Origin: Elusimicrobiota bacterium
GTDB taxonomy: Bacteria > Elusimicrobiota > Elusimicrobia > F11
Assembly: GCA_044221725.1 (NCBI GenBank)
Contig: JBGAON010000002.1
Coordinates: 403,000 to 466,999 of the forward strand
Reading direction: 5' to 3'
DNA: 64,000 bases
The translations under genes and the position numbers were made by a program. Shown here piece after piece: positions 1 through 64,000 of the stretch (positions within the stretch are counted from its first letter, which is position 1; each line of letters begins with the position of its first letter). The notes beneath the pieces were generated by a model, which was given only the letters and a program-made list of their open reading frames with translations, was not told the origin of the DNA and did not search any database.

Positions 1-62
1 CAGTTGGTTAGAGTACTTCCTTGACATGGAAGGGGTCAGAGGTTCGAATCCTCTACCGCGCA
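1..62 (+). tRNA. tRNA-Val (anticodon GAC), 5' end cut by window edge
   Basis: Window opens in the D-loop (cagttggttagag). Anticodon stem cttcc/ggaag with 7-nt loop ttgacat gives anticodon GAC. T-arm agagg-ttcgaat-cctct, acceptor 3' strand accgcgc, discriminator A. No encoded CCA. Confidence 0.7.
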
Positions 63-78
63 CCCTTCGCACTAGAAC

Positions 79-1836
79 ATGACAACCCAAACAGATTCCA
101 AAGCCGAGTACCTTTACAAACTCCGTCACTCCGCGGCGCACGTGCTTGCGCAGGCGGTGAAAGAGTTATTTCCCGATACCAAACTAACGATAGGTCCGCC
201 CACCGACGACGGTTTCTATTACGATTTTGATAGTCCGCATCGCTTTGTCCCCGAAGATTTGGAAGCAATCGAAAAAAAGATGCGTTTCAACCTCCGCACG
301 AATCAAAAATTTCTTGGCCGCGAGGTTTCACGGGCCGAAGCGCGCGACTATTGGGAAAAGAAAGGCGAAAAGTTCAAAGTTGAGATCATCGACGACCTTC
401 CGGCGGACGCAAAAATTACGCTCTACCAACACGGCGACTTCACGGATCTCTGCAAAGGGAATCACTTGGATGAAACCAAGGACATCAAGTGGTTCAAACT
501 GATGAAAATCGCCGGTGCGTATTGGCGTGGAGATGAGAAGCGGGAGCAGCTGCAGCGCATTTACGGAACCGTTTGGCCCACCGAACAAGAACTGAAAGAT
601 CATCTCACGCAGATCGAAGAAGCAAAGAAACGCGATCATCGGGAGCTCGGCCCCCGTCTCGGACTGTTTTCCATTCATCCGGATGAAGTGGGAAGCGGTC
701 TCGTTCTTTGGCATCCAAAAGGCGCGTTGGTTCGCCATCTGATTGAAAATTATTTGAAAGATTTGCATTTGAAACACGGGTACCAAATGGCCGTGTCGCC
801 GCACATTGGGTTGTCCAATTTGTGGCAGACGAGCGGTCACTTGGGTTTCTACAAAGAGAACATGTTCGAGGCGATGAAAGTAGAGAACCAGTCGTACTTC
901 GTTAAACCGATGACGTGCCCGTTCCATATCACGATTTACAAATCCGATCTGCACAGTTACCGCGAGCTTCCAATTCGGCTTTATGAACACGGAACGGTTT
1001 ATCGTTACGAACGCAGCGGTGTGCTGCATGGAATGTTACGTGTGCGTGGTTTCACGCAAGACGATACGCATATCTTCTGCCGCTTTGATCAACTGCAGGA
1101 AGAAATTCGAAATGTGCTATTGCTCGCGAAGCAAATCCTCAATGATTTTGGTTTCACGAACTACGAAGTGAAACTTTCGACGCGTCCCGAAAAATTTGTT
1201 GGCGAGGTGAAACATTGGGACGAAGCCGAGAAATTCTTGTCGGCGGCCATGCGCGATGCCGGATTTGCTTTCGACGTTGATCCCGGGGAAGGTACGTTTT
1301 ACGGTCCGAAGATCGATTTAAAGATCAAAGATTCGATCGGCCGGAAATGGCAGTGTTCAACGGTGCAATTGGATTTCAATTTGCCGGAACGTTTTCAAGC
1401 AACGTACCGCAACGAAGAAGGAAAAGATACGCAGGTCATCATGATCCATCGCGCCATTTTGGGATCCATTGAAAGATTTTTCGGTATTCTCGTCGAACAT
1501 TATGCTGGCGCGTTTCCCGTGTGGCTCGCGCCCGTGCAAGTGGCGGTGCTACCGATTTCTGACAAGCAAGTTTCGTACGCCGCCGGCATTGTGAAGGCGT
1601 TAAAAGAAAAAGGCTTTCGCGCGGAGCTGCGCGCCGAAAACGAAAAGATCGGCGCCAAAATCCGAACGGCCACGTTGGAGAAAATTCCCTATATGGCGGT
1701 TGTTGGGGAGAAGGAAATGGCGGCGGGAGCGGTTGCGATCCGCACGCGATCCGGTAAAGACTTGGGTGCCATTTCGCTCGCCAAATTCGAAGAGCAACTC
1801 GCCTCAGACATCACGACCAAAGCCAGCCAACAGTAA
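79..1836 (+). CDS. thrS: threonyl-tRNA synthetase (begins at the editing-domain region; no TGS domain)
   Basis: 585-aa ORF. RHSAAHVLAQA near the N-terminus aligns to roughly residue 70 of E. coli ThrRS; class II catalytic core and anticodon-binding domain follow. Starts 16 nt after the tRNA-Val. Confidence 0.95.
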   Translation: MTTQTDSKAEYLYKLRHSAAHVLAQAVKELFPDTKLTIGPPTDDGFYYDFDSPHRFVPEDLEAIEKKMRFNLRTNQKFLGREVSRAEARDYWEKKGEKFKVEIIDDLPADAKITLYQHGDFTDLCKGNHLDETKDIKWFKLMKIAGAYWRGDEKREQLQRIYGTVWPTEQELKDHLTQIEEAKKRDHRELGPRLGLFSIHPDEVGSGLVLWHPKGALVRHLIENYLKDLHLKHGYQMAVSPHIGLSNLWQTSGHLGFYKENMFEAMKVENQSYFVKPMTCPFHITIYKSDLHSYRELPIRLYEHGTVYRYERSGVLHGMLRVRGFTQDDTHIFCRFDQLQEEIRNVLLLAKQILNDFGFTNYEVKLSTRPEKFVGEVKHWDEAEKFLSAAMRDAGFAFDVDPGEGTFYGPKIDLKIKDSIGRKWQCSTVQLDFNLPERFQATYRNEEGKDTQVIMIHRAILGSIERFFGILVEHYAGAFPVWLAPVQVAVLPISDKQVSYAAGIVKALKEKGFRAELRAENEKIGAKIRTATLEKIPYMAVVGEKEMAAGAVAIRTRSGKDLGAISLAKFEEQLASDITTKASQQ

Positions 1837-1866
1837 TACGTCGTGCCCGCCCTCGTGGGACGGCGG

Positions 1867-2772
1867 CTACAACCAGTCGGTCAAAGAGATTCCGATGCTC
1901 AGTCGATTGTTGGGATGGTTGTAATCCATCAAGCATTCACCGTATCCGTTGAAGTATTGAATGTAACCGTAGAGGACCTTTGTCATCGGAAAGCTCATGT
2001 TCGCCTCAATCGCGCCTTTGTTTCCTTTTGATCTCAGATTGTTTCGAAGCATGGCCGAATAAACAACGTGACGGTGCATGTACGCCCAGCGTAATTCTCC
2101 ATATCCATAGTACTTGTCAATGTCGGGATTATCATCCGTTTCCGTTGATTCCGGTAGGCGGTACCAGGGTTTGATATCGATGTAACTGTTCGCCCAATCA
2201 AACAGAAAATGGGCATAGATTCGGTTCCAGCTGCGCGACAAGTGTTCTTCGCGACCGTTTGATTGGTGAACCGCGCCGATACCAATCACGCGATTATGGA
2301 AGAAACGCCCGAGTTGATTGTTCGTATCGAAATCCAAGAAGAATTCGGGTTCGTAATTCGTGTCACGAAATGGTGACGACAGCTCCTTATTATAGACCTG
2401 CCACATTGACAGCTGTGTATAACCGAAGAAGAAATGCCCGCGGCCCTGCATAATGTCCGGAATCAGGCGAATTTTAAGACTAAGTTGGAATTTTGCTTCG
2501 AGGTAATCCATTTTTTGGGTATCACCGCTCGGAAGCAATACCGGATTTGGATTTGTGTTATAGGACAACGGCAATATGTAAGTGGGCTTGTAGGGCAGAA
2601 CGAAGATTCCGTCATCTACCCAGCGGCTTAGTTTCTCCATGCGGCGATCATAAACAGTGGGCTCACTGGGAATTGCGGGCGGAACGAACAGTGCCATCAT
2701 CGTGGTAGCGAAAAAAATCTTTTGGAATAGTTTTTTGCTGGTGTTGCGATTTTTGATAAGTTCCCGACCCAT
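1867..2772 (-). CDS. pldA: outer-membrane phospholipase A (OMPLA)-like protein
   Basis: 301-aa ORF with hydrophobic N-terminus. GAVHQSNGREEHLSRSWNRIY matches the OMPLA HxSNG catalytic motif and the following SRSWNR block as I recall them. Confidence 0.7.
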   Translation of the reverse strand: MGRELIKNRNTSKKLFQKIFFATTMMALFVPPAIPSEPTVYDRRMEKLSRWVDDGIFVLPYKPTYILPLSYNTNPNPVLLPSGDTQKMDYLEAKFQLSLKIRLIPDIMQGRGHFFFGYTQLSMWQVYNKELSSPFRDTNYEPEFFLDFDTNNQLGRFFHNRVIGIGAVHQSNGREEHLSRSWNRIYAHFLFDWANSYIDIKPWYRLPESTETDDNPDIDKYYGYGELRWAYMHRHVVYSAMLRNNLRSKGNKGAIEANMSFPMTKVLYGYIQYFNGYGECLMDYNHPNNRLSIGISLTDWL

Positions 2773-2836
2773 TCGTCACACACAATATTTTTTTTCCATA
2801 AATACACCAAGAAGATAGAAAGAGGGGGACCTCCAG

Positions 2837-3442
2837 ATGAAAAGATACACATTGATGTTGTTTGTTCTCGTCACCGGCTTCGCGGCAGCCATTGCGCGCG
2901 CGGACTGGGGACATGGATTGGGCGGAGAATGCAAGACCAATACGGTCAATATCTACCAACAATCCGGTTGGGCGTGCACCGGCGCCAAGGCCGTTGTTCA
3001 GCAGACCAAAGTCGAAACACCTGCGGCGGCACCTGTTGTCGCTGCTCCGGCACAAACCGAACCGGCAAAAGTTGTCGCGGCACCGGTAGCCGTTCCGGAA
3101 AAGAAATGGGTGCTTGAAGGCGTTCAGTTTGAGTCCGGCTCGGACAAATTAAAACCGGAAAGCCAGGCATCGTTGGATAAAGCCGCGGAGATTCTGAAGG
3201 CCCATAACAATGTGACCATTGAAATCCAAGGACACACCGACAGCACGGGCAAGGCCGCGTACAACGAATCCCTTTCTCAAAAGCGTGCCCAAGCGGTCAA
3301 AAAATATTTGACCGATCAGGGTGTTTCCGAGCAACGTATGGAAGCGCGCGGATACGGCCAAGCTCTTCCGATCGCAGACAATGCCACTCCCGCCGGCCGT
3401 GCGGAAAACCGTCGAATCGAATTCAAAGTTTTGAGCCGTTAA
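2837..3442 (+). CDS. OmpA-family peptidoglycan-associated protein
   Basis: Signal peptide, Ala/Pro-rich linker, C-terminal OmpA-like domain (NVTIEIQGHTDSTG...NRRIEF). GGAGG-type RBS upstream. Confidence 0.8.
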   Translation: MKRYTLMLFVLVTGFAAAIARADWGHGLGGECKTNTVNIYQQSGWACTGAKAVVQQTKVETPAAAPVVAAPAQTEPAKVVAAPVAVPEKKWVLEGVQFESGSDKLKPESQASLDKAAEILKAHNNVTIEIQGHTDSTGKAAYNESLSQKRAQAVKKYLTDQGVSEQRMEARGYGQALPIADNATPAGRAENRRIEFKVLSR

Positions 3443-3458
3443 TTCAATTCAAACCAAT

Positions 3459-3501
3459 GGCGGTCATTCACGTATGAAAGTGAGTGACCGCCTTGTTTTT
3501 T
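3459..3501 (+). terminator. Rho-independent terminator after the ompA-like gene
   Basis: Near-perfect 13-bp stem (ggcggtcattcac / gtgagtgaccgcc, one mismatch) followed by ttgtttttt. Confidence 0.55.
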
Positions 3502-3518
3502 GGAATGCGAATAGGCAA

Positions 3519-3547
3519 TTGACAGTCCCGTCGAGCGTTGTTACACT
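3519..3547 (+). promoter_or_regulatory. candidate sigma70 promoter for the infC-rpmI-rplT-pheST operon
   Basis: TTGACA at 3519-3524, 17-nt spacer, TACACT at 3542-3547. Predicted from sequence only. Confidence 0.4.
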
Positions 3548-3584
3548 CGCGTTCTTAATTTTTTAATAGCAACAGGAGGAGAGC

Positions 3585-4106
3585 ATCGCCAAACCGCCAT
3601 TAGCCAGGATTAACCACGCCATTCGCGTACCCCAAGTTAGACTTATCAATGAACGAGGAGAGATGGTCGGAGTAAAGACCATACAAGAAGCTTTAAAAAT
3701 GGCCGAAGACGCTGGCTATGATCTCATCGAAATCGCTCCAGCCGTAAGTCCACCTGTTTGCAAGCTTGGAAACTTTTCCAAGTTCCTTTACGAAAAAGAG
3801 AAAAAGTTAAAGGAAGCTCGCAAGAATCGTGGCGGCGGTCAGGTCAAAGAAATTCGGATTCGTCCGAAAATCGGCGAACACGACTTGATGGTGAAGATCA
3901 ATGCCATTACGAAGTTTTTGAAGGAACACCACAAGGTTCGCGTTAGTTTTGTTTTTATGGGCCGTGAAATGGAACACAGAGAGATCGGCCAGAAGATGCT
4001 CGAGAAGATTGAGCAGCAAGTCGATGGGGTTGGAGTTGTGGAACAACGGCCTCAGATGTACGGAAACAGAATGATCACGATTTTTGTGCCTCATTTGAAA
4101 GGATAA
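3585..4106 (+). CDS. infC: translation initiation factor IF-3 (non-AUG start)
   Basis: The open frame begins after a TAG at 3567-3569. Residues upstream of the first ATG (3663) read ARINHAIRVPQVRLINERGE and align with the E. coli IF-3 N-terminus. Likely start is ATC 3585 (after aggagga) or ATT 3609; the exact start is uncertain. Confidence 0.85.
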   Translation: MAKPPLARINHAIRVPQVRLINERGEMVGVKTIQEALKMAEDAGYDLIEIAPAVSPPVCKLGNFSKFLYEKEKKLKEARKNRGGGQVKEIRIRPKIGEHDLMVKINAITKFLKEHHKVRVSFVFMGREMEHREIGQKMLEKIEQQVDGVGVVEQRPQMYGNRMITIFVPHLKG

Positions 4107-4110
4107 GAAA

Positions 4111-4308
4111 ATGCCAAAACTGAAGTCACATAGCGGAAGCAAAAAACGTTTTAAGATCACAGCGCGCGGAAAAGTGATGCACAAGCGCGCCGGCGCTCGA
4201 CACTTGCTGCAAGGCATGTCGTCCAGCCGCAGCCGGCAGTTGCGTCGCCCCGATGCGTTGACGAACCAGCAAGCGCGCGTCATCAAAGCACTTTTACCCT
4301 ACGGATAG
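4111..4308 (+). CDS. rpmI: 50S ribosomal protein L35
   Basis: 65-aa basic protein MPKLKSHSGSKKRFK..., classic L35 N-terminus; sits between infC and rplT. Confidence 0.9.
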   Translation: MPKLKSHSGSKKRFKITARGKVMHKRAGARHLLQGMSSSRSRQLRRPDALTNQQARVIKALLPYG

Positions 4309-4414
4309 GAAAAGCGTCATCCTGGCAATCTTTTAGCCAGGATCCACTTAACTTAAGAATAAATGGACCCGGGATTGAGACATTCCGGGGGGACGAAATA
4401 AAAGGAAAAAAATT

Positions 4415-4780
4415 ATGAGAACAAGAAGCGTAACATACACCCGTCAACGAAAGAAAAAACATTACCGTCGCGCCAAAGGCGCCTACGCGACCAAAAAGAA
4501 TCGCTGGAGAATGGTAAAGCAACATCTGCGAAAAGTGGGTGTTTATTCGTACGTTGGACGCAAAGATCGTAAATCGGATTTCCGAAGCCTTTGGATTATG
4601 CGCATCAACGCCGCGGCCCGCGAGCTCGGTGGCTTAACATATTCGCAAATGATCAGTGGTCTCAAAGCCGCGAACATCGCCGTGGATCGCAAAATTCTTG
4701 CCGATCTCGCCGTGAACGACACGCAGTCGTTTAGCGACTTGGCCGCAATTGCCAAAGAAAACCAAAAAGCTGCCGCATAA
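4415..4780 (+). CDS. rplT: 50S ribosomal protein L20
   Basis: 121 aa; LWIMRINAAARE...IAVDRKILADLAV matches the L20 core. Confidence 0.9.
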   Translation: MRTRSVTYTRQRKKKHYRRAKGAYATKKNRWRMVKQHLRKVGVYSYVGRKDRKSDFRSLWIMRINAAARELGGLTYSQMISGLKAANIAVDRKILADLAVNDTQSFSDLAAIAKENQKAAA

Positions 4781-4798
4781 GGTTTCTCGTTTGGCCAC

Positions 4799-5860
4799 AT
4801 GGCCCAACCTTTGCCGGAGATAGACCTCCAATCGATTGAAAAAGACGCGCTCGATGCTCTCGAGCGCGTTTCTTCGTTGCCTGACGTTGATGCGTTGCAC
4901 GCCCGTTTCTTGGGCCGCAAAGATGGTCAATTGACGTCTGTTCTGCGCAATCTCGCAACACTTCCACCCGAAGAGAAAAAGCGCGTCGGTCAGGAAGCCA
5001 ACCGTATTCGCACCGTTCTCGAGGAAAAAATCTCGGCCAAGCAAAGTTCGTTGCGAGCGGCTGCGCTTTCCGCCAATCTCGAGAAAGAACAGGTCGATCT
5101 CACTTTGCCCGGTACGCCGGTGCAACGTGGACATTCGCATCCGATCCTCAAGACGATTCGAGAAATTACCAGCATCTTTAAAAACATCGGTTTCGATGTT
5201 GCCGAAGGTCCCGAACTTGAGAGCGATCAATTTAATTTTACCGATCTGAATATTCCCGAGAACCATCCGGCGCGCGACATGCACGACACGTTCTATCTGG
5301 ACGGGCAAAAACTTTTGTTGCGCACGCACACCTCTCCCGTCCAAATTCGTGTAATGAAAGAAACGAAGCCACCGATTCGTTTGATATCACCGGGCCGCGT
5401 GTTTCGTCACGAAGCCACCGACGCCACCCACGCTGCAATCTTTCACCAGGTTGAAGGACTGGTCGTCGCCGAAGGTGTGACTTTTGGAGACTTAAAAGGA
5501 TTGCTCACGTACTTTGCGGAGAAATATTTTGGCCCGGCGACCAAAGTTCGCTTTATGCCGAGCTACTTTCCGTTTGTTGAACCTGGTGCGCAAATGGACG
5601 TGCAATGTTTCATGTGTCACGGCTCCCGAAAGACCGGAAACGGACAGAATTGCCCGCTTTGCAAAGCGACCGGATGGATTGAAATGCTGGGCGCCGGAAT
5701 GGTGCATCCGCAGGTTTTGCGAAATGTCGGTTACGACGCTGAGAAGTATACAGGTCTCGCGTTTGGCATGGGCGTGGAGCGGATTATGATGACGCGTTCG
5801 GAAATTCGGGACATTCGGTACTTTCTGGAATCTGATTTGCGTTTCTTGGAGCAGTTTTAA
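4799..5860 (+). CDS. pheS: phenylalanyl-tRNA synthetase alpha subunit
   Basis: 353 aa; FPFVEPGAQMDV...GWIEMLGAGMVHPQVL...AFGMGVERI class II motifs. Stop overlaps the pheT start (TAATG). Confidence 0.95.
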   Translation: MAQPLPEIDLQSIEKDALDALERVSSLPDVDALHARFLGRKDGQLTSVLRNLATLPPEEKKRVGQEANRIRTVLEEKISAKQSSLRAAALSANLEKEQVDLTLPGTPVQRGHSHPILKTIREITSIFKNIGFDVAEGPELESDQFNFTDLNIPENHPARDMHDTFYLDGQKLLLRTHTSPVQIRVMKETKPPIRLISPGRVFRHEATDATHAAIFHQVEGLVVAEGVTFGDLKGLLTYFAEKYFGPATKVRFMPSYFPFVEPGAQMDVQCFMCHGSRKTGNGQNCPLCKATGWIEMLGAGMVHPQVLRNVGYDAEKYTGLAFGMGVERIMMTRSEIRDIRYFLESDLRFLEQF

Positions 5861-8226
5861 TGAAAGTCAGTTTTAACTGGCTTAAAGAGCTCGTGGAGCT
5901 TCCGTGGTCCGTTGAAGAAACGGCGGGCAAGCTTGCCGAATTGGGATTTCCAGTCGAGTCCATTGCAACGGTGGGTGTTTCTGTCTCGAATGTCGTGTCG
6001 GTCAAAATCGTATCGGTTGCGCGGCATCCGAACGCCGATCGGTTGCAAATTGCGCAGGTTACCGATGGAAAAAACGAGCGCACGATTGTTTGCGGCGCGC
6101 CCAATATTGCCGTGGGACAAATCGTTCCATGCGCGATGCCGGGCGCCAAACTTCCCGGCGGAATTGAAATTGTCGTTTCGAAGATTCGAGGCGTGGAGTC
6201 CAATGGCATGTTGTGCTCGGAGCGTGAGTTGGCGTTGTCCACCGAGCACGCCGGCATCCTGCAATTACCGGCCAACGCTCCGCTCGGCCGCGAAGTAAAA
6301 GAAATTTTGGGTTCCGACACTGTTCTCGATATTGAAATCACACCCAATCGTCCCGATCTTATGAGCCACATCGGCGTTGCCCGGGAACTGGCCGTGTTGG
6401 CGGGGCAGCCGCTTAGACTGCCCACGACAGCGTATAAAGCCGCGACGAAGGGAACCGTCTTCGACATAAAGATCGAGGAGCCAAAGCTTTGTTCGCGCTA
6501 CACCGGAAAGCTCATTCATGGTGTGAAAATCGGTCCGTCTCCGTCGTGGATGGTTGAACGGCTTAAAGCTTGCGGAATTCGCTCCATCAACAATGTTGTG
6601 GATATCACCAATTACGTGCTACTCGAATGGGGGCATCCTCTGCATGCGTTTGATGTGAAAAAAATCAAAGGCGAGAAGCTTGTTGTGCGCCGAGCGAAAC
6701 CAGCGGAACGTTTTTTGGCGCTGGACGAGAAAACATACGAACTACGCCCGAACGATTTGGTGATCTCGGATGTCGAAGACGCGGTGGCGATTGCCGGTGT
6801 CATGGGCGGACAATTAAGCGGAGTGACGAACGCAACGACCGACCTGTTGCTCGAAAGTGCCGTCTTTGATCGCGTCGCGGTGCGGGAGACATCTCGGCGC
6901 TTGGCATTGCGCAGTGAGAGTTCAATTCGTTTCGAGAAGGGAACCGATCCGGAAACGGCCGATGCGGCATCGGAGCGCGCGGCGTCGTTGATTTTGGAAT
7001 TGGCCGGCGGAGCAGCGGGACGATCAACGGATGTGTATCCAGTAAAACAAAAGAAAAACACGGTCGTTCTTCGTAAAAAACGTATGAACGATTTGATAGG
7101 CGCTCCGCAGAAAGACGCGGCGGTCGCGAAAATTCTCAAATCAATGAACCTGGATCCAAAAGCGACAACCGGCGGTTGGAAATGCACGGTGCCCGCTTAT
7201 CGTAAAGATTTGGTGGAAGAAGTGGATCTCATTGAAGAAGTTGTGCGCATGATCGGCTACAACAATGTCCCTACCGCGGCGTCGAGTGTGATCTTGGGAA
7301 ACATGACAAACACCTACAAAAAATGGGACGAAGGTCGACTCGTCGATTTTCTGCAGGGTTGCGGACTTACCGAGACAATTACGTCGAGCTTTTGTTTGCC
7401 AGAATTGGCGGGTCTCGCCGGCGCGCGAGCCGATCAATTGGCCATGCTCGCCAATCCGCTATCGAAAGAGGAAGCGATTCTGCGCCCAAATTTGTTGGCG
7501 AATTTGCTTAAAGCCGTACAGCGCAATCTTAATTATCAACAAGACTCCGTGCGGCTTTTCGAGACCGGTCACGTGTTCACTAAAATTTCGGAGAGCGAGG
7601 TGCGAGAGGAAAAACGTCTGGCCGGAGTTTTGTGTGGATTCGCGACGCCAAAGGCATGGAACGCTGCGGCAAAAGAGGTGGATGTATTCGCGTTAAAAGG
7701 AATCCTCGAAGAATTGTTTCGAGTGTTCCGCATCAAAGCGGAGTTGATTCCATCAGCGAAATCCAATTTGTTTCATCCCTATCAAGCGTTCGATATCTCC
7801 TGGCGCGGAAAGCGCGTGGGCCAAGCGGGGGTGCTGCACCCAAACATAAAACAGCAACTGGATATCACTCCGGCCTGCGCGGCCTTCGAAATCGACATGC
7901 AGATATTTCAATCGGAGTCGGTGGACAAAACGGTTCCGTTGCCACGTTATCCGTTCGTTGAACGCGATATCGCTGTCATCATCGGAAAAGAAAAGTTGTG
8001 GGCCGATATTTCTCGCACCGTTTCAAAGGCGGGTGGCGCATGGCTCAAAGATGTTTTCCCGTTCGATCTTTTTGAAGGCGGATCGCTTACGCCGGATCAA
8101 AAAAGCATCGCTTTCCGTGTCCGGCTGCAACATCCGGAACACACGCTCTCCGAATCCGAAATCACAGGCACGATTGACGCGATAAAGAACGCGCTCAAGG
8201 CCAATTGTGGCGCCCAGCTCCGCTGA
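5860..8226 (+). CDS. pheT: phenylalanyl-tRNA synthetase beta subunit
   Basis: 788 aa; N-terminal MKVSFNWLKELV is typical of PheT; size and position after pheS. Confidence 0.95.
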   Translation: MKVSFNWLKELVELPWSVEETAGKLAELGFPVESIATVGVSVSNVVSVKIVSVARHPNADRLQIAQVTDGKNERTIVCGAPNIAVGQIVPCAMPGAKLPGGIEIVVSKIRGVESNGMLCSERELALSTEHAGILQLPANAPLGREVKEILGSDTVLDIEITPNRPDLMSHIGVARELAVLAGQPLRLPTTAYKAATKGTVFDIKIEEPKLCSRYTGKLIHGVKIGPSPSWMVERLKACGIRSINNVVDITNYVLLEWGHPLHAFDVKKIKGEKLVVRRAKPAERFLALDEKTYELRPNDLVISDVEDAVAIAGVMGGQLSGVTNATTDLLLESAVFDRVAVRETSRRLALRSESSIRFEKGTDPETADAASERAASLILELAGGAAGRSTDVYPVKQKKNTVVLRKKRMNDLIGAPQKDAAVAKILKSMNLDPKATTGGWKCTVPAYRKDLVEEVDLIEEVVRMIGYNNVPTAASSVILGNMTNTYKKWDEGRLVDFLQGCGLTETITSSFCLPELAGLAGARADQLAMLANPLSKEEAILRPNLLANLLKAVQRNLNYQQDSVRLFETGHVFTKISESEVREEKRLAGVLCGFATPKAWNAAAKEVDVFALKGILEELFRVFRIKAELIPSAKSNLFHPYQAFDISWRGKRVGQAGVLHPNIKQQLDITPACAAFEIDMQIFQSESVDKTVPLPRYPFVERDIAVIIGKEKLWADISRTVSKAGGAWLKDVFPFDLFEGGSLTPDQKSIAFRVRLQHPEHTLSESEITGTIDAIKNALKANCGAQLR

Positions 8227-9760
8227 ATTCTCATATCGCACCCGCCAAGAAATCTGGGCCCAATTAAAATCTCGTCAACAAAAGCCTCTTAACGTTGCCA
8301 TCGTTGGCGGCGGTATTGTCGGTGCCGGTTTGCTGCGGGAGTTCGCGTTGCGCGGCGAGAATGACGTCGTCCTTTTCGAAAAAAAAGATTTCGCATCGGC
8401 GACGAGTGGATATTCGAGCAAACTCATCCACGCAGGAATCCGTTATCTTGAACAAGTATGGGTTCATTTGAAACACCTTCGCGTCCTCGCCGCTTGGCAA
8501 AATCTTCGGTTTGTTACTCAGGCTTCGTTGGAACGAAAACGTCTTGGCACGCTCGCTCCGGGCCTCGTCAAACCCAAGCCCATCTTTCTTGTGCTAGCGA
8601 AATCCGACCCAAGGTCGGTTCTCAGTGTGATTTCAGGCGTTTGGATCTATTATTTGACGCAGCTTTGCCAAGGTCAATTTTTTTCGGTGCCCCGCATGGC
8701 GGTTTCAAAACGAGCAATAAAAAAAGCAGCGCCGGAGCTGGACTCTGACCGAGTAAAGGCCTGTTTTTCATTCTGGGACTCCGAAACCGACGATGCGCGG
8801 CTCGTCATCGAAACGCTTCGGTCGGCGTACGACAATGGCGCGAAAGCGCTCAACTACATGGAGCTAATCGAATATTCCCAGATGAGCGATCATGTCGAAT
8901 TTGCGATAAAAGACAATGAGAGCGGAGAAATTCTTCGGCTTCGTGCAAAAAAGTTGATTGATGCGACCGGGCCGTTCGTTGATGACACGCGCCGTCGCGA
9001 AAATGTGACCCGTTCAAATGAGCCTCTTGTGGATCGTGTTGCCGGGGCCCATATCGATGTATACCCGGCCGTGTCCGACAAATCTTTTTACGTGAGCGCC
9101 AGTGACAACCGGCTCGTGTTTCTGCTCAAGCGGAACGAGGACGGCCTTGTCTACACCCGCATTGGCACCACCGAACGTCCGCTTGCCGAAAACGAATCGT
9201 CGGATGATCCAATTCCTACGACCGGCGAAATCGAATATCTGAAATCGATTGCAAAAGAATATTTCCCACAGGCGGTGATTGATAACAAAACGATTGTTCG
9301 CTTGAACTCAGGCATTCGTCCGCTGCGCGCTCAGCACGGCGTTGGAGCATTTCAGAAAAGCCGCGAGCACGATATTCTCGTGGAGGGAAATGTTGTTCGC
9401 GTGATCGGCGTTAAGCTGACGGATTTTCGCCGCGTTGCTGAAGAGGTGGGGGATTTGTTTCATTTGCCTAACAGGAATCGATCCAAAATCGTGCCGATTC
9501 GCTCGGAAGCCGTCGATCGGATTTATTGTGAGGCGTCTATGGAGGAGATTGTGCGCCGGACCATGCCTCTTCATTGGGACGATTACGTTCTTCGAAGAAA
9601 AGGCCTAAAGCCTCTGCTCGATCTGAAGATTCGGCCGAACGAATACCAGTCGGAATTTAATGCGTTCGCGGACCGAATGGGCTGGACATCCGAGCAGCGT
9701 CACGCCGAAAAAGAAAACGTCAGCCAAAAACGAGAAGTCCCACGCCCGGGGGAAAGATAA
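8207..9760 (+). CDS. glpD: FAD-dependent glycerol-3-phosphate dehydrogenase family protein
   Basis: GTG start. VAIVGGGIVGAG dinucleotide-binding motif, SSKLIHAGIRYLEQ and DDARLV blocks as in GlpD/GlpA. Overlaps the pheT 3' end by 20 nt. Confidence 0.75.
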   Translation: MAPSSAEFSYRTRQEIWAQLKSRQQKPLNVAIVGGGIVGAGLLREFALRGENDVVLFEKKDFASATSGYSSKLIHAGIRYLEQVWVHLKHLRVLAAWQNLRFVTQASLERKRLGTLAPGLVKPKPIFLVLAKSDPRSVLSVISGVWIYYLTQLCQGQFFSVPRMAVSKRAIKKAAPELDSDRVKACFSFWDSETDDARLVIETLRSAYDNGAKALNYMELIEYSQMSDHVEFAIKDNESGEILRLRAKKLIDATGPFVDDTRRRENVTRSNEPLVDRVAGAHIDVYPAVSDKSFYVSASDNRLVFLLKRNEDGLVYTRIGTTERPLAENESSDDPIPTTGEIEYLKSIAKEYFPQAVIDNKTIVRLNSGIRPLRAQHGVGAFQKSREHDILVEGNVVRVIGVKLTDFRRVAEEVGDLFHLPNRNRSKIVPIRSEAVDRIYCEASMEEIVRRTMPLHWDDYVLRRKGLKPLLDLKIRPNEYQSEFNAFADRMGWTSEQRHAEKENVSQKREVPRPGER

Positions 9761-9808
9761 GCGTAGGACTCTCGTAATCAGCTGACGTTTGTTAGACGTC
9801 GAAGTTGT

Positions 9809-10957
9809 TTAGAACGTGACCAAGAATTGCAGGGCGCCCGTGGACGCGCTGTCTTTTGCCACTCCTTTGTCATCCACCCAGAGTTTCTTGTTGGATGTGT
9901 CGTAGCGATATTCCGCACGAACTTGAATATTGTCGGTGAGTTTGTAACCCGGCGTAATTGTGAAGTTCGTTTCGCAGGTGTCTTTGATCAATGTCGAAAC
10001 TCCACCCGCGGCGTTGTTGCGGTAGCCTTGCGGATCGGAGAAATATTCCAGACGTGCACCAACCGTGAACTTGTCGGTGAAGTGAACGAGAGGTTGGATG
10101 CCAGCGCCGCTCCAGCTCGCGCGATCATCCTGAAGTCCTCCGCCGTCAAAATCCCCGGCATTTCTTTCGCTACCAGCATTCGCTTGGAGATAAAGATCCG
10201 TCTTCGGAATGATCTTCGTGAGAATTGTGATGTCAGCGCTGTCGCGGATATTGCCGGACTTGCCGTCCACGATGCCATTAACCGTGCTCTGGTTCTGTTC
10301 CGGACCGGACAAACCAGAAATCGTAACGGATAATGGATCGCCGAAGTTCAAGCCGATTTTTCCAACGAGTGTTTTGCCAGGATTGTTGTCATTTGGAACG
10401 TCCCAACCGTTGACCACACCGGCGGCCACATCGAATTTTCCCATTGCGTAGGACAGCACGCCGCCCACATGCGTGAAAGGCTCAGCCAAACCATAAAGAT
10501 AACCACGGCTAATCGTGGGGTTTGCATTGGTCTCGATCACTTCGATACCTTCGAAGGTCGCGAACTTACCCGCTTTAATTCCGAGATGCGTGATCGGGCA
10601 TTTGTAGGTCAAATAGCCTTCTTGAAGAACAACGGCGGATCCACTCGCGCCACCAACGGTCACGTTGGCATCATGACCGGCATCCAAGTCGACCACGTAA
10701 CCAATTCCTTCCCCGAAAGAACCAGCCAGTGATACGTGTGCCGTGTTAGCAATGTTGTTGTTTTGCGCATCGTAGCTGCGAAGAGTGGTCGTTTCCGATG
10801 CGGGTTTGTTGAAGTTATATCCGTACTGAGTATCGACATAACCGCTGATGGTTGGGCCGGTCATCGTTGTTTCACCGTTTACCATCGTTGTTGCTGCTAT
10901 CAATGGAAGTACCATCCCAACAGCGCGTAGGATGTTCCCCCTGTTATTCCTAATCAT
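9809..10957 (-). CDS. outer-membrane beta-barrel protein (porin-like)
   Basis: 382 aa; N-terminal signal peptide, Gly/Tyr/Thr-rich alternating pattern, C-terminal aromatic residue (…LQFLVTF) typical of a beta-barrel targeting signal. Confidence 0.55.
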   Translation of the reverse strand: MIRNNRGNILRAVGMVLPLIAATTMVNGETTMTGPTISGYVDTQYGYNFNKPASETTTLRSYDAQNNNIANTAHVSLAGSFGEGIGYVVDLDAGHDANVTVGGASGSAVVLQEGYLTYKCPITHLGIKAGKFATFEGIEVIETNANPTISRGYLYGLAEPFTHVGGVLSYAMGKFDVAAGVVNGWDVPNDNNPGKTLVGKIGLNFGDPLSVTISGLSGPEQNQSTVNGIVDGKSGNIRDSADITILTKIIPKTDLYLQANAGSERNAGDFDGGGLQDDRASWSGAGIQPLVHFTDKFTVGARLEYFSDPQGYRNNAAGGVSTLIKDTCETNFTITPGYKLTDNIQVRAEYRYDTSNKKLWVDDKGVAKDSASTGALQFLVTF

Positions 10958-11183
10958 GTACTTAGCCTCCTTAAGTATTAAGCCTCTTTAACCATCGGGA
11001 AGCAATTTGGCAAAAAAAAACCTTCTCAAGATGATTCCTGAGAAGGCTACATTGCCGAACTGCTCGCCCGCATCGTTGCTTGCGATGTGTGCCTGATACC
11101 AGAAAAGTTTTTTGCGTGTCAACTCTTTTTTATTTCGTTTTTGCAATTTGATTGTGTTTCCTGCGATGTGATATCGTCGCGAT

Positions 11184-11468
11184 ATGGAAATTATCGACGA
11201 GCTTACCCAAAAAGTTCAGCAGGCTGCCGAAGAATTGATTTCTCTAAAAAAAGAGCGTCAGCAAACGCTTGCGGAGCTGGATCAGCTTCGGTCACAGTTG
11301 CGCGATTACCAAACGACGCGCCGCGATAACGAAAAATTACGAAGGGATCAAGATCAGCTTCGAACCCGCCTACAGAAGCTCCAAAAGAAGATCGAGAAAC
11401 ATTTGCTTGTAGAAACAACGCTGGCATCCCAGATGAGAGGAGACTTCAATGAAGAACGTCCTCAATGA
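11184..11468 (+). CDS. zapB: ZapB-like coiled-coil cell-division protein
   Basis: 94-aa all-helical heptad-rich protein; DELTQKVQQAAEEL resembles the ZapB N-terminus; immediately upstream of the zapA-like gene. Confidence 0.5.
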   Translation: MEIIDELTQKVQQAAEELISLKKERQQTLAELDQLRSQLRDYQTTRRDNEKLRRDQDQLRTRLQKLQKKIEKHLLVETTLASQMRGDFNEERPQ

Positions 11469-11748
11469 ACGCGTGCGCGTCCTTATTTTTGGACGCGAAT
11501 ACGAAATGGATCCGGGGGGATTAACACCTCTCGAAGTGCAGAGTTTGGCGACGTTTGTTGACGACAAAATGCGCGAGATCGCCGAAGATTTTTCGATTGT
11601 CGATACACAGAAGGTGGCCGTGCTGGCCGCAATCAACATTGCGTTGGATTATTTGCAGCTCAAAGAGAAAGGCCAATCGAAGGGAAAAGATCTCACCGAG
11701 CAGTTGCAGTCGCTTTCCGAAACGTTAACGCACGCACTGAATCGATAA
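11449..11748 (+). CDS. zapA: cell division protein ZapA-like
   Basis: 99 aa; VLIFGREYEM...VAVLAAINIALDY matches the ZapA fold pattern; overlaps zapB-like by 20 nt. Confidence 0.6.
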   Translation: MKNVLNERVRVLIFGREYEMDPGGLTPLEVQSLATFVDDKMREIAEDFSIVDTQKVAVLAAINIALDYLQLKEKGQSKGKDLTEQLQSLSETLTHALNR

Positions 11749-11749
11749 G

Positions 11750-13066
11750 TTGGAACTCTTTCAAACCAAACCCGCGCCCGTTATTTCGTCTTCGTCTCCG
11801 TTAGCGGCGCGCATGGCTCCCCGCGACTGGCCGGAGTTTATTGGCCAAGAACATCTCGTTTCCAACGGAAGTTTGCTTCGCCGCGCCATTGAAGCCGATC
11901 GCTTGGGATCGAGTATTTTCTTCGGTCCGCCCGGAACCGGTAAAACAGCGTTGGCACGCATGGCCGCAAAAAAATCGCAGGCGGCCATTGAATACGTGAA
12001 CGCGGTGACAGCGGGTGTTGCCGAACTTCGCAATGTCGTAAAGCGCGCCATTGATCGCAAGCGCGCCAATGGTCAACGCACGCTTTTGATCGTGGACGAA
12101 ATCCACCACTTCAACCGCAGCCAACAAGATTCGTTATTGCCTGATGTGGAGCGTGGGAATCTCACGCTGGTCGGGCTCACGACGGAGAATCCTTATTTTT
12201 ATGTGAACACGGCGCTCATGTCGCGTTCCACCGCGTTTGAATTCAAACCCCTTAGCGATCAGGCTCTGCGACGCATTTATGATAATGCCCTCGTCGATTC
12301 GGATCGTGGTTTGGGGAATTTCAAAACAAATATCTCCGACGAAGCGCGCGATCACTTTATTCGTTGGGCCGAAGGCGACGCACGGCGGATGCTGAACTCG
12401 TTGGAATTGGCAGTGACCACAACAACGGCCAAAGACGATGCAATCGTCATCGATCTCGATGTCGCGCAAGCATCAACACAAAAGCGACCGATTCGTTACG
12501 ACAAATCCGGTGACGAGCATTACGACACAATTTCCGCATTTATTAAATCGATGCGCGGCAGCGATCCCGATGCGGCTCTTTATTGGATGGCGAAAATGTT
12601 GTTGGCGGGGGAAGATCCGCGGTTTGTTGCGCGACGCATAATGATTTTTGCGGCGGAAGATGTTGGTAACGCGGATCCCCAGGCGATCGCGGTCGCCACC
12701 TCCGCGGCGCGAATGGTGGAGATGGTCGGCATGCCGGAAGCGCGAATTCCATTGGCGCAAGCCGTAACGTACGTGGCAACCGCACCAAAATCGAACGCCG
12801 CCTATATGGCCATCGCCAAGGCCGAAGAAGAAGTGAAAACCGGAAAGCGACGAGAGGTACCAAACGCTCTGAAGGATTCGAGCGGCGATGCGAAGTCCCG
12901 TGGGCATGGCGACGACTACCTTTATCCGCACAATTTTCCCGGGCACCATGTTAAGCAAACGTACATGCCGCAACGCGTAAATTTTTACGAACCATCCGAT
13001 CAGGGTTTTGAAGTTGAAATCAAAAAGCGACTAGAAGAATGGCGCAAAAAAAATCCAGCGAAGTAA
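11750..13066 (+). CDS. rarA: replication-associated recombination protein A (AAA+ ATPase)
   Basis: TTG start directly after the zapA stop. LAARMAPRD...FIGQEHL, Walker A GPPGTGKT, Walker B LLIVDEIHHFN. Confidence 0.9.
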   Translation: MELFQTKPAPVISSSSPLAARMAPRDWPEFIGQEHLVSNGSLLRRAIEADRLGSSIFFGPPGTGKTALARMAAKKSQAAIEYVNAVTAGVAELRNVVKRAIDRKRANGQRTLLIVDEIHHFNRSQQDSLLPDVERGNLTLVGLTTENPYFYVNTALMSRSTAFEFKPLSDQALRRIYDNALVDSDRGLGNFKTNISDEARDHFIRWAEGDARRMLNSLELAVTTTTAKDDAIVIDLDVAQASTQKRPIRYDKSGDEHYDTISAFIKSMRGSDPDAALYWMAKMLLAGEDPRFVARRIMIFAAEDVGNADPQAIAVATSAARMVEMVGMPEARIPLAQAVTYVATAPKSNAAYMAIAKAEEEVKTGKRREVPNALKDSSGDAKSRGHGDDYLYPHNFPGHHVKQTYMPQRVNFYEPSDQGFEVEIKKRLEEWRKKNPAK

Positions 13067-13629
13067 TCCCAGTGGAGGAATCCAAGCGTTGGCTTCGGCG
13101 CGCGCTGGTACGTCAACGTCAAGCGATCCCCGAGAAGGAACGCGTGCGGTTGAGCAAGCGAGCGCTTCAATCCTTATTTCGTTCCTCTGATTATAAAAAG
13201 GCAAAAGTCGTCGCCTCGTTCGTCAATTTTGGGAGCGAATTGGTCACCGACGGATTAACGCAGCGCGCATGGAAGGATCGCAAAAAGGTTTTGATTCCTG
13301 TTACTTCGCATGGATTTCACGATCCTTTTTTTGTTTTGTTCTCAAAAAAAGACCGGTTAAAGAAGACCGCGCATGGCCCATTCGAATTGCACCGGAAGAA
13401 GCAACGGGTTCCATTTAATTCCATCGATCTTGTGCTGGTACCGGGACTTGGCTTTGACCAAAAAGGGCGGCGTTTGGGGTATGGCGGAGGCGTGTATGAC
13501 CGCATTCTCTCGAAGACGCCGCGGGCGAAACATGTGGGGCTTTTTTTCTCAGCCCAAGGCCTATCGGTTCTGCCGCTGGCCGCACACGATCAAACCATGG
13601 ATGCTATTGTGACGGAAAATCGCGTATAA
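13039..13629 (+). CDS. ygfA: 5-formyltetrahydrofolate cyclo-ligase
   Basis: 196 aa; LVLVPGLGFDQKGRRLGYGGGVYDR signature; overlaps the rarA 3' end. Confidence 0.8.
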   Translation: MAQKKSSEVIPVEESKRWLRRALVRQRQAIPEKERVRLSKRALQSLFRSSDYKKAKVVASFVNFGSELVTDGLTQRAWKDRKKVLIPVTSHGFHDPFFVLFSKKDRLKKTAHGPFELHRKKQRVPFNSIDLVLVPGLGFDQKGRRLGYGGGVYDRILSKTPRAKHVGLFFSAQGLSVLPLAAHDQTMDAIVTENRV

Positions 13630-13638
13630 TCGGCCGGC

Positions 13639-15531
13639 ATGGCACTTATTGAAATGATTAAAAATCCAACAGACCTTCGACATTTAAAACCTGAACTCTT
13701 GCCCGATGTGGCGAGAGAAATTCGGAAAAAAATTATTGATGTAACTGCGCAGACAGGCGGGCATCTCGGCGCATCGCTCGGTTGCACGGATCTCGCGGTC
13801 GCGCTCCATTATGTTTTTGATTCTCCGAACGACAAATTAATTTGGGATACCGGCCATCAAGCCTACGCGCACAAACTTCTTACGGGCCGTTGGGATAAAT
13901 TCCACACACTTCGTCAGTACGGCGGCATCAGCGGATTTCTCAATCGCAGCGAATCCGAGCACGATGCGTTTGGCGCCGGTCACGCATCAACCGCCATCTC
14001 CGCCGCTCTTGGCTTCGCAGCGGCACGCGATCAGCTGAAACAAAATCACAAAGTTGTGGCGATTGTTAACGATGGATCCATCACGGGCGGCATGGCGTTC
14101 GAAGGACTTCAAAACGCCGGCAATCTCGGATCCGATTTGATCGTTGTGTTGAACGATAACCAGATGTTTATTTCCCATCGCGTCGGCGCTGTGGGCGCAT
14201 TCCTCGCCAAATTTTTAACCGGAGATTCCTATACGCGTTTTGAAGATCGCGTTCGTCAATTTCTCACACGACTCCATTTCTGGGGAAGCCATCTTTTGCG
14301 CCTCGCGAAGAGAGTCAAAGTCTTGCTTTTCCCGGGGCTTCTTTTCGAAGAGATGGGGTTCGGTTACCTCGGCCCGATCGACGGTCATGACCTACCTAAG
14401 CTGATCGAAGTGCTGCAAGGCGTAAAGAAAATGAAGGGGCCGGTTCTGCTGCACGTGGTGACAAAAAAAGGCCGCGGTTACGAAAAGGCAGAAAATGATC
14501 CCATCAAATACCACGGTGTCAGTAAATGGAATCCGGAAACCGGAGAGTTGGCCAAAGCGCCGGATGGTCCTCCAACCTACACAAAAGTTTTTGGTCAATC
14601 GCTGTGCAAACTCGCGAAAGAAGACGAGAAAATTGTTGGTATTACGGCGGCCATGCCCGAAGGCACCGGAATGGATTTGTTCCGCGACAAATTTAAGAGC
14701 CGCTATTATGATGTTGGGCTCGGTGAGCAACACGCGGTGACCTTTGCGGGTGGTCTTGCCTGCGGCGGAATTAAACCGGTTGTCGCTATTTATTCAACGT
14801 TCTTGCAGCGCGCGTACGATCAAATCGAGCACGACATTGCGCTCCAAAAGCTTCCGGTCGTTTTCTGCTTGGATCGTGGTGGTTTGGTAGGGGATGACGG
14901 CGCAACGCATCACGGTGTTTTCGATTTATCCTATTTGCGTATGATTCCGAACATGACGGTCATGGCGCCAAAAGACGAGAACGAACTTCAGCATATGCTG
15001 AAAACAGCTTTGAATCATCACACGGGGCCAGTGGCCATTCGCTATCCACGTGGTGCCGGTCTTGGTGTTCCGCTTGAAACCACGTTTCACTTGTTGCCAT
15101 GGGGAAAAGGCGAGGTGGTGCGGGAAGGTGCAGATGTTGCGATTCTCGCCATTGGCAATATGGTTCAACCTTCTTTTGCGGCCGCCGAAACTCTTTCAAA
15201 AGAAGGAATCAATGCGAAAGTTATTAATGCGCGCTTTGTGAAGCCCATCGATCGCGCATGGTTGATTGAAACGCTAAAAGGAATTTCGCAAGTGGTGACG
15301 GTCGAAGAAAACGCCATTGCTGGCGGTTTCGGCAGCGCGATTCGAGAAATATTAGAAGGCGAAAATATCGCGGTCACGAGTATTGGAATTCCAGACAAAT
15401 TTATCGAACACGGTACGCAGCAGAAGCTGCGGAGTCTCGTAGGTCTTACGGAAGAGAATATCTCGCACACGGTTCGTCAGGTTCACGCCGGCCACCCGGT
15501 AAAATTGCCCACCAACTTCCTTCCAAATTAA
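13639..15531 (+). CDS. dxs: 1-deoxy-D-xylulose-5-phosphate synthase
   Basis: 630 aa; GGHLGASLG...DTGHQAYAHKLLTGR thiamine-diphosphate motifs; transketolase-like C-terminus. Confidence 0.95.
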   Translation: MALIEMIKNPTDLRHLKPELLPDVAREIRKKIIDVTAQTGGHLGASLGCTDLAVALHYVFDSPNDKLIWDTGHQAYAHKLLTGRWDKFHTLRQYGGISGFLNRSESEHDAFGAGHASTAISAALGFAAARDQLKQNHKVVAIVNDGSITGGMAFEGLQNAGNLGSDLIVVLNDNQMFISHRVGAVGAFLAKFLTGDSYTRFEDRVRQFLTRLHFWGSHLLRLAKRVKVLLFPGLLFEEMGFGYLGPIDGHDLPKLIEVLQGVKKMKGPVLLHVVTKKGRGYEKAENDPIKYHGVSKWNPETGELAKAPDGPPTYTKVFGQSLCKLAKEDEKIVGITAAMPEGTGMDLFRDKFKSRYYDVGLGEQHAVTFAGGLACGGIKPVVAIYSTFLQRAYDQIEHDIALQKLPVVFCLDRGGLVGDDGATHHGVFDLSYLRMIPNMTVMAPKDENELQHMLKTALNHHTGPVAIRYPRGAGLGVPLETTFHLLPWGKGEVVREGADVAILAIGNMVQPSFAAAETLSKEGINAKVINARFVKPIDRAWLIETLKGISQVVTVEENAIAGGFGSAIREILEGENIAVTSIGIPDKFIEHGTQQKLRSLVGLTEENISHTVRQVHAGHPVKLPTNFLPN

Positions 15532-15532
15532 T

Positions 15533-16285
15533 CTGTCCAACAACTTCGAACAGAAATCCAAAAAAGAGCGGCTCGATGTACTGCTTGTTGAATGTGGATT
15601 GGCTGACAGTCGCACGAAAGCCCAAGCGCTAATTCTTGCCGGCCAAGTTCTTGTTGACGGGGAAAAAGTCGACAAAGTTGGACATCTTTTCTCTCGATCA
15701 ACAAAGATTCAGTTGTTAGCGGGTCCGAAATACGTTTCGCGCGGTGGCGAAAAACTCGAAGGAGCGCTCAACGATTTCAATATCGTGGTCTCCGAACTGG
15801 TATGTCTGGATGTGGGGTCATCCACGGGGGGATTTACTGATTGTTTGCTTCAGCGTGGCGCGGCGCATGTGTACGCGGTGGATGTGGGCAAAGGGCAACT
15901 CGATATGTCTCTCCGCAACGATTCTCGCGTTTCCGTTTTCGAAGAAACTCATGTTCGCAACATAACGCCAAATCTTTTTCGAAAGCCGCCGCAAATGGCC
16001 GTAATCGATGTGTCATTTATTTCGTTGAAAAATGTACTTCCATTCGTGAAAAGCGTGATACTTCCGGGGGCAACGGTTCTTGCGATGGTGAAGCCACAGT
16101 TTGAGGTCGGGGCGAAGTTTCTAAAGAAAGGCGTCGTTCGGTCGGAAGAAATTCAAAAATCAGCGGTTCGGGCCGTGGCAGATTTTGCGGTGAGCATCGG
16201 GTTTGAAGTGCGCGGAGAGTCAGCCGCAGCGATCAAAGGTCCAAAAGGCAATCAAGAATACTTCTTGTGGTTGGTTCGTTATTGA
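15533..16285 (+). CDS. tlyA: TlyA-family rRNA 2'-O-methyltransferase (S4 + FtsJ-like domains); start codon uncertain
   Basis: The conserved S4-domain sequence KKERLDVLLVECGLADSR is in frame upstream of the first canonical start (TTG 15599), and no ATG or GTG is in frame back to the dxs stop. The coordinate given assumes CTG 15533. Confidence 0.7.
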   Translation: MSNNFEQKSKKERLDVLLVECGLADSRTKAQALILAGQVLVDGEKVDKVGHLFSRSTKIQLLAGPKYVSRGGEKLEGALNDFNIVVSELVCLDVGSSTGGFTDCLLQRGAAHVYAVDVGKGQLDMSLRNDSRVSVFEETHVRNITPNLFRKPPQMAVIDVSFISLKNVLPFVKSVILPGATVLAMVKPQFEVGAKFLKKGVVRSEEIQKSAVRAVADFAVSIGFEVRGESAAAIKGPKGNQEYFLWLVRY

Positions 16286-16905
16286 AGCTTCACAACTTTT
16301 CCGCAGGCTCCGCCTTCCCCGATCGCAAAATACGTGCCCGCCGCGACTCCTGCCCCGTCCCAATGAATATATCCTTGAATGGGAGTAAGATCTTTTTTTA
16401 CGGCCAATCCATTTTTTGTGACCATGTCGACTTTGTGAGAGCAAGGGAAAACGGCTTCGGGGATACCAGGTTTTATCGTACGGATATTGGTCGGTAAATT
16501 TCCAGCGCCGGGCGGAGGGGGTGTGTTAGTTGGACCGCATTCGCTGTCGCAGACAAAAAGGATGGCTGCATCGCTCACTACCTGGCCCGCATTGTTAACG
16601 ACAAGACAATTGAATTCGGCTCCGCTGTCGCCCACCCCCGTGATTGGTGTTGTGTAGGTCGCATTATTTGCTCCGACAATTTCCACGCCGTTTTTGCCCC
16701 AGTGATATTGAAGTGGCTCGGTTCCGGAGGCCACCACGGTAAAAGTTGCTGTCTGACCTTTTTTGACCATCGTGCTAACCGGTTCTTGAACTATTTTTGG
16801 AGCCACATCCGTGGGCTTTGGCGGAGGGCGGGGGCCCGAAAAACAAGTGGAATTGAGGCTTAATCCTAACGCGGCGACATAAATAACGTGAATGGATTTA
16901 TTCAT
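16279..16905 (-). CDS. secreted protein with Ig-like (I-set-like) domain and Cys-containing C-terminal domain
   Basis: 208 aa; signal peptide, Pro-rich linker, then an Ig-like pattern (TATFTVVASGTEPLQYHWGKNGVEI...DSGAEFNCLVVNNAG). Confidence 0.45.
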   Translation of the reverse strand: MNKSIHVIYVAALGLSLNSTCFSGPRPPPKPTDVAPKIVQEPVSTMVKKGQTATFTVVASGTEPLQYHWGKNGVEIVGANNATYTTPITGVGDSGAEFNCLVVNNAGQVVSDAAILFVCDSECGPTNTPPPPGAGNLPTNIRTIKPGIPEAVFPCSHKVDMVTKNGLAVKKDLTPIQGYIHWDGAGVAAGTYFAIGEGGACGKVVKLQ

Positions 16906-16967
16906 GCATACAGTATAATCGGCCGGTTTTAAAATTTCTACCGCTTTGCGGTCATGGAGTTATCTTA

Positions 16968-19433
16968 GTGTCACAGTATTCATTCAAAGAAATCGAGTCG
17001 AAATGGCGCGCTATTTGGGATGAGAACAAGTGTAATGAGGCGCCCCAACCCACCGCCGAGCGACCTCCTTATTATATTTTAGTCATGTTCCCGTACCCGT
17101 CTGGAAATCTGCACATGGGCCACGTCCGGAACTACACGATTGGAGATATATTGGCGCGTTTCCACCGGCGCCGCGGCCGCTCGGTTCTTCATCCGATTGG
17201 CTGGGACTCCTTTGGGCTGCCGGCCGAAAATGCTGCCATAAAACGCAAAGTTGACCCGGCCAAATGGACCTGGGACAACATTGCGGTGATGCGTGAGCAG
17301 CTCAAGACTTTATCGATCTCCTATGATTGGGACCGCGAAATTGCCACCTGTCATCCAGATTATTATCGTTGGAATCAATGGATTTTCATAAAAATGTTAG
17401 AAAGAGGATTGGCTTTCCGAAAGAAGGCTCCGGTCAACTGGTGTGATTCATGCAATACCGTGCTGGCCAATGAACAGGTGCACAACGGACGTTGCTGGCG
17501 GTGCGACAATGTCGTTGTCCAAAAGGAGCTTGAGCAGTGGTTTTTTAAGATCTCGGAATACGCCGACGAATTGCTTTCTGGTCACGAGAAGTTAAAGAAG
17601 ACCTCCTCCCAAAAAGGTTGGCCTGAGCAGGTTTTGACGATGCAGCACAACTGGATTGGGAAATCGTGGGGTGCCAACGCCGATTTCAAAACCGACAAAG
17701 GAACGATTCGTGTTTTCACAACGCGTCCCGACACACTGTTCGGTGCAACCTTTCTTGTATTGGCGCCGGAACATCCCCTTGTGAGTTCGTTAACAGCGAT
17801 CGACCGGAAAGCGGCGGTCGAGGCTTACCGTGAATCCACTCGTGGATTAAGCAAAATCGTTCGTACTGCGGAGAATAGAGAAAAAACCGGAGAGTTTACT
17901 GGAAGCTATGCTGAAAACCCTTTTACCGGTGAAAAGGTACCCATATGGATCTCCGATTATGTGCTTACCGATTATGGCACCGGTGCCATTATGGCTGTGC
18001 CGGCGCATGATCAACGCGATTACGATTTTGCTAAGAAATTTGGAATTCCCATTGTGCAGGTCATCAAGCCCGAGTCGGGCGAATCGCCGAGCGACAAAGC
18101 TTTCGAGGCGGACGGCGTACTGATTAACTCCGGTCCCTACAACGGACTGCCCGTAGGCGAAGCACAAAAAAAGATGGCCGCCGATCTCGAAAAGAAGGGT
18201 CTCGGTAAACCGACAATTACTTACAAATTGCGTGATTGGCTGTTGTCACGCCAGCGTTATTGGGGCACGCCCATTCCCGTCATTTATTGTCCGAAAGATG
18301 GCGCTGTCCCAGTGCCCGAAGACAAATTACCGGTTACGTTGCCAACGAACGTGGAATTCACAGGAACCGGAGCGTCTCCATTAACGCAGGTTACCGACTG
18401 GATCAACGTACCGTGCCCAAAATGCGGCGGTCCGGGAAGGCGAGAAACCGATACCATGGATACGTTCGTTGACTCGAGTTGGTATTACGCGCGCTATACT
18501 GACGCGCATAACCAGAAACTTCCGTTCGCCAGGGAAAAGGCCGACCAATGGATCCCGGTTCATCAATATGTTGGCGGCGTTGAGCACGCCACCATGCATC
18601 TCATTTATTCGCGATTTTTCCATAAGGTGTTGCGCGACATGGGTATGTTGTCATCGGACGAGCCGTTCAGCTCCTTGTTGACACAGGGGATGGTGACCTT
18701 GGGCGGCAGCGCGATGTCAAAATCAAAAGGCAACGTTGTCGACCCGAACGACGTGATCAACCGGTACGGGACCGACACCTGTCGCATGTTCATTTTGTTC
18801 GCGGCGCCCCCGACTCAGCAGCTCGAATGGTCCGACAAGCAGATCGAGGGAATTTGGCGTTTCTTGAATCGAGTATGGCGGCTGGCACAGATATTCGTCG
18901 GTTCTGAGGAAGAGAAACAACTAAAGCGAAGCGCGGCGGAATCCGACGAAGAAATGGATATTGATGAGCTGGTGCGTCGCGAGCATCAAACGATTCAGCG
19001 CGTGACACGCGACATCGATGAGGATTTCGGTTTCAACACGGCGATCTCCGCCATTATGGAGCTCGTGAATGCGATTTACGTGTACCCAAACTTGGGGGAT
19101 AGCGTGTCGCGTGATGCGACGTTAACCGTTATTCAATTGCTGCAACCGTTTGCGCCGCATATTGCCGAAGAGTTGTGGCAGAAATTTGGAAATGAAACGC
19201 TTCTTGTCGAGCAACCCTGGCCGATAGCGGATGCCTCCAAATTGGCGGCGGGGCGCGTTGAGATTGTGGTGCAGGTGAACGGAAAGCTGCGCGAAAAATT
19301 GACGCTGGGCCTTAATTTAAAAGAAGCAGACGTGACATCACAGGCGCTTCTGTCGCTCGAAAAAAAGGGAATCAAGGTCGCGCCGAAACGCGTTATCTAT
19401 GTTCCGAATAAATTGGTAAATTTCGTCGGCTAA
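16968..19433 (+). CDS. leuS: leucyl-tRNA synthetase
   Basis: 821 aa; HMGH motif (PYPSGNLHMGHVRNY) and KMSKS motif (AMSKSKGN). Confidence 0.95.
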   Translation: MSQYSFKEIESKWRAIWDENKCNEAPQPTAERPPYYILVMFPYPSGNLHMGHVRNYTIGDILARFHRRRGRSVLHPIGWDSFGLPAENAAIKRKVDPAKWTWDNIAVMREQLKTLSISYDWDREIATCHPDYYRWNQWIFIKMLERGLAFRKKAPVNWCDSCNTVLANEQVHNGRCWRCDNVVVQKELEQWFFKISEYADELLSGHEKLKKTSSQKGWPEQVLTMQHNWIGKSWGANADFKTDKGTIRVFTTRPDTLFGATFLVLAPEHPLVSSLTAIDRKAAVEAYRESTRGLSKIVRTAENREKTGEFTGSYAENPFTGEKVPIWISDYVLTDYGTGAIMAVPAHDQRDYDFAKKFGIPIVQVIKPESGESPSDKAFEADGVLINSGPYNGLPVGEAQKKMAADLEKKGLGKPTITYKLRDWLLSRQRYWGTPIPVIYCPKDGAVPVPEDKLPVTLPTNVEFTGTGASPLTQVTDWINVPCPKCGGPGRRETDTMDTFVDSSWYYARYTDAHNQKLPFAREKADQWIPVHQYVGGVEHATMHLIYSRFFHKVLRDMGMLSSDEPFSSLLTQGMVTLGGSAMSKSKGNVVDPNDVINRYGTDTCRMFILFAAPPTQQLEWSDKQIEGIWRFLNRVWRLAQIFVGSEEEKQLKRSAAESDEEMDIDELVRREHQTIQRVTRDIDEDFGFNTAISAIMELVNAIYVYPNLGDSVSRDATLTVIQLLQPFAPHIAEELWQKFGNETLLVEQPWPIADASKLAAGRVEIVVQVNGKLREKLTLGLNLKEADVTSQALLSLEKKGIKVAPKRVIYVPNKLVNFVG

Positions 19434-19491
19434 TTTGTCGTCCTGGATAAAAGATCTCCAGGGCGACAACTTCAAAGGAGATCATTACAGA

Positions 19492-20109
19492 ATGAAATCG
19501 CGCAAGGCGTATATCCCGTTTGTTGTTGCCTTTTCTGTTTATTTAACCGGTTGTCAAGGAACACAGTCGGAATACGTCCCACCAGCGATCATTCTCCCGC
19601 CAAGCATCAAAGCGATCTCCGTTCGACCATTCGAAAACGAAACGTCACAAACGGGTATTGGCAATAAATTGTGGCTCGCCACCACCGATGAATTTATTCG
19701 CGACGGCCGTATCGCGTATGTCGACAAAGAGGACAAAGCGGATGGCGTCGTCATCGGAACCATTAAGCAATACCGCGAAACCGAACTCAGTCACGATGCG
19801 AACCTCGTGCCCCTCGAGTACCAGCTTTGGATTGTGATGGATCTGAAATTCCTTGATAAAAAGAACAACCAATATCTGTGGGAAGAGCCGCTGCTCGAAC
19901 AAAAACTGCGCTATTTCACCGAAACACAACCCGGCGGAAAAACACAAGAAGAAGCGCGTGAAGAGCTCTGGGATCGCTTCGCCACGGACATTGTTCGTCG
20001 CACGGTCGAAGGTTTTGGAACCGTTACCAGTTCTTCGCCACGCGCGGTGCCAAAGGAACAATCGCCGGACAATCCGCCGCCAGCTTACCCGAGCACCGCT
20101 CCTTATTAA
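19492..20109 (+). CDS. lptE: lipoprotein, probable LPS-assembly lipoprotein LptE
   Basis: Start set at the ATG after AAAGGAG, giving MKSRKAYIPFVVAFSVYLTGC with a lipobox. The identity call rests on the conserved leuS-lptE-holA order, not on sequence motifs. Confidence 0.5.
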   Translation: MKSRKAYIPFVVAFSVYLTGCQGTQSEYVPPAIILPPSIKAISVRPFENETSQTGIGNKLWLATTDEFIRDGRIAYVDKEDKADGVVIGTIKQYRETELSHDANLVPLEYQLWIVMDLKFLDKKNNQYLWEEPLLEQKLRYFTETQPGGKTQEEAREELWDRFATDIVRRTVEGFGTVTSSSPRAVPKEQSPDNPPPAYPSTAPY

Positions 20110-20112
20110 TCC

Positions 20113-21147
20113 GTGCCCGTCATTAAGTCCGATCAGCTCGAATCTTCCATTCGCAGTGGAAAGATCGGAACTCTCTATTTGTTCGATGGACCGGAAAACT
20201 GGCTCAAAGACCGGGCCGTCCAGCAAATAATAAAGAAACTGGTTCCTGACGAGGCAAAAGATTTCAATCTTGAACGCTTCGATGGGAACAGTTGCACCGG
20301 CGCGCAAATTGTAAATGCCGCGCAAAGCCTGCCGTTTCTTGGTGATCGGCGGGTGGTGATCGTTCAAGCGACCGAAGAATTAGCCGTCGCTGATGCGCGT
20401 GCGGTTGCCGAAACACTTTCGAATCTTCCCGAATCGACTTGTTTGGTTTTTCTCAATGATGGGAAAGCCAATATCCGCGATGAAATTCCGGCACAAGTCA
20501 CCTCGATCGGATCCATCGTCACGTTCTGGACTCCGTTCCCAAATCAAATGCCGGCATGGGTCACCAGCGAAGCGAAGTTGCGCGGGAAAACAATCTCCTA
20601 CGAAGCCGCAATGATGGTCGCCGAGCACTGCACGGACCTTCAACAGATAGCAAACGAGCTGGACAAACTTTGTCTCTATGTGGGATCGAAAACCACAATT
20701 GATGGAACAGACGTCCGGGCCCATGGATTTCCGGATGAGGAAGGCGATACGAAGCAGCTTGAGGAAGCGTTATGGACGCGGAATCTTGGTGAAGCGCTTC
20801 TGCAGGGACGGTTGCTATCCGAGGTTGGCGTGCGGGGAGAATCTATATTTCCGATTTGCGAGCGCGTGTTCCGAACGTTGCTGCTGGCTCACTGTTATCA
20901 ATCAGAAAAGAAAATGGGCTTGGAGCAAATCTACGCGGCATTTAACATGCGCGGAAAAACACAGCAAGCCAATTTCCTGAAAGGATTTAAGTCTTATAAA
21001 CCGGTGGAACTGCGCTCAGCGATCGAAAAAATCCTTCAGGCGGATTTTGATTTGAAGACGGGGCGGCTGCCGAGTGAGATGGCCGTGTCGATTCTGCTGA
21101 TGAATTTATGTGGCCCGTCGGCCAGCGGATTAGCTCTTGCTCGATAA
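20113..21147 (+). CDS. holA: DNA polymerase III delta subunit
   Basis: 344 aa; N-terminal LYLFDGPENWLKDRAVQQI pattern; conserved position after leuS-lptE. Confidence 0.8.
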   Translation: MPVIKSDQLESSIRSGKIGTLYLFDGPENWLKDRAVQQIIKKLVPDEAKDFNLERFDGNSCTGAQIVNAAQSLPFLGDRRVVIVQATEELAVADARAVAETLSNLPESTCLVFLNDGKANIRDEIPAQVTSIGSIVTFWTPFPNQMPAWVTSEAKLRGKTISYEAAMMVAEHCTDLQQIANELDKLCLYVGSKTTIDGTDVRAHGFPDEEGDTKQLEEALWTRNLGEALLQGRLLSEVGVRGESIFPICERVFRTLLLAHCYQSEKKMGLEQIYAAFNMRGKTQQANFLKGFKSYKPVELRSAIEKILQADFDLKTGRLPSEMAVSILLMNLCGPSASGLALAR

Positions 21148-21417
21148 GGCGGCGATCTTCGAGGCGAGGCTTCCAATTTTTCGCGACGCGGCGCTCTTGT
21201 TGAAGATGCCGGTTTTCGCGGCTTTCTGCCAAGCAGATTGAGCAACTTTAAAACTGTTTTTTGCGGCATCAATATTTTTCGCTTCGATGTCTTTCAAAAC
21301 ACGAGCGGTGAGGGTGCGGACGCGGCTGCGGACTTGATAGTTAAAGGCTTTGTGAGCCAGAGATTTTCTGTGTGCTTTCAGCGCCGATGCGTGCCGCTTG
21401 CTTTTACCTTTTGCCAT
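21130..21417 (-). CDS. rpsT: 30S ribosomal protein S20
   Basis: 95-aa basic helical protein (MAKGKSKRHASALKAHRKS...); convergent with holA and overlapping it by 18 nt. Confidence 0.85.
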   Translation of the reverse strand: MAKGKSKRHASALKAHRKSLAHKAFNYQVRSRVRTLTARVLKDIEAKNIDAAKNSFKVAQSAWQKAAKTGIFNKSAASRKIGSLASKIAALSSKS

Positions 21418-21460
21418 AAAACGTGAGACTCCTTTAAGTGATAGTTTGAGGATGGTAGCA

Positions 21461-23062
21461 ATGAACTCTCGAGAGAATCAAGCCAATTCTAGTAACGCCC
21501 GTGCCGCGGGAGCGACCGCCGGTCGGGCCCAGTTCGGTCGACACCTTGGCGCTTTCGCGTCCGCAACGCTCATTTCGCGTATCCTCGGCTACGCGCGCGA
21601 TTCTCTTGTCGCTGCTTATTTTGGGGGCGGCTATCAAACCGATGCTTTTTACGCGGCCTTTAAGATTCCCAACTTGTTGCGCCGATTCCTGGGAGAGGGC
21701 TCGCTAACCTCGGCGTTTGTGCCCGTTTTCACAGAGACTTTGCACACAAAGGGGGAAGAAGAAGCTAGGAAACTCTTCGACGCACTGGTCTCCGGCCTTA
21801 TGGTGGTTCTCACGATCATCGTGATTGCAGGAATCGTGTTTGCGCCCCAAGTTACGCAGATTGTTTCGTGGGGATTTGTTCGTGATCCGGAAAAGTTTGC
21901 GCTCACCACGCAGCTCACGCGACTCACGTTTCCGTTTCTGCTTCTGATTTGTCTGGCCGCGCTGGTGACCGCGGTTCTTAATTCCTGCGGCGATTTCTTC
22001 GTTCCGGCGGTCGCGCCGTCCGGTTTGTCCATCGGCGAGATCGCGTTCATTTTGTTTATCGCTTCGCGAATGCAATCGCCCATACAAGGACTGGCCATCA
22101 GCGCGGTGATTGGCGTCGGTATCCATTTGGTGTGGCAGCTGCCAAACTTGTATCGCCACGGGTACCACCTGAAATTCGTGAAACCGTTTGCTCACCCGCA
22201 AGTAAAAACGGTGCTGTTGCTCATGGGGCCGACCATTATTGGGTTGTGTGCGGATCAAGTGAATTCGTTTGTGGATCAGTTTTGCGCCAGTTTTTTGAAA
22301 GACGGTTCAATTACCGCGCTTTATAATTCCAATCGGGTGATGCAGTTGCCGCTCGCTCTGTTTGGCGTGGCGGTTTCCAGTGTGGCGCTTCCGGCGCTCT
22401 CGCGCACCGCGAGTCAGAAAGACATGAAGGGATTTAAGGAGCTGCTGAGCTATTCGTTGCGCATTGCAAATTACGTGCTGATTCCATCGTTCATTGGGCT
22501 TGCGGTTCTGGGGTATCCAATTGTGCAATTGCTGTTTCAACACGGAAAGTTTTTGCCCGAGTATTCTTGGATGACATACATAGCGATGGTGGGATTTTCG
22601 ATCGGTTTGCCCGCGTACTCGGCCGCGAAAATTTTGGCCACCGGCTTTTACGCACAGAAGAACACGAAAACGCCGGTTCGTGTTGCCTTTCAAGCGATGA
22701 CGGTGAACGCGGTTCTCGATGTCGCTCTTATGTGGAAATGGACCGTCGGTGGGCTCGCGTTCGCCACGTCCGCGGCGGCGTGGTATCAAGCTGTCGTGCT
22801 TTTCTATCTGCTTAAAAAACAAATCGGTTTGCTCGGTGGTCGCGAAATCCTGAAAAGCTTTGCATTTGGCTTGTTGGCGGGGATTGCGATGGGCGCTGTC
22901 TGTTGGTTTCTTTACTTCATCGCCCTCGTGAAACTTCATTTGATGTTGCGTGTTCTCGTTTCCATCAGCGTCGGAACGTTTTTTTACTTTCAATTATCAA
23001 AGTGGTTAAAAATTGAAGAATACGACCACTTTATGGATGCTCTTCTTCGACGAAAGATTTAG
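21461..23062 (+). CDS. murJ: lipid II flippase MurJ (MviN)
   Basis: Polytopic; FGRHLGAFASATLISRILGYARDSLVAAYFG...DAFYAAFKIPN is the MurJ N-terminal signature. Start placed at the ATG 5 nt after gaggatgg rather than the longer ORF that overlaps rpsT. Confidence 0.85.
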   Translation: MNSRENQANSSNARAAGATAGRAQFGRHLGAFASATLISRILGYARDSLVAAYFGGGYQTDAFYAAFKIPNLLRRFLGEGSLTSAFVPVFTETLHTKGEEEARKLFDALVSGLMVVLTIIVIAGIVFAPQVTQIVSWGFVRDPEKFALTTQLTRLTFPFLLLICLAALVTAVLNSCGDFFVPAVAPSGLSIGEIAFILFIASRMQSPIQGLAISAVIGVGIHLVWQLPNLYRHGYHLKFVKPFAHPQVKTVLLLMGPTIIGLCADQVNSFVDQFCASFLKDGSITALYNSNRVMQLPLALFGVAVSSVALPALSRTASQKDMKGFKELLSYSLRIANYVLIPSFIGLAVLGYPIVQLLFQHGKFLPEYSWMTYIAMVGFSIGLPAYSAAKILATGFYAQKNTKTPVRVAFQAMTVNAVLDVALMWKWTVGGLAFATSAAAWYQAVVLFYLLKKQIGLLGGREILKSFAFGLLAGIAMGAVCWFLYFIALVKLHLMLRVLVSISVGTFFYFQLSKWLKIEEYDHFMDALLRRKI

Positions 23063-23093
23063 TCTGTAGCGGCCGCACCAGAGATTTTTATTT

Positions 23094-24407
23094 ATGAGTG
23101 ATTCGTTCTCGTTCTTGCCCAATCTTCCGCATTCGCCCGGCGTTTATCTTATGCGCGACAATACCGGTGGCATTATTTATATCGGCAAGGCGCGCGATTT
23201 AAAAAAACGAGTGAGCAATTATTTCGCAGCAGGACGTCCACACGATCACAAGACGCTCATTCTTGTATCCGAAGTTCGCCACGTCGATTACGTGCCAACC
23301 GCGAGCGAGCGCGAAGCATTTCTGCTGGAACAACGCTTGATCAAACGGCACAAGCCAATTTTTAACGTGATGTGGAAGGACGACAAGTCCTACCCGTATG
23401 TGGTGGTAACCACGCAAGAGGATTTCCCACGCGCCTATCTAACGCGCCGAAAAAAGAAAGATGGGGCTTCTTATTTCGGCCCCTACCCGAACGTCGGTCA
23501 AGTGCGGTCGCTGTTGCGATGGACGTGGCGAAAAAAGATTCTCGCCCTGCGACCATGCCGCTTCGAAATTAAAGAAGGGGAAGTGCTGCCTTACAAAAAA
23601 GTGAAATCGTGTCTTTATTTGCACACGAGTCAATGTTCGGCTCCTTGCATTGGAAAAATTTCGAGCAAGGAATACGGCAAGATCGTGGACCGCGCTCGTT
23701 GGTTTTTTGGAGGCGAAAAAGAAAAACTCGCGGCCGAGTGGGAAGTCGAAATGAAAAAGCTTTCCAGCGAAGATCGGTTTGAAGCCGCGGCCGCGTTGCG
23801 CGATCAAATCGAAACGCTTCGCCACATGAACGAACGCATCACGTACCGCGAAATGAGCGAAGATATGTTGGGGGAGCGCGTGCGCGAAAGTCGCGCCGTT
23901 CAAGATCTCATGAAAGCGTTGAACCTGAAAAAGCCACCGCAACGAATCGAATGTTTCGATATTTCTCACATCCAAGGGACGGAAAAAGTGGCCTCCATGG
24001 TGTCGTTCGATCACGGTCGACCCGACAAGTCACAGTACCGCAAATATATTATTCGCACTGTTGAAGGAATTGATGATTTTAAGGCAATGGCCGAGGTGGT
24101 TGGGCGCCGGTATCGTCGATTGAAAAACGAAAATAAACCGTTCCCGGATTTGGTGTTGATTGACGGAGGGAAGGGACAATTGTCGTCGGCTCTTGCCGCC
24201 ATCGCGGAACTAAAGATTTCAGGGCTCGCCGTCGCTGCGCTTGCAAAAGAAGAAGAGGAAATTTTTTTACCGGGTTCGAGCGAATCAATTCGCTTGCCGG
24301 ATTATTCGGCGGCGCTTCTTTTGTTGCGACACGTGCGTGATGAGGCGCATCGCTTCGCGATAACTTTCCATCGCCAGCGTCGTCAGAAAAGGACTTTTTT
24401 GGTGTAG
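23094..24407 (+). CDS. UvrC-family excinuclease lacking the C-terminal (HhH)2 domain
   Basis: 437 aa; GIY-YIG (GVYLMRDNTGGIIYIGKARDLKKRVSNYF), YFGPYP, Cys-rich block, UvrB-interacting region, RNase-H-like endonuclease domain (IECFDISHIQG...LIDGGKGQL...HVRDEAHRFAI). The protein ends about 12 residues after the nuclease domain. Confidence 0.8.
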   Translation: MSDSFSFLPNLPHSPGVYLMRDNTGGIIYIGKARDLKKRVSNYFAAGRPHDHKTLILVSEVRHVDYVPTASEREAFLLEQRLIKRHKPIFNVMWKDDKSYPYVVVTTQEDFPRAYLTRRKKKDGASYFGPYPNVGQVRSLLRWTWRKKILALRPCRFEIKEGEVLPYKKVKSCLYLHTSQCSAPCIGKISSKEYGKIVDRARWFFGGEKEKLAAEWEVEMKKLSSEDRFEAAAALRDQIETLRHMNERITYREMSEDMLGERVRESRAVQDLMKALNLKKPPQRIECFDISHIQGTEKVASMVSFDHGRPDKSQYRKYIIRTVEGIDDFKAMAEVVGRRYRRLKNENKPFPDLVLIDGGKGQLSSALAAIAELKISGLAVAALAKEEEEIFLPGSSESIRLPDYSAALLLLRHVRDEAHRFAITFHRQRRQKRTFLV

Positions 24408-24418
24408 AATCTTTCGCG

Positions 24419-24721
24419 ATGATCCCTAACGCTATTCGTACGAAGATGAAGCAGTACCCCGCGTTTCAACAAAAGGTTTGGACCGCCTGCGCCGAAATTC
24501 CTTCCGGACAAATCCGCACCTATCGATGGATCGCCGAGAAAATTGGAAGCCCGAAAGCCGCGCGCGCGGTGGGTTCGGCTCTTGGTAAAAATCCCTTTGC
24601 TCCCATTATTCCTTGTCATCGCGTTTTGCGATCCGACGGTGGAATGGGCGGTTATTCCGGTGATGGTGGAATAACGAAAAAGATTCAGTTGCTCAAGAGA
24701 GAAGGCGCGCTTCGAAAGTAA
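24419..24721 (+). CDS. ogt: stand-alone methylated-DNA-protein-cysteine methyltransferase C-terminal domain (active-site Cys retained)
   Basis: 100 aa; PSGQIRTYRWIAEKIG, ARAVGSALGKNP, PCHRV motifs as in the Ogt/Ada C-domain; starts 12 nt after the uvrC-like gene. Confidence 0.8.
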   Translation: MIPNAIRTKMKQYPAFQQKVWTACAEIPSGQIRTYRWIAEKIGSPKAARAVGSALGKNPFAPIIPCHRVLRSDGGMGGYSGDGGITKKIQLLKREGALRK

Positions 24722-24851
24722 TCTTTCCTCTTGAATCGCTTTGTTTTCCTGAACATATTTTCAGTATCAGAGTCGTGCTGCAAAAGGGGTTGGGTGGCCT
24801 AACCACCCGGACGTAACCCTTCCCAACAGCATCAAAAGGTAGGTAACAGCC

Positions 24852-25055
24852 TTGCGAGGAAAAGTAAAGTGGTTCAACAATCAGAAAGGTTATGGCTTCA
24901 TTACACGGGACGACGGTTCCGGTGATGTGTTTGTGCATTATTCGGCGGTTCAAGGGCAGGGTTTCAAGTCCTTGGTCGAAGGGGATAGTGTCGAGTTCGA
25001 AGTGGTTGACTCCGACAAGGGGCCAAAGGCAGCGAACGTAAACAAAGTCAGCTAA
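24852..25055 (+). CDS. cold-shock protein (CspA family)
   Basis: 67 aa; [12 protein letters not shown] (RNP1) and VFVHYSAV (RNP2); about 130-nt structured 5' leader. Confidence 0.9.
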
Positions 25056-25082
25056 CTCCTCCTGATACTTGATATATCAAGA

Positions 25083-25130
25083 CAAAGCCTTTCTCTCACG
25101 AAAGTGGGGGGAGGGCTTTGTTGTTTCCGT
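25083..25130 (+). terminator. candidate intrinsic terminator after the csp gene
   Basis: GC-rich stem (aaagcctttctctc ... gggggagggcttt, with G-U pairs) followed by a T-rich tract (ttgtt gttt). Confidence 0.35.
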
Positions 25131-25171
25131 CGATATGCGAACCCTGAATCACACCGTTCGTAAGAAAGAAA

Positions 25172-25618
25172 ATGGTACGTGGTCGAACCTTATACGCATT
25201 GATTTTCATCACTGTCGTTTCTTTCGTTTTCAGTGGTTGCGCGGCTATTCCGATTTCATTGGCAATGCAGGGCGCGGCGGACGCCGGAATGGAATTGGCA
25301 AGCCGGGATTCTCGTTCTTTTACCCACACGAAAGCACAGGTAAAAGCCGCCACGCTGGAAGCTCTGGAGCGCATGCAAATTTCCGTGGCTCGGCAGACTG
25401 AAAAAAAAGAAAGTGAAAAAATAATCGGAAAGACAAAGAAGCTAAGCATTACCATCATACTCGCAGCAATTACACCGAAGTTGACAAAGGTCTCGGTCCG
25501 CGCAAAAAGAAATTGGTTTTCAAGGGACGAAACCGTTTCAGCCGAAATATTGGTTCAGATCAATCGAATTCTGCGCCGCGAATTTGATCCTTCTCCCCGC
25601 ACTCCAGCTGGAGCTTGA
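25172..25618 (+). CDS. hypothetical lipoprotein
   Basis: 148 aa; signal peptide with lipobox FSGC; no recognizable catalytic motif. Confidence 0.4.
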   Translation: MVRGRTLYALIFITVVSFVFSGCAAIPISLAMQGAADAGMELASRDSRSFTHTKAQVKAATLEALERMQISVARQTEKKESEKIIGKTKKLSITIILAAITPKLTKVSVRAKRNWFSRDETVSAEILVQINRILRREFDPSPRTPAGA

Positions 25619-25631
25619 TTTTAAAAAGCAT

Positions 25632-26765
25632 TTAAATAGCGCCGCGTGCCTCGATGCGTTCAGCAATGTGATCCGCTATAACTTCTGAAAACGAGCCTGA
25701 ATAATGGTTGTAATCGACGTATAGCGGTTCCCTTCGTTCCCGTTGAATGTCTCCCAACCAAAGGAAATTTCTTCTCGCCGCCGTGCTTTTTCTTCGGCGC
25801 GCCATTTCGGAGTAAACATACTTCGCATAACGAAACGATTGTGGGTGCTGAGGAAAAAACAGGTGGTAGCTTGTGTCATAGTGGTAATTCGGAACAGGTT
25901 GCCACACAAATAGCGGTGAAACACCAAAACCACGAGACAATAACTCAATCATTTTCGCGTTTTTCTCATAACGATCGATCATATGGTTCACGATTTCCAG
26001 ATCGTTGAAAGATGCTTCGCTCCGACCATCATTGGGTTCGGTGGGGTCATCCTTTTTCATCGAATAAACCAATCGAGAAATCGGCAGTCGTTGCAACAAA
26101 ATGACGGCCAGTCGCGTGGGCTTAAGCCAAAATCCTGAAACGAAATCTTTGAAGATCGAAGAAACGCCCGTTTCGTTTGCGACGTAAAAAGAGTCATTCA
26201 TTCCATCAATAAAGATTGCGACGTCCGGAACAAAACCTGCGAGAAGATGCCGTTCAAACAAGATTCGTTCCTGCGACGAGTAATAATATGCACGGCCGAA
26301 ATTATAAACGCACACGGATTTCTTTAGCCGATTCGACAGTCGTGTCTGAAGATGCGAAGCGATGGTCGCTTTGTCCTCGACACCATACCCAAACGAAGTG
26401 GATCCGCCGTAAAGAAAGACATTGATATTATCTCGTGATGGCGGCCACGGTCCTTGGGGCACTGTCTTTCGGAAACCAATTTCGTCCACATTTACAAACA
26501 CGCCGGATCGAGGCGCATCTCTAAACTCGGTGAAAGGATCGTAGGTGATATTTTTGGACCAGGTTTCTCGCAGGAGCTGTTTGATTTCGGCTTCCCCGAG
26601 GCGCGGATATACTTTCAATAATTTTGAATTGTAGCGATGGGAGAACGGAACCGGTTCTTTATCCGCGAGAAAAAAGACAACCCCGTTAATTAAAACGAAG
26701 AACAGTATCGTCCCAATGCAGAACTGACTAAATACAGCGAAAGCTTTTTTAAAGTGTTGGGTCAC
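25632..26765 (-). CDS. membrane-anchored SGNH/GDSL-like hydrolase family protein
   Basis: 377 aa; N-terminal TM helix, FLYGGSTSFGYG block resembling SGNH block I; family assignment is tentative. Confidence 0.4.
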   Translation of the reverse strand: MTQHFKKAFAVFSQFCIGTILFFVLINGVVFFLADKEPVPFSHRYNSKLLKVYPRLGEAEIKQLLRETWSKNITYDPFTEFRDAPRSGVFVNVDEIGFRKTVPQGPWPPSRDNINVFLYGGSTSFGYGVEDKATIASHLQTRLSNRLKKSVCVYNFGRAYYYSSQERILFERHLLAGFVPDVAIFIDGMNDSFYVANETGVSSIFKDFVSGFWLKPTRLAVILLQRLPISRLVYSMKKDDPTEPNDGRSEASFNDLEIVNHMIDRYEKNAKMIELLSRGFGVSPLFVWQPVPNYHYDTSYHLFFPQHPQSFRYAKYVYSEMARRRKSTAARRNFLWLGDIQRERREPLYVDYNHYSGSFSEVIADHIAERIEARGAI

Positions 26766-26908
26766 GCCGAAGGTTCACCTTTTTCATTCGTTCCATTGTA
26801 GCGATCCAGATTCAGATGGAAAAGGCCGCGCATCTCGTCGCGTGCCCGGCAAATGGGACGTCTTCGGTCCTACAGGCACTCTTTGTCCAACAACGCACGA
26901 TAAGAGGA

Positions 26909-26980
26909 CTCCCCGAGCTAGACTCGAACTAGCAACCCTCCCGTTAACAGCGGGATGCTCCACCATTGAGCTATCGGGGA
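26909..26980 (-). tRNA. tRNA-Asn (anticodon GTT)
   Basis: Minus-strand 72-nt cloverleaf: acceptor tccccga/tcgggga, D-arm gctc-aatggtg-gagc, anticodon stem tcccg/cggga with loop ctGTTaa, T-arm gctag-ttcgagt-ctagc, discriminator G. No encoded CCA. Confidence 0.8.
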
Positions 26981-27146
26981 AAGAGGTGGGACTTGGAAAC
27001 TGTTTTGCAGCGCGCGGATTGTAACACAACGACGTCATTCCGACAAATTCGCGACGGATCCGATCGAAATGGGGAGTGTGAAATAAAACCGCTCAGTAAA
27101 TCTCGATGGTTTGGTTCCGGAATGGAATAAAGAAGGTTTTCGCTAT

Positions 27147-27174
27147 TTGTATCTCCAATTTATGCTGGTAGAAT
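27147..27174 (+). promoter_or_regulatory. candidate sigma70 promoter upstream of kaiC-like gene
   Basis: TTGTAT, 16-nt spacer, TGgTAGAAT (extended -10 like), about 44 nt upstream of the ATG. Confidence 0.3.
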
Positions 27175-27217
27175 ATTTTTTGCGAATTCCCATACGAATA
27201 ATTTTATGAGGTGAGAA

Positions 27218-28687
27218 ATGAATTCGAAAACAGCGAATGGTATCCACACCTGCGTGTCAACCGGTAACCCAGGGCTCGATGAAGTTCTTTCCGGAGGTTT
27301 CACTCCGAACCGTCTTTATTTGATTGAAGGAGATCCCGGCTCCGGAAAAACAACCCTCGGCTTACAGTATTTGCTGGAAGGCGTTAAGAATGGGGAAACC
27401 GTCATGTATGTGACGCTTTCCGAAACAACCGAAGAATTGGCGGCGGTCGCCGCCTCTCACGGTTGGTCGCTTGACGGAATCCACGTGGTTGAACTTGTGC
27501 CGTCTGAGCGCGCGTTAGAAAGCGATGCGCAATATACGATGTTTCATCCTTCCGAAGTGGAATTGAACGAAACAACAAAGGCCGTGTTGGACAAGGTCGA
27601 GGAACACAAACCAACCCGAATCGTTTTTGATTCGCTTTCAGAAATGCGGTTGCTCGCGCAAAATCAATTGCGGTATCGGCGCCAAATCCTTGCGTTGAAA
27701 CAGTTTTTTGTTGGACGAAATTGCACGGTTGTGTTGTTGGATGACCGCACGGCCGAACAATCCGATATACAGCTCCAAAGTATCGCGCACGGTGTTTTAA
27801 CGCTCGAGCAATTATCTCCGAACTATGGCGCCGAACGTCGCCGACTGCGCGTCATGAAGTTTCGCGGAAAGAGATACCGCGGCGGATACCATGACTTCGT
27901 CATTCGGCAGGGGGGAATTGATATTTTCCCGAGGTTGATAGCGGCGGAGCATCACAGCGCGTTTTCGCAACAGCTTCTTTTGAGCGGCAATGCCGGGTTG
28001 GATGCGCTTATGGGCGGTGGAATCAATCCGGGAACAAGCACGCTGTTAATCGGACCCGCCGGTGCGGGCAAATCTTCTCTTGGTATGCAATATGTGGTTG
28101 CGGCGGCGAACCGAGGACAGAAGTCTTGCGTATTTATCTTTGATGAGAGCATCAACACGTATTTAACGCGAAGCGCCGGCCTTGGAATGGATTTGGCTCC
28201 ATATATTGAAAACAAGCAAGTGACTCTCCAACAGGTTGATCCGGCCGAATTGTCGCCGGGAGAATTCGCCGGAGCCGTCCGTGCCGCGGTCGCCAAACAC
28301 GGTCCTCGCGTGATTGTTATTGACAGTCTCAATGGATATTTAAACTCTATGCCCGAAGAAGACTTTCTCACCGTGCAAATGCACGAGCTGCTGACGTATC
28401 TTGGCCAGATCGGAGTCAACACATTCCTTGTGGTGGCCCAAGCAGGCTTGATTGGTGCGATGTCCGCACCTATTGATGTGAGTTATCTCGCTGATAACGT
28501 GATTCTCTTCCGATATTTCGAGTCAAAAGGGGCCATCCGTCAGGCCATTTCGGTGATTAAAAAACGCTCGGGTAACCACGAGCGAACGATTCGCGAGCTC
28601 AGTATGAGCGGTGCCGGTATTAAAATTGGTGAACCTCTTTTACGGTTTTCAGGAATTCTGCAGGGGACGCCAACATTCGATGAATAG
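27218..28687 (+). CDS. kaiC: KaiC-family double RecA-like ATPase
   Basis: 489 aa with two RecA-like halves: Walker [10 protein letters not shown] and GPAGAGKSS, acidic pair in SETTEEL (CI catalytic EE position), Walker B-like hydrophobic-D/E blocks in each half. Confidence 0.85.
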
Positions 28688-29870
28688 CCTTTTCGAAAGA
28701 ATCTTGATTCTCGCCCCAACGGGTAAGGATGCGATGCTCAGCCAGCGAATTCTTACCGAAGCGGGCCTAAAGGCAGAACCTGTACCGGATATGGAGCAAT
28801 TGTGCCGAAAAATTGAAGAGGGAGCAGGCGCCGTTATTCTCACAGAGGAATCTGTGGAGGAAGACCGCGCGAGAAGGTTGCGGGCCACGTTACAGAAAGA
28901 ACAGTCGTGGTCGGATATTCCGATTCTTGTGATTACGAAGGGCGGGGCCGATTCACCAGTGGCCGCCCATGCATTGGAAAAACTGGGGGATGTGATTTTG
29001 CTGGAGCGACCCGTGCGGATCGGCACATTGGTGAGTGCGTGCCGGGCATCTCTTCGAACTCGGAATCGGCAATTGGCCTTGCAAAAAAAAGAGGCGGAGT
29101 TGGTCGAGAAGACCGATCGGCTTATTCAGTCGAATCTCGAGTTGGAACAATTTGCGTATGTTAGTTCGCATGATCTTCAGGAGCCGTTGCGAAAAATTTC
29201 GTTGATGACGGATTTAATGGCGATCCAATGCAGCGATAAGCTTGATGACAATGGACGTCGTCAGCTTCAAGGCATCGCGGATGGTTCCCGTCGAATGGGC
29301 CAATTAATAAAGGATTTGCTTGATTATGCGCGACTGACAAAATCGGATTCCTCAGCCGAAGAGACGGATTTGAACGCGGTGCTGAAGCAAGTATTATCGG
29401 ATCTCGAGATCCGGATAAATGAGAAACAGGCGCGTGTGAGCTTCGACACGTTGCCCACGGTTACCGCGGAAAAGGCACGTTTGCATCATGTGTTTCTCAA
29501 TCTTATTAGTAACGCACTGAAATTTTCTCGAAGCGAACCACCGGAAATCCATGTGACGTCGCACGAGGAAAATGGATTTGTCCGCATTTCGATCTCGGAC
29601 AACGGGATTGGAATTGATCCGTTGTTTTCCGCGAAAATTTTTCAGGTTTTTCAGCGGCTTCACAGTCGGCACAAATATCCGGGGACGGGCATTGGACTCG
29701 CAATCTGTAAGAAGGTTGTCGAACATCACGGCGGAAAGATATGGGTTGAGTCCAAACTCGGCGAAGGATCAACGTTTCACTTTACGCTTCCCGTCATCCC
29801 CTCTGGAAATCCGGGCAATCAAAACCCTCTCGTGAATTCCGAACGCGCGGCTTTCGCGACCGCAAATTAG
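28680..29870 (+). CDS. histidine kinase with N-terminal pseudo-receiver domain
   Basis: ATG lies within the last codons of kaiC. N-terminal receiver-like fold lacks the acidic pocket and phospho-acceptor Asp ([18 protein letters not shown]). Then H-box [10 protein letters not shown]-box [12 protein letters not shown]-boxes DNGIGID and GTGIGL. Confidence 0.8.
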
Positions 29871-31606
29871 TCGCTTTCGCTGGAATGAAGGAGTCCTTTG
29901 TAGATTCCGATGAGATTGCTTTTGGTGACGATTCCGATAATTTTTTTATTGGCGTCCACCACCACAATTCGATCAACGTCATGGACGTTCATCAGACGTA
30001 CGGCTTCCGTAAGAGATCTGTGCGGGTCCACCGTCGGTGCGGATCGGCGCATAACGTCGCGAGCCGTACGTTCATCGGTTTTTGATCCCGCCCCAAATGT
30101 TTTTTTGAGCTCGGCGTACGTCAGAAGTCCCACCAGCTCGCCGTTCTCTTCAACGACCGGATAACCTGTGTGCGAATGATGAGAGATAAAGTCGGACACG
30201 GCCCCCAACGTCATTGTGGCCGGAATCGTTATCACTCGGCGCGTCATTACTTGCTCCACGTGGTATTTCTCGAGCGCTCGTAGTTCGGCGATTTCGTGGG
30301 TGCGCACCCCTTTCTTCAGTAACTTGCGGGTGTCGATGCTCTCTGGATCCAATGTTCGCGCGAAAGCGGTGGTGACACCGACGGCAAACATTAAAGGCAA
30401 CACGAGATTGTAATCGCCGGTTAGTTCAAACATCAAAATTATGGCCGTGAACGGTGCAAAGGTTATTCCGGCAAACATCGCGCCCATTCCGACGATCATG
30501 TAGGCGCCCGCAGGGGCGGCCGCTGGAAAGACGAAATGCACGGCGCGGCCCACGCCGCCGCCGACCATAGCGCCCATTAACAGAAATGGAATAAAAATTC
30601 CGCCCGAGCCACCGGATCCAATCGTCACGGCGCAGGCAACAATCTTTGCCAGCAGCAGGATCAACATTGCGTTCGACGTCCACGGCTGAACAAATTCGGC
30701 GTCCAGCACACGCGGAATAACATCGTGGCCGTTTCCCATGACGTCCGGCACCCCAAGTGCGAGCAGCCCAATAATGGCGCCTCCGGTCATTGTTTTTATG
30801 TACGGTGGAACTTTCCAGTCAGCGAATGCGTGGTCGACCGCGAAGTATGTTTGGACAAAAAATTTGGCCACAATGGCGGCAAGAATTGCGAGAGCGGCGT
30901 AGAAAACAAGCTCGACGGGATGATTGAACGCGAAACTCGGAGGCACCCGCACAAATTCGCGATTCCCAAGCAAAAGGTGGGTTGATATGGAGGCCGTAAC
31001 GGTCGAGAGGATCACCATCACAAATGTTTCCGATGCGAATTCGCGGAGCAGCACCTCGATTGCAAATAACACACCGGCGATGGGCGCGTTGAAAACCGCC
31101 GCGAAACCCGCTGCAGCGCCGGCAATGGCCAGATTCTTCACTTGTTCGGCCGATAGTTTTCGTGCACCGGCCAAATAAGACCCGATTCCCGCACCAATGG
31201 AGACCACGGGTGCTTCCGGGCCGGCCGCCGCGCCGGAGCACGTGGTAAAAATACTGGCTATTGTTTTAATCACCGTGTAACGGGGTGAAATTTTTCCATC
31301 TTTTCGCCGCAACGCGTACATAAGATCGGCGGTGCCTGTGCCCTTTGCGTTCGGATCCCATAACAATGCGAGACCCGCGAGTAAACCGCCAATCGTCGGA
31401 ATTAAAAAAATCAACAAGCGGCCCACCGCGATACCCAAAAAGCGGGATTCTCCGGGGTGCGATGGCCAAAACTCTACCGTTTCAATCAGTCGAATGAACG
31501 CCCATGCAGAAACGCTTGTGCCGAGGCCAACCAGCAGCGCGAGTGCGAAAAGCAACTTGGTTTCCGTAAAACGGACGAGGCGAAGCAGTTTGCTCCAAGC
31601 AATCAT
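29867..31606 (-). CDS. ClC-family chloride channel / H+-Cl- antiporter with C-terminal CBS pair
   Basis: 579 aa; [11 protein letters not shown] and GxFxP-type selectivity motifs, polytopic, two C-terminal CBS-like repeats. Confidence 0.9.
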
Positions 31607-31731
31607 GGGTTGGCGATGGACCTCTTGTTATTCATGAAGATGCGTATATCTTAGGTTTTTTTACAACTCGGTCGAAGACGTGCATCCATCGATAGTGTTT
31701 TCAATTCGTATGAAATGGGTAGATTCTGAAA

Positions 31732-33096
31732 GTGAGGTGTGTGATGCTGCGTGAAACGAATGCGTTGCCGCGAATAAGAGTCGTCGGCGGCGGATTTGCT
31801 GGACTTGAGACGGCGCGGGCTCTCGCGAACGCACCGGTAAAGATTCTGCTTTGCGACCGGCGTAACCATCATGTGTTTCAACCTTTGCTGTATCAAGTCG
31901 CCACGGCGTCGCTCTCTCCAGCGGACATCAGTGCACCCATTCGGTCGATTCTACGGGAACAAGACAACTGCGAAGTTGCGCTGGCCGAGGTAACCGGAGT
32001 GGACCTGGGGAATCGCCGTCTTCTGCTTGGTCGTGATTTTGTCGGCTACGATTATCTTGTGCTTGCGGCCGGAGCGACCCATGCCTATTTTGGTCACGAG
32101 CAATGGGCGGAAATTGCGCCGGGACTTAAGACGATCGAAGACGCGACGGCGCTGCGCCGCCGAATTCTTTTGGCATTTGAATCCGCCGAATACGAAGGAA
32201 GCGCCGACGCTCGCCGCGCTGCGCTTACCTTCGGAATTGTCGGAGCCGGTCCGACCGGGGTGGAGTTGGCGGGTGCGATAAAGGAGATCGCGGGTCGCAC
32301 GTTGCCGAAAGACTACAAACACATCGACACGCGAACCACGCGCGTGATTATTTTCCAAGGGGGCGACCGCGTTCTTCCTTCGTTGCCTTCCAAATTAAGC
32401 GCGCGTGCCAAAAAAGACCTCGAAGATATGGGAGTGGAGGTGCGCCTCAACTCGCGCGTCACCGATGTGACCGAAGAGGGCGTTTACATTGGCGATGAAT
32501 TTATTGCCGTGCGAAATGTGTTTTGGGCGGCCGGTGTGCGGGCGAATTCACTGGGACGAAAATTGGGCGTTCCGGTCGACAAAGTGGGGCGAGTGATTGT
32601 GAATTCAGATCTCAGCGTGCCGGGCCATCCGGAAGTGTTTGTCATCGGCGATATGGCCGCCGCGAAACTGGGTTCGGCGAACAATTTTGTTCCGGGAGTG
32701 GCCCAGGCAGCGATTCAGATGGGGCGATACGTTGGCAAAACCATTTTCAGCGAAGTTTCGAGTTCATCGAAACCAAGCGTTCGCGCGCCATTCCAATACC
32801 ATGATAAAGGCACGATGGCCGTCATCGGAAAAGCAAAGGCCGTGGCGAGCATTGGCAGGTTCCACTTCGGTGGTTTTTTTGCCTGGCTGCTGTGGGGCGG
32901 TGTGCATATCCGGTCATTGATCGGGCTCCATAACCGCGTGCAGGTGTTGCTGAACTGGTTTTGGAATTGGTTGCTAAACGCGCGCGATGCGCGGCTTATC
33001 ACGGGGAATTCGAAACTTACAATTGAGAAGCCACGTTCGGCGGATTTTGTCTCCGCGACGCCGGTAGACGACAAATCAGCGGCCAAACAAAATTGA
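31732..33096 (+). CDS. ndh: type II NADH dehydrogenase (NDH-2)
   Basis: 454 aa; two Rossmann dinucleotide motifs (RIRVVGGGFAG; FGIVGAGPTGVELAG); C-terminal amphipathic/hydrophobic membrane anchor. Confidence 0.85.
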   Translation: MRCVMLRETNALPRIRVVGGGFAGLETARALANAPVKILLCDRRNHHVFQPLLYQVATASLSPADISAPIRSILREQDNCEVALAEVTGVDLGNRRLLLGRDFVGYDYLVLAAGATHAYFGHEQWAEIAPGLKTIEDATALRRRILLAFESAEYEGSADARRAALTFGIVGAGPTGVELAGAIKEIAGRTLPKDYKHIDTRTTRVIIFQGGDRVLPSLPSKLSARAKKDLEDMGVEVRLNSRVTDVTEEGVYIGDEFIAVRNVFWAAGVRANSLGRKLGVPVDKVGRVIVNSDLSVPGHPEVFVIGDMAAAKLGSANNFVPGVAQAAIQMGRYVGKTIFSEVSSSSKPSVRAPFQYHDKGTMAVIGKAKAVASIGRFHFGGFFAWLLWGGVHIRSLIGLHNRVQVLLNWFWNWLLNARDARLITGNSKLTIEKPRSADFVSATPVDDKSAAKQN

Positions 33097-33138
33097 TCAG
33101 CCCCATGTTGGCGCGCGGATAAGTTATAGTGCCGACCT

Positions 33139-34404
33139 ATGGGATTTTCACGATTTAATTTATCGAGCTCGCTTCTGCAAGCAATCACGCAACTCGGCTA
33201 TGCCGAGCCGACTCCGATCCAACAGCAGGCGATTCCAGAAGCGTTGAAGGGGCGCGATCTCCGCGCATGCGCTCAAACAGGGACCGGAAAAACGTGCGCG
33301 TTCATGATTCCAATTGTGGAACAGTTGATTTGCCATCCGCCCACGCATCGACCGAGCGCGTTGATTTTGACGCCTACGCGAGAGCTCGCCGCACAAATAG
33401 TTTCGGTGACGCATGGCTTGATAAAAGGCTCGCGGCTTCGCACGGCGCTTGTTCTGGGGGGCGTGAACATCAACCAGCAAATTCGAGAACTTCGTTCGCC
33501 CGTGGACATTGTTGTAGCGACGCCCGGCCGCTTGTTGGATTTGCTTGAACGAAACAGCCTTACTCTCCGCTACATTAAAACGTTGGTGCTTGATGAAGCG
33601 GACCGCATGCTGGATATGGGGTTTTTACCGGACATCAAGCGTATTCGAGCGCAGGTTCCGTATCAACGGCAGACGATGCTTTTTTCCGCCACGTTTGGAC
33701 CTGAAATTAAAAATCTAACGCACGAGTTTCTCAAAAACCCGGTTGTGATCGAGGTATCTCGCTCATCAACAGCCACATCCGCAAACGTGACGCAAATGGT
33801 CTATCCGGTCCCTTCGGGTCAAAAAAAGGCGTTTTTGCAAGCGCTGCTGGAGCTCTCGAACATGACGTCGGCCTTGATATTCACGCGCACCAAGCACGGC
33901 GCCAACAAACTGATGTTTAGTATTCAAGGTTGGGGGAAACAGGTCGCTGTCATCCATTCGAATAAAAGCCAGTCCGCACGGCAACAAGCGCTGCAAGGAT
34001 TCAAAGACAAGCGTTATCAGATCCTGGTTGCCACGGATATTGCGGCGCGCGGTATTGATGTGAAAGATATTAGCCACGTGATTAACTACGATGTTCCGCG
34101 TCACGCCGAGGACTATGTTCATCGTATTGGACGCACCGGTCGTGCCGAGGCGGTCGGAGAGGCATTCACGCTTGTTTCTCCTGAAGAAGAAGAATTCATT
34201 AAAAAGATAGAAAACTTCATCAAAAAACCGATCCCACGAGGCGTTATTCCTGATTTTCCATACGAACAGCGCCCGCAGATTTTTAAAAACTCTCCAACAA
34301 CGCCTTCGGCGTCGCAACACCACCAACATCGGTCACCATCGCACAACCGACCGGAAAATCGCCCGCGCCGCCGAAAAATTCGCTGGCGTCGACGCCATCA
34401 TTGA
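33139..34404 (+). CDS. DEAD-box ATP-dependent RNA helicase
   Basis: Q-motif region, AQTGTGKT, DEAD, SAT, HRIGRTGRA motifs; Arg-rich C-terminal tail. Confidence 0.9.
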   Translation: MGFSRFNLSSSLLQAITQLGYAEPTPIQQQAIPEALKGRDLRACAQTGTGKTCAFMIPIVEQLICHPPTHRPSALILTPTRELAAQIVSVTHGLIKGSRLRTALVLGGVNINQQIRELRSPVDIVVATPGRLLDLLERNSLTLRYIKTLVLDEADRMLDMGFLPDIKRIRAQVPYQRQTMLFSATFGPEIKNLTHEFLKNPVVIEVSRSSTATSANVTQMVYPVPSGQKKAFLQALLELSNMTSALIFTRTKHGANKLMFSIQGWGKQVAVIHSNKSQSARQQALQGFKDKRYQILVATDIAARGIDVKDISHVINYDVPRHAEDYVHRIGRTGRAEAVGEAFTLVSPEEEEFIKKIENFIKKPIPRGVIPDFPYEQRPQIFKNSPTTPSASQHHQHRSPSHNRPENRPRRRKIRWRRRHH

Positions 34405-34405
34405 T

Positions 34406-35176
34406 GTGAGCTTCGGAGTCCACGTCCTGGCTTTTTCAGTGCTTTTTTTTCTTTCGCTGGTCGGGTTCATCCTTTTGGGATGGCGCTATGGTCGAAGCGC
34501 GGCGCGGCCGGGTGACTCAATGGAGGGCTTAAGAGGAACGGAGGCCGCCATATTCGGTGTGCTCGGTCTTTTGCTCGCTTTCACATTTCATGGCGCTGCT
34601 TCCCGGTTCGATGAACGACGCCATTTGGTTGTTGATGAAAGCAACGCTATTGGAACCGCCTACCTTCGTTTGGATTTGCTTCCATCATCCGTTCGAAATG
34701 AAGCACAAGATTTGTTCAGGCAATATGTGGATGAACGCCTGGCCACGTATTCGAACTGGTTGGATGACCAAACACGCGATCAAAGATCCCAGGCAGCGCA
34801 GCAGATCCAAAATCGGATTTGGGCGCTTACCATCGCATCGATAGAGAAAGGCGCATCATCGCAGGTGGGAATCTTGTTGCTGCCGGCCCTCAACCAGATG
34901 TTCGATATCGCCAACACCCGCATGATGTACGTCCGTATCCATCCACCGATGATTATTTATCTTTTGTTGACCGCCATTGCCCTCTTGTGTGCGACGATTG
35001 CTGGACACAGCATGGCACGGTATCCGGTGCGCAATTGGCTGCATATTCTCGGCTTTTCATTTATGCTTGCGCTCATTTTTTACGTAATTATCGATATCGA
35101 ATACCCGCGCGCTGGATTTATTCGCTTAAATGACATCGATCAAACGCTGCTTGATCTTCGACAAAGCATGAAATAA
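34406..35176 (+). CDS. hypothetical membrane protein
   Basis: 256 aa; hydrophobic segments at both ends, helical soluble middle; starts 1 nt after the helicase stop. Confidence 0.4.
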   Translation: MSFGVHVLAFSVLFFLSLVGFILLGWRYGRSAARPGDSMEGLRGTEAAIFGVLGLLLAFTFHGAASRFDERRHLVVDESNAIGTAYLRLDLLPSSVRNEAQDLFRQYVDERLATYSNWLDDQTRDQRSQAAQQIQNRIWALTIASIEKGASSQVGILLLPALNQMFDIANTRMMYVRIHPPMIIYLLLTAIALLCATIAGHSMARYPVRNWLHILGFSFMLALIFYVIIDIEYPRAGFIRLNDIDQTLLDLRQSMK

Positions 35177-35223
35177 ATCGCCACGGCGCAAAGACTTGCC
35201 AACAGTTGATATGATCCGCGCCG

Positions 35224-36318
35224 ATGAACGAATTCAAGACAGACCGGTTTAATTTTTATTTTGTTGGCGCGCTGCTGCTGATCGGCTTCAATGTTTGGCA
35301 CACCACCACGAGGCCCCTGTGGCCGGGCTCGATCCGTAAGTCCTTAACGATTGGAGAGCCGGTTATCGCGCTCGCCAAGACCGTGGATCCAAAAATCGAA
35401 ATTTCTCGGCCCTATGATGGTCAGTTTGTGTACGCAATCTCTCTTGACCCGTTGATTTTAACCCGCGCTTCTATTTCTTCGATCGATTTGCCCACCTATC
35501 GTTACCGCCGCATGCTGTTGCCGTTTCTCGCGTGGGTTTTGAGCCTCGGTCATTTGCCGATAATTCCGTATTTCCTTTTTGTTCTAAACCTGGCCGCTTG
35601 GATTGCGATTGGTATGGCGGGGGCACAAATCGCAAAAATTGAAAAGATAAACGCGGCGGTGGTCGTTCTTGGGCTCGTAACGATTGCAGGTCTCAGCTTT
35701 TCGGCTGTGCGCTCGCTCACGGAGCCGATGTCGGTGGCGTTTACGTTGTGGGCTTGTGTCTGGTACCGGAAAAACAATTTTTTACCGATGATCGTGTGCT
35801 TCGCATTGGCCATGCTCGCGCGCGAGCGCGCCGTCGTGGCGGCGCTCGTTGTCTGCGCCTACGGAATCTACGAACGCAAATATTCGCTCGTGAGAGGCCT
35901 CTTGATGTTTGCGGCTATTTGCGGGCCGCTCGCCTTGTGGATGCTCTACGTAAAATGGCGCATCCCGGCTGATTCGTATCCGTACGCCTCCCGAATGACA
36001 CTGCCGGGTATCGGTTTTTGGCGGGAAACGGTTTGGGCCGGAACATACAACACGACAAAAACCGAACTCGTGCGGTCGCTCAGCATCAATATTGTATTCA
36101 TCCTAATGACCGTATTTGCATCGGTTTTCTTTTGGCGTCGGCGGAATGTGTGGGGCGCTTTGGCGCTGTGCGAGTTGATTTTTTGTTCGATGTTGCAAGG
36201 CGGGCTGTGGAACAATTGGGTGGATTCCTCGCGCATGGTTTTGCCGCCGACCGCATTTTTTCTCGTTTGGCTGTTCACGATAAAGTCCGTGTCCGCCGCG
36301 CCGGGCCGATCAACATGA
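35224..36318 (+). CDS. polytopic integral membrane protein (possible GT-C-like partner)
   Basis: 364 aa, multiple TM helices; stop overlaps the next ORF start (ATGA). Confidence 0.5.
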   Translation: MNEFKTDRFNFYFVGALLLIGFNVWHTTTRPLWPGSIRKSLTIGEPVIALAKTVDPKIEISRPYDGQFVYAISLDPLILTRASISSIDLPTYRYRRMLLPFLAWVLSLGHLPIIPYFLFVLNLAAWIAIGMAGAQIAKIEKINAAVVVLGLVTIAGLSFSAVRSLTEPMSVAFTLWACVWYRKNNFLPMIVCFALAMLARERAVVAALVVCAYGIYERKYSLVRGLLMFAAICGPLALWMLYVKWRIPADSYPYASRMTLPGIGFWRETVWAGTYNTTKTELVRSLSINIVFILMTVFASVFFWRRRNVWGALALCELIFCSMLQGGLWNNWVDSSRMVLPPTAFFLVWLFTIKSVSAAPGRST

Positions 36319-37616
36319 AATCGCTGACTTTCACTCAAAAATTCACCACGGCCCTGTTGTTTGCGTTTGCGCTGGCGATCCTCACGATTCACATCAACAA
36401 CGACTGGGAGTTGGTTCATGAAGAAGATAGCGCGATTTACACCACTATCGCGTTAAGTCATAACTTTCTCGGTTTTCGACGGACGAACTTTCACGATGTG
36501 TTTTATGATCGCCATGAGAAGAACGCGTACTTTTATGCGCATCATCCACCATTGGCTTCGATCTTATTGGCGCTCGTGTTCCGAGCGGTCGGATACGACG
36601 CGCCGTGGGTGGTGCGATCGCTGCCAATTTCGTTTCAGCTGATTAACTTGGCGCTGCTGCTCTTTTTCCTCAGTCGAAAGTTTGACTACGACGATGTTTT
36701 GTTTGCGGGATTTGTTTGGGCCGCGATCCCTATGGGCGCCTTTTTTGGGCGTGTTTTTACGCAAACGGTCTTGGCGTCGGTTCCAATTCTCGTGCAGCTG
36801 ATTTCTTATTACTTCTTCAAAACGACAAACCAGAGACGTTGGAAAATTGTTTTTTACGTCATGATCGTTTTTGGTGCGCTGATCGATTGGAGTCCGCTGT
36901 TTTTCTCGCTTACGTATTTGCTTGTTGAAAGCTGGGAATGGTGGAAGACGCGAGCGAACACGGGCTTTGTGGTCGGCATCTTTTCTGTCATGGCGTTCAT
37001 AACGGTGTTTAATATCGTCCACATGTATTCCTGCGGTCACAATCTGCGGCTTTTTGAACAAGCGCTGCACGGCAACGCGCACAATCAGAAATTCACATTC
37101 GTTCAGTTCATCGGCACAGTGTTGGATTTTTATCGTCGCTATTTTACGCACGTGGGATTTGCGGCGAGCATTTTGGTCGGCATCGCACTAGCGCGGCGTT
37201 CAAGCGTCCTTCATGAAAAACTGTTCGGAACGATCAACGATCCGATGTTCGAGCGCGTCATGGGCATTGCGTTCGTGGGCGCCATGATCCACATCTGCAT
37301 GACGCCGTCGTACTCGAAGGTCCATCATTATTGGTATTTTTATTTTATGCCGTACGCCGTGCTTTCGATTTTTGTGCTTTTCTTGTTTTTAAAGGACCGT
37401 TTTTATTTGAAGCCGGCACGGCTGGTGTCGGCGGTGGTGTTTAGCGAATTCCTAATTATGTCGGTTTATATGCTCAATATTCGGCACACGCGTTGTTTGA
37501 AATACTCGACGCAGTGGACGAAAGAGGTGCGGGAAAAGTATTTGATGCCGTGTTCCATCGCTCATCTGCCATACAATAAAGAGAATCTTCAAAAAATAAA
37601 TACCGCGAATACGTAG
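36315..37616 (+). CDS. GT-C-fold-like membrane glycosyltransferase family protein (PMT/ArnT-like)
   Basis: Start placed at internal ATG 36315 (MKSLTF...); the longer 36018 ORF overlaps the previous gene. First loop HEEDSAIY then YAHHPPLASILLALVF resembles the acidic-motif plus HPPL block of GT39/GT83 enzymes. Confidence 0.5.
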   Translation: MKSLTFTQKFTTALLFAFALAILTIHINNDWELVHEEDSAIYTTIALSHNFLGFRRTNFHDVFYDRHEKNAYFYAHHPPLASILLALVFRAVGYDAPWVVRSLPISFQLINLALLLFFLSRKFDYDDVLFAGFVWAAIPMGAFFGRVFTQTVLASVPILVQLISYYFFKTTNQRRWKIVFYVMIVFGALIDWSPLFFSLTYLLVESWEWWKTRANTGFVVGIFSVMAFITVFNIVHMYSCGHNLRLFEQALHGNAHNQKFTFVQFIGTVLDFYRRYFTHVGFAASILVGIALARRSSVLHEKLFGTINDPMFERVMGIAFVGAMIHICMTPSYSKVHHYWYFYFMPYAVLSIFVLFLFLKDRFYLKPARLVSAVVFSEFLIMSVYMLNIRHTRCLKYSTQWTKEVREKYLMPCSIAHLPYNKENLQKINTANT

Positions 37617-37619
37617 GGC

Positions 37620-38408
37620 TTATTTGTTCCAGCACAACACGCGGTTTCGGCCAGCGTGTTTTGCAGCGTACAATGCTTCGTCGGCTGCGTTAAAAAGATC
37701 TTCTCTGGTTCTTAGCTGGTCCGCGGGATAGTTCACAAGCCCTATGCTGACGGTGACCGTCACGCGTTTTCCGGCCAACTCAAAACAGTCTTTTTCGATC
37801 ATCTTTCGAATTCGTTCGGCAATGGCGAGCGCTTTCTCCTGATTTGTGTGCGGCAAGATCACCATGAACTCCTCGCCGCCAAGCCGGCCCACCGTATCAA
37901 CATGCCGCAAGCTTTTTTTGAGAATGTTCGAGATTCGTTTCAAAACCGTATCGCCAAACGGGTGACCGTATTTGTCGTTGATTTTTTTGAAGTGATCGAT
38001 ATCAATCAACAAACACGTCAGCGGCGAGCGGTACGAATTTTCCAATTCCAGTTCCAGTCGCTCGTGCGTGGCGCGCGCGTTTAAAAGCCCGGTGAGTCCA
38101 TCGCTGTCGGCCCGCTGCGAGAGCTCAAAATTATCGTCTCGAGCCGCTCGGGAATTCATTTCGAGGTCATCGTGGTGTTGACCGATAAGATAACCCAAGA
38201 GCGCGAACAAGCACGCGCTAGAGATGCCCATAAACAAATAAAAACTGTCCATGCGGTGAAGCTCGGTTTTCAACCACATGTGCCACCAGGCCGAGCGCGC
38301 GGAATAGGCGCGCCAAACGATCCAGTGCAGCGGGATTTCGAATCCCAGAAAAACGCCTGCGACAGCGTAGATAATGCGATTGCCCACGGTGGGTCCGGTT
38401 TCGGACAT
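37620..38408 (-). CDS. membrane-anchored diguanylate cyclase (GGDEF)
   Basis: 262 aa; two N-terminal TM helices; LTGLLNARA, DIDHFKKINDKYGHPFGD, RLGGEEF (intact GGEEF), SIGLV blocks. Confidence 0.85.
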   Translation of the reverse strand: MSETGPTVGNRIIYAVAGVFLGFEIPLHWIVWRAYSARSAWWHMWLKTELHRMDSFYLFMGISSACLFALLGYLIGQHHDDLEMNSRAARDDNFELSQRADSDGLTGLLNARATHERLELELENSYRSPLTCLLIDIDHFKKINDKYGHPFGDTVLKRISNILKKSLRHVDTVGRLGGEEFMVILPHTNQEKALAIAERIRKMIEKDCFELAGKRVTVTVSIGLVNYPADQLRTREDLFNAADEALYAAKHAGRNRVLCWNK

Positions 38409-38508
38409 ACTCGAGTTTTGTTGGTACGGGGCGCCCAGCGCAAGTCATTATTATTTGGTACATTTCACTCATCCGCACCCTACCTGAGCGGTTTCCTTCT
38501 TTAACGTA

Positions 38509-39411
38509 ATGGACATTCTCGATCAGCTCGAACAACAAAGTGTTTATATTCTTCGCGAGGCGTTCCGACACTTCGAACGCCTCTGTATGCTTTGGTCCAT
38601 TGGCAAGGATTCCACGGTGCTTCTTTGGCTTGCACGCAAGGCATTTTTCGGACATGTTCCGTTTCCGTTGGTTCACATCGACACCAGCTACAAAATTCCC
38701 GAAATGATCCAATATCGCGACAAGCTCGCGATGGAATACAAACTCACAATGGTTGTGGGCCAAAATGAGGAAATTCTTAAAGCCGGTAAAACCTTCCCAT
38801 TGACACAACACCTGCCCGAAGGTCACCCCGATAAAATCAGTCGACTCCAATGTTGCGGGTTCTTAAAAAAAGATGCGCTGACGAACACGTTGAATGGTTC
38901 GTGGCCGCGAAAGCGTCTCAATCTCAAAAGCGGTAAATACGAATTGGATCCGGACAAACAACCGTACCACGGTGTTATCGTGGGCGCGCGTGCCGATGAA
39001 GAAGGAAGCCGGTCAAAGGAGCGTTATTTTTCACCGCGCGACAAAAACAATCTATGGGATATTGGCGAACAGCCGCCCGAATTTTGGAATCAGTTTAAAA
39101 CCGATTTCGCACCCGGAACGCACGTACGAATTCACCCGCTGTTGGATTGGACCGAGCTCCACATCTGGGAATACATCAAACGCGAAAATATTCCGACGGT
39201 GTCCTTGTATTACGACCAGGGCAATGGCACGCGTTACCGCAGCTTGGGTTGCGCGCCGTGCCAGGCTCCCATTGAGAGCAAAGCAAAGAATGTGGACGAC
39301 ATCATCGCCGAACTTAAAAGCGGAAAACTGAAAAATATCGCCGAGCGTTCGGGTCGGCTGCAAGATGGCAAGCACGGGTTGGAAGAGCTGCGCCGCGAAG
39401 GGTACATGTGA
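38509..39411 (+). CDS. cysD: sulfate adenylyltransferase subunit 2
   Basis: 300 aa; PP-loop SIGKDS; CysD-like throughout. Confidence 0.9.
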
Positions 39412-41192
39412 AGGCCCAAATGAACATCGTGATCGTTGGGCACGTCGACCACGGAAAAAGCACGGTGGTTGGGCGGCTTTTGGCCGATACCGGTTCGTTG
39501 CCGGAAGGAAAGCTCGAAGCCGTCCGGAAAGAATGCGAGCGAACCGGAAAACCGTTTGAGTACGCGTTCTTGTTGGACGCTCTGTCCGACGAGCAAGACC
39601 AAGGTATCACAATCGACACGGCGCGTTCGTTTTTCAAAACGGCGAAACGCGATTACATCATCATTGATGCGCCGGGTCACATTGAATTCCTAAAGAACAT
39701 GATCTCCGGTGCCGCGCGCGCCGAGGCCGCTGCGCTCATCATTGACGCGAAGGAAGGCGTTCGGGAAAACAGTCGTCGCCACGGTTATATTCTTTCAATG
39801 CTCGGTATCAAACAGGTTGTCGTCTGCGTGAACAAAATGGATCTCGTGGACCGGAGCGAGGCGCACTTTAAGAACATTGAAAAAGAGTACCGTGAGTTCC
39901 TGGCGTCCATTGGTGCGGTGAGCCCGAAACATTTTATTCCGGTGTCAGCGGTCAACGGCGAAAACCTGGCGCAGCGCAGCACGAAAATGTCGTGGTACAA
40001 AGGCCCCACATTGCTGGAATCGTTGGACGAGTTTGAAAAAGCGCCGCCAAAAAGTGATCGCGCTTTGCGCATGCCGGTGCAAGCGGTTTACAAATTTGTG
40101 AGCGAAGGCGATGACCGTCGCATTATCGCGGGCCGTATCGAATCGGGACGCGCCAAGGTCGGAGACAAAGTGGTGTTCCTGCCCTCCAACAAAAGCAGCG
40201 TTATTCGAACAATCGAGGGTTTTAATACGTCGCCGCGAAAGGAAATTGAAGCAGGTTGGTCGACGGGTTTTACGTTGAATGAAGAAATATATATCACGCG
40301 TGGCGAAATCATGAGCCTCGAGTCCAGTGCGCCCCACGTCAGCACGCGCTTTCGCACCAATTTGATTTGGCTCGGCAAAAAACCGTTTGCACCAAAAAAA
40401 GACTACAAACTGAAAATTCATACCCAGGCCGTGCCGGTTCAGATCAGCAAGATCAAAAAGGTGATCGACGCTTCCGAGGCGGGCAGCGCGTTGGACAAAA
40501 ACTTTGTCGGTCGCCACGACGTGGCCGATGTTGTTCTCGAAACCCGACAGCCGATTGCGTTTGACACGATTTCGGAAGCGGAATCGACGGGCCGCTTTGT
40601 TATTGTGGACGGCTACGATATTGCGGGCGGTGGGATTATCACGGCGCCTGAGAAAGATGAGCAAGACGAATTCCGTGCCGAAGCGCGTCGGCGAGACTTT
40701 CATTGGATTCGAGGTGCCGTTTCACGATCCGCACGTGCCGAAAAGTTTGGCCATCAAGCGGCACTTGTGATGTTTGTGGGGAAAGCGGGTGTCGGCAAAC
40801 ATCGATTTGCGGGGGCGGTTGAGAAATCATTGTTCGATCGAGGCATGTCATCTTATCTGTTGGACGGCACAAACGTGTTGCTTGGTGTGGACGCTGATTT
40901 GGTTTGGGTCGAATCAACGCAACACGAATTGGTTCGCCGTTTTGCCGAAGTTGTGCATATTCTTCTGGACGCGGGGCACCTGGTTGTTTCGACGACCAAT
41001 TCCATTGGGCTTGCTGACCTCGCGGCCGTTCAAGCGCTTATTCCTGATTTCCCAGTGATTGCGGTGGAAATCGATCCGTCCGGATCAACGATTCAACAGA
41101 GCGATTTGCGTTTAAGTGGGAAGGAACAGGAAACAGACGTGGTAAAAAAAGTGTCCGACATTCTCGTTAAGCGCCAGATTGTCAATTCTTAA
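39408..41192 (+). CDS. cysN: sulfate adenylyltransferase subunit 1 (GTPase) fused to a degenerate APS-kinase-like C-terminal domain
   Basis: [18 protein letters not shown] GTPase motifs. The last ~165 aa are collinear with CysC but with an altered P-loop (GKAGVGKHR) and DGT in place of DGD. Start overlaps the cysD stop. Confidence 0.85.
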
Positions 41193-43453
41193 ATTTTCTT
41201 CCGAAAAAATTTCATCAACCATCCTTTAAATCCACCCGGGTGCAGCGTGCAAAATACGGTGGGCTCTGTGCCGGTGACAAAGATTTCTTCTTTCTGATTG
41301 GGACAGCCGCTGCGTGCCAAAAGCCCGGACGCCGGATCAATCTTTACTGTTGTGACGCCGGCCGGTTTTTCAAAATCGGCCGGTACGCGGTCGCCGTAAT
41401 AATTCTTCATGAACGATACCCATACGGGCAACGCATTTTTTGTACCGGACAAATGCGCAGCGCGAGCTTCATCGTCACCGACCCAAACGCCAGCAAGAAG
41501 GTCCGCTGTGTAACCAATAAACCACGCGTCGCGACCCGCGTTTGTTGTTCCGGTTTTGCCCGCGCTTGTACCGCTCCAGCCCAGCTCTTTCGCGGTTTTC
41601 GCGGTTCCGTCGGTGACGGTTGTTTGCAACAGCGACGTCACGAGGTAGGAGAGGGCTGGTTCCAATACTTGCTGCCGTTCGCTTGTGTTTCTTTCCAGCA
41701 CATTGTTTTCATAGTCAGCGACCGCGGTCACGAGATAAGGATTCACGTGGAATCCGCCGTTGGCAAACGCCGCGTACGCCGACGTCAGTTCAAATGGAGT
41801 TACTTCGGACGCGCCCAGCGCAAGTGCGAGACTGTTTTCGAGAGGAGACTCAATGCCAACGCGTGTTGCAAATTTGACGACGTTGTGCGTGCCGAGCTTT
41901 TGAGCGAGGTCCAGCGATGCGCCGTTCATCGAATGGGCCAACGCATCCCGCAAAGTCACGGCTCCTCGGTAAACGCCGTCAAAATTCCGAGGGGCCCAAA
42001 CTTTTTTTCCTGTGCGATAAGCGCGCGGTTGATCTTGCAGAAGTGACGCTGGAGTGAAACCGTTTTCGAGAGCCGCCCCGTAAAGAAAAGGTTTAAACGC
42101 ACTGCCCGGTTGGCGGCGAGCTTGCGTGGCGCGATTAAACTGACTTTCTTTAAAATTTTTTCCACCGACCAACGCGGCAACCGCACCCGTGCGCGGATCG
42201 AGCACGACGACGGCCGCTTGATTCTTTTGCGTTTTGACGGCGGTCTGGGCCAGGCGCTGCGCGCGCGGATCCAGGGTCGAATAAATCTTTAGCCCATAGC
42301 GAAACAACACATCCTCACTAAAGTGAGGCACAAGTTGACGGATGACTTCGGCCACGAAGTAATCGTTGTTGTTCGCGGTTTCCGGCCCGGGCGTTGTTTT
42401 TCGATTTCGAACGATAACCGGCAATGAGCTGGCTTTTACGTATTCGGGCTCGGTGAGAAAGGTTTCATCCATCATGACGCGCAACACGGTGTCGCGGCGT
42501 TCGCGCGCCGCGCGAATATTTTGAAACGGGTTGTAGCGGTAGGGCGACCGGATAATTCCAGCCAGGAGAGCCGATTCGGACACGTCCAGGTTTTTGAGTG
42601 GTTTGCCAAAATAATAATCGGCGGCCGCTTTTACGCCGGCGATGCTCACGGCGCCATCCTGCCCCATATAAATCTGATTGAGGTACAGAGTGAGAATTCG
42701 TTCTTTCGAAAATCGGAAGTTTAGGTACACGGCAAAAGCGGCTTCCATAAGTTTTCTTTGCAACGTGCGTTCTTGGGTGAGGAAAAAATTCTTTGCCAGC
42801 TGCTGCGTGATCGTGCTTCCGCCTTGCAAATTCTTTCGGTGGCGCAGGTTGTACCACGCGGCACGCAAAATGGCGCGGAAGTCGAGCCCGTTGTGCTTAT
42901 AGAAACGCCGGTCTTCGACCGCCACGACGGCATCCAAAAGCGATTGGGGAAAATCGGTCCACGCGGCCGGTTCGCGACGCACTTTTTGCGGACCGGAGAG
43001 TTCCGCGACGACCTCCGGTTCGAGTGACACCTGGTCCAACACGTTCCCGTTTCCATCGGTCAGCGTCCAGTGGTTGTCGGATTCTCGGGTGAGTGAAATG
43101 ACGATGGGTGTTTGCACGAGCGACGGTGTTTGGAAGCCGCGCAACGCGATTTTGATCGAAGAGGAATTCACGTCAAACGAACCCAGAGCGAGCGGCGTGG
43201 CGTTCGTCGCCCGATAATCGAGTTCTTTCAAACGCTCCAACAGCTCCGAGGTTGACACGCTGTCGTGGTTGCGAATCGTCCAGGCCGATGAATAAATTTT
43301 CGTTGGGAAACGATCGCCCAGTCCGCCCGGAACCAATTTCGCGAGCCGGTATTCGGAATACAATACGACACTCACCATGCCAGTGGTGGCAAGCATTAAC
43401 AGAACGAGAGCGCCAATAACAAACTTGTTTCGGAAAACTTTTTTTCGGAACAA
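41189..43453 (-). CDS. mrcA: class A penicillin-binding protein (PBP1A-type)
   Basis: 754 aa; N-terminal TM anchor, GT51 motifs ([17 protein letters not shown]; [12 protein letters not shown]), transpeptidase SAFKP, SMN and KTGT motifs. Confidence 0.9.
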
Positions 43454-43556
43454 AACCTAAATTCCTCTGGAAAATTCAATCATTTTCCACCACCTTTGTT
43501 ATGCAATTTCAAAATGCTAAGAACCATTACCTTGTGAGGATCGGAGCCCGATAGCA

Positions 43557-43955
43557 ATGAGACGCAGTTTTATTACGCATCCGCGTTACCAAATTGGTTT
43601 TGTGTTGGCGTTTGTGCGCGGTGTGTTGGTCGCCATGGCAATTCCAGGATTCATGCTTTTCTTTACGCTTTATCTCCTCGCACAGGATCCATCGCTAACC
43701 TTTTATCAAAAGGCCATTTTACTCGAGGGTAGCAATCGCATGGTGATGATTTTTTTCAAGTGTGCGACTGTGACGGCCGGCGTTTTTGCATTGATCGCTG
43801 CCTATCTGTCCTACAAGTACGCGGGACCGATTCGACGGATCGAAGACTGGCTCGTGCAATATGTTACGCACGCATTTGCGCATCCGTTAACGCTGCGACC
43901 GCGGGATGAGTTGTCGACGGTAGCGAAGTTGTTAAACCGAATTCTAGAGAGATAG
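43557..43955 (+). CDS. small two-TM membrane protein with HAMP-like cytoplasmic motif (paralogue 1)
   Basis: 132 aa; two hydrophobic helices, then GPIRRIEDWL...RDELSTVAKLLNRIL, resembling HAMP AS1/AS2 helices; no output domain. Confidence 0.5.
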   Translation: MRRSFITHPRYQIGFVLAFVRGVLVAMAIPGFMLFFTLYLLAQDPSLTFYQKAILLEGSNRMVMIFFKCATVTAGVFALIAAYLSYKYAGPIRRIEDWLVQYVTHAFAHPLTLRPRDELSTVAKLLNRILER

Positions 43956-43959
43956 AATC

Positions 43960-44391
43960 ATGCAATCACGTTTAATTTATCATCCGCTGCTCAAACACCA
44001 ACGAAGCTTCTCAATATTTGTCCTCTATTTCGTCGCGGTAACAGCGACCGTTGGTATTCTCGTGCGTCATTTGTTATCCGCAGTGAATCTGGCCGGGATT
44101 AGCTTGAGTCTTTTCCCGACAGATAATAATCCGGTGCTCGTCATTCTGTTATCGCCTTACTTTCATCTTGCGCTCGCGCTTTTTTCGATTGCCGTTGGCG
44201 CTGGTATAACGTCAACTTATATCGTCGGGCACATCCGCCGAATTGAGGATTGGTTACGCGATTGGGACGCGGGTATGGAAGTAAAACCGTTTAAGCAGCG
44301 CGCTGGCGATGTGGCCTATGAAAATATCATCGTGATGATGAATCAGCTGTACGAGAAGTCCAGAGAAAAGAAACGACGGCCGAAGAAGTAA
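43960..44391 (+). CDS. small two-TM membrane protein with HAMP-like cytoplasmic motif (paralogue 2)
   Basis: 143 aa; same architecture and the shared block GHIRRIEDWL; Lys/Arg-rich C-terminus; 4 nt after paralogue 1. Confidence 0.5.
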   Translation: MQSRLIYHPLLKHQRSFSIFVLYFVAVTATVGILVRHLLSAVNLAGISLSLFPTDNNPVLVILLSPYFHLALALFSIAVGAGITSTYIVGHIRRIEDWLRDWDAGMEVKPFKQRAGDVAYENIIVMMNQLYEKSREKKRRPKK

Positions 44392-44397
44392 CCTTTC

Positions 44398-45945
44398 TTG
44401 AATCGACGTCATAGCGCTGTTTCACTATTATCTATCGTTGTCGGTTTGGGATTCCTGGTCGTTTATTTGCTCACCACAAACCAAATTTTCTCGTTTGATG
44501 CGATCACAAATGCGATCGCTTGTGAGACAAACGAGCCCATCCGCTGGTTTCATTCGAATCATCCTCTTTATCCATTCCTAGGTGTTGTGTGGTATCGCGT
44601 CGAGCGGTTCTTCGGTTTTACCGGATACTCCGTTTATTCACTGGCCCGGTTAAACTCGCTTTTAATGGCCAGCGCGCTGGCGCTGTGCGCCTTTTCACTT
44701 GGAAAGAGATTAAAAATGTTTCCGATGGTGGCGGTTTTCCTCGGCACGACATTCGGGGTGTGGAATTACGCTGTTGATGGAAGAGCCATCGGTGCATCGG
44801 TTTTCTTCTCGGCCGTCGTCATTTCGTACCTGTTACGCATCGGCGAACAAGAAGAAATTTCGGCTGCAGAGGCCGCGCTTCTCGGGATATTTTCCAGTGT
44901 CACTATTCTCGTGCACGGAATGAATGTGTTCCACCTTTTTCCGATTGTCGTTTGGCTGAGAACCGCCAAGAAAAATAAGAAAGCAAGTTTCGTTTATCTG
45001 GCCACGGTGGTTGGTGTTGTTGGTTTTGTTTATACCGCTCTCTATCTCATCGTTGTTCGCCCTGGCACCGGTGGCACACTATTGGATTGGGCGCTTGGGT
45101 ACGCCGGTTACGGCGGAAGTCGCAACGCGCTTAACAGCCAATTTTGGGCCGATAGCGCTCAAACGGTTTTGCGCGGCGCGTGGTTCGGCTGGGTGCATGT
45201 CTTTTTTACGCCTTCCTCGAGCAGGTTTGTCGAGGGAATTTCGATTGCAGGCACACTTTTCATGCTGGTCATGGTCGGCACCGCCTTTTACCGGATTAAA
45301 TTTCTCGAGCGGGAGCAGCGATCGCTCGCGTTGCTGCTCGTTTTTTGGGGGGTGTTGGATGGACTATTTCTATTGTTTTGGAGTCCCGGGCAAGAAGGGT
45401 TTCGCCTGCACGTGTTGGTGCCATGGATCGTGGTTGTTGGATTGTCTCTCAGGTCCCGCCTCGTCAATTGGATGTTCGCTGGATTGTCCGTGCTCTTTTT
45501 CTATGTGAATTTCACGTTCGGAATTTTCCCGGCGGCATTTATTCAGAACAACGTTGGATATCAAAGCCTGCGCACCATCCGCGATCGCATTCACCGCGGC
45601 GACGTTGTGCTCACGGGGGAATCCGGCGTGATTCCAGGAATCGAAGTTATGTTGCCGTATTTCTTTCCCGATTTGGCCGGCGGTACAATCGATGGAAGAT
45701 TAATGGCGTTCCGCGAGAGGGATCTCGGTCCGCTTCTTTCTCATTTGGAACAAAAATCAAGAGCCGGATTTCGCATATATTTTACCGACGACATTATGAG
45801 TCCCAACACGCAGAGACGTATCGAACAACACCGCGGGCTTCGGACAGGCGAAGTCCAGAATTTTGTCAGACATTTTCGCGTGGCGGACGGTTTTGATTTG
45901 CCGAGCGGAGCGCGGGTGCTACGAATGGAAGTGCTGGCGGGCTAA
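44398..45945 (+). CDS. polytopic membrane protein, possible GT-C-like glycosyltransferase
   Basis: 515 aa; many TM helices; first loop block NEPIRWFHSNHPLYPFLG resembles the HPPL block of the 36315 protein; 6 nt after paralogue 2. Confidence 0.5.
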   Translation: MNRRHSAVSLLSIVVGLGFLVVYLLTTNQIFSFDAITNAIACETNEPIRWFHSNHPLYPFLGVVWYRVERFFGFTGYSVYSLARLNSLLMASALALCAFSLGKRLKMFPMVAVFLGTTFGVWNYAVDGRAIGASVFFSAVVISYLLRIGEQEEISAAEAALLGIFSSVTILVHGMNVFHLFPIVVWLRTAKKNKKASFVYLATVVGVVGFVYTALYLIVVRPGTGGTLLDWALGYAGYGGSRNALNSQFWADSAQTVLRGAWFGWVHVFFTPSSSRFVEGISIAGTLFMLVMVGTAFYRIKFLEREQRSLALLLVFWGVLDGLFLLFWSPGQEGFRLHVLVPWIVVVGLSLRSRLVNWMFAGLSVLFFYVNFTFGIFPAAFIQNNVGYQSLRTIRDRIHRGDVVLTGESGVIPGIEVMLPYFFPDLAGGTIDGRLMAFRERDLGPLLSHLEQKSRAGFRIYFTDDIMSPNTQRRIEQHRGLRTGEVQNFVRHFRVADGFDLPSGARVLRMEVLAG

Positions 45946-47034
45946 CTATTTAACGGGCTCGAGTCCCGGATTTCCCGGAGAACCTTGCATCTTGAGGCGC
46001 AAATCGTTTGGATTCGACGCGTAGTTGAGCGCATCCTGCGGCGAGATGAGTCCTTCCTCGAACATCCGAAGCAAGTCCTGATCAAACAAATGCATGCCGT
46101 AGGCGCCGCTCTTCTCGATCAAGAATTTCACTTCGTTCGCACTGCTCGCGAGCAACAGCTTTTTCATTTGTGAACTTCCCAGCATAATCTCCGTGGCGGG
46201 GAAAACTGTACGCCCGTTTTTTTCCGGAACCAACCGTTGACTGAGAATGGCCGTGAGCACATTCGTTAGTTGCAATCGAACGTACGGTTGTTCCTGAAAA
46301 TCAAACGTGTTCACGATCCGATCGACCGCGTCGAGCGTATCGCTGCTGTGAACGGTTCCAATGACCAAATGTCCCGACCCAGCTCCTTCGATTGCGGCAC
46401 GAAATGTTTCCGAGGAAATCATTTCTCCGATCACAATAACGTCGGGATCCTGACGAAGAATATGCGCCAATCCATCTCGGAAATTCTCCACATCCTTGCC
46501 GACTTCGCGCTGGGATATGGAGCTTTTCTTGCGGGTGTGCACAAATTCCAACGGGTCCTCGAGAGTGATGATGTTGTACGAGAAGTTTTCGTTCATGTAG
46601 TTGAGAATCGCGTTTAGCGTCGTGGTTTTGCCCGCCCCGGTCACACCCGAAATCAAAAACAGTCCGCGCCGCGACCGGCAGAGCTTTTCCAGCGTGTCCT
46701 TCGGCAGCCCGAGCTCCTGAAAGCTTTTTGATTCCGTGGGAATGATTCGAATGGCGAGCGCCGTTGTGCCACGTTGCCGATACAGATTTATGCGCAAGCG
46801 GCCGACCCCTTCCATTGGAATTGAGAAATCGAGCCCCGAATTCTTTTGAAATTGGTTTTTCTGCGCTTCGGTCATCAACGGATTGATGATCCCTTCTATA
46901 TCTTCGGGTTTTAATGGAGTGGTTCCAACCGGAATCAACTGGCCAAGCATGCGAACAAGCGGCGGTTCGTTCGCTTTGAGGTGGAGGTCCGACACACCCG
47001 GTTTAACAACTTTGTCCAAGAGAGCTTTCAGCAC
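45946..47034 (-). CDS. pilT: type IV pilus retraction ATPase PilT
   Basis: 362 aa; Walker A GVTGAGKTT, Asp box, Walker B and His box (GTVHSS); PilT/PilU family. Confidence 0.85.
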   Translation of the reverse strand: MLKALLDKVVKPGVSDLHLKANEPPLVRMLGQLIPVGTTPLKPEDIEGIINPLMTEAQKNQFQKNSGLDFSIPMEGVGRLRINLYRQRGTTALAIRIIPTESKSFQELGLPKDTLEKLCRSRRGLFLISGVTGAGKTTTLNAILNYMNENFSYNIITLEDPLEFVHTRKKSSISQREVGKDVENFRDGLAHILRQDPDVIVIGEMISSETFRAAIEGAGSGHLVIGTVHSSDTLDAVDRIVNTFDFQEQPYVRLQLTNVLTAILSQRLVPEKNGRTVFPATEIMLGSSQMKKLLLASSANEVKFLIEKSGAYGMHLFDQDLLRMFEEGLISPQDALNYASNPNDLRLKMQGSPGNPGLEPVK

Positions 47035-47101
47035 CTTCCATGGATAACGGGTTTTCGTCGATTTTTCAACGGATTTCCGCGTTTCAGGACGTTAAAGAAT
47101 C

Positions 47102-47929
47102 TTGCGCTCAGCCAGACATTTTCCTACTTTGAATTCAATGGCCGCGATAGAGAGACGTTCGGATCCCACGGTTTTAAGCATTCGCAAAATTCGCGATGGA
47201 AAAGACCGGTCTCAGGTTTTTTGCGAGGGATTCACGATTGTCGAGGAACTGTTTCACTCCGATTGGACGCCGACCGGCGTCTGTTGCACGAAAGACCACC
47301 TCGCCGAAGCGAAGCAAATCGTCTCTCGGTCCCGGTACTCTGCTGTTCCAATTCGTGTGCTGAGCCAAAATGTAATGGATTTCTGTTCGGATTTGAGCAC
47401 GGCGCCCGGAATTTTGGCAACGGCAAAACCGACCACCGCATCCTCCACCCAAAAAACAAAAGCGGGATCAGCACTCGTGCTGGTTATTCACGGCGTTCAA
47501 CTTCCTCAAAATGTGGGATCGTTGGTGCGGACGGCCGAGGGCGCGGGCGTCAGCGAAATTTTCGTGACGTCCACCACGGCGGACCCGTTCGGCCCCAAAG
47601 CGATCCGCGGATCGGCCGGCAGCATTTTTCGGATGCCTGTCTCGAAATTCGACTCGCTTAAAGCGGCGGTGGAAATTCTCCGGAAACAAAACATTTCATC
47701 GTATGCGGCCACGGCCAATGGGGCGCTCGCTTACGACGAAGTTAATTGGAAAAATGATTCGGCGCTGATTATGGGATCCGAAGGGGCCGGATTTGCGAAG
47801 CAAGAACTCGACGCCTGCGACGAAACAATTCGGATTCCGATGAGCGGGAAAGTGGAGTCTTTGAACGTGTCGAACGCGGCCGCGGTTTGCCTTTTTGAAG
47901 CGGCGCGCCAGAGGAATCATGGATCTTAA
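47102..47929 (+). CDS. SpoU/TrmH-family RNA 2'-O-methyltransferase
   Basis: 275 aa; C-terminal SpoU motifs (LIMGSEGAG; ESLNVSNAAAVCLFE). Confidence 0.8.
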   Translation: MRSARHFPTLNSMAAIERRSDPTVLSIRKIRDGKDRSQVFCEGFTIVEELFHSDWTPTGVCCTKDHLAEAKQIVSRSRYSAVPIRVLSQNVMDFCSDLSTAPGILATAKPTTASSTQKTKAGSALVLVIHGVQLPQNVGSLVRTAEGAGVSEIFVTSTTADPFGPKAIRGSAGSIFRMPVSKFDSLKAAVEILRKQNISSYAATANGALAYDEVNWKNDSALIMGSEGAGFAKQELDACDETIRIPMSGKVESLNVSNAAAVCLFEAARQRNHGS

Positions 47930-48653
47930 AAATAGAGTCGTGTGGATTGTCGGTGGCGCCCGGATTGGATCTATCGTTGCGGAGGAGCTGGCGAAGCGAG
48001 GGGCTCACATTGCGCTCTCGTATCGATCGTCGCGGGATGCCGCGCAGCAAACAGCGAAGCGCGTTCAACAATTCGGAGTTCGTTCGGGTATTTTTAAGGG
48101 CGATGTCACGAAAAGCGGTGACGTGAAAAAAATAATCGGTCAGATTGCAAAAACGTTTGGAAAGCTTAACGTGCTTGTGAACATGGCGTCAATCTACGAA
48201 AAGACGCCGCTAGCAAAACTAACGGAAGCCGATTGGGAGAAGAGCATCGCCGCAAATCTCAAATCCGCTTTTCTTACCGTTCTTCATGGCCAGGCCTTGC
48301 TGGAAAAATCCGAAGGTCGCGTTGTCAACTTTTCTGATTGGGTTGCCGGCAGCGGTCGACCGCGCTACACGGATTTCTTGCCCTACTTCACTGCGAAGTC
48401 GGGTGTGATCGGGCTCACACAAGCGCAGGCGCTCGAGCTGGCGCCAAAGATTTTGGTGAACGCAATCGCGCCCGGTCCGATTCTTCCACCAAAAGGGATA
48501 AAGAATGAGGAAGTCGACGATGTGGCGAGCGTCACGCCGCTCAAAAAATGGGGAGGACCAATGGAGATTGCGAAAGCCGTCATCTTTCTTTGCGAAACCG
48601 ATTTCGTCACGGGCGAATGTTTGCGCGTGGACGGCGGTCGGCATCTCTACTAG
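47919..48653 (+). CDS. short-chain dehydrogenase/reductase (SDR) family oxidoreductase
   Basis: Start at ATG after GAGGA. Gly-rich NAD(P)-binding turn (VGGARIGS), YxxxK (YFTAK), and PG motif. Confidence 0.8.
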   Translation: MDLKNRVVWIVGGARIGSIVAEELAKRGAHIALSYRSSRDAAQQTAKRVQQFGVRSGIFKGDVTKSGDVKKIIGQIAKTFGKLNVLVNMASIYEKTPLAKLTEADWEKSIAANLKSAFLTVLHGQALLEKSEGRVVNFSDWVAGSGRPRYTDFLPYFTAKSGVIGLTQAQALELAPKILVNAIAPGPILPPKGIKNEEVDDVASVTPLKKWGGPMEIAKAVIFLCETDFVTGECLRVDGGRHLY

Positions 48654-48662
48654 AATCCGAAC

Positions 48663-49001
48663 ATGACGAGACCTGAAAAAAGAAAACAACAGCGGCTGGG
48701 TGCCAATCTTTTCGCCGAACTACTGGACGTCGCATCCGGCCAAGCTCGGGGTCGAGCGGTCGTGGTCGACGTCAGCCTCGGTGGCGTTGCGCTCGAATCG
48801 GAATCCGAATTTTCGCCTGGCGATCTTGTCGAATGCATGATTGAAGTGCCGCTGGTATTCCAAGCGAAAGTGGTGCGTTTCGAAATGAAAGGACAAATTC
48901 GGCGTTACGGTTTGAAATTTGTTAGCCAAAGCATTTTCGATAAATTGTTACTTAAGAAGGTATTAAAGGGCCCTCGTCGGACGCGCAAAGTCTCGCTATG
49001 A
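48663..49001 (+). CDS. PilZ-domain protein (putative c-di-GMP receptor)
   Basis: 112 aa; RKQQR (RxxxR) and DVSLGG (D-x-S-x-x-G) c-di-GMP-binding motifs in the expected order. Confidence 0.6.
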   Translation: MTRPEKRKQQRLGANLFAELLDVASGQARGRAVVVDVSLGGVALESESEFSPGDLVECMIEVPLVFQAKVVRFEMKGQIRRYGLKFVSQSIFDKLLLKKVLKGPRRTRKVSL

Positions 49002-49489
49002 AGCGTTTCCGATTTGTCATTTTTTCGGTGATCACACTCGGTTTCTTGCCTCTGAACGCGACCTACAAAATGGGATCCAGTGATCCGGTAAGAGTTCACA
49101 AAAAGAGCAGCGCCTCCAAAATGGACAGTTCCGATTTCTCGTCCACGCACAAAACGGACCCCGAAAAAGATGCGCTGAAGAATATTTCGGAAAAATTTGG
49201 AATTTCCGTCGACCGGTTGCATTATTATCGTCAGCTGCACTACGGATACGAAGAACTTGTTCCGGCGCTCGTGATTGCCCGTGACGCGCAGGTGGAAGAG
49301 GGCCGCGTGCTGAAAATGAAAACGGATGGAATGCCGTGGAAAGGAATCGTGGATTATTTTTCGCTAAATTTTGAAAATTTCAATAAAGAGACAAACGACG
49401 TGCTGAGTCCACTCCGAAAAACGCTTTCAAAAACGGCGTTAACCGAAACACCGAAAAATCGTGAGGGCTCGAAGAAACATGCAGAATAA
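48998..49489 (+). CDS. hypothetical secreted protein
   Basis: 163 aa; signal peptide; no recognizable domain; overlaps neighbours at both ends. Confidence 0.35.
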   Translation: MKRFRFVIFSVITLGFLPLNATYKMGSSDPVRVHKKSSASKMDSSDFSSTHKTDPEKDALKNISEKFGISVDRLHYYRQLHYGYEELVPALVIARDAQVEEGRVLKMKTDGMPWKGIVDYFSLNFENFNKETNDVLSPLRKTLSKTALTETPKNREGSKKHAE

Positions 49490-50369
49490 ACCCGCCATTG
49501 GCGTGATCGGCCTGGGTATTATGGGAATGGCCATCGCGAAAAACGCGAAAAAAGCGGGCTTCGATGTCGGTGTCACCAACCGTTCGACCGATAAGAGAAC
49601 GGTCGCCGAGAAAGAAAATTTTCGTGTGTTTGGCTCGCCAAAAGAGGTGACTCAACACGCGGACATCGTTATCACGATGGTTACCGATCCCGCCGCCGTG
49701 CGCGCGGTGTTGTCTGGTGATAACGGCGTTTTCAGCGCCACGAATTTGAAAGGAAAAGTTTTGATTCAAATGAGTACGATCGACGAGGCATCCACCGTTG
49801 AGTTTGCGAACGCGGCGTCTGAGAGGGGAATGGAATTTCTCGACTGTCCGGTTGCGGGGAGCAAGAAGCAAGTCGAAGAAGCGCAGTTAATTTTGCTCGC
49901 GGGCGGAGACTCGTCTCTTCTCGACCGGTGCAGTGAGCTCTTCAACGCTATTGGAAAAGCGGTTGTTCACGCCGGCGGCGTTGGCAAAGGCTCGGCGTTA
50001 AAGTTGTGCATGAATCTCATTGTGGCCCAAATGACAACGGCCCTTTGCGAATCCGTATCGCTAGCCGAAGCGCAAAGCGTAAATCCAGCGAAGATTTTTG
50101 AAGTGTTGTCGCACAGTCCGGCGCTCAATTGCGGGTATTTCAAAATCAAAGAGAAAGCGCTTCTCGAACAGAATTTTTCTCCGGCGTTTTCGTTGAACAA
50201 TATGTTGAAAGATGTGCGGTTTATGGATGTCGCCGCGAAAACCAAACGGCTGAACATACCGGTGACCCAGGCCGTGAAATATTTAATGGAAGCGGCGGTT
50301 GCCGCGGGGCACGGAGAAGAAGATCTCACAAGCATTTCGTCGGTTTTAAAACCGGCAACAACCAGATAA
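49479..50369 (+). CDS. NAD(P)-dependent oxidoreductase, 3-hydroxyisobutyrate dehydrogenase family
   Basis: Start at internal ATG (MQNKPAIGVIGLGIMG Rossmann motif); HIBADH-like helical C-terminal domain. Confidence 0.8.
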   Translation: MQNKPAIGVIGLGIMGMAIAKNAKKAGFDVGVTNRSTDKRTVAEKENFRVFGSPKEVTQHADIVITMVTDPAAVRAVLSGDNGVFSATNLKGKVLIQMSTIDEASTVEFANAASERGMEFLDCPVAGSKKQVEEAQLILLAGGDSSLLDRCSELFNAIGKAVVHAGGVGKGSALKLCMNLIVAQMTTALCESVSLAEAQSVNPAKIFEVLSHSPALNCGYFKIKEKALLEQNFSPAFSLNNMLKDVRFMDVAAKTKRLNIPVTQAVKYLMEAAVAAGHGEEDLTSISSVLKPATTR

Positions 50370-50405
50370 GGCCCTTGTTACGGGTCTCAATACAGGAGGT
50401 TTTCC

Positions 50406-51023
50406 TTGGATAAAGTAGCTTGGGGTGGCGTCGTTGCGGCCGGGTGGCCCGTGTTGTCCGTCCTTTTTCTTGCCTCAATCGTCACGTTCGCGGTCATTCT
50501 CGAGCGCTGGAAAGTGTTTTCAAAAATAAAAATCGGAGCGGCGCCATTTCTTGATTCGGTTCGAAAATCGACGGACGCCGAGAAAATAATCTCGTGGTGC
50601 GAAAAATCGGATCAGCCACTCGCATTTATCACGAAAGCCATTTACAAAGCACCATCAACGCGTGAAGACAAAGAGCGCTTGATGCAACGAGCGATTCAAA
50701 CGCTCGTTCAGAAATACGAAATGCGCGTTTCCATTCTCGGAACTGTTGCGAGCGTAGCGCCTTTCGTTGGGTTGCTTGGTACCGTTATCGGAATCATTCG
50801 TGCTTTTCACGCGGTCGCATCAACGTCGGCGGGCGGCGCCAGCGCGGTCGCGATCGGAATTTCGGAAGCATTGGTAGGCACGGCGGCGGGGCTTATCGTC
50901 GCGATTCCCGCGCTTCTTGCGTACAACTATTTTGCGAATCAGATTCGCTATCTGACGCAAGAATGGGAGTTGGCCGGCGAAGAAATAATTGATCTTTCTC
51001 TCAAGGGAAATCGGGGCGCTTAA
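50406..51023 (+). CDS. MotA/TolQ/ExbB-family proton channel
   Basis: 205 aa; three TM helices, conserved block in the TM2-TM3 region; followed by ExbD/TolR and TonB-like genes. Confidence 0.85.
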   Translation: MDKVAWGGVVAAGWPVLSVLFLASIVTFAVILERWKVFSKIKIGAAPFLDSVRKSTDAEKIISWCEKSDQPLAFITKAIYKAPSTREDKERLMQRAIQTLVQKYEMRVSILGTVASVAPFVGLLGTVIGIIRAFHAVASTSAGGASAVAIGISEALVGTAAGLIVAIPALLAYNYFANQIRYLTQEWELAGEEIIDLSLKGNRGA

Positions 51024-51449
51024 ATGAAAGTCGGTGGCTCGCGCGGCAACGGTCGCTATCACATTCAAGCGGAGATCAACATGATTCCATTGATCGACGT
51101 GGCGCTGGTGCTGCTTATCATCTTCATGGTCATTTCGCCGATTCTCGTGGAATCGCAAATGCGCGTGAACGTGCCGAAAGTGACGAGCACCGCTAGCAAG
51201 TCGGAGGAAACGGCACTCAAAGTTGAGATTGCGGCGAACGGCGGACTCGCGTTCCAAGGGAAAGTCGTCACGCGCGATGCACTGAAGACAGTCATGAGCT
51301 TGCAATTGCCTCCCGGACATAAGGCGTCGTTGCTCATTCAGGCCGATAAAGACGTTCCATTCGACTCGGTCGTATACGTGATGGACATAGCGAAACAGTT
51401 GAAAGTCGAAAAATTGGGCGTGGCGGTCCTTCCTCAAACGATGCAGTGA
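51024..51449 (+). CDS. ExbD/TolR-family biopolymer transport protein
   Basis: 141 aa; single N-terminal TM helix (INMIPLIDVALVLLIIFMV) with the conserved Asp, periplasmic domain. Confidence 0.85.
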   Translation: MKVGGSRGNGRYHIQAEINMIPLIDVALVLLIIFMVISPILVESQMRVNVPKVTSTASKSEETALKVEIAANGGLAFQGKVVTRDALKTVMSLQLPPGHKASLLIQADKDVPFDSVVYVMDIAKQLKVEKLGVAVLPQTMQ

Positions 51450-52240
51450 TGCGCCGTTATCTTCTTTCATCGGCCGGTATTCACTTTTCTCTGCTGGGCG
51501 CGTTCTTGTTGTTTGGTTGGTTTCACCGCTCAAATGATTTCTTGATGATTGATGGATTTGATTATGTTGGTTCCGGTGGAGGCGGGGATGGACGCGCCGG
51601 AAGTGGAGGGATTCCCGCAAAAAATATGGGACAGGTAGTTCCAATGCCCATCAAGGTTCCGGTTCCTGCGAAACCCGCTCCCATCCAAAAGCCCGTGGCT
51701 GCTGAACAGACCTGGTCCGTTAAAAATCCCAAGACAGCGCCAACCCCAAAAGAAACTGCGAAACCGGACACGCCGATCGAACGAGCGGAAAAGCCACAAA
51801 AAGAACAATCGAATGTCATTCGGCTTGGTGTGCCGGCGAACACGCAACCGTCGGAGGGTGGTTTTGATTTCGGCACTGGAAAAGGCGGGGGCGGCGGAGA
51901 AGGCGATGGAAAAGGCTTGGGACTCGGGATTGGCTTTGGGCCCGGCGAGGGCGGGGGATTTGGCGGTTTCGGTGGTTACCTTCGGATTTTGCGTGAACGT
52001 ATTTGGTCCGAGTGGGCGCAAACCGCGGTCTATGGATCAAACGAAGTGTGCATCGTCGGGCTCACCGTGGCACGTAGTGGCGACGTGAGTGAGATCAAAG
52101 TTGAAAAACCATCGAACAATCCATTTTATGACAACGTCGCATTGCGGGCGGTTCGTAACGCGTCGCCGCTTCCGCCATTGCCTTCGAGTTTTTCGCGCGA
52201 CTCGCAACGGTTTCGCATCAAATTTCGACTGATCGAATAA
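51446..52240 (+). CDS. TonB-family energy-transducer protein (TonB/TolA-like)
   Basis: 264 aa; N-terminal TM anchor, Pro-rich spacer (PMPIKVPVPAKPAPIQKP), Gly-rich low-complexity tracts, TonB-C-like domain. Confidence 0.7.
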   Translation: MMRRYLLSSAGIHFSLLGAFLLFGWFHRSNDFLMIDGFDYVGSGGGGDGRAGSGGIPAKNMGQVVPMPIKVPVPAKPAPIQKPVAAEQTWSVKNPKTAPTPKETAKPDTPIERAEKPQKEQSNVIRLGVPANTQPSEGGFDFGTGKGGGGGEGDGKGLGLGIGFGPGEGGGFGGFGGYLRILRERIWSEWAQTAVYGSNEVCIVGLTVARSGDVSEIKVEKPSNNPFYDNVALRAVRNASPLPPLPSSFSRDSQRFRIKFRLIE

Positions 52241-52244
52241 TCGA

Positions 52245-53288
52245 ATGCGCATTCTTGTTATTCAGCTGAAAGCGATCGGCGATGTTATTTGCACGACCCC
52301 CATTCCCGCCTACTTAAAGAAAGTTTTTCCCGATGCCGAAGTCGATTTTCTTGTCGGTCAAGTTTCGGCGCCGGTCGTTGAGACGAGTCCCTTTGTTGCA
52401 AACACGCTTGTGTATGACGCCTCAAAGCCGCTGCGCGAAATTTCCCGAATTCGGTCGCGGCGCTACGATGTGGTGATTGATTATTTAACGAACCCGCGCA
52501 CGCGCGTGTTAACCCTCGCTAGCGGCGCGCGATGGAAAATTGCGTTTGATCGCGGCCTTTCGCGGTCGTTCTATTACAATTTCCGCGCTCCGGTGCCGTC
52601 GGAACCGGAGTATGTGCCGGTTCGGAAGCTGCGACTTATTGACGAGTGGTTTGCCAAAATTAAAGTGCCCTCCAAAAAGCCGGAATTTGTGCGACCCAAA
52701 GTTTTTCTTAACGCGGAAGACGAGGCCTTTGCTGAGGAGTGGATTGCAAACGAAGGACTGAACGGAATTCCGTTCGCGATTGTTATGCCGATTCACAAAC
52801 ATCCGATTTGTCGCTGGCAACCCGAGGGGTTTCGTCAGGTTGCGACCGATCTCGTTCAAAAGTTGAAATTGCGCGTTTATTTTGGGTGGGGGCCGGGGGA
52901 GGAACAGGCGTTACGAAAAGTCCACCAAGGGCTCGAGAATCTCGTCGGGCTTTGTCCGCCGGTGTCCTTACGAAAGAATGCCGCTATTCTAAAACGGGCG
53001 ACCTTTCTGCTCGCGAACAATTCGGGATCGATTCATCTGGCTGTATCGGTTGGGACACCCACCGTGGCTATTTTCGGCCCGACCCGAGCTATCGATTGGA
53101 GTCCAGCGTTGTCGCCGATTGCCGATAACGGTTCCGATATCGCGCTACAAGCGGAAGGTCTCGAGTGTCTGGGGTGTCGTCTCAAAGAATGTCCGATCGG
53201 ACACCTGTGCATGAAGGACTTGTCGGCCGACACCGTGCTCGCGGCGTGCAACCGAATGGTCTCGGATACCAGATCAGCGAGACGATAG
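52245..53288 (+). CDS. glycosyltransferase family 9 (LPS heptosyltransferase-like)
   Basis: 347 aa; MRILVIQLKAIGDVI N-terminus and C-terminal NNSGSIHLAVSVGTPTVAIFGPT block typical of GT9 heptosyltransferases. Confidence 0.8.
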   Translation: MRILVIQLKAIGDVICTTPIPAYLKKVFPDAEVDFLVGQVSAPVVETSPFVANTLVYDASKPLREISRIRSRRYDVVIDYLTNPRTRVLTLASGARWKIAFDRGLSRSFYYNFRAPVPSEPEYVPVRKLRLIDEWFAKIKVPSKKPEFVRPKVFLNAEDEAFAEEWIANEGLNGIPFAIVMPIHKHPICRWQPEGFRQVATDLVQKLKLRVYFGWGPGEEQALRKVHQGLENLVGLCPPVSLRKNAAILKRATFLLANNSGSIHLAVSVGTPTVAIFGPTRAIDWSPALSPIADNGSDIALQAEGLECLGCRLKECPIGHLCMKDLSADTVLAACNRMVSDTRSARR

Positions 53289-53804
53289 TTCGGACACGTG
53301 CGCGCGAGCTCGAGTTATCATGGCTTGAGCAGAGTTGCCGTCACGCGGATAGATTGCCCATCCGATGCGCGCAAAAAGCAGTCCGGGATTATTCGGCCAC
53401 AAGAACTGCTGCAAGATATCCGTCCAGCGTGACGTTAGATCGTTGTAGTGGCCCGCACGAATCACATTCTGTGTGAGCGAAACAAGTCGTCTTGCGATTG
53501 TGTCGACTTTTCCGGGATCGACAGCATCAAACACAAGTCCCAGGCCATCCTGAAAGAACCCGACGTATTGACTTGGATGAACGGCCATACGAACCGCCTG
53601 AAAAACTTCTCTTAGAAATCCATTTACTACATGCGGCGGCCGTTTTTTCCGGAACTCAGCCATATTTTCAATTTTTAACATCACAATAAAAAACGGACGG
53701 TTGGTTTCGTTTGACTTTTTCATCGTCAGCTGAATTTGGTTCGCGAACTCGCTGCTTGTAATTTGTGCGGCCGATGCCTGCTGAACCTGCGTTTTGTTGT
53801 CCAT
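53274..53804 (-). CDS. hypothetical protein with degenerate GGDEF-like (nucleotidyl-cyclase fold) pattern
   Basis: 176 aa; block order resembles a GGDEF domain (FFIVMLKIENMAEF ... FFQDGLGLVF ... ARIGWAIYP) but the GG(D/E)EF site reads QDGLGL. Assignment is tentative. Confidence 0.35.
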   Translation of the reverse strand: MDNKTQVQQASAAQITSSEFANQIQLTMKKSNETNRPFFIVMLKIENMAEFRKKRPPHVVNGFLREVFQAVRMAVHPSQYVGFFQDGLGLVFDAVDPGKVDTIARRLVSLTQNVIRAGHYNDLTSRWTDILQQFLWPNNPGLLFARIGWAIYPRDGNSAQAMITRARAHVSELSSR

Positions 53805-54293
53805 GATGCCCCTCCGACGACGAAGATATATTTATTATGCCTGTCTTATTTATGTGTCGTCGGTGTTTTGCTTCCCTATTCTTTACCCTCTGTCGACGGA
53901 AAATACAATGTGACAAATGGCATCCTGAAAATGGGCGGAGTTCTGCGCATGAAAACACGTCGCGAAAATTTCATCGGTGTGTCACCGTCGTTTAAACACT
54001 CAACCGTAGATTCGGAACATGAAAACAAAAGAATTCGCTTGGACAAATGGCTTGTTTGAACAGGACACCCTCGGGTCGGCAACGGGCTCGGCAGATGAGG
54101 TGTTGTATACGATTCGCATGGCGGATCTGCTGCAAATGCCGGATGTGAATTTCGGTGAAGTGGCCGCCGTTGATGTGATGGTTCGTTCTCTCCTTAATTA
54201 AATTGCCAAGTTAACGAAATCCCTTTCTTTCTATCGAAATTGGCTCCAAGCTTTATCCAATGCCGCCCTCTTATTAATAAGGAGCTCCTAATC

Positions 54294-57200
54294 GTGACAC
54301 AAAAAAGAACCGTTTTGCCGTTGCTTTTGGTGTTTCAACTTGTTGTTCCATCGCTTCAAGCCTACGATGATGTTCGACTCACAAAAATCATTCCGTTGGT
54401 TGACCGGAAGACCGTTCCCGGAATAGTTCGTTTGGACAAAAACAAACAGCCGTGGATTCTCGGAGAAGAGAATCAAACGATCCAGCAAATTTCACCGGAA
54501 GGAAAGGCTTCCGTTGTTTTAATGCCGGGCAAAAAGGCGAACGCGCTCTTTAAGTCGCCCATCGATTTTGGATTTATGTCGGACGGATCTCTCGTTGTGG
54601 CGGATCCCGGGTTGGAGCGGGTGGCGGTTATCGCTCCTGAGAAAATCTCGGATAACCCAACGCCCAAAGACTGGAAGAAAACAAAATTGGTTTATTCTTT
54701 TCCGGCGAAAGGCGTGACCGCTGTTGCGGTAAGCGCCGATGACGTGATTGCCGTCGGGTATGAAGATCAATTGGCCATTGATGTTTTCTCAGCGGATGGC
54801 GTGCTCTTGCATCGACTTTATCCCTCGGAAAAATATCAACTTAAGAAAGTCGTGAGCATGGCGTACGGTGCGAACGGACAACTCTGGGTGCTCGAGCAAT
54901 CAAAAGGAGTGTTGCACCGATTTTCAGCCGACCGAAAGTGGTTGGGTGCGCTCGATGGCTTTGAGAATCCCCATAGCATCGCTGTTGATGAATACGGATT
55001 TGCTTATGTGTCTTTGAGCCCGGGCCGGTGGCGTGAAGTCAACCCGGATGGCACGTTGGCTGGCGTGTTTGGCACCAAAGGGAAAAATCCTGGAGAAATG
55101 CTCACACCGAAAGGAATCGCAACGATCGATTCCACGCAAATTCTCGTGTCCGAAACCGGCAACGGGCGTTTGCAAATTTTCCGAATAAACAACAAAGACA
55201 AAAAGTCACGGTTGTTTCGAGAGCCCGCTGCCCATGTGCAGGTGCGGCACATTTCTCAGTGGGAAGACCAGGTTCAAGGTGGCCTCGTCCACCCGAACGG
55301 AAGCATTTTTCTTCTGAACAGCGACCGAAATGTTTTTGAGTGGGTCAACGATCAAGGCGAGTCCAAGTCGTCGGTCAAGAAAAAAGGAAAAGGCACCGGC
55401 GGATTTGTTCATCCGCACAGTATGGTGCTTGATGACGCCGGAAAAATTTGGGTGTCCGATCAGGGCGATCACACCTTGAAGAAGATGTCGGATACCGGTG
55501 ACATTGAGCGGACGCTCGGGCAAAAAGGAAAGAAAGAAGGCGGCCTTAAGTCTCCGAGTTTTCTGAGCGTCCGATCCGACGGATCGGTCGTCGTCGCGGA
55601 CAAAGACAATTCGCGCGTCCAGGTGCTAAGTCCGAACGGACTTTTCTTGTTTCAAGTGGGCACCAACGGGAAAAAAGAAGGACAAATCAGTTCGCTTGTT
55701 GGGCTGGCGTCGAATTCCGAGCTCATCGCGCTATTGGATGGCGCTCGAAGGGCACTCATTTTTTACGACGCGAGCGGAAAATTTGTCTCCGAAATTACAA
55801 ACAAGGAAGGCAAGGCGCCGTACTGGAGTGAGCCGGCCAGTATTGCGTGCGACAGCGAGGGTCGGTTCTACGTGCTCGACAATGGCTCAAAGCGCGTGCG
55901 AATTTTTAACCGGAAGGGTCAATTTTTAGCCGACTTTTCTTCAAAAGGCCAAAACATTTCCTGTGGTATCGATCACAAAGTTCTCGTGACGGATCTGAAA
56001 ACAGTTTCTCTCTACACGGTGCGACTGGTGCCCAAGGCGCTACAAAATGTCGCAGCGGCCGACGTGGATGGCGACCTGCAAATCACGTGGGATAAGAACT
56101 TTGAAGCGAAAGAGTATGCCATCTATCGATCAAGCGCCGGTGGGGGGGCTGCAACGGTGGTTACAAAAGTCGCCGAACCGCCGTTTGTCGATCGAGACGT
56201 GACGCCCGGTGTTACCTATACCTATGGTGTTGTCGGTGTGAACGATGCTGGGAACGAAGGGAACTGGGCGGAGTCGAAGCCGGTGAAGGCACCAAAAAGA
56301 AAAGACGTCTCGCTGATCAGTATTCAGAAAATCGATCTTAAGCCGGTATTCACGGCGGCAAACAAGTACTACGTGAAAAACCCGATTGGAACGATAACGG
56401 TTCGCAACAACGATGACAAATCGTTCCGGAACGTGAAGATCACCTTGGGACTTAAAAAGTACTGTGACTTTCCAACCGAAATTGTGGTTCCGGACTTGGC
56501 CGCCGGCGAAGAGAAGGGGATTCCGGTGACGATGACATTTAATGATTCTATTTTTGAGTTGACCGAAGATACCCCCGTTCAAATGGATGTGAGAGTGTCG
56601 TACTTTGAAGATAATACCGAGAAAAGTATTTCGCAAAACGCTCCGATCACGCTTTACTCACGTAACACGATTGCCTGGAGTGAAAAGGACCGAATTGCAT
56701 CTTTCATCACTCCGAAGGATCCGCCGATCGTCGAATTTGCGCGAACGGCGATTCGCGACAACATGCTGCTATTAAAGGGATCCACGGTCACTCGCCCATT
56801 AGCGAAAGCGGCTCTTTTTTATGAATCGATGAACGCGCTCGGCATTTCTTATGTGCCCGATCCGAAGACGCCTTTCACCGAAGTCTCGAAAAATCCCGAC
56901 GTATTGGATTACGTTCAATTTCCTCGCGAAACGTTGCGGCGCAAAACCGGCGATTGTGACGACACAACAGCGCTGTTGGCGGCGCTTTTGGAGAGCGTTG
57001 GCGTTTCCGTGGCGCTCATCGATATGCCTGGTCACATTCTATTAATGGCGAACACGGAAGAGAGCGACATAGCGGTCATCGGACTCCCCGCGGAACGCTT
57101 CATTCGTTTCCAGGGAACGTATTGGGTTCCGATCGAAACGACACGTCTTGGACAAGATTTTGCGGCCGCATGGCAGAGCGGCATTGCGACGGTGTTATCG

Positions 57201-57776
57201 GCAAAAGATCCTTCGCAAATTCGCTATATGCGAGTGGAAGAAGCGATGGAAAAGTTTCCACCGGTAACACTCGTCGCGGTCGAAAAAGATTCCCAGGCGT
57301 TTCCCGCTGATAAAGTGCGCGGCACGTTTCCGCCGGTGTTAACAAAACTGCAAGAGGAGCGGTACGAAGCGCTGCTAAAAGACATCAAAAAAGAGATCAA
57401 AGACAATCCCGTGGATCATATGCTTCAAGTTCGATTGGGAATGATTCAAGTGGAAGGTGGGCATGCGGCGGAAGGCAGGCAAACGTTCATTTCTCTTTTA
57501 AAGGAAGACGAAGCGGTTGAGGTTCAATCCGCAGCGCGTAACAACCTCGGCAACCTTGCCTATCTGGACGGCGATTACAAAGAGGCGTTCACCCATTATG
57601 AAAAGGGCTTGATTCTAACGCCGGACGATGGCGGAATTATGGTCAACAAAGCACGGACCGCCTGGCGTCTTGGCGACAAAGAAACCGCGGTGAAAACCCT
57701 GGAACAAGCAAAACAAGTTTATTCCGACTGGCAGGATTTTGCGGCCGATATTCCCGCCGAATACCTGCCCAAATAA
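54294..57776 (+). CDS. large secreted multidomain protein: NHL-repeat beta-propeller(s), FN3/Ig-like domain, transglutaminase-like domain, C-terminal TPR
   Basis: Start placed at GTG 54294, 9 nt after AAGGAG, giving a signal peptide. Repeated NHL-like units (VADPGLERVAVI, VSETGNGRLQIF, VSDQGDHTLKKM, VADKDNSRVQVL, VLDNGSKRVRIF). Transglutaminase-like core TGDCDDTTALLAALLESVGV...GH. TPR-like helices near the C-terminus. Confidence 0.75.
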   Translation: MTQKRTVLPLLLVFQLVVPSLQAYDDVRLTKIIPLVDRKTVPGIVRLDKNKQPWILGEENQTIQQISPEGKASVVLMPGKKANALFKSPIDFGFMSDGSLVVADPGLERVAVIAPEKISDNPTPKDWKKTKLVYSFPAKGVTAVAVSADDVIAVGYEDQLAIDVFSADGVLLHRLYPSEKYQLKKVVSMAYGANGQLWVLEQSKGVLHRFSADRKWLGALDGFENPHSIAVDEYGFAYVSLSPGRWREVNPDGTLAGVFGTKGKNPGEMLTPKGIATIDSTQILVSETGNGRLQIFRINNKDKKSRLFREPAAHVQVRHISQWEDQVQGGLVHPNGSIFLLNSDRNVFEWVNDQGESKSSVKKKGKGTGGFVHPHSMVLDDAGKIWVSDQGDHTLKKMSDTGDIERTLGQKGKKEGGLKSPSFLSVRSDGSVVVADKDNSRVQVLSPNGLFLFQVGTNGKKEGQISSLVGLASNSELIALLDGARRALIFYDASGKFVSEITNKEGKAPYWSEPASIACDSEGRFYVLDNGSKRVRIFNRKGQFLADFSSKGQNISCGIDHKVLVTDLKTVSLYTVRLVPKALQNVAAADVDGDLQITWDKNFEAKEYAIYRSSAGGGAATVVTKVAEPPFVDRDVTPGVTYTYGVVGVNDAGNEGNWAESKPVKAPKRKDVSLISIQKIDLKPVFTAANKYYVKNPIGTITVRNNDDKSFRNVKITLGLKKYCDFPTEIVVPDLAAGEEKGIPVTMTFNDSIFELTEDTPVQMDVRVSYFEDNTEKSISQNAPITLYSRNTIAWSEKDRIASFITPKDPPIVEFARTAIRDNMLLLKGSTVTRPLAKAALFYESMNALGISYVPDPKTPFTEVSKNPDVLDYVQFPRETLRRKTGDCDDTTALLAALLESVGVSVALIDMPGHILLMANTEESDIAVIGLPAERFIRFQGTYWVPIETTRLGQDFAAAWQSGIATVLSAKDPSQIRYMRVEEAMEKFPPVTLVAVEKDSQAFPADKVRGTFPPVLTKLQEERYEALLKDIKKEIKDNPVDHMLQVRLGMIQVEGGHAAEGRQTFISLLKEDEAVEVQSAARNNLGNLAYLDGDYKEAFTHYEKGLILTPDDGGIMVNKARTAWRLGDKETAVKTLEQAKQVYSDWQDFAADIPAEYLPK

Positions 57777-57788
57777 TAGGAGGAGCGT

Positions 57789-58286
57789 ATGAAAAAGTGG
57801 ATCGTCATTTTGATGCTGGCAATTTCAATCAACGGGTACGCTTCCGCCGGCAAGAAGAAAAAAGTTCACCACTCCACGAAGCCGACTTCGACCAGCAAAA
57901 GCTCCGCAAAACTGACGGAGGTGGAGGCAGCACCAAAAAAGAAAACGAGCGAATCATTCCAGTCGTGGCTCAAAGAAATGAAAAAGCGTGTGGCGCACAC
58001 GAACACAAAGCAGAACCAGTTGGTGGCGGTGGCGGCCGTGCGCGGCAGTGAAACCCCGGATACACCACCGCTGTATTGGAAAGGGAAGAAAGGGGAAGGC
58101 AAGGTTCAGGCGCCCGAGATAAAAGATTTTGAGACGGCGATTGACGCGGCACTGAGCGGCGATTCGGTGGCCGCCAAAGAGAAATTGCAATCCTTTGTGC
58201 TTGCTTATCCGCAAAGTTCGCTTGTTGCCGATGCGAACGAAACACTGACCAAACTGGATGCGACGGCTCCCACAGCCAATCCCTAA
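57789..58286 (+). CDS. hypothetical secreted Lys-rich protein
   Basis: 165 aa; strong RBS (AGGAGG), signal peptide, Lys-rich low-complexity N-terminal region; 12 nt after the large protein. Confidence 0.45.
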   Translation: MKKWIVILMLAISINGYASAGKKKKVHHSTKPTSTSKSSAKLTEVEAAPKKKTSESFQSWLKEMKKRVAHTNTKQNQLVAVAAVRGSETPDTPPLYWKGKKGEGKVQAPEIKDFETAIDAALSGDSVAAKEKLQSFVLAYPQSSLVADANETLTKLDATAPTANP

Positions 58287-58305
58287 ATAGTAAATTCGGC
58301 GCCGG

Positions 58306-61300
58306 ATGCAACTTGAGCAATACCGGCGGATTCTCTCCGACCGCATCTTCGTGTTCGATGGTGCCATGGGCACCAACCTGCAGGCTTTCAACCCGACAAT
58401 CGATGACTATGAGGGAAAGGAAGGCTGCACAGAAGTTCTATGTTTCTCGAGACCGCAATGGTTGAAACAAATCCACGCGGACTTTTTCAAAGCGGGTTGC
58501 GACATCGTTGAAACCAATTCGTTCGGCGCGAACCGCATCGTTCTCGGCGAATATGGACTGGAATCGCAAGTTCTCGAGTACAACCGCGAAGCCGCGAAAA
58601 TTGCTCGCGAGGTCGCCCAACAATTCTCTACGCCGGACCACCCGCGTTTTGTTGCCGGTTCTATGGGCCCCGGTACAAAACTGCCGTCCCTGGGTCACAC
58701 GAATTTTGACACACTTCGGTTTAACTATGCCGAGCAGGCCGAAGGGTTGATCGAGGGCGGTGTCGATCTTCTTTTGATTGAAACCTCCCAAGATCTTCTT
58801 CAAGTGAAAGCCGCTATCAACGGTTGTTTGGACGCAATGAGGAAGACGAAAGTTCGCATTCCATTGAATGTTCAGGTGACAATTGAATCGACCGGTACGA
58901 TGCTCCTTGGCAGCGATATGGCCACCGCCATTTCTGTCATCGAATGTTTTCCCGTGGATACCATAGGCCTCAATTGCGCCACGGGCCCGCGCGAGATGAG
59001 CGAACATGTGCGCACGCTCGGCCAACTTACCAATCGGTACATTTCTGTTTTGCCGAACGCCGGTTTGCCCGAGAACGTCGGTGGAAAAGCGGTTTATAAG
59101 TTAACTCCAGCGGATTTGGCGGCTCACCTGGTCGAGTTTATTCATCAGCATGGTGTGAATGTGGTCGGGGGGTGTTGCGGAACGACGCCCGATCATTTGG
59201 CCGCTGTCGTTCAAGCGGTTTCTAAGATCACGCCGAAGCAGCGCACACCAAAACGCGTGGCCACCGTTGCAAGTTTGTACATGACCACACCCATTCGCCA
59301 AGAACCGGCACCGCTCATTATTGGTGAGCGCACGAACGCGAACGGTTCAAAACTTTTTCGTGAACTCCTTTTGGCCAACGATTACGATTCGATGGTGAAC
59401 GTGGCCAAGGAACAAGAGGCGGAAGGGGCGCATGTGCTGGACGTTTGCACCGCCTATGTTGGACGCAACGAAATCAAAGACATGGATGAGACAATCAAGC
59501 GGTTTGTGCTTCAAGCGCGCGTTCCGCTCATGATTGATTCCACCGAAGCACCGGTTATTGAATCGGCCCTCAAACTGTACGGTGGTAAGTCCATAATTAA
59601 TTCGATCAATCTTGAAGATGGCGAAGAAAGAATGGCCAAGATTTGTCCGATGCTGACCACCTACGGTGCGGCCGTCGTTGCTCTCACAATTGATGAGGCA
59701 GGAATGGCGAAGACCAAACAAAAGAAGGTAGAGATTGCAAAACGCATTTACGATCTCGCCGTCAAGAAATACGGGGTGCCGGGCGAGAATATTGTTTTTG
59801 ACACGCTTACCTTTACGCTCGGTAGCGGAGAAGAAGAATTCCGCAAAGCCGGCATTGAAACGATCGAAGCTATTCGCGAGATCAAACGCGAATTGCCCGA
59901 CGTGCACACCACGCTGGGAGTGAGCAATATTTCTTTTGGACTGCAGTCAGCGTCACGCGCGGTTCTCAATAGTGTGTTTTTGCATTACGCTATTGAGGCG
60001 GGTCTCGACTCGGCCATCGTTAACGCAAAAAAAATTATGCCGCTGTTCCAGATCGATGAAAAAGGTCGCGAGCTCGCGAGACAACTTGTTTTTGATGAAC
60101 GAAAATTTGGAGCCGACGGCATCTGCATTTACGATCCGCTTAAAGAATTTATGGCGTATTACGCCGGCGCGAAGGCGGATGCTGGGCCGACAGCAAAAGA
60201 GGAACCCAAATCGGTCGAAGAGAATTTGAAGCAGCGCATCATTAACGGCAACAAGCAAAACATCGAAAAAGTTTTAGAAACAGCACTCGAAAAATATTCA
60301 GCGCTCGATGTCATTAACACAATTTTGCTCGAAGGAATGCGGGTGGTGGGAGAATTGTTTGGCGCCGGCCAAATTCAGTTGCCGTTTGTGTTGCAGTCGG
60401 CCGAGACCATGAAAGCGGCGGTCCGTTATCTTGAACCGCACATTCCGAAAGTCGCTGGTGGCACATCGAAAGGGAAGCTTGTTATTGCGACCGTGAAAGG
60501 AGATGTCCACGACATCGGGAAGAATCTCGTGGACATTATTCTTTCAAACAACGGTTACACCGTGATCAATTTGGGGATCAAGCAGCCGATCGATGCTATT
60601 TTAAAAGCGGCCGAAGAACACAAACCGCACGCCATCGGCTTGTCGGGCCTTCTCGTTAAGTCCACCGCGGTCATGAAAGAGAATCTCGAGGAAATGAACA
60701 ACCGCAATATCACTTACGATGTAATTCTCGGCGGAGCCGCGCTCACGCGCAAATTTGTGGAAGTCGATTTGCGCGACATCTATAAAGGAAAGGTTTTTTA
60801 TGCGAACGACGCGTTCGCCGGGTTGCGCCTCATGGATGAACTCGTCGGTGCGGTGGCCGATAAAAAATTAACGACAATCCGAAAAAGGGAAGAAATCCTG
60901 GCAGCGACTTCAAAGGAATCGTCGTCGTTAAAATCGAAGCCAGTCACCAGCACGGGTGTTCTTATTCGATCAAAGGTTCCACCCAGTTTGTCGATTCCGA
61001 AGCCGCCTTTCTGGGGGGCGCGGGTTGTGCGTGGGATTGATTTGAAAGAAGTGTTTGCATTTATGAACGAAACGGCGTTGCTAAAGGTACGCTGGGGTTT
61101 TAAACGCGTGCGGGAAAATAGTCTCGAAGAATACAATCGAATGATGGAACAGACCGTGTATCCGCTTTACGAAAAATGGAAACAATACGTGTTGCGCGAG
61201 GGAATTTTTCATCCCCAAGTGGCGTACGGTTATTTTCCGTGTCAATCGGACGGGGATTCGCTCGTGATTTTTAATGAGGATTTGAAAACCGAACGACAGC

Positions 61301-61791
61301 GATACGTGTTCCCGCGGCAACACAAGGATCCGTATTTGTGCATCTCGGACTTCTTTCGGCCGCTCGGGTCGCCGGAGATGGACGTCATTGGGATGATGAT
61401 TGTCACCATCGGTTCCGACGCGACACCACGTATTCAGGAAATTTACAAGAGCAACCAATACACGGACTATTTGTATCTGCATGGGCTTAGTGTGGAAACC
61501 GCCGAAGCGCTCGCGGAGTATTGGCACAAACGAATTCGTTTGGAGTTGGGGATAGCGAACCAGGATTCTCCGACCCCACGCGACTTGTTCCAACAGAAAT
61601 ACCAAGGATCTCGCTACAGTTTTGGTTATCCCGCCTGTCCAAATCTTGAGGATCAAGTAAAAATATTTGATTTGCTTGAGCCCAATCGCATCGGCGTTGA
61701 GTTGTCCGAAGAATTTCAGCTTCATCCGGAACAATCAACGTCCGCCATCATCGTGCACCATCCCGACGCCAAGTATTTTTCCGTGGACTAA
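58306..61791 (+). CDS. metH: cobalamin-dependent methionine synthase
   Basis: 1161 aa; homocysteine-binding and pterin-binding barrels, B12-binding DxHxxG (DVHDIGKN), C-terminal AdoMet reactivation domain. Confidence 0.9.
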   Translation: MQLEQYRRILSDRIFVFDGAMGTNLQAFNPTIDDYEGKEGCTEVLCFSRPQWLKQIHADFFKAGCDIVETNSFGANRIVLGEYGLESQVLEYNREAAKIAREVAQQFSTPDHPRFVAGSMGPGTKLPSLGHTNFDTLRFNYAEQAEGLIEGGVDLLLIETSQDLLQVKAAINGCLDAMRKTKVRIPLNVQVTIESTGTMLLGSDMATAISVIECFPVDTIGLNCATGPREMSEHVRTLGQLTNRYISVLPNAGLPENVGGKAVYKLTPADLAAHLVEFIHQHGVNVVGGCCGTTPDHLAAVVQAVSKITPKQRTPKRVATVASLYMTTPIRQEPAPLIIGERTNANGSKLFRELLLANDYDSMVNVAKEQEAEGAHVLDVCTAYVGRNEIKDMDETIKRFVLQARVPLMIDSTEAPVIESALKLYGGKSIINSINLEDGEERMAKICPMLTTYGAAVVALTIDEAGMAKTKQKKVEIAKRIYDLAVKKYGVPGENIVFDTLTFTLGSGEEEFRKAGIETIEAIREIKRELPDVHTTLGVSNISFGLQSASRAVLNSVFLHYAIEAGLDSAIVNAKKIMPLFQIDEKGRELARQLVFDERKFGADGICIYDPLKEFMAYYAGAKADAGPTAKEEPKSVEENLKQRIINGNKQNIEKVLETALEKYSALDVINTILLEGMRVVGELFGAGQIQLPFVLQSAETMKAAVRYLEPHIPKVAGGTSKGKLVIATVKGDVHDIGKNLVDIILSNNGYTVINLGIKQPIDAILKAAEEHKPHAIGLSGLLVKSTAVMKENLEEMNNRNITYDVILGGAALTRKFVEVDLRDIYKGKVFYANDAFAGLRLMDELVGAVADKKLTTIRKREEILAATSKESSSLKSKPVTSTGVLIRSKVPPSLSIPKPPFWGARVVRGIDLKEVFAFMNETALLKVRWGFKRVRENSLEEYNRMMEQTVYPLYEKWKQYVLREGIFHPQVAYGYFPCQSDGDSLVIFNEDLKTERQRYVFPRQHKDPYLCISDFFRPLGSPEMDVIGMMIVTIGSDATPRIQEIYKSNQYTDYLYLHGLSVETAEALAEYWHKRIRLELGIANQDSPTPRDLFQQKYQGSRYSFGYPACPNLEDQVKIFDLLEPNRIGVELSEEFQLHPEQSTSAIIVHHPDAKYFSVD

Positions 61792-61807
61792 ATTGTAAGA
61801 TCCCGCC

Positions 61808-64000
61808 ATGCTACAGACCATTGTGCGTTTCTTCGCCGGGACGCGAAACGAACGCATCATTAAACAAATCCAACCGCTTGTTGATGAGATCAACACGCTT
61901 GAAGCGCAAATTCAGCCGCTGTCGAACGACGAACTTAAAGCGAAAACGACCGAATTTCGAAACGCGCTCGCCAACGGGAAAGCCCTCGACGAGATTCTTC
62001 CGGAGGCATTCGCCGTTGTGCGGGAAGCATCGAAGCGAACAATCGGTTTGCGGCATTTCGATGTGCAACTCATCGGTGGAATTGTCTTGCATCAAGGAAA
62101 AATTGCCGAGATGAAAACCGGTGAAGGGAAAACGCTTGTTGCCACGCTGCCGGCCTACTTGAACGCTCTCGAAGGAAAAGGCGTGCACATTGTGACCGTG
62201 AACGACTATCTGGCCAAGCGCGACCGTGAGTGGATGGGACCCATTTTCGAATTCCTTGGTCTGACCGTGGGTTTCATCCAACACGACATGCCGCTTCATC
62301 AGCACAAGGAAATGCATCACAAAGATATCACGTACATAACGAACAACGAATTGGGATTTGATTATCTGCGCGACAATCTTGTGCGCGTCGCCGAGCAACG
62401 TTCGCTGCGTCCGTTCAATTACGCGATCGTCGACGAAGTCGACTCCATCCTTATCGACGAAGCACGCACACCGCTGATCATTTCAGGGCAAGGGGACCCG
62501 GCCACGCAACGCTATTACGCGGCCGACAAATTGATTCCGCATTTGCAGGGCCGTTTCATCACCGAGAAAGAGGAAATTCAAGCGAAGTACACGAACACCG
62601 ATCTTTCGATCGGATACGATTTCATCGTGGATGAAAAAAATCACAGCGTCGTATTGACCGAGCAAGGGATTCAGAAATGCGAGCGAATGTTGAAGGTGCC
62701 GTCGTTGTACGACGATTTGCAAAACGAATGGGTTCACCATATTACGACGGCGCTCCGTGCGCACAATCTTTACAAGAAAGACGTTCACTATGTCGTAAAA
62801 GACGGCGAAGTCATCATCGTTGACGAGTTTACGGGTCGCTTGATGCCGGGCCGCCGTTGGTCGGACGGTTTGCACCAAGCGGTCGAAGCAAAAGAGCACA
62901 TGCGCATCGCGGAGGAAAACCAAACGCTCGCGACGGTCACGTTCCAAAACTTCTTCCGTCAATTTAAGAAACTTTCTGGAATGACCGGCACAGCGCTCAC
63001 CGAAGCCGACGAGTTCTGGCAGATCTACAAATTGGACGTTGTTGCGATTCCATCCAACAAGCCGAACATCCGTGTCGATTATGCGGACCGGATTTTCCGA
63101 ACAGAACGTGAAAAATTTAACGCGATCATCGATGAAATTGATGGGCTTTGGAAAAAGGGGCAACCGGTTCTTGTTGGTACGCGATCCATCGAAAAATCGG
63201 AAGCGCTGTCGGCGCTGCTGCGTCGCAAAGGAATCCCGCACCAGGTGTTGAACGCGAAGTACCACCAACAGGAAGCGCAAATTATTGCGCAAGCCGGACG
63301 AAAAGGTGCTGTCACGATCGCGACCAATATGGCGGGGCGCGGCACGGACATTTTGCTCGGTGGAAATCCGCAAGATGCGCAGGAAGCGGAGACGGTTCGT
63401 GTGGCCGGTGGCTTGCATGTTCTCGGCTCCGAGCGTCACGAATCACGCCGTATTGATAACCAACTGCGGGGGCGAACGGGCCGACAAGGCGATCCGGGGA
63501 GTTCGCGTTTCTATTTATCCCTTGAAGACGAACTCATGCGTTTGTTCGGTTCGGAGAGAATTTCCGCCATCATGGGAAAGCTTGGAATGGAAGAAGGGGA
63601 AGACATTCAGCATCCTTGGATCAACCGCGGCGTGGCCAACGCTCAAGCAAAAGTCGAAGCGATGAATTTCGATATTCGCAAACAGGTGCTTGATTACGAC
63701 AATGTCATGAACAAGCAGCGCGAAGCAATTTATCGGCTGCGTAACGCAATCCTCGACAAGTCGGATATGACCGAGCGCACCAAAGATATGATCCAAGAAG
63801 CGATTGAGGATCAACTTGCTGCTGTGGCGCCAAAAAATGCGGATGTGTCTCGTTGGGATTTCGAAACGTTAAAAGCATGGCTCAAAGCGGATTTTGGTAT
63901 TGAATGGACGGTGCCTGTCGAAGAGATTAACGGGCGAGAAAATCTTGAAGATCGGCTCAAAGAAGCCATCCAGAAAGCCCACGACGTGCGACAGGCGGAA
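61808..64000 (+). CDS. secA: preprotein translocase ATPase SecA (5' part; continues past window end)
   Basis: Read directly from the + strand: [20 protein letters not shown]..., Walker [13 protein letters not shown] box, frame open to position 64000. Not in the ORF track because it has no stop in the window; the listed minus-strand ORFs here are antisense artefacts. Confidence 0.9.

Follow-up and report, generated by a model that had tools for sequence, protein, structure and literature searches.

An overlapping kaiC and histidine kinase gene pair as a new example of the widespread KaiB-less KaiC-kinase module, with a pseudo-receiver as the likely KaiC-reading input

In the 64-kb window (the whole stretch of DNA that was analyzed), 2 overlapping genes encode a KaiC-like protein and a histidine kinase. 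We consider it probable (about 0.6) that they form a two-gene operon of a widespread KaiA/KaiB-independent module, which combines a KaiC of the S-Y type with an Nt-kinase, and that the N-terminal pseudo-receiver of the kinase reads KaiC. Because the pair belongs to a widespread module that was described in 2011, the locus is a new example of this KaiB-less KaiC-kinase module and not a new system. The pseudo-receiver is most likely a KaiC-reading input module in a stress or 'hourglass' pathway, not in a circadian clock. The locus bears on how KaiC homologues outside cyanobacteria signal without KaiA, KaiB, SasA and CikA, and is a minimal case of the commonest KaiB-less arrangement, with 2 overlapping genes, no extra sensor and no fused receiver.

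The kaiC-like gene (27218..28687, forward strand), the ATG of which is preceded by AGGTGA, encodes a protein of 489 residues with CI and CII RecA-like domains (2 matches to Pfam PF06745 and alignments to KaiC chains in the PDB). The kinase gene (28680..29870, forward strand) encodes a protein of 396 residues in which the pseudo-receiver is followed by DHp (HisKA) and HATPase_c domains (Pfam, and an AlphaFold2 model with a pLDDT of 89). As the preliminary description had pointed out, the kinase ATG at 28680 lies within the last codons of kaiC, the stop codon of which occupies 28685-28687, and the kinase start codon and kaiC stop codon share, in different frames, the 8-nt overlap ATGAATAG (28680..28687, forward strand). 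This overlap implies translational coupling, by which both proteins would be made together. The identical 8-nt overlap is present at the locus (L001) of the closest kinase homologue (P0002, 65% identical), and start codons that produce such overlaps are common, yielding a 4-nt overlap in 23 and an 8-nt overlap in 6 of 64 loci; in these 64 loci the kaiC stop codon lies a median of 23 nt ahead of the first β-strand of the next gene. The upstream boundary of the two-gene unit is a tRNA-Asn (GTT) gene divergent from kaiC (26906..26981, reverse strand; ARAGORN, and Rfam tRNA at 66 bits). On the other side, a ClC channel gene with 2 CBS domains (29867..31606, reverse strand; Pfam Voltage_CLC, E = 6e-87, and CBS) converges on the 3' end of the kinase gene, as had been described, and the stop codons of the 2 genes overlap. 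The ClC channel gene is not a conserved neighbor at related loci and is probably not part of the KaiC-kinase module. Promoter and terminator scans around the operon returned sites no commoner than in shuffled sequence. A small receiver HMM built from 6 sequences, with which canonical receivers are expected to be detectable, found no receiver domain in any ORF of the 64-kb window, in agreement with the earlier remark that no cognate response regulator is adjacent.

The kinase has no transmembrane segment and no sensor domain other than its N-terminal domain (residues 1-113; 28680..29018, forward strand), which was modelled confidently as a receiver fold of the CheY-like (βα)5 type. Its key positions are A12-P13, D17, E56-E57, W77-S78-D79-x-P81, T86 and E109-R110-P111. 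Within the catalytic quintet of receivers, A12-P13 takes the place of the acidic pair, E56 (in the motif 'TEES') that of the phospho-acceptor Asp and R110 that of the Lys, leaving T86 as the sole quintet residue kept. Conservation in the pseudo-receiver family is high at P13 (69/75), D17 (73/75), E56 (72/75) and E57 (75/75), and T86 is found in 57 of the 75 sequences. The genome scan used the 6 closest sequences and the pattern [LP]G[ND][VA][IVT]LLERP, and conservation at residues 102-111 in alignment A4 is for that reason partly built in; these residues were judged instead from the independently collected alignments A1 and A2 (16 sequences in A2), in both of which R110 reaches at least 90%. 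The domain is by its sequence a pseudo-receiver, predicted to be incapable of phosphorylation, and this agrees with the first reading of a receiver-like N-terminus without acidic pocket and phospho-acceptor Asp. Residue loss paired with strong conservation of the replacements points to a degenerate, remodelled active site.

Downstream of the pseudo-receiver, one continuous helix (residues 114-183; 29019..29228, forward strand; H114-183 by DSSP on the model) comprises receiver α5, an Arg-rich linker and DHp helix 1, which carries H164 (29169-29171, forward strand). The linker contains R126, R128, R130 and Q131, and at position 135, where this kinase has Q, Arg is found in nearly all family members (73 of 75). 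The HisKA domain, of the phytochrome type, was matched at residues 155-220 (Pfam, E = 2e-11) and HATPase_c at residues 265-372 (29472..29795, forward strand; Pfam, E = 4.6e-30). H164 and residues N274, N278, D307, G309, G311, F321, G335, G337 and G339, which represent the H-box and the N, G1, F and G2 boxes, are invariant in A1. The kinase core is complete, as had been claimed, and carries the full residue set from which a catalytically competent HisKA-type histidine kinase is predicted.

Sequences with this pseudo-receiver constitute a discrete domain family (4,115 cluster representatives at E<=1e-10; roughly 4,000-5,800 sequence clusters), and the profile of the domain does not draw in the large canonical receiver superfamily. 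As an N-terminal domain it is present in at least 561 species-representative genomes; Herbaspirillum, Herminiimonas, Sphingomonas and Azospirillum are among the carriers. At 76 of the best 80 loci, which come from genomes of many phyla, the gene directly preceding on the same strand is a kaiC (50-66% identical), the end of which usually overlaps the start codon of the downstream pseudo-receiver gene; at the other 4, the domain occurs without an adjacent kaiC. Such recurrence among 80 unrelated genomes is more than chance. Family members are typically hybrid kinases, about 500 residues long and with a C-terminal receiver (65/75), and the outputs fused to the N-domain and its Arg-rich linker include hybrid kinases, kinases with PAS or GAF domains, HisKA_3, GGDEF-EAL and SpoIIE. 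Outputs that lack a DHp are still encoded beside kaiC (GGDEF-EAL in L009 and SpoIIE in L067), and the same is true of those with the different DHp type HisKA_3 (L050 and L071). Judged from these architectures, such reuse before varied outputs is the behavior expected of an input module. The 2 proteins that were checked in which the same kinase core follows a canonical receiver (P0073 and P0089) are not encoded next to kaiC, in contrast to P0045, which is KaiC-linked.

These observations bear on the alternative that the pseudo-receiver works chiefly within its own protein, as a regulatory or dimerization domain that inhibits or positions the DHp, and that KaiC acts through the DHp-CA part or another partner, or that the kinase acts on KaiC. 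In line with it, the pseudo-receivers of CikA and ShkA inhibit autophosphorylation within their own protein (PMC12632262), α5 is continuous with the DHp in the model, and the mirror-tree signal is equally strong for the kinase core; this analysis is non-discriminating, with r = 0.48 for KaiC and the pseudo-receiver vs 0.44 for KaiC and the kinase core, and partial correlations of 0.33 vs 0.26. However, adjacency to kaiC is kept when the output has no DHp or is of the HisKA_3 type, and the 2 checked kinases with the same core and a canonical receiver are not KaiC-linked. We therefore regard a mainly intramolecular function as unlikely. The suggestion of the preliminary description that the pseudo-receiver couples the kinase to KaiC is likely to be correct, since the domain travels with KaiC whatever the output; for direct docking, the genomic pattern is suggestive.

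The KaiC-like protein was identified by Pfam and by comparison with solved structures. KaiC chains are the best solved relatives of the 489-residue protein and align with it end to end (8zn5_B, E = 6.9e-47); residues 13-486 could be aligned to the KaiC chains 8zn5, 8db3 and 1u9i, and PF06745 ('KaiC') was matched in 2 stretches (Pfam, E = 3.5e-67). Homology thus assigns the protein to the double-domain KaiC family, in accordance with its first description as a double-RecA KaiC homologue with 2 Walker A motifs. Read from the sequence, these motifs are GDPGSGKT in CI (residues 38-45; 27329..27352, forward strand), the G, K and T of which are retained by 64-65 of the 67 family members, and GPAGAGKS in CII (residues 279-286; 28052..28075, forward strand), which is kept across the 67-member family. 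The Walker B residues are D138 (CI) and D369 (CII), and both Walker A and B are conserved in the 67 relatives. The acidic pair assigned earlier to CI has to be corrected: alignments to 8zn5 and 8db3 place S68-E69 (in 'LSET'; 27419..27424, forward strand) at the site of the cyanobacterial catalytic pair E77-E78, and the EE at residues 72-73 is not homologous to this pair. The first Glu of the pair is thus replaced by Ser; across the family, 52 members have Ser and 13 have Ala at position 68, and Glu is found at position 69 in 65 of 67. Because the equivalent of E77 is Ser, the ATPase behavior of CI may differ from the cyanobacterial model. By alignment to KaiC structures, D309-E310 (28142..28147, forward strand) corresponds to the CII acidic pair E318-E319 (across the family, 46 sequences have D and 18 have E at position 309, and 66 of 67 have E at position 310), and S422-Y423 (28481..28486, forward strand) is the equivalent of the phosphosites S431-T432 (Ser at the first residue in 56 sequences and Thr in 7; Tyr at the second in 62 of 67). 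This 'SY' type phosphosite fits the SY/TY groups defined in PMC3164672 and 10.1101/2022.01.26.477890. The protein has neither the A-loop nor the tail with which cyanobacterial KaiC ends, as the KaiC alignment stops 3 residues short of the protein end and about 24-28 tail residues are missing relative to the cyanobacterial protein.

The absence of KaiA and KaiB from the window, noted at the outset, was borne out: tblastn with S. elongatus queries gave only chance matches in the 64 kb (E >2), and neither protein was found among the small ORFs of the window. Likewise, no kaiB was found within 6 kb of the 80 related loci, and the kinase N-domain produced no alignment with KaiB (BLASTP). These results weigh on the possibility that the locus encodes a genuine time-keeper, a KaiB-less hourglass or circadian oscillator that would gate kinase output with a period of about 24 h through cycles of KaiC phosphorylation. 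Membership in the KaiC family, both P-loops and a two-residue phosphosite would be in keeping with it, and an hourglass has been proposed for this gene context (PMC3164672). Against it, neither KaiB nor KaiA is encoded in the window or beside the 80 related loci, the A-loop and C-terminal tail are missing, T432 is replaced by Tyr and the CI E77 equivalent by Ser, and the protein scores far below the NCBIfam cut-offs of the circadian-KaiC equivalogs (236 bits vs 408 for NF006799 and 135 vs 546 for TIGR02655). Moreover, phosphorylation of Pseudomonas KaiC tracks culture age or growth phase and not a circadian cue (10.1101/2022.01.26.477890). We consider a time-keeper of this kind quite improbable and, because the window encodes no KaiB, the A-loop tail is missing and phosphorylation in Pseudomonas follows culture age, a circadian role is unsupported. 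Of the KaiC-kinase timing or stress module envisaged in the preliminary description, the KaiA/KaiB-independent signaling module is retained (76 of 80 loci) and circadian 'timing' is not.

The best full-length structural match of the kinase is the Leptospira REC-HK LvrB (8vc9; Foldseek E = 2e-21), a 'hybrid response regulator' kinase with the same 3 domains (REC-DHp-CA) and a similar length. This likeness in fold and architecture, together with the retained T86, could suggest that the N-domain is a working receiver in an ordinary LvrB-like REC-HK phosphorelay, with kaiC as an incidental neighbor. However, the LvrB receiver is phosphorylatable (8vc9 is its phosphorylated REC form), whereas in the kinase of the window Asp, acidic pair and Lys have all been replaced, and the kinase is KaiC-linked. 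On careful alignment the Asp position is E56, with Glu in 72 of 75 members, A-P stands at the metal-binding acidic pair and Arg at the Lys; Pfam PF00072 Response_reg gives the isolated N-domain 16.1 bits vs a gathering threshold of 30.2; the profile of the domain leaves out the large canonical receiver superfamily; and kaiC is adjacent at 76 of 80 loci. We find this reading very hard to credit. That the first ORF encodes a DNA-repair ATPase, of the RadA/Sms type or from elsewhere in the RecA superfamily, is hardly conceivable, since the weak matches to RecA, RadA, DnaB and Rad51 models are partial and cover P-loop regions (RadA spans only residues 13-144, at 70 bits vs 403) whereas the two-domain KaiC alignment is full-length, no zinc finger or Lon domain is present, and the operon with signaling proteins is conserved. 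An anti-phage defence reading of the locus was also rejected, as the PADLOC matches were partial and limited to the P-loop.

The arrangement in which the pseudo-receiver is taken to read KaiC has close counterparts in other bacteria. De Luca et al. 2011 (PMC3164672) described kaiC followed by a co-transcribed kinase gene, Nt_HK, with a SY/TY phosphosite and no kaiB; SY, TY or SF at the phosphosite characterizes this 'second kaiC context' and Pseudomonas group I. In Ramlibacter tataouinensis, the SY/TY-type KaiC Rta_04330 is directly followed, as here, by the kinase Rta_04340 ('Nt_HK') and kaiB is lacking (PMC3164672); the genes are co-transcribed there and overlap in the window. The conserved N-terminal module of Rta_04340 is weakly receiver-like and is likened by description to the receiver-fold N-domain found here. 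At 1.5 kb, the Rta_04340 gene would fit a hybrid kinase of about 500 residues, whereas the kinase of the window has 396 residues, no C-terminal receiver and a HisKA of the phytochrome type. The same study proposed that the N-terminal kinase module interacts with KaiC and likened it to SasA-N and KaiB (PMC3164672), whereas our model predicts a receiver and not a thioredoxin-like fold. Physical contact has since been demonstrated by Terrettaz et al. (10.1101/2022.01.26.477890), who found by two-hybrid and pull-down experiments that Pseudomonas KaiC binds its kinase. The idea of a KaiC-docking N-module, as put forward in the preliminary description, had thus been published before. In P. protegens CHA0, the group I KaiC (SY/TY) forms an operon with a histidine kinase, and no KaiB is encoded, as in the 64-kb window; the survey of 1,255 Pseudomonas genomes detected no KaiB in any of them, and the phenotypes concern stress physiology and not circadian control (10.1101/2022.01.26.477890). 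That paper describes no pseudo-receiver, and the word 'receiver' is absent from it; for the P. putida (group III) kinase, the interacting N-terminal domain is termed PAS, as are residues 1-138 of PP_3835. Pseudomonas loci often add a single-domain response regulator, whereas the window contains none. The kinase can be placed provisionally with the Rta_04340 and P. protegens groups by shared features; those shared with the Rta_04340 group are members from Comamonadaceae, a typical length of about 500 residues and weak receiver similarity. The Comamonadaceae in the family set are Polaromonas (L066 and L070) and Variovorax (H12), and among the 120 matches listed for a Polaromonas family member all were Polaromonas proteins. 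In Methylorubrum extorquens AM1, a KaiB-less kaiC2 is followed by the regulator gene kaiR2; a single conserved Ser (S426) of KaiC2 is phosphorylated there, and the phenotypes are UV and heat stress and plant colonization (PMC8069551). A replicon of Methylobacterium aquaticum bears the pseudo-receiver domain (H25).

The cyanobacterial KaiC-SasA and KaiC-KaiB-CikA systems offer a parallel, in which the histidine kinase has at its N- or C-terminus a non-catalytic adaptor domain through which the KaiC hexamer controls it. They differ from the locus of the window, which has no KaiA or KaiB and a KaiC-like protein without an A-loop tail. The SasA N-domain has a KaiB-like thioredoxin fold, whereas that of the kinase here is a receiver fold, and the NCBIfam SasA model NF006800 reaches 155 bits vs a cut-off of 342 and covers the kinase core only (residues 129-374). 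KaiA binds KaiC via its C-terminal domain. CikA also has a pseudo-receiver, but it is C-terminal and binds KaiB, not KaiC (PMC12632262), and the analogy to KaiA and CikA drawn in the preliminary description is therefore a loose one.

If the pseudo-receiver reads KaiC, the following sequence of events can be proposed. The KaiC-like protein would be expected to assemble into a double-ring hexamer with ATPase and autokinase activity, because both P-loops, both Walker B Asp residues, the CII D-E pair and S422-Y423 are kept, and it would act as a slow state variable that depends on nucleotide or phosphorylation. The kinase, translated from the overlapping start codon, would be produced together with KaiC, and the pseudo-receiver, its sole input domain, would read KaiC. 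Because α5 runs unbroken into the DHp helix that bears H164, the kinase would change from autokinase to phosphatase or back when KaiC binds or is released, and a response regulator encoded elsewhere would then receive the signal. We infer that this pseudo-receiver makes the contact, that control runs from KaiC to the kinase and that the role lies in stress or duration sensing, for which the stress phenotypes of Pseudomonas (10.1101/2022.01.26.477890) are a point of reference.

We tentatively extend this proposal to the family as a whole, although the extension may well prove wrong: the N-domain could be a portable 'KaiC-reader' adaptor, the pocket of which was rebuilt to sense the state of KaiC and relay it to any output. 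The rebuilt pocket would consist of E56-E57, T86, R110, P13 and D17 and would sense the nucleotide or phospho-Ser/Tyr state of the KaiB-less KaiC hexamer, and the Arg-rich α5 extension would relay this state to a histidine kinase, GGDEF-EAL or a PP2C phosphatase. If this is true, KaiC-type ATPases would be general slow timers or energy sensors across many bacterial phyla, and one adaptor would wire KaiC into two-component, c-di-GMP and Ser/Thr-phosphatase signaling. The comparative data in any case provide a testable hypothesis, in which coupling is effected by a pseudo-receiver whose active-site face is remodelled and conserved, and the locus adds a further member to a module described in 2011 and partly characterized in Pseudomonas. 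The domain has no Pfam model so far; the finding of a discrete family that is reused before kinases, c-di-GMP enzymes and a PP2C phosphatase would warrant a formal definition of the domain, and it also corrects annotations and indicates specific residues as targets for mutation. At present, the genes of this family are annotated as 'response regulator', 'ATP-binding protein' and 'gvpD'.

The kaiC-like gene (positions 27218–28687, plus strand, AGGTGA preceding the start) encodes a 489-aa protein that the preliminary description had assigned to KaiC rather than to the RadA or RecA type, and this assignment was borne out. The Pfam model PF06745 'KaiC' matched two stretches of the protein (E = 3.5e-67), solved KaiC chains aligned with residues 13–486 (8zn5_B, E = 6.9e-47), and the Rhodobacter and Synechococcus KaiC structures gave E values of 1e-38 to 1e-35. 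RadA, RecA, and DnaB models matched the P-loop regions only, with scores far under their cut-offs. The protein also scored under the cut-off of both NCBIfam circadian-KaiC equivalogs. The 2 Walker A motifs reported in that description are present in CI (GDPGSGKT, residues 38–45) and CII (GPAGAGKS, residues 279–286), together with the Walker B aspartates of both domains (D138 and D369). Its 'CI acidic pair', the one residue-level error in an otherwise confirmed observation, is not homologous to the catalytic pair, because the cyanobacterial E77-E78 aligns to S68-E69. The CII pair is D309-E310, and S422-Y423 is the aligned equivalent of the S431-T432 phosphosite. Because the protein stops three residues beyond the last aligned position, the A-loop and tail, which form the KaiA-binding part of KaiC, are missing.

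The same residues predominate among 67 aligned KaiC family members from related loci: Ser (52) or Ala (13) at position 68, Glu at 69 (65), Asp (46) or Glu (18) at 309, Glu at 310 (66), Ser (56) or Thr (7) at 422, and Tyr at 423 (62). Hence, the S. elongatus E77 position (S68, 27419–27421 in the window) is consistently Ser or Ala, with the second Glu kept. Because the first CI catalytic glutamate is replaced, this suggests that the CI ATPase of the subfamily differs from that of the cyanobacterial clock protein.

The histidine kinase gene (28680–29870, plus strand, 396 aa) starts within the last kaiC codons, as had been described: its ATG lies inside ATGAATAG, whose TAG terminates kaiC, so that the two genes, read in different frames, overlap by 8 nt. 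The closest kinase homologue (P0002, 65% identical) starts at the same site and likewise overlaps the preceding gene by 8 nt in contig L001, which supports this start. The core is complete, with Pfam matches to HisKA (residues 155–220) and HATPase_c (265–372) and all catalytic boxes invariant in the family alignment. Neither a transmembrane segment nor a further sensor domain was found in the kinase. The N-terminal domain (residues 1–113) has a receiver fold, and we could confirm that it lacks the acidic pair and the phospho-acceptor Asp, with A12-P13 and E56 at these positions, T86 kept, and R110 in place of the Lys. The fold is not that of thioredoxin, and BLASTP detected no similarity to KaiB. 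In the predicted structure, alpha5 runs unbroken into the DHp helix that bears H164 (H114-183).

A kinase homology search retrieved a family of 370–420-aa kinases similar over their entire length. Most of them share the degenerate N-domain, with the consensus RxLxLAPxGxDA ... GAGA..L.EE.L ... QPxWSDxP ... GNVxLLERPxR..TLVS..R.ALR.R.RQY, whereas a more distant group has the common core but a canonical receiver. Scanning for the N-domain pattern in one genome per species gave at least 561 confirmed matches; the phyla among the matches listed include Planctomycetota, Acidobacteriota, Proteobacteria, Myxococcota, Bdellovibrionota, Gemmatimonadota, and Deinococcota, among others. Adjacency to KaiC is near-obligate: in 76 of the best 80 of these loci, a KaiC homologue 50–66% identical to that of the window terminates shortly before the N-domain gene in the same orientation, and KaiB was not found within 6 kb of any of the 80. 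Where the kaiC ORF is complete (64 loci), its stop precedes the first beta-strand encoded by the following gene by a median of 23 nt; a start codon that would give a 4-nt overlap is available in 23 loci, and one that would give an 8-nt overlap in 6. Judged from this spacing, predicted translational coupling is a family trait. Two kinases with a window-type core and a canonical receiver lie inside ordinary phosphorelay clusters with no KaiC, and a member of the family in which residue 56 is Asp but the motif APFGRDG is present again adjoins KaiC; thus, KaiC linkage tracks the pseudo-receiver and not the kinase core. KaiC was absent from the fetched 12 kb in 4 of the 80 loci (L008, L023, L035, and L065); these are possibly orphans using a KaiC encoded elsewhere. 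Two of them, L035 and L065, encode Myxococcota-like PAS kinases and have an upstream gene of opposite orientation. In a Gemmatales MAG (L004, 3696–4718), the closest genome-derived relative among the matches listed (N-domain 57% identical), the ORF stops soon after the H-box and has no HATPase_c, suggesting a frameshift, pseudogene, or assembly error.

The N-domain is also modular. Among 75 N-domain proteins, 71 carry HisKA and HATPase_c, and 65 an additional C-terminal canonical receiver (the typical hybrid kinase of approximately 500 aa); PAS (12), GAF (2), HisKA_3 (2), GGDEF-EAL (1; L009, Trueperaceae), and SpoIIE/PP2C phosphatase (1; L067) domains occur as well. The window kinase has a phytochrome-type H-box, while most N-domain proteins carry EFLAxLAHELRNPL, and therefore the domain is a portable module seated on different kinase cores. 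A KaiC gene lies directly upstream of the fusions to GGDEF-EAL (L009, 6001–7725) and SpoIIE/PP2C (L067, Armatimonadales, 1966–3177), and of the HisKA_3-type kinases (L050, 6001–7614, and L071, 6001–7200). A profile of the domain matched 5,776 of 1.84 billion cluster representatives at E ≤ 0.001 (4,115 at 1e-10 and 1,808 at 1e-30), almost always N-terminally, in proteins of 140–1,631 aa. Canonical receivers vastly outnumber these matches, so the family is discrete; Pfam holds no model for it. The domain was also found in 155 plasmid or chromid records (Agrobacterium 40, Sphingobium 18, Sinorhizobium 13, Azospirillum 11, and others), annotated as 'ATP-binding protein', 'response regulator', or 'hybrid sensor histidine kinase', with the KaiC neighbour annotated 'gvpD: ATPase domain-containing protein'. 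These labels hide the KaiC link. On Caballeronia plasmid NZ_CP071131.1 (L084, 3485–5002), for instance, gvpD is the RefSeq gene name of the KaiC-like gene.

Conservation in the N-domain falls into 3 clusters: the former active-site face (A12-P13-T14, D17, E56-E57, T86, G89-A-D-S92, and E109-R110-P111), the alpha3-beta4 loop (Q74-P-x-W77-S78-D79-x-P81), and the alpha5 extension (R126, R128, R130, Q131, Y132, and R135). Conservation at residues 102–111 in one alignment (A4) is biased by the scan pattern; a set of sequences gathered independently still shows conservation of 90% or more at R110 and P111. The pocket is thus dead but conserved. A decaying relic would not retain an invariant E-E and R there, which suggests that the old phosphorylation site has taken on a new, conserved role. 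In our main reading, the pseudo-receiver would read the nucleotide or phosphorylation state of the KaiC hexamer, the continuous alpha5-DHp helix would carry this state to control autophosphorylation of H164, and the output would pass to a response regulator encoded at another locus. In a mirror-tree comparison, the pseudo-receiver and the kinase core could not be told apart as the partner co-evolving with KaiC. The most far-reaching reading, to which we give a probability of only about 0.35, is that the domain serves as a portable adaptor that senses the state of KaiC directly and controls outputs of several types.

The interpretation of the pair as a KaiC-kinase module is reasonable but not new: it had been foreseen in 2011, and a partial test followed in 2022. 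De Luca et al. (2011) described a 'second kaiC context', reported 19% identity between RtaNt, the N-terminal module of its kinase, and a receiver domain, found co-transcription of the Ramlibacter kaiC and its kinase and no kaiB in that genome, and put forward a family of kinases interacting with KaiC as well as a rudimentary hourglass (PMC3164672). Terrettaz et al. found SY or TY in Pseudomonas group I KaiC, two-hybrid and pull-down interactions between KaiC and its cognate kinase, for which an N-terminal P. putida kinase fragment called PAS (residues 1–138) suffices, stress phenotypes in kaiC mutants, KaiC phosphorylation that tracks culture age and not circadian cues, and no KaiB in 1,255 Pseudomonas genomes (10.1101/2022.01.26.477890). 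Compared by described features, the window pair fits all testable features of these modules. The M. extorquens kaiC2-kaiR2 pair (PMC8069551) probably belongs to this kind as well. The window locus adds a minimal new example to a module that is already known and very common; unlike the typical family member, its kinase has no C-terminal receiver. The N-terminal fold is that of a receiver and not KaiB- or SasA-like, and the occurrence of the domain before non-kinase outputs is an addition to both descriptions. Cyanobacterial SasA, with its thioredoxin-like domain, and CikA, whose pseudo-receiver binds KaiB (PMC12632262), are functional analogues only. Our analysis contributes by defining the KaiC-associated pseudo-receiver domain more sharply and in a testable form.

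Upstream of the pair, a tRNA-Asn(GTT) gene (26906–26981, minus strand) lies 236 nt from kaiC on the opposite strand. Downstream, a ClC channel gene with 2 CBS domains converges on the kinase, as had been noted, and the stop codons overlap at 29867–29870 (kinase TAG 29868–29870, plus strand; ClC TAA 29867–29869, minus strand), so that neither a gap nor a terminator-like site separates the 2 genes. The 64-kb window yielded no KaiA, KaiB, or receiver domain, in line with the preliminary description regarding the Kai proteins. Therefore, kaiC and the kinase gene form a self-contained two-gene operon. A DUF3568 lipoprotein-like gene lies near the pair (25172–25618, plus strand) and directly downstream of it in L001 (9126–9590, minus strand); it may be a synteny remnant or a functional neighbour. 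The window also encodes c-di-GMP signalling proteins: a GGDEF protein (37620–38408, minus strand, E = 5.5e-48), a PilZ-domain protein (48663–49001, plus strand), and a 176-aa ORF with a weak, sub-threshold GGDEF match (53274–53804, minus strand). A second tRNA (1–62, plus strand) is truncated by the left window edge. A UvrC-like ORF (23094–24407, plus strand) is just 437 aa long, UvrC being usually roughly 600 aa, and is followed after 11 nt by a 100-aa ORF (24419–24721, plus strand) that by sequence alone resembles a methylated-DNA methyltransferase domain.

Follow-up and report, generated by a model that had tools for sequence, protein, structure and literature searches.

At the locus described here, cysD and cysN lie one directly behind the other in the window, the whole 64 kb stretch of DNA that was analysed (Table 1). 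The GTG start of cysN overlaps the stop of cysD (ATGTGA), and the final 4 bases of cysN overlap the stop of a convergent PBP1A gene (41189..43453, minus strand); the NCBI record of the protein (P0001, 590 aa) begins at an ATG four codons downstream of the GTG. On searching about 40 genes of the window against Pfam, GGDEF, PBP1A, a T2SSE (PilT-type) ATPase, KaiC, a CLC channel, tRNA synthetases and MetH were found, and the neighbours of cysDN in the window are only housekeeping genes.

Table 1 Features of the cysD-cysN locus (positions in the window)
Feature	Position	Strand	Remarks
cysD, ATP sulfurylase catalytic subunit	38509..39411	+	300 aa; PP-loop SIGKDST at 38596..38616
CysD Cys115-Cys116	38851..38856	+	position of the [4Fe-4S]-ligating CC pair of APS reductase
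CysD Cys248-x-x-Cys251 (CAPC)	39250..39261	+	matches the CxxC cluster-ligand site of APS reductase
cysN open reading frame	39408..41192	+	one uninterrupted frame, 594 aa, GTG start
CysN proper	39408..40649	+	GTPase, residues 1-210; beta-barrel domains II/III, residues 211-414
Linker and N-terminal arm of the APS-kinase-like domain	40650..40757	+	residues 415-450, begins EKDEQ
Pseudo-APS-kinase core	40758..41075	+	residues 451-556; strands b1-b4, helices a1, a3, a4
Altered P-loop GKAGVGKHR	40779..40805	+	residues 458-466; GLSGSGKST in E. coli CysC
LDGTN	40860..40874	+	residues 485-489; replaces LDGDN of E. coli CysC
Helix 505-521	40920..40970	+	counterpart of the M. tuberculosis CysC helix bearing Cys514
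Lid remnant	41076..41105	+	~10-11 residues; ~41 residues and two helices in canonical APS kinases
Strand b5, C-terminal helix and stop codon	41106..41192	+	residues 567-594

In CysN, Pfam places GTP_EFTU at residues 4-208, domain 2 at 238-288, GTP-eEF1A_C at 314-412 and APS_kinase at 451-554. The GTPase carries intact G motifs, namely GHVDHGKS (residue 11), DAPGH (residue 87) and NKMD (residue 142), and an alignment of 432 aa with E. coli CysN shows 34% identity (E 6e-82). It passes TIGR02034 with 355.7 bits against a cutoff of 336.1, and its score on the EF-1alpha model is nearly equal (331.9 bits). The partner CysD matches Pfam PAPS_reduct (E 2.5e-36), NCBIfam NF003587 (322.6 bits against a cutoff of 195) and the CysD of P. 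syringae, 1ZUN_A (E 1.3e-49).

Four invariant cysteines of CysD match the [4Fe-4S] ligand positions of APS reductase. Cys115-Cys116 and Cys248-x-x-Cys251 were invariant in 63 of 63 CysD partners, and an LGCxxC motif was found in 119 of 120 homologues. The CC pair aligned with ECCGIRK of the APS reductase encoded at one of the related loci (L013). At the CxxC site, the CysD proteins of E. coli and P. syringae read GCWPL and GCYPL, respectively.

It had been noted in the first-pass annotation of this DNA that the last ~165 residues of CysN are collinear with APS kinase (CysC), and this was borne out, residues 430-594 being homologous to that enzyme. The Pfam APS_kinase match on the complete CysN reaches 45.4 bits, where 21.1 are required, and spans only profile positions 2-106 of 152. 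The stretch 40695..41189 taken alone matches APS_kinase (E 1.2e-12), the adenylyl-sulfate kinase model PRK03846 (E 1e-23) and, in a search of the PDB, M. tuberculosis CysC 4RFV (E 4.4e-12). Since the Pfam, NCBIfam and PDB matches are accompanied by motifs in their places, the resemblance reflects real homology and not chance. On alignment to E. coli CysC, the N-terminal arm was found to retain the pattern W-x4-V-x4-R-x5-GH of that enzyme, and 50 homologues show no variation at W433, G436, V438, R443 and H449. An AF2 model of the domain by itself is compact and well folded (pLDDT 85, pTM 0.83) and has the alpha/beta P-loop kinase fold typical of APS kinases; its best PDB matches in Foldseek are all APS kinases with TM 0.7-0.8, headed by 6B8V (E 9e-11, TM 0.80). 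Residues 425-434 have a pLDDT below 50 in the structure model, which suggests that they form a flexible tether to CysN.

Comparison with E. coli CysC located each of the three alterations reported in the first pass, namely the P-loop GKAGVGKHR, the LDGTN motif and the shortened lid. In the P-loop, the Walker Gly and Lys are retained (G458, G463 and K464 are invariant in 50 sequences), the Mg-binding Ser is replaced by His and the following Ser/Thr by Arg, and the Walker A pattern GxxGxGK[ST] is not matched; position 465 is His in 43, Gln in five, Pro in one and Ser in one of the 50 sequences. The first Asp of LDG is kept and the proposed catalytic base, the second Asp of LDGD, is replaced by Thr. 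The same 50 sequences never have D at position 488; 31 have T there, 14 S, four N and one G. NVR has become NVL and DRKEN has become TQHEL, with Arg changed to Gln and Asn to Leu, and the replacement of both phosphosulfate-binding Arg residues by Leu and Gln is seen in the HMMER as well as the MAFFT alignment. FISP has given way to TNSI, and the lid residues KGLY and FTGID are absent. The lid block comprises 11 residues, whereas E. coli CysC and complete canonical representatives have 41 there, and the structure models contain no predicted helix between b4 (550-555) and b5 (567-569). The score on the apsK equivalog model TIGR00455 is 52.5 against a cutoff of 138.7, and on the bifunctional CysNC model NF004035 it is 461.2 bits against a cutoff of 715, the match ending at profile position 576 of 632.

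The roles of these residues are known from the CysC of M. tuberculosis, in which Ser457 is the Mg ligand and Asp480 the proposed base (Poyraz et al. 2015, PMC4373884). Arg483 and Arg497 bind the phosphosulfate of APS, and the lid, residues 552-581, carries Arg559, which stacks on ATP, Lys562, assigned to the transition state, and Phe576; the substitution Cys556Ser loosens the lid and abolishes the activity (PMC4373884). All the residues assigned in that study are substituted or deleted in the C-terminal domain of CysN. The earlier suggestion of a catalytically impaired domain is thus strongly supported, as the Mg-binding Ser, the base Asp, both Arg residues and the lid are all substituted or deleted, and alignment with the CysC of E. 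coli and of M. tuberculosis did not show all catalytic residues to be conserved after all. As judged from these replacements, it is close to certain that the APS-kinase activity of the domain has been lost.

The loss of catalytic parts is accompanied by strong conservation of the remainder. The domain core has an identity of 0.765 across 49 homologues, compared with 0.73-0.75 for CysN domains II and III; relatives from Elusimicrobiota, Myxococcota and Planctomycetota thus share ~76% identity in it. The pN of the domain is 0.09-0.20 and its pS is 0.69-0.84, only these two values being given because dS was saturated. By these measures of sequence, the domain is under strong purifying selection and is no relic in decay. 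Conservation is low in the C-terminal tail (identity 0.42) and highest in helix 505-521 (identity 0.84 over residues 505-531). The best-kept segments, helix 505-521 and residues 531-546, are the counterparts of the dimer-interface helices of CysC; in M. tuberculosis CysC, the helix bearing Cys514 forms most of that interface (PMC4373884). The loop LDGxNxLLGVDxDLVW, which lies at the former active site, shows little or no variation in the close sub-family. Since a pure scaffold does not explain an invariant former active site, a retained contact with a ligand or a partner is suspected, and it is to such a contact that the invariant Walker Gly and Lys and the loop 485-500 point.

More than 8000 sequence clusters matched full-length CysN at E <= 1e-20, and the C-terminal domain was examined in 120 of these; a search of genome contigs with the pattern ELVRRF[AG]EV gave 125 confirmed relatives. 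Eighty close loci were retrieved with the domain as query, a form of sampling to which relatives that do not have the domain are invisible. These loci belong to metagenome-assembled genomes (MAGs) of Elusimicrobiota, Myxococcota/Polyangia and Planctomycetota, and the best one among GTDB representatives is 77% identical; a CysD homologue was found in 66 of the 80. Scoring of 153 domain segments and two reference rows gave 82 non-canonical and 73 canonical domains, the non-canonical rows including the window sequence and some fragments. As many as 56 complete domains were both lid-less and non-canonical. The Walker GK is kept in only 25 of these 56 lid-less representatives, the P-loop thus drifting in the wider clade, and nucleotide binding is therefore not a function of the clade as a whole. 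The wider lid-less clade reaches MAGs of Gemmatimonadales, Anaerolineaceae and Bdellovibrionota. Two proteins (P0140, 832 aa; P0277, 782 aa) combine CysN, the degenerate domain and an intact CysC in a single chain, and in a Gemmatimonadales MAG (L084) one gene cluster unites cysD and a cysN bearing the degenerate domain with a CysQ-like gene and a canonical, stand-alone cysC. No cultured carriers were found, as searches with the wider-clade domain and with CysD gave only metagenomic or MAG proteins. Two top matches of the search of representatives, P0122 (2736 aa) and P0148 (1822 aa), were rejected as spurious, being tandem-repeat proteins.

No separate cysC or cysH had been seen in the window in the first pass, which was confirmed by tblastn: with CysC, CysH, CysI and CysJ of E. 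coli as queries, no stand-alone cysC, cysH, cysI or cysJ was found in the 64 kb, and the sole match to CysC was the C-terminal domain of CysN itself (E 3.7e-17). Canonical CysC was present within 10 kb in none of the 80 close loci, and CysQ, sulfotransferase and TauE were not detected by tblastn in their flanks. These loci have no conserved neighbourhood in common, the flanks of P0020 for example consisting of unrelated genes. An APS reductase gene is a neighbour in only two of them (L013 and L008), and a CysI-like gene likewise in two. The enzyme at L013 is encoded 0.7 kb downstream and is of the Fe-S type, with CC...CxxC...ECGLH and a match to 2GOY (E 1.7e-61). The CysD-CysN of the window probably makes APS only, and this would be passed directly to an APS reductase of the Fe-S type.

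The explanation that we favour, with somewhat better than even confidence, is that the domain is a pseudo-enzyme derived from APS kinase, which has been retained as a non-catalytic module, most likely for assembly or docking, of a CysD-CysN that produces only APS. The C-terminal ~165 residues descend from APS kinase (CysC) and keep its five-stranded alpha/beta core, but almost certainly no longer phosphorylate APS. The pseudo-kinase would pair through the two helices of the APS-kinase dimer interface, either with a second copy, by which two CysD-CysN heterodimers would be joined, or with the genuine CysC domain of those systems that possess one. We infer this dimerisation or docking solely from which helices are conserved, and the same helices also pack the core. 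A role apart from that of a kinase is indicated by the coexistence of the degenerate domain with an intact CysC in P0140, P0277 and the Gemmatimonadales cluster.

Another role that might be envisaged is that of an allosteric sensor, in which the remains of the P-loop would bind a nucleotide or sulfonucleotide (PAPS, APS, ATP/ADP) and the activity of CysD-CysN would be modulated thereby. The invariance of G458, G463 and K464, the nearly invariant His/Gln at 465 and the near-invariant LDGxNxLLGVDxDLVW loop, which places the aromatic W500 where Phe stacks on APS, would all fit such a sensor, and there is the precedent of the fungal ATP sulfurylase, whose C-terminal domain binds PAPS (PMC3734648). 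However, the fungal domain retains the lid, both Arg residues, Phe and Asn, all of which the CysN domain is without, and no gene making or using PAPS was detected flanking the 80 close loci. We consider a sensor of this general kind unlikely, and the earlier idea of a regulatory domain resembling the PAPS-binding one of eukaryotes found little support, as the lid and the residues kept by the fungal domain are lost here; a PAPS sensor of the fungal type was rejected on comparing the residues with the 1I2D sequence. Somewhat less probable still is an adaptor for docking and channelling, by which the pseudo-kinase would recruit APS reductase or, as a pseudo-dimer, a stand-alone or fused CysC, and APS would be handed on directly. 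APS is unstable and strongly product-inhibitory. The degenerate domain immediately precedes the real CysC in the triple fusions, a separate cysC is part of the L084 operon, APS kinases are obligate dimers that associate through the very helices conserved in the CysN domain, and APS reductase adjoins cysDN in L013 and L008; yet neither CysC nor CysH is nearby in 78 of the 80 close loci. This adaptor departs from the favoured assembly module only in the identity of the partner.

It is very improbable that the domain is a neutral relic of a CysNC fusion, which lost its kinase upon a switch to direct reduction of APS and of which the remnant is now decaying. The lost catalytic residues and lid, the tail identity of only 0.42 and the drift of the P-loop in the wider clade would be expected of a relic, but the core is conserved like the essential domains of CysN across three phyla with pN far below pS, the AF2 model is compact and well folded, and, among the 80 loci, which were sampled by a search with the domain itself, 78 have a CysN GTPase match beside it. 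Moreover, lineages that need a kinase add a new CysC and do not reuse the degenerate domain. It is hardly credible, finally, that the domain is still an APS kinase that works with unconventional residues, even though it passes the Pfam APS_kinase gathering threshold, is named 'bifunctional CysN/CysC' or 'adenylyl-sulfate kinase' by JGI and in some NCBI records, and retains the Walker Lys and the first Asp of LDG. Against this stand the equivalent of Asp480, which is never Asp in 50 homologues, the change of the Mg-ligand Ser to His, and the deletion of the lid with the equivalents of Lys562 and Arg559, for which the effect of Cys556Ser is a precedent (PMC4373884). In addition, a canonical CysC coexists with the domain elsewhere, in the same chain or operon.

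As a more tentative proposal, which we put forward as a possibility rather than an expectation, cysD-cysN may represent a distinct, widespread and undescribed lineage of GTP-coupled ATP sulfurylases, in which CysD would bind a [4Fe-4S] cluster through the four cysteines that it shares with APS reductase, and the lid-less pseudo-APS-kinase of the GTPase subunit would either organise the complex or pass APS to the next enzyme. If this were true, the activation of sulfate would be Fe-S-dependent and possibly redox-sensitive, and the lineage would stand, in evolutionary terms, between the sulfonucleotide reductases and the classical CysDN; the binding of a cluster by CysD would be a new property for an ATP sulfurylase. 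Full-text searches of a library drawn mostly from outside the subscription journals turned up neither a CysN with a dead kinase domain nor an Fe-S CysD.

The family is named 'bifunctional enzyme CysN/CysC' by JGI and 'adenylyl-sulfate kinase' or 'GTP-binding protein' by NCBI, and in a published survey NodQ was told from CysN by the presence of PF01583 alone (PMC1780047). Name-based reconstructions will credit MAGs of Elusimicrobiota, Myxococcota, Planctomycetota and other groups with the synthesis of PAPS, which the replaced residues almost certainly make impossible for the CysN of the window. Where such names are taken at face value, the wrong route will then be chosen, via PAPS instead of the direct reduction of APS. 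The domain also offers a clean bacterial case of an enzyme domain that became a pseudo-enzyme and was kept for another purpose, in parallel with the ATP sulfurylases of fungi and yeast and yet on the unrelated CysN scaffold. The triple fusions of CysN with a dead and a live kinase constitute a natural experiment on the role of the dead copy.

On comparing the protein with known systems, it was found to share its order of parts with CysNC/NodQ (Rv1286 of M. tuberculosis, NodQ of Sinorhizobium), namely an EF-1alpha-like GTPase, two beta-barrels and a C-terminal APS-kinase fold; CysNC/NodQ likewise directly follows cysD, and collinearity extends over the linker and the N-terminal arm. Unlike CysNC/NodQ, the domain in the window is without the Mg-binding Ser, the catalytic Asp, both APS-binding Arg residues and the 30-residue lid. 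The two-domain APS kinase of Thiobacillus denitrificans (3CR8), in which one domain is described as dead and structural (Gay et al. 2009, as cited in PMC3734648), presents the mirror case, since in that protein it is the kinase that works and the sulfurylase-like domain that is dead, and no GTPase takes part. The ATP sulfurylase of P. chrysogenum (1I2D/1M8P) likewise has a non-catalytic C-terminal domain of the APS-kinase fold with the P-loop Ser replaced (GYMNSGKDA). In that domain (1I2D residues 396-573), the losses are confined to the P-loop Ser and the first Asp; it retains the lid (KRGIY, FTGVD), both Arg residues, Phe and Asn, and binds PAPS. It is fused to an unrelated, homo-oligomeric sulfurylase of the Sat type, whereas the domain in the window is fused to the EF-1alpha-like GTPase CysN; the latter gave no PDB match to 1I2D at E <= 0.01, and in Foldseek a structural match to 1M8P appeared only at rank 50. 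The C-terminal APS-kinase-like domain of the ATP sulfurylase of S. cerevisiae (Met3) is said to have a role in oligomerisation, an account ascribed to Lalor et al. This degenerate domain is the favoured functional model for that of CysN; Met3 itself is a hexameric enzyme of the Sat type. The ATP sulfurylase of E. coli is the same GTP-coupled enzyme of two subunits, with cysD as the upstream gene, but its CysN ends after domain III, a separate canonical CysC is present and the pathway proceeds via PAPS.

The C-terminal domain of the CysN protein (residues 430-594), when searched alone, matches M. tuberculosis CysC with an E value of 4.4e-12 and Arabidopsis APK1 with 1.2e-11, and its homology to APS kinase is therefore real. 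AlphaFold2 models of full-length CysN (pLDDT 78) and of the domain alone (pLDDT 85, pTM 0.83) show the same order of elements, namely b1, P-loop, a1, b2, long loop, a3, b3, a4, b4, short connection, b5 and C-terminal helix; the predicted fold is that of the APS-kinase core minus the two lid helices. The top Foldseek matches in the PDB were all APS kinases, 6B8V (E 9e-11, TM 0.80) being followed by 1M7H, 2OFW and 4RFV, and several of the top-ranked chains were notably short (164 and 143 residues). Model confidence falls to a pLDDT below 50 at residues 425-434, between domain III of CysN and the kinase-like domain, a sign that the tether is probably flexible.

The domain was aligned to E. coli CysC (from NC_000913) and M. 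tuberculosis CysC, the functional roles of the residues being taken from structures of the latter enzyme (PMC4373884, in part). The canonical P-loop GLSGSGKST is changed to GKAGVGKHR, which retains the Walker Lys456 and has His for the Mg ligand Ser457 and Arg for Ser458; LDGDN is changed to LDGTN, in which Asp478 is kept and the proposed base Asp480 is Thr. In M. tuberculosis CysC, Arg483 contacts the phosphate and sulfate of APS, Phe492 stacks on its adenine and Arg497 contacts sulfate and adenine; these residues are Leu, Trp and Gln here, while the Asn of EN is Leu and FISP is TNSI. The lid (residues 552-581), which in M. tuberculosis CysC carries Arg559 (ATP stacking), Lys562 (transition state) and Phe576, is reduced to about 11 residues; in that enzyme the exchange Cys556Ser merely loosens the lid and abolishes activity (PMC4373884, in part). 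The first-pass annotation had read an altered P-loop, DGT for DGD and a shortened lid as signs of possible catalytic impairment. All three were confirmed by the alignment, and the damage exceeds that list, extending to the Arg483, Arg497, Asn and FISP positions. Judged by established enzymology, it is close to certain that APS kinase activity has been lost.

Features of the cysD-cysN unit and of other genes in the window
Feature	Position (window)	Residues or length	Remark
KaiC homologue	27218-28687		double-domain
Large hydrophobic ORF	35224-36318		no Pfam match
Large hydrophobic ORF	36018-37616		no Pfam match; overlaps the preceding ORF by 300 bases in a different frame
cysD	38509..39411	300 aa	first gene of two-gene unit
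CysD own insertion	38780-38950	about 92-147
CysD C115, C116	38851-38856	115, 116	CC
Site lacking canonical CysD insertion	about 39210-39235	236-241
CysD C248, C251	39250-39261	248, 251	CxxC
cysD stop/cysN start	39405-39422		ATGTGA; GTG start of cysN overlapped
cysN	39408..41192	594 aa	second gene of two-gene unit
CysN part compared with PRK12317	39408-40649
EF-Tu-type GTPase		CysN 4-208	Pfam
Domain 2		CysN 238-288	Pfam
GTP-eEF1A_C		CysN 314-412	Pfam
APS_kinase		CysN 451-554	Pfam; 45.4 bits, cutoff 21.1; profile positions 2-106 of 152 only
Kinase-like domain	40695..41192	CysN 430-594
cysN stop/PBP1A gene stop	41189-41192		convergent; 4-base overlap, no space for a terminator
Small membrane-protein ORF	43557-43955	132 aa	no Pfam match
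Small membrane-protein ORF	43960-44391	143 aa	no Pfam match; adjacent to the preceding ORF
metH	58306-61791		full-length cobalamin-dependent methionine synthase; no further gene for sulfur amino acids noted in the window besides this one

In the NCBI record of this CysN (P0001, 590 aa), the start is placed at an ATG 12 bases, or four codons, downstream of the GTG. Among the NCBI curated models, the protein passed the CysN model TIGR02034 (355.7 bits, cutoff 336.1) and failed both the bifunctional CysNC model NF004035 (461 bits, cutoff 715) and the apsK model TIGR00455 (52.5 bits, cutoff 138.7). The CysN part reached 331.9 bits with the archaeal/eukaryotic EF-1alpha model PRK12317, nearly the score of the CysN model, and the GTPase and barrels share only 34% identity with E. 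coli CysN; the protein may belong to a deep-branching CysN lineage. Elsewhere in the window, the 132- and 143-aa ORFs have the motif IRRIEDWL in common after the last hydrophobic segment and have the appearance of tandem paralogues. After them comes the ORF of a 515-aa multi-pass membrane protein, likewise without a Pfam match. Both of the overlapping hydrophobic ORFs seem to encode multi-pass membrane proteins, and translation of the second probably begins further downstream.

The altered motifs are common to the best 120 database relatives (overall identity 73-82%). In an alignment of 50 of these, identity to the window protein was 0.87 in the GTPase, 0.73 in domain II, 0.75 in domain III, 0.765 in the kinase-like core, 0.84 in the helix-strand segment 505-531 and 0.42 in the C-terminal tail, and the residues G458, G463, K464, L485, G487, N489, L491, G493, D495, D497, Q505, E507, L508, R510, R511, S528, T529, T530, N531 and G534 were invariant. 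Pairwise codon comparisons of the window sequence with seven relatives gave a core pN of 0.09-0.20 and a saturated pS of 0.69-0.84, values equal to or below those of domains II and III. On these comparisons the kinase-like domain is under strong purifying selection, and the low pN and a core about as well conserved as domains II and III make it very unlikely that it is a mere relic.

When a single genome of each species was scanned with the patterns EL[VI]RRF[AG]EV and [AS]Y[ML]LDGxN[VI]L, 125 confirmed relatives were obtained, and 80 loci were kept. These are all from MAGs, namely of Elusimicrobiota (the nearest relatives), Myxococcota/Polyangia and Planctomycetota, in addition to a few with no closer label than Proteobacteria, Pseudomonadota or Deltaproteobacteria. 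A CysN GTPase match was present in 78 of them and a CysD match in 66; a canonical CysC was found within 10 kb in none of the 80. The domain was also used as query for HMMER against all of 1.84 billion cluster representatives, and 2146 proteins matched at E <= 1e-3 and only 12 at E <= 1e-30. Two of the top matches of this exhaustive search, P0122 (2736 aa) and P0148 (1822 aa), were rejected as tandem-repeat artefacts matched through 26 and 15 weak stretches. When 153 domain segments from the best 150 of the 2146 representatives were scored together with two reference rows, they split into two sharply distinct classes. The canonical class (n = 73) has GLSGxGKST, LDGDN, Arg, Phe, Arg and Asn and, in complete sequences, FISP as well as a lid of 41 residues containing KGLY and FTGI. 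The non-canonical class (n = 82, the window sequence and some fragments counted in) has a lid of mostly 9-13 residues; of its 56 complete lid-less domains, 25 still have the Walker GK and three the catalytic Asp. Full-length proteins from this wider clade bear the annotation "GTP-binding protein" (Bdellovibrionota) or "adenylyl-sulfate kinase" (Anaerolineaceae).

Some relatives possess an intact kinase as well. The database proteins P0140 (832 aa), P0277 (782 aa) and P0210 are triple fusions of CysN, a degenerate domain and a canonical CysC domain, in that order; in P0140 and P0277 the CysN is complete and the CysC domain canonical throughout. The degenerate copy in P0140 and P0210 is of a second type, with GLPGCGK[ED]E and LDAAT/LDAKA, a partial lid and the APS-site Arg/Phe/Arg kept; by analogy with the fungal allosteric domain, it might bind APS/PAPS without catalysis. 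In a Gemmatimonadales MAG (locus L084, 1789-9109), cysN with the lid-less domain lies together with cysD, a CysQ-like phosphatase gene and a stand-alone canonical cysC (GLSGSGKST, DGD, KGLY, FTGID), next to the polysaccharide-export genes Poly_export and Wzz-family (with CbiA/ParA-type ATPase). At another locus (L085, 2853-9889) the lid-less CysN occurs with a sulfotransferase, glycosyltransferases and TauE. These PAPS-type clusters of the wider clade suggest synthesis of sulfated polysaccharides. At both loci cysN is broken into several ORFs, through a possible frameshift, assembly error or pseudogene. Lineages in need of PAPS thus have an additional, intact kinase, while the degenerate copy has been left in place without repair; this is the strongest argument that the degenerate domain has its own job.

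APS kinases are obligate dimers. The dimer of M. tuberculosis CysC has an interface of 3300 A2, formed mostly by two helices, one of them bearing Cys514 (PMC4373884, in part). Their counterparts here are helix 505-521 and residues 531-546. No other part of the domain is as well conserved, and the conservation extends to residues expected to face the solvent, and the CysC pattern W...V...R...GH is retained in the N-terminal arm. Because of these conserved helices, the retained arm, the flexible tether and the title of Lalor et al., which reportedly lends support to an assembly role, the favoured reading is that the domain would have been kept for assembly or docking; an intramolecular pseudo-dimer of the dead and the live domain could form in the triple fusions. 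A pure scaffold leaves unexplained why the Walker Gly/Lys and, around the former active site, the loop 485-500 are invariant in the sub-family, and a residual contact with an anion, a nucleotide or a partner at that site is therefore possible. Of the regulatory role that had been proposed earlier, the specific form with the domain as a PAPS sensor is unlikely now that the lid and the APS/PAPS-binding residues are seen to be lost. Direct APS reduction, in which the kinase is not needed, may be the route in the close family: at one locus (L013) a CysH gene with the motifs CC...CxxC...ECGLH lies 0.7 kb downstream of cysN and matches P. aeruginosa APS reductase 2GOY with E 1.7e-61, and the same gene occurs at a second (L008), in total only two of the 80 loci.

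The partner subunit is also distinctive. All 63 partner CysDs examined share C115, C116, C248 and C251 without exception, the motifs occur in 119 of 120 database homologues, and CC and CxxC align exactly with the residues that hold the [4Fe-4S] cluster in assimilatory APS reductase; the CysDs of E. coli and P. syringae are without the four cysteines. CysD may carry an Fe-S cluster, of which no report was found in the mostly open-access full-text literature searched. E. coli and P. syringae CysD have an insertion of ~25-36 residues before RFRTLGC that is absent here; this and the protein's own insertion split its HMMER match into 2-3 pieces. The Gemmatimonadales CysD has the same four cysteines, so that four-Cys CysD and lid-less CysN travel together, and the pair may mark a separate lineage of the enzyme.

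Non-catalytic APS-kinase-like domains are known on fungal and yeast Sat-type sulfurylases, as is a bacterial APS kinase with a dead sulfurylase domain (PMC3734648, in part). No description of a CysN with a dead kinase domain devoid of its lid was found in the same full-text literature. In the allosteric domain of P. chrysogenum the lid is present and none of the APS/PAPS-binding residues is missing, unlike in the domain described here. The closest family is the CysNC/NodQ fusion, and the chief consequence at present is that such proteins are systematically misannotated; in one survey, NodQ was assigned by the mere presence of PF01583 (PMC1780047, in part). Since it falls below the cutoffs of the curated CysNC and apsK models and lacks four of the five sequence features by which APS kinases are defined, the window protein is, by its sequence, to be filed as a CysN with a pseudo-APS-kinase domain and not as CysNC or CysC.

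What the first reader, a model, noticed from the sequence alone, without database searches (positions are those of the whole stretch)
53805..58286. Large secreted NHL / FN3-like / transglutaminase-like / TPR protein with a 490-bp upstream region and a small secreted partner
Seen in sequence: a 1161-aa protein (start at GTG 54294) with a signal peptide, multiple NHL-type repeats, an FN3/Ig-like segment, a transglutaminase-like core (Cys in TGDCDD, His in MPGHIL, and Glu where the family usually has Asp in WVPIETT) and C-terminal TPR-like helices. It is preceded by an unusually long non-coding stretch (53805-54293) and followed 12 nt later by a Lys-rich secreted 165-aa protein. Established knowledge: transglutaminase-like domains are papain-fold Cys-His-Asp enzymes (proteases or cross-linkers); NHL propellers and TPRs are interaction modules. 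Inference: an extracytoplasmic protein-modifying enzyme with its own targeting domains, possibly acting with the small partner.
Basis: partly seen in the sequence, partly recalled or inferred. Interest (0 to 1): 0.55.

Follow-up and report, generated by a model that had tools for sequence, protein, structure and literature searches.

The report
Periplasmic transglutaminase-fold enzyme and partner
A large exported bacterial protein (two propellers, a cysteine-protease-like transglutaminase-fold core, TPR helices) is almost always encoded next to a small exported protein carrying a V-R-G motif; the pair is widespread in several phyla, and I found no study of it.

Summary
The ORFs are real and the domain reading is essentially right. 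GTG 54294 opens a 1160-aa (not 1161-aa) exported protein. It has a signal peptide, about 12 NHL blades (probably two six-bladed propellers), FN3, an Ig-like sandwich, a transglutaminase-fold core and TPR helices. Cys888, His914 and Glu948 are invariant in 18 full-length homologues and in a wider 34-sequence set. The sandwich-plus-core module models at pLDDT 91.8. Its best fold matches are putative protease 3kd4, PNGase and LapG. No Pfam model reaches threshold on it.

The "490-bp non-coding region" is wrong. It holds a conserved 60-codon gene (54019-54201).

The small partner is the strongest result. A homologue lies immediately downstream in 79 of 86 loci across Elusimicrobiota, Nitrospirota, Desulfobacterota and Proteobacteria, and the seven exceptions are all explained. 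Its core motif V-[AG]-[AG]-V-R-G is nearly invariant; its lysine richness is not conserved.

The module family is large: 2639 cluster representatives. I found no study of it. Its only named relative is the N-terminus of the anti-phage helicase ProA.

Best reading: a periplasmic Cys-His-Glu hydrolase or transferase that acts on, or is controlled by, its partner. The chemistry is inferred, not shown.

The parts
54019..54201 (+). Conserved 60-aa small ORF with no signal peptide, inside the supposed non-coding region. Found only in the close clade (module at least 58% identical).
   Evidence: HMM hits of E 1e-13 to 1e-35 at the same upstream position in 12 loci (10 non-redundant). Invariant W8, Y30, T31, M40-P41-D42, F45 and N60. 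Codon-position differences are 1310/930/1756.
54294..57776 (+). Gene for the 1160-aa exported NHL / FN3 / Ig-like / transglutaminase-fold / TPR protein (GTG start; stop codon included).
54294..54362 (+). Signal peptide, residues 1-23; predicted cleavage LQA|YD.
   Evidence: Read from the sequence. The A-Y-[DE] junction is conserved in homologues. The region is a low-confidence N-terminal helix in the model.
54363..55193 (+). First beta-propeller, residues about 24-300 (24 strands, about 6 blades).
   Evidence: DSSP strand list of the full-length model. The blade count comes from the strand count, not from coordinates.
55236..56027 (+). Second NHL beta-propeller, residues about 315-578 (24 strands, about 6 blades).
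   Evidence: Pfam NHL hits. TRIM71 and TRIM2 NHL domains match residues about 260-553, E down to 4e-37. Strand list.
56037..56288 (+). FN3-like domain, residues about 582-665.
   Evidence: Strands 587-649 in the model. Pfam fn3 hits in homologues P0017-P0021, P0105 and L005. Distant homologues carry two copies.
56316..56657 (+). Ig-like / arrestin-like beta-sandwich, residues about 675-788; first half of the conserved module.
56676..57254 (+). Transglutaminase-fold (papain-like) core, residues about 795-987. Cys888 is at nt 56955-56957, His914 at 57033-57035 and Glu948 at 57135-57137.
57306..57740 (+). Long linker helix (residues 1005-1037) and about 3.5 TPR repeats (1043-1149), with the invariant motif A1081-x-N1083-N1084-x-G1086.
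57789..58286 (+). Gene for the 165-aa exported partner: signal peptide, Lys/Ser/Thr-rich linker, amphipathic helix, AVAAVRG (nt 58026-58046), LYWKG (nt 58071-58085) and a C-terminal YbgF-type helical hairpin.

Best explanation
This is a two-gene periplasmic module.

The large protein is exported by Sec. Its variable N-terminal part (here two NHL propellers and an FN3 domain) most likely places or docks it. Its constant part is a catalytic machine: an Ig-like sandwich, a transglutaminase-fold (papain-like) domain with a Cys888-His914-Glu948 triad, a long helix and about three TPR repeats.

The small protein encoded 12 nt downstream is its dedicated partner. I think the partner is most likely the substrate. 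The TPR groove (invariant NNLGN) or the sandwich holds the partner. The thiol active site then attacks its nearly invariant V-[AG]-[AG]-V-R-G strand. The result is either cleavage, as LapG cleaves LapA, or formation of a thioester that is passed to another acceptor.

Shown: export signals, domain order, fold class, invariance of Cys, His and Glu, and the near-universal gene pairing with its conserved motif.

Inferred: that the domain is catalytically active, that the partner is the substrate rather than a regulator, which bond is attacked, and what the product does.
For: Fold and active site:
- The module models at pLDDT 91.8, pTM 0.87.
- Cys, His and Glu are invariant in 18 full-length sequences and in 34 diverse sequences. 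Cys lies at a helix N-terminus and His and Glu on neighbouring strands.
- WVPIETT reads like the Transglut_core WvplDpt motif (from memory).

Partner:
- A partner-HMM hit lies immediately downstream on the same strand in 79 of 86 loci, with one hit per locus.
- Of the 7 misses, 5 have the contig or locus ending at or just after the enzyme gene. One (L079) has a frameshifted remnant. One is a spirochaete locus (L058). It has a convergent 320-aa protein carrying TETLGVRGDDAG plus TPR. So does L081, whose only HMM hit was a weak one on the opposite strand.
- Motif counts in 75 partners: V 68, A/G 71, A/G 71, V 69, R 73, G 74.
- No other neighbour is universal.
- One MAG has two enzyme-partner pairs (L033 and L060).
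- The 12-nt spacer carries an AGGAGG ribosome-binding site.

Constant versus variable parts: the module is nearly always followed by TPR, while the N-terminus varies between NHL, TPR arrays, beta-helix, GNA1162-like and CsgG/LpoB-like domains.

Precedent: LapG is a periplasmic transglutaminase-like cysteine protease that cuts its target at a small-residue Ala-Ala site, and its Cys is essential (PMC3032545, PMC10990149).
Against: - No activity data exist for any member.
- The third triad residue is Glu, not the Asp of characterised transglutaminase-like enzymes. It lies 34 residues after His, further than the roughly 17-23 residues I recall for TG2, PNGase and LapG.
- I could not measure triad distances because the tools do not expose model coordinates.
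- Sequence similarity to any characterised enzyme is below family thresholds. Foldseek E-values against the PDB are weak, 2e-4 at best.
- A conserved motif in the partner fits a binding strand or an inhibitor as well as it fits a cleavage site.
- The Ala-Ala pair is only about 60% conserved; Ala-Gly is the main alternative.
- No enzyme-partner complex could be modelled.
Confidence: 0.45

Rival explanations
1. The partner is a dedicated regulator or inhibitor of the enzyme, not its substrate. It would occupy or shield the active site until the enzyme meets its real target, which the NHL propellers, FN3 or TPR would bind. This resembles protease-inhibitor gene pairs, or LapD holding LapG.
For: - Tight one-to-one gene pairing, with paralogous pairs in one genome.
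- The variable N-terminal binding modules suggest that targets differ between lineages while the partner stays constant.
- Protease and inhibitor encoded as adjacent genes is a known arrangement, for example staphopain and staphostatin (my own knowledge).
Against: - Known co-encoded inhibitors of secreted cysteine proteases are mostly cytoplasmic safeguards. This partner has its own signal peptide.
- The most conserved element is a short strand of small residues followed by Arg-Gly, which looks more like a recognition or cleavage site than an inhibitor fold.
Confidence: 0.25
2. The enzyme is a true transglutaminase or transpeptidase. It would covalently link the partner, through a lysine, to another envelope protein or to peptidoglycan, and so build or anchor an envelope structure.
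For: - Transglutaminase fold.
- The window partner is 14.5% Lys, and a Lys in YWKG is kept in 53 of 75 partners.
- The partner C-terminus resembles the YbgF/CpoB and BamD hairpins of envelope proteins.
- Variant enzymes carry LpoB-, CsgG- or GNA1162-like envelope domains.
Against: - The Lys-rich linker is missing in distant partners.
- No Gln is conserved in the partner.
- To my knowledge, most prokaryotic transglutaminase-like domains that have been characterised are hydrolases (LapG, PNGase, lasso-peptide B proteins).
Confidence: 0.15
3. The transglutaminase-fold domain acts on peptidoglycan or another non-protein envelope polymer as an amidase or peptidase. The partner would be an adaptor, as CpoB and LpoB are for PBP1B.
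For: - Papain-like folds include the NlpC/P60 cell-wall hydrolases (my own knowledge).
- Association with LpoB-, CsgG- or GNA1162-like domains in variants.
- The partner's YbgF-like hairpin, and the automatic JGI name 'TolA-binding protein' given to partner homologues.
- TolQ/TolR/TonB-like genes lie upstream in the window.
Against: - The Tol-like neighbours are not conserved outside the close clade.
- No cell-wall-binding domain (LysM, SPOR, PG_binding) was found.
- The partner fails the YbgF model: 17.5 bits against a cut-off of 90.1.
Confidence: 0.08
4. The domain is a catalytically dead scaffold, and the whole protein is only a periplasmic adaptor built from interaction modules.
For: - The acid residue is atypical (Glu).
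Against: Cys, His and Glu are invariant, together with the flanking D-x4-P-R, G-D-C-D-D, P-G-H and W-x-P-x-E-x-T motifs. This holds across phyla at about 30% overall identity. That pattern is not expected of a degenerate site.
Confidence: 0.07

Closest known systems
LapG / BTLCP (DUF920) periplasmic transglutaminase-like cysteine proteases, with LapA and LapD
   Different: LapG is a single domain of about 25 kDa with a Cys-His-Asp triad and is calcium-dependent. Its target is a giant type-1-secreted adhesin and it is held by the c-di-GMP receptor LapD. Here there is a 1160-aa multidomain protein, a Cys-His-Glu triad and a 130-200-aa partner. The loci hold no LapA, LapD or type 1 secretion genes. 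Sequence similarity is undetectable.
BDI_1141 of Parabacteroides distasonis (PDB 3kd4), putative protease with a beta-sandwich plus a transglutaminase-like domain
   Different: Only 11-14% identity, with high rmsd over both domains (9.9-16 A), so the domains are arranged differently. It is a structural-genomics entry named only 'putative protease'. No propellers, TPR or VRG-motif partner are known for it.
N-terminal module of the anti-phage helicase-nuclease ProA (NCBIfam NF058533)
   Same: The only named family with significant sequence similarity to the module. All 9 of 9 members match profile positions 11-278, best E 2.2e-16. hhalign against a true ProA gives 96.8% probability, E 2e-10, with the Cys and His motifs aligned.
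   Different: ProA is a cytoplasmic protein of about 1900-2060 aa. It also carries DUF4011, an SF1 helicase, an MTES_1575 nuclease and DUF3320, and sits among defence genes. By eye its acid residue is Asp (LLIFDSS). The window protein scores 47.9 bits against a cut-off of 1500 and has none of those domains.
Peptide:N-glycanase (PNGase) and eukaryotic transglutaminases (TG2, TG3, factor XIII)
   Different: These use Cys-His-Asp triads, are eukaryotic cytosolic or extracellular enzymes, and have no detectable sequence relationship to this family. Domain order and partners differ.
YbgF/CpoB (compared with the partner only)
   Same: The C-terminal 40-50 residues match the YbgF-type TPR hairpin (F..F...YP.S....DA; TIGR02795 E 0.0046). 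JGI automatically names partner homologues 'TolA-binding protein'.
   Different: The score is 17.5 bits against a cut-off of 90.1. The partner has one hairpin, not a full TPR domain. Its hallmark VRG and YWKG motifs are not, to my knowledge, YbgF features.

Membership tests
Transglutaminase-like superfamily (Pfam Transglut_core PF01841 / papain-like clan) | Papain-like alpha+beta fold with the nucleophile Cys at the N-terminus of a helix packed against a beta-sheet | tested here: met
Transglutaminase-like superfamily (Pfam Transglut_core PF01841 / papain-like clan) | Cys-His-Asp catalytic triad | tested here: not met
   Cys888 and His914 are present and invariant. The acid position is Glu948 in all 18 and all 34 aligned sequences, never Asp. 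This is a conservative variant, so the failure concerns the letter of the definition, not necessarily the chemistry.
Transglutaminase-like superfamily (Pfam Transglut_core PF01841 / papain-like clan) | Score above the Pfam gathering threshold | tested here: not met
   For the window protein: Transglut_core 15 bits against 23, DUF553 18.4 against 20.5, Transglut_core2 14.1 against 23.5. Of 9 relatives, 8 give weak Transglut_core hits, best E 2e-6.
Transglutaminase-like superfamily (Pfam Transglut_core PF01841 / papain-like clan) | Triad side chains within hydrogen-bonding geometry | not testable with these tools
BTLCP / LapG family (DUF920) | Sequence membership, Cys-His-Asp triad, calcium site, and a LapA-type adhesin with a LapD-type receptor in the genome neighbourhood | tested here: not met
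NHL-repeat beta-propeller | Pfam NHL above threshold and four-stranded blades closing into a propeller | tested here: met
   NHL E 1e-22, 79.4 bits against 20. TRIM71 NHL domain E 4e-37. There are 48 strands between residues 24 and 578, or 12 blades. Two six-bladed rings is the simplest reading, but ring closure was not inspected.
TPR repeat proteins | Pfam TPR above threshold; paired antiparallel helices | tested here: met
   TPR_2 30.9 bits against 27. Helices 1043-1149 in the model. Matches to consensus TPR structures.
Fibronectin type III | Pfam fn3 hit or a seven-strand sandwich of the FN3 type | tested here: inconclusive
   No fn3 hit on the window protein. Fn3 hits fall at the aligned position in distant homologues. 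The model shows six to seven strands in residues 587-660. No fold search was run on this domain alone.
Anti-phage protein ProA (NF058533) | Full-length match above 1500 bits, with DUF4011, SF1 helicase, MTES_1575 nuclease and DUF3320 | tested here: not met
   47.9 bits, covering profile positions 11-285 only. No helicase or nuclease domain. No PADLOC hit. A true ProA scores 1627 bits.
YbgF/CpoB (partner) | TIGR02795 above 90.1 bits; N-terminal coiled coil plus a TPR domain; tol-pal operon context | tested here: not met
   17.5 bits over 39 residues. Pairing is with the enzyme, not with tolB-pal.

The most novel reading that the evidence does not exclude
The enzyme-partner pair is a periplasmic proteolytic signalling step. 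The enzyme would convert the VRG-motif partner into a ligand, or remove it. A membrane sensor would read this out.

In Beta- and Gammaproteobacteria, Desulfobacterota and Nitrospirota that sensor would be the CHASE2-nucleotide cyclase encoded immediately upstream. In the window's clade it might be the adjacent stand-alone degenerate GGDEF protein.

If so, the same sandwich-plus-transglutaminase module at the N-terminus of the anti-phage helicase ProA would be a peptide-sensing or peptide-processing trigger. That would link an envelope signalling module and an immune sensor through one previously undescribed enzyme family.
Probability: 0.1. Interest if true: 0.8.

Novelty: new variant of a known kind. 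Interest (0 to 1): 0.5.

Why it matters
Transglutaminase-fold cysteine enzymes in the bacterial periplasm are known mainly from LapG, which controls biofilm adhesins.

This is a much larger, separate family. It has at least 2639 clusters at 50% identity and occurs in 382 species-level genomes, including cultivable Rhodoferax, Curvibacter and Hylemonella. It has a fixed Cys-His-Glu site, no Pfam model that reaches threshold on the module, and an obligatory small partner with a nearly invariant V-R-G strand.

The pair gives a defined enzyme and a candidate substrate that can be tested directly in vitro. The link to the N-terminal domain of the ProA anti-phage protein gives that domain a first set of relatives. 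The recurrent CHASE2-cyclase neighbour offers a possible lead to a ligand source for CHASE2; I know of no established ligand for that domain.

If it turns out to be only one more periplasmic protease with a private substrate, the finding is useful annotation rather than new biology.

Tried and rejected
- **ProA in the literature:** five literature searches found no paper describing it. ProA therefore stays a database name only.
- **The family itself in the literature:** one search found nothing. The Tenderiales NHL proteins UetH and UetI are unrelated cytochrome-cluster proteins.
- **Profile searches of the PDB:** alignment A5 was swamped by TPR hits. The module-only profile A4 found nothing better than E 0.035.
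- **AFDB fold search:** that library was not available.
- **Source record of the window:** the look-up found no record. The closest relatives are Elusimicrobiota MAGs, 72-76% identical in the module.
- **Anti-phage defence system:** rejected. There is no PADLOC hit and the neighbours are housekeeping genes such as gatA/B, metH and secA. Both proteins carry signal peptides.
- **RNA element in 53805-54293:** rejected. There is no Rfam match and the stretch holds a protein-coding ORF.
- **Part of a Tol-Pal operon:** rejected. The Tol-like neighbours occur only in the close clade.
- **Lys-rich linker as the functional core of the partner:** rejected, because it is not conserved.
- **Co-variation between partner variants and enzyme columns:** considered but not run, because shared ancestry would confound it.

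Full report

The ORF listing gives a + strand ORF at 54240-57776 and a second at 57789-58286. GTG 54294 is in frame and AAGGAG lies 8 nt upstream. A protein identical to the GTG-started product (1160 aa) is on record from an NCBI contig of 673,615 bp. By coincidence the next gene, a cobalamin-dependent methionine synthase at 58306-61791, encodes 1161 aa.

The N-terminus is a typical Sec signal peptide (MTQKRTVLPLLLVFQLVVPSLQA|YDD). The partner ORF starts 12 nt after the stop, and the spacer TAGGAGGAGCGT is itself a ribosome-binding site. The partner has a signal peptide (…NGYASA|GKKKK) and is 14.5% lysine.

**2. The "490-bp non-coding region" is not non-coding.**

A 60-codon ORF lies at 54019-54201. 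The same small gene is called upstream of the homologue in an independent MAG. Its translation aligns with the window ORF and with an ORF in a third locus.

An HMM of these three sequences finds an ORF at the same upstream position in 12 loci. All belong to the clade whose module is at least 58% identical to the window's. In 10 non-redundant copies, differences fall 1310, 930 and 1756 on codon positions 1, 2 and 3, which is a coding pattern.

What remains non-coding is 214 bp shared with a divergent gene, plus 92 bp. No Rfam family matches. Promoter-like and terminator-like sites are no more frequent than in shuffled sequence; one promoter-like site (53882-53909) lies upstream of the small ORF.

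**3. Anatomy of the large protein.**

Pfam finds NHL repeats (E 1e-22) and TPRs above threshold. Transglutaminase-like models score only below threshold: DUF553 gets 18.4 bits against 20.5. PDB sequences match only the NHL part (TRIM71, E 4e-37) and the TPR part.

A full-length AlphaFold2 model built on 18 homologues has mean pLDDT 85.9. Reading along the chain:
- An FN3-like sandwich follows (about 582-665). It is duplicated in distant homologues, which do hit Pfam fn3.
- Next come a second sandwich (675-788) and an alpha/beta domain (795-987).
- A 33-residue helix and about 3.5 TPRs finish the chain.

**4. The catalytic module.**

The first half matches Ig-like, arrestin-like and LEA-2-like sandwiches, including the beta-barrels of TG2, TG3 and factor XIII. 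Foldseek E-values are weak, 2e-4 at best. A module-only profile finds no solved structure by sequence, best E 0.035. The fold class is therefore clear, but there is no close solved relative.

Cys888 sits at the N-terminus of a helix, His914 at the start of a strand and Glu948 at the end of the next long strand. That is the layout expected of a transglutaminase or papain-like site.

Cys, His and Glu are invariant in 18 full-length homologues down to 26% identity and in the wider 34-sequence set. The flanking motifs D-x4-P-R, G-D-C-D-D, P-G-H and W-x-P-x-E-x-T are invariant or nearly so. I could not measure triad geometry.

**5. How common is it, and is it known?**

An exhaustive HMMER search with residues 670-1001 finds 2639 representatives of 50%-identity clusters at E ≤ 1e-3, and 1226 at E ≤ 1e-30. 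The match is always one unit of about 320 residues, inside proteins of about 530-1700 aa.

In nine sampled architectures no Pfam model hits the module at E ≤ 0.001. TPRs almost always follow it. The N-terminus varies between NHL propellers, TPR arrays, a beta-helix, a GNA1162-like lipoprotein domain and, in one case, a CsgG/LpoB-like domain after the module.

A scan of one genome per species found 382 carriers. I tallied the best 80 by eye from the record titles:
- about 49 Elusimicrobiota
- 16 Nitrospirota
- 5 Desulfobacterota
- 7 Proteobacteria, including cultured Hylemonella gracilis
- 2 Spirochaetota
- 1 unclassified

The partner search adds cultured Curvibacter and Rhodoferax. Source names are "hypothetical", "TPR repeat protein" or "6-bladed beta-propeller". 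I found no paper on the family.

**6. The only named relative.**

NCBIfam's anti-phage protein ProA (NF058533, 1903 positions) matches residues 697-963 at its own positions 11-285, with 47.9 bits against a cut-off of 1500. All nine module sequences tested match it, best E 2.2e-16.

A tblastn search of plasmids led to a 2060-aa protein annotated as DUF3320-domain-containing, on a Picosynechococcus plasmid:
- It passes the ProA cut-off with 1627 bits.
- It carries DUF4011, an SF1 helicase, an MTES_1575 nuclease and DUF3320.
- It sits among toxin-antitoxin and DUF262 genes.

hhalign of the module profile against its N-terminus gives 96.8% probability, with GtCaD aligned on GDCDD and GH on GH. By eye its acid is Asp (LLIFDSS).

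The window protein is not a ProA. It shares one ancestral module with it. It has signal peptides, housekeeping neighbours and no PADLOC hit.

**7. The partner.**

The gene after the enzyme is homologous in two close loci and also in a distant Elusimicrobiota locus and a Burkholderiales locus, where no other neighbour is shared.

An HMM of these five sequences hits one ORF per locus. In 79 of 86 loci that ORF is immediately downstream on the same strand, with gaps of -4 to about 160 nt. Larger negative values are artefacts of long open frames in GC-rich DNA.

The seven misses:
- In five, the contig or locus ends at or just after the enzyme gene.
- One (L079) has a frameshifted remnant.
- One is a spirochaete locus (L058).

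L058 carries a convergent 320-aa protein with a FecR-like N-terminus (assigned by eye), the sequence TETLGVRGDDAG and TPR-like helices. So does L081, whose only HMM hit was a weak one on the opposite strand.

Every locus with sequence downstream therefore has a VRG-motif protein next to the enzyme. One MAG has two separate pairs (L033 and L060).

In 75 partners the motif counts are V 68, A/G 71, A/G 71, V 69, R 73 and G 74. It is followed by (L)YWKG (W 55, K 53) and the hairpin F136, P141, S143, D148-A149.

The hairpin weakly matches YbgF and BamD models. That probably explains why JGI automatically names partner homologues "TolA-binding protein". The partner is not a YbgF: it scores 17.5 bits against 90.1.

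**8. Other neighbours.**

Clustering all flanking ORFs shows no other universal neighbour. Elusimicrobiota loci have gatA, a NUDIX gene and gatB upstream, or metH and secA downstream.

Two recurrent neighbours are worth recording:
- A CHASE2-nucleotide cyclase gene lies immediately upstream on the same strand in 8 loci from Beta- and Gammaproteobacteria, Desulfobacterota and Nitrospirota. These include the complete genome of Rhodoferax sp. BAB1, where the gap is 25 nt.
- In the window's clade, a 176-aa stand-alone degenerate GGDEF protein (QDGLG in place of GGDEF) is encoded divergently upstream in 8 loci.

**9. How it most likely works.**

Shown: both proteins are exported; the enzyme has a transglutaminase-fold domain with an invariant Cys-His-Glu constellation; and the enzyme gene and the VRG-motif partner gene are inherited together across phyla.

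Inferred: the constant half (sandwich, catalytic domain, helix, TPR) is a thiol enzyme. Its TPR groove (invariant A-x-N-N-x-G) or its sandwich holds the partner, and its active site attacks the V-[AG]-[AG]-V-R-G strand.

The closest working precedent is LapG, a periplasmic transglutaminase-like cysteine protease with an essential Cys (PMC3032545). It releases LapA by cutting at an Ala-Ala site (PMC10990149). A hydrophobic P2 and a basic P1 (Val-Arg|Gly) would also suit papain-like enzymes; that point is my own knowledge.

I give this substrate reading 0.45. The partner as regulator or inhibitor gets 0.25, true cross-linking 0.15, a cell-wall-directed hydrolase with an adaptor 0.08, and a dead scaffold 0.07. 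The general statement, a periplasmic transglutaminase-fold enzyme that works with its co-encoded partner, I would put near 0.85.

**10. Verdict.**

The object is a new variant of a known kind. It is a large family of the transglutaminase-like superfamily for which I found no study. It has a Glu in the triad, its own sandwich domain, a fixed TPR tail and an obligatory small partner.

Interest is moderate (0.5). It is not strange in kind. It is, however, widespread and present in cultivable bacteria, and it offers a defined enzyme-substrate hypothesis. It also connects unexpectedly to an anti-phage protein and to CHASE2 cyclases.

Noticed in passing
window 54019-54201 (+): A conserved 60-aa ORF with no signal peptide. 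It is acidic, carries the motif YT[LI]..D[FL]..MP.[VL][DN]F and ends ...SL[FL]N. It occurs only in the close clade, always between the GGDEF-like gene and the enzyme gene. It matches no family and its function is unknown.
   Followed up: partly
window 53274-53804 (-): A stand-alone 176-aa degenerate GGDEF-like protein: QDGLG replaces GGDEF, while GWAIYPRDG is kept. It is conserved divergently upstream of the system in 8 close-clade loci. It could be a c-di-GMP-related receptor, but this was not tested.
   Followed up: partly
L005 3906-5936; L087 2042-4072; L078 1566-3611; also L051, L064, L066, L072, L085: A CHASE2 plus class III adenylate/guanylate cyclase gene lies immediately upstream of the enzyme gene on the same strand. 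It recurs in Beta- and Gammaproteobacteria, Desulfobacterota and Nitrospirota, which suggests a three-gene unit in those lineages.
   Followed up: partly
L086 7938-14120 (Picosynechococcus sp. PCC 7003 plasmid NZ_CP016476.1): A true ProA anti-phage helicase-nuclease (1627 bits) carries the same sandwich plus transglutaminase-fold module at its N-terminus. Cys and His are kept, and by eye the acid is Asp. The papers I searched say nothing about this domain.
   Followed up: partly
window 50406-53288 (+): ExbB/TolQ, ExbD/TolR and TonB_2-domain genes are followed by a family 9 heptosyltransferase gene. The 3' end of that gene (53288) overlaps the 3' end of the convergent GGDEF-like gene (53274) by 15 nt. 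The same gene order is seen in relative L001.
   Followed up: no
window 58306-61791 (+): Cobalamin-dependent methionine synthase (metH, 1161 aa) starts 19 nt after the partner's stop, on the same strand. The same order (enzyme, partner, metH, then secA) holds in the close relatives L001 and L002 but not in distant ones. Co-transcription is likely there, but a functional link seems unlikely.
   Followed up: partly
L058 7497-8459 (-) and L081 4175-5158 (-): In spirochaete loci the small partner is replaced by a convergent 320-aa exported protein. It has a FecR-like N-terminus (assigned by eye), the same T-x-T-L-G-V-R-G-D-D motif and TPR-like helices.
   Followed up: partly
L033 and L060 (both from MAG NC_groundwater_1674): One genome carries two paralogous enzyme genes, each with its own partner gene directly downstream.
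   Followed up: no
window 61811-62398 (-) and 62483-63439 (-): Two ORFs of 195 and 318 aa downstream of metH have no Pfam match at E ≤ 0.001.
   Followed up: no
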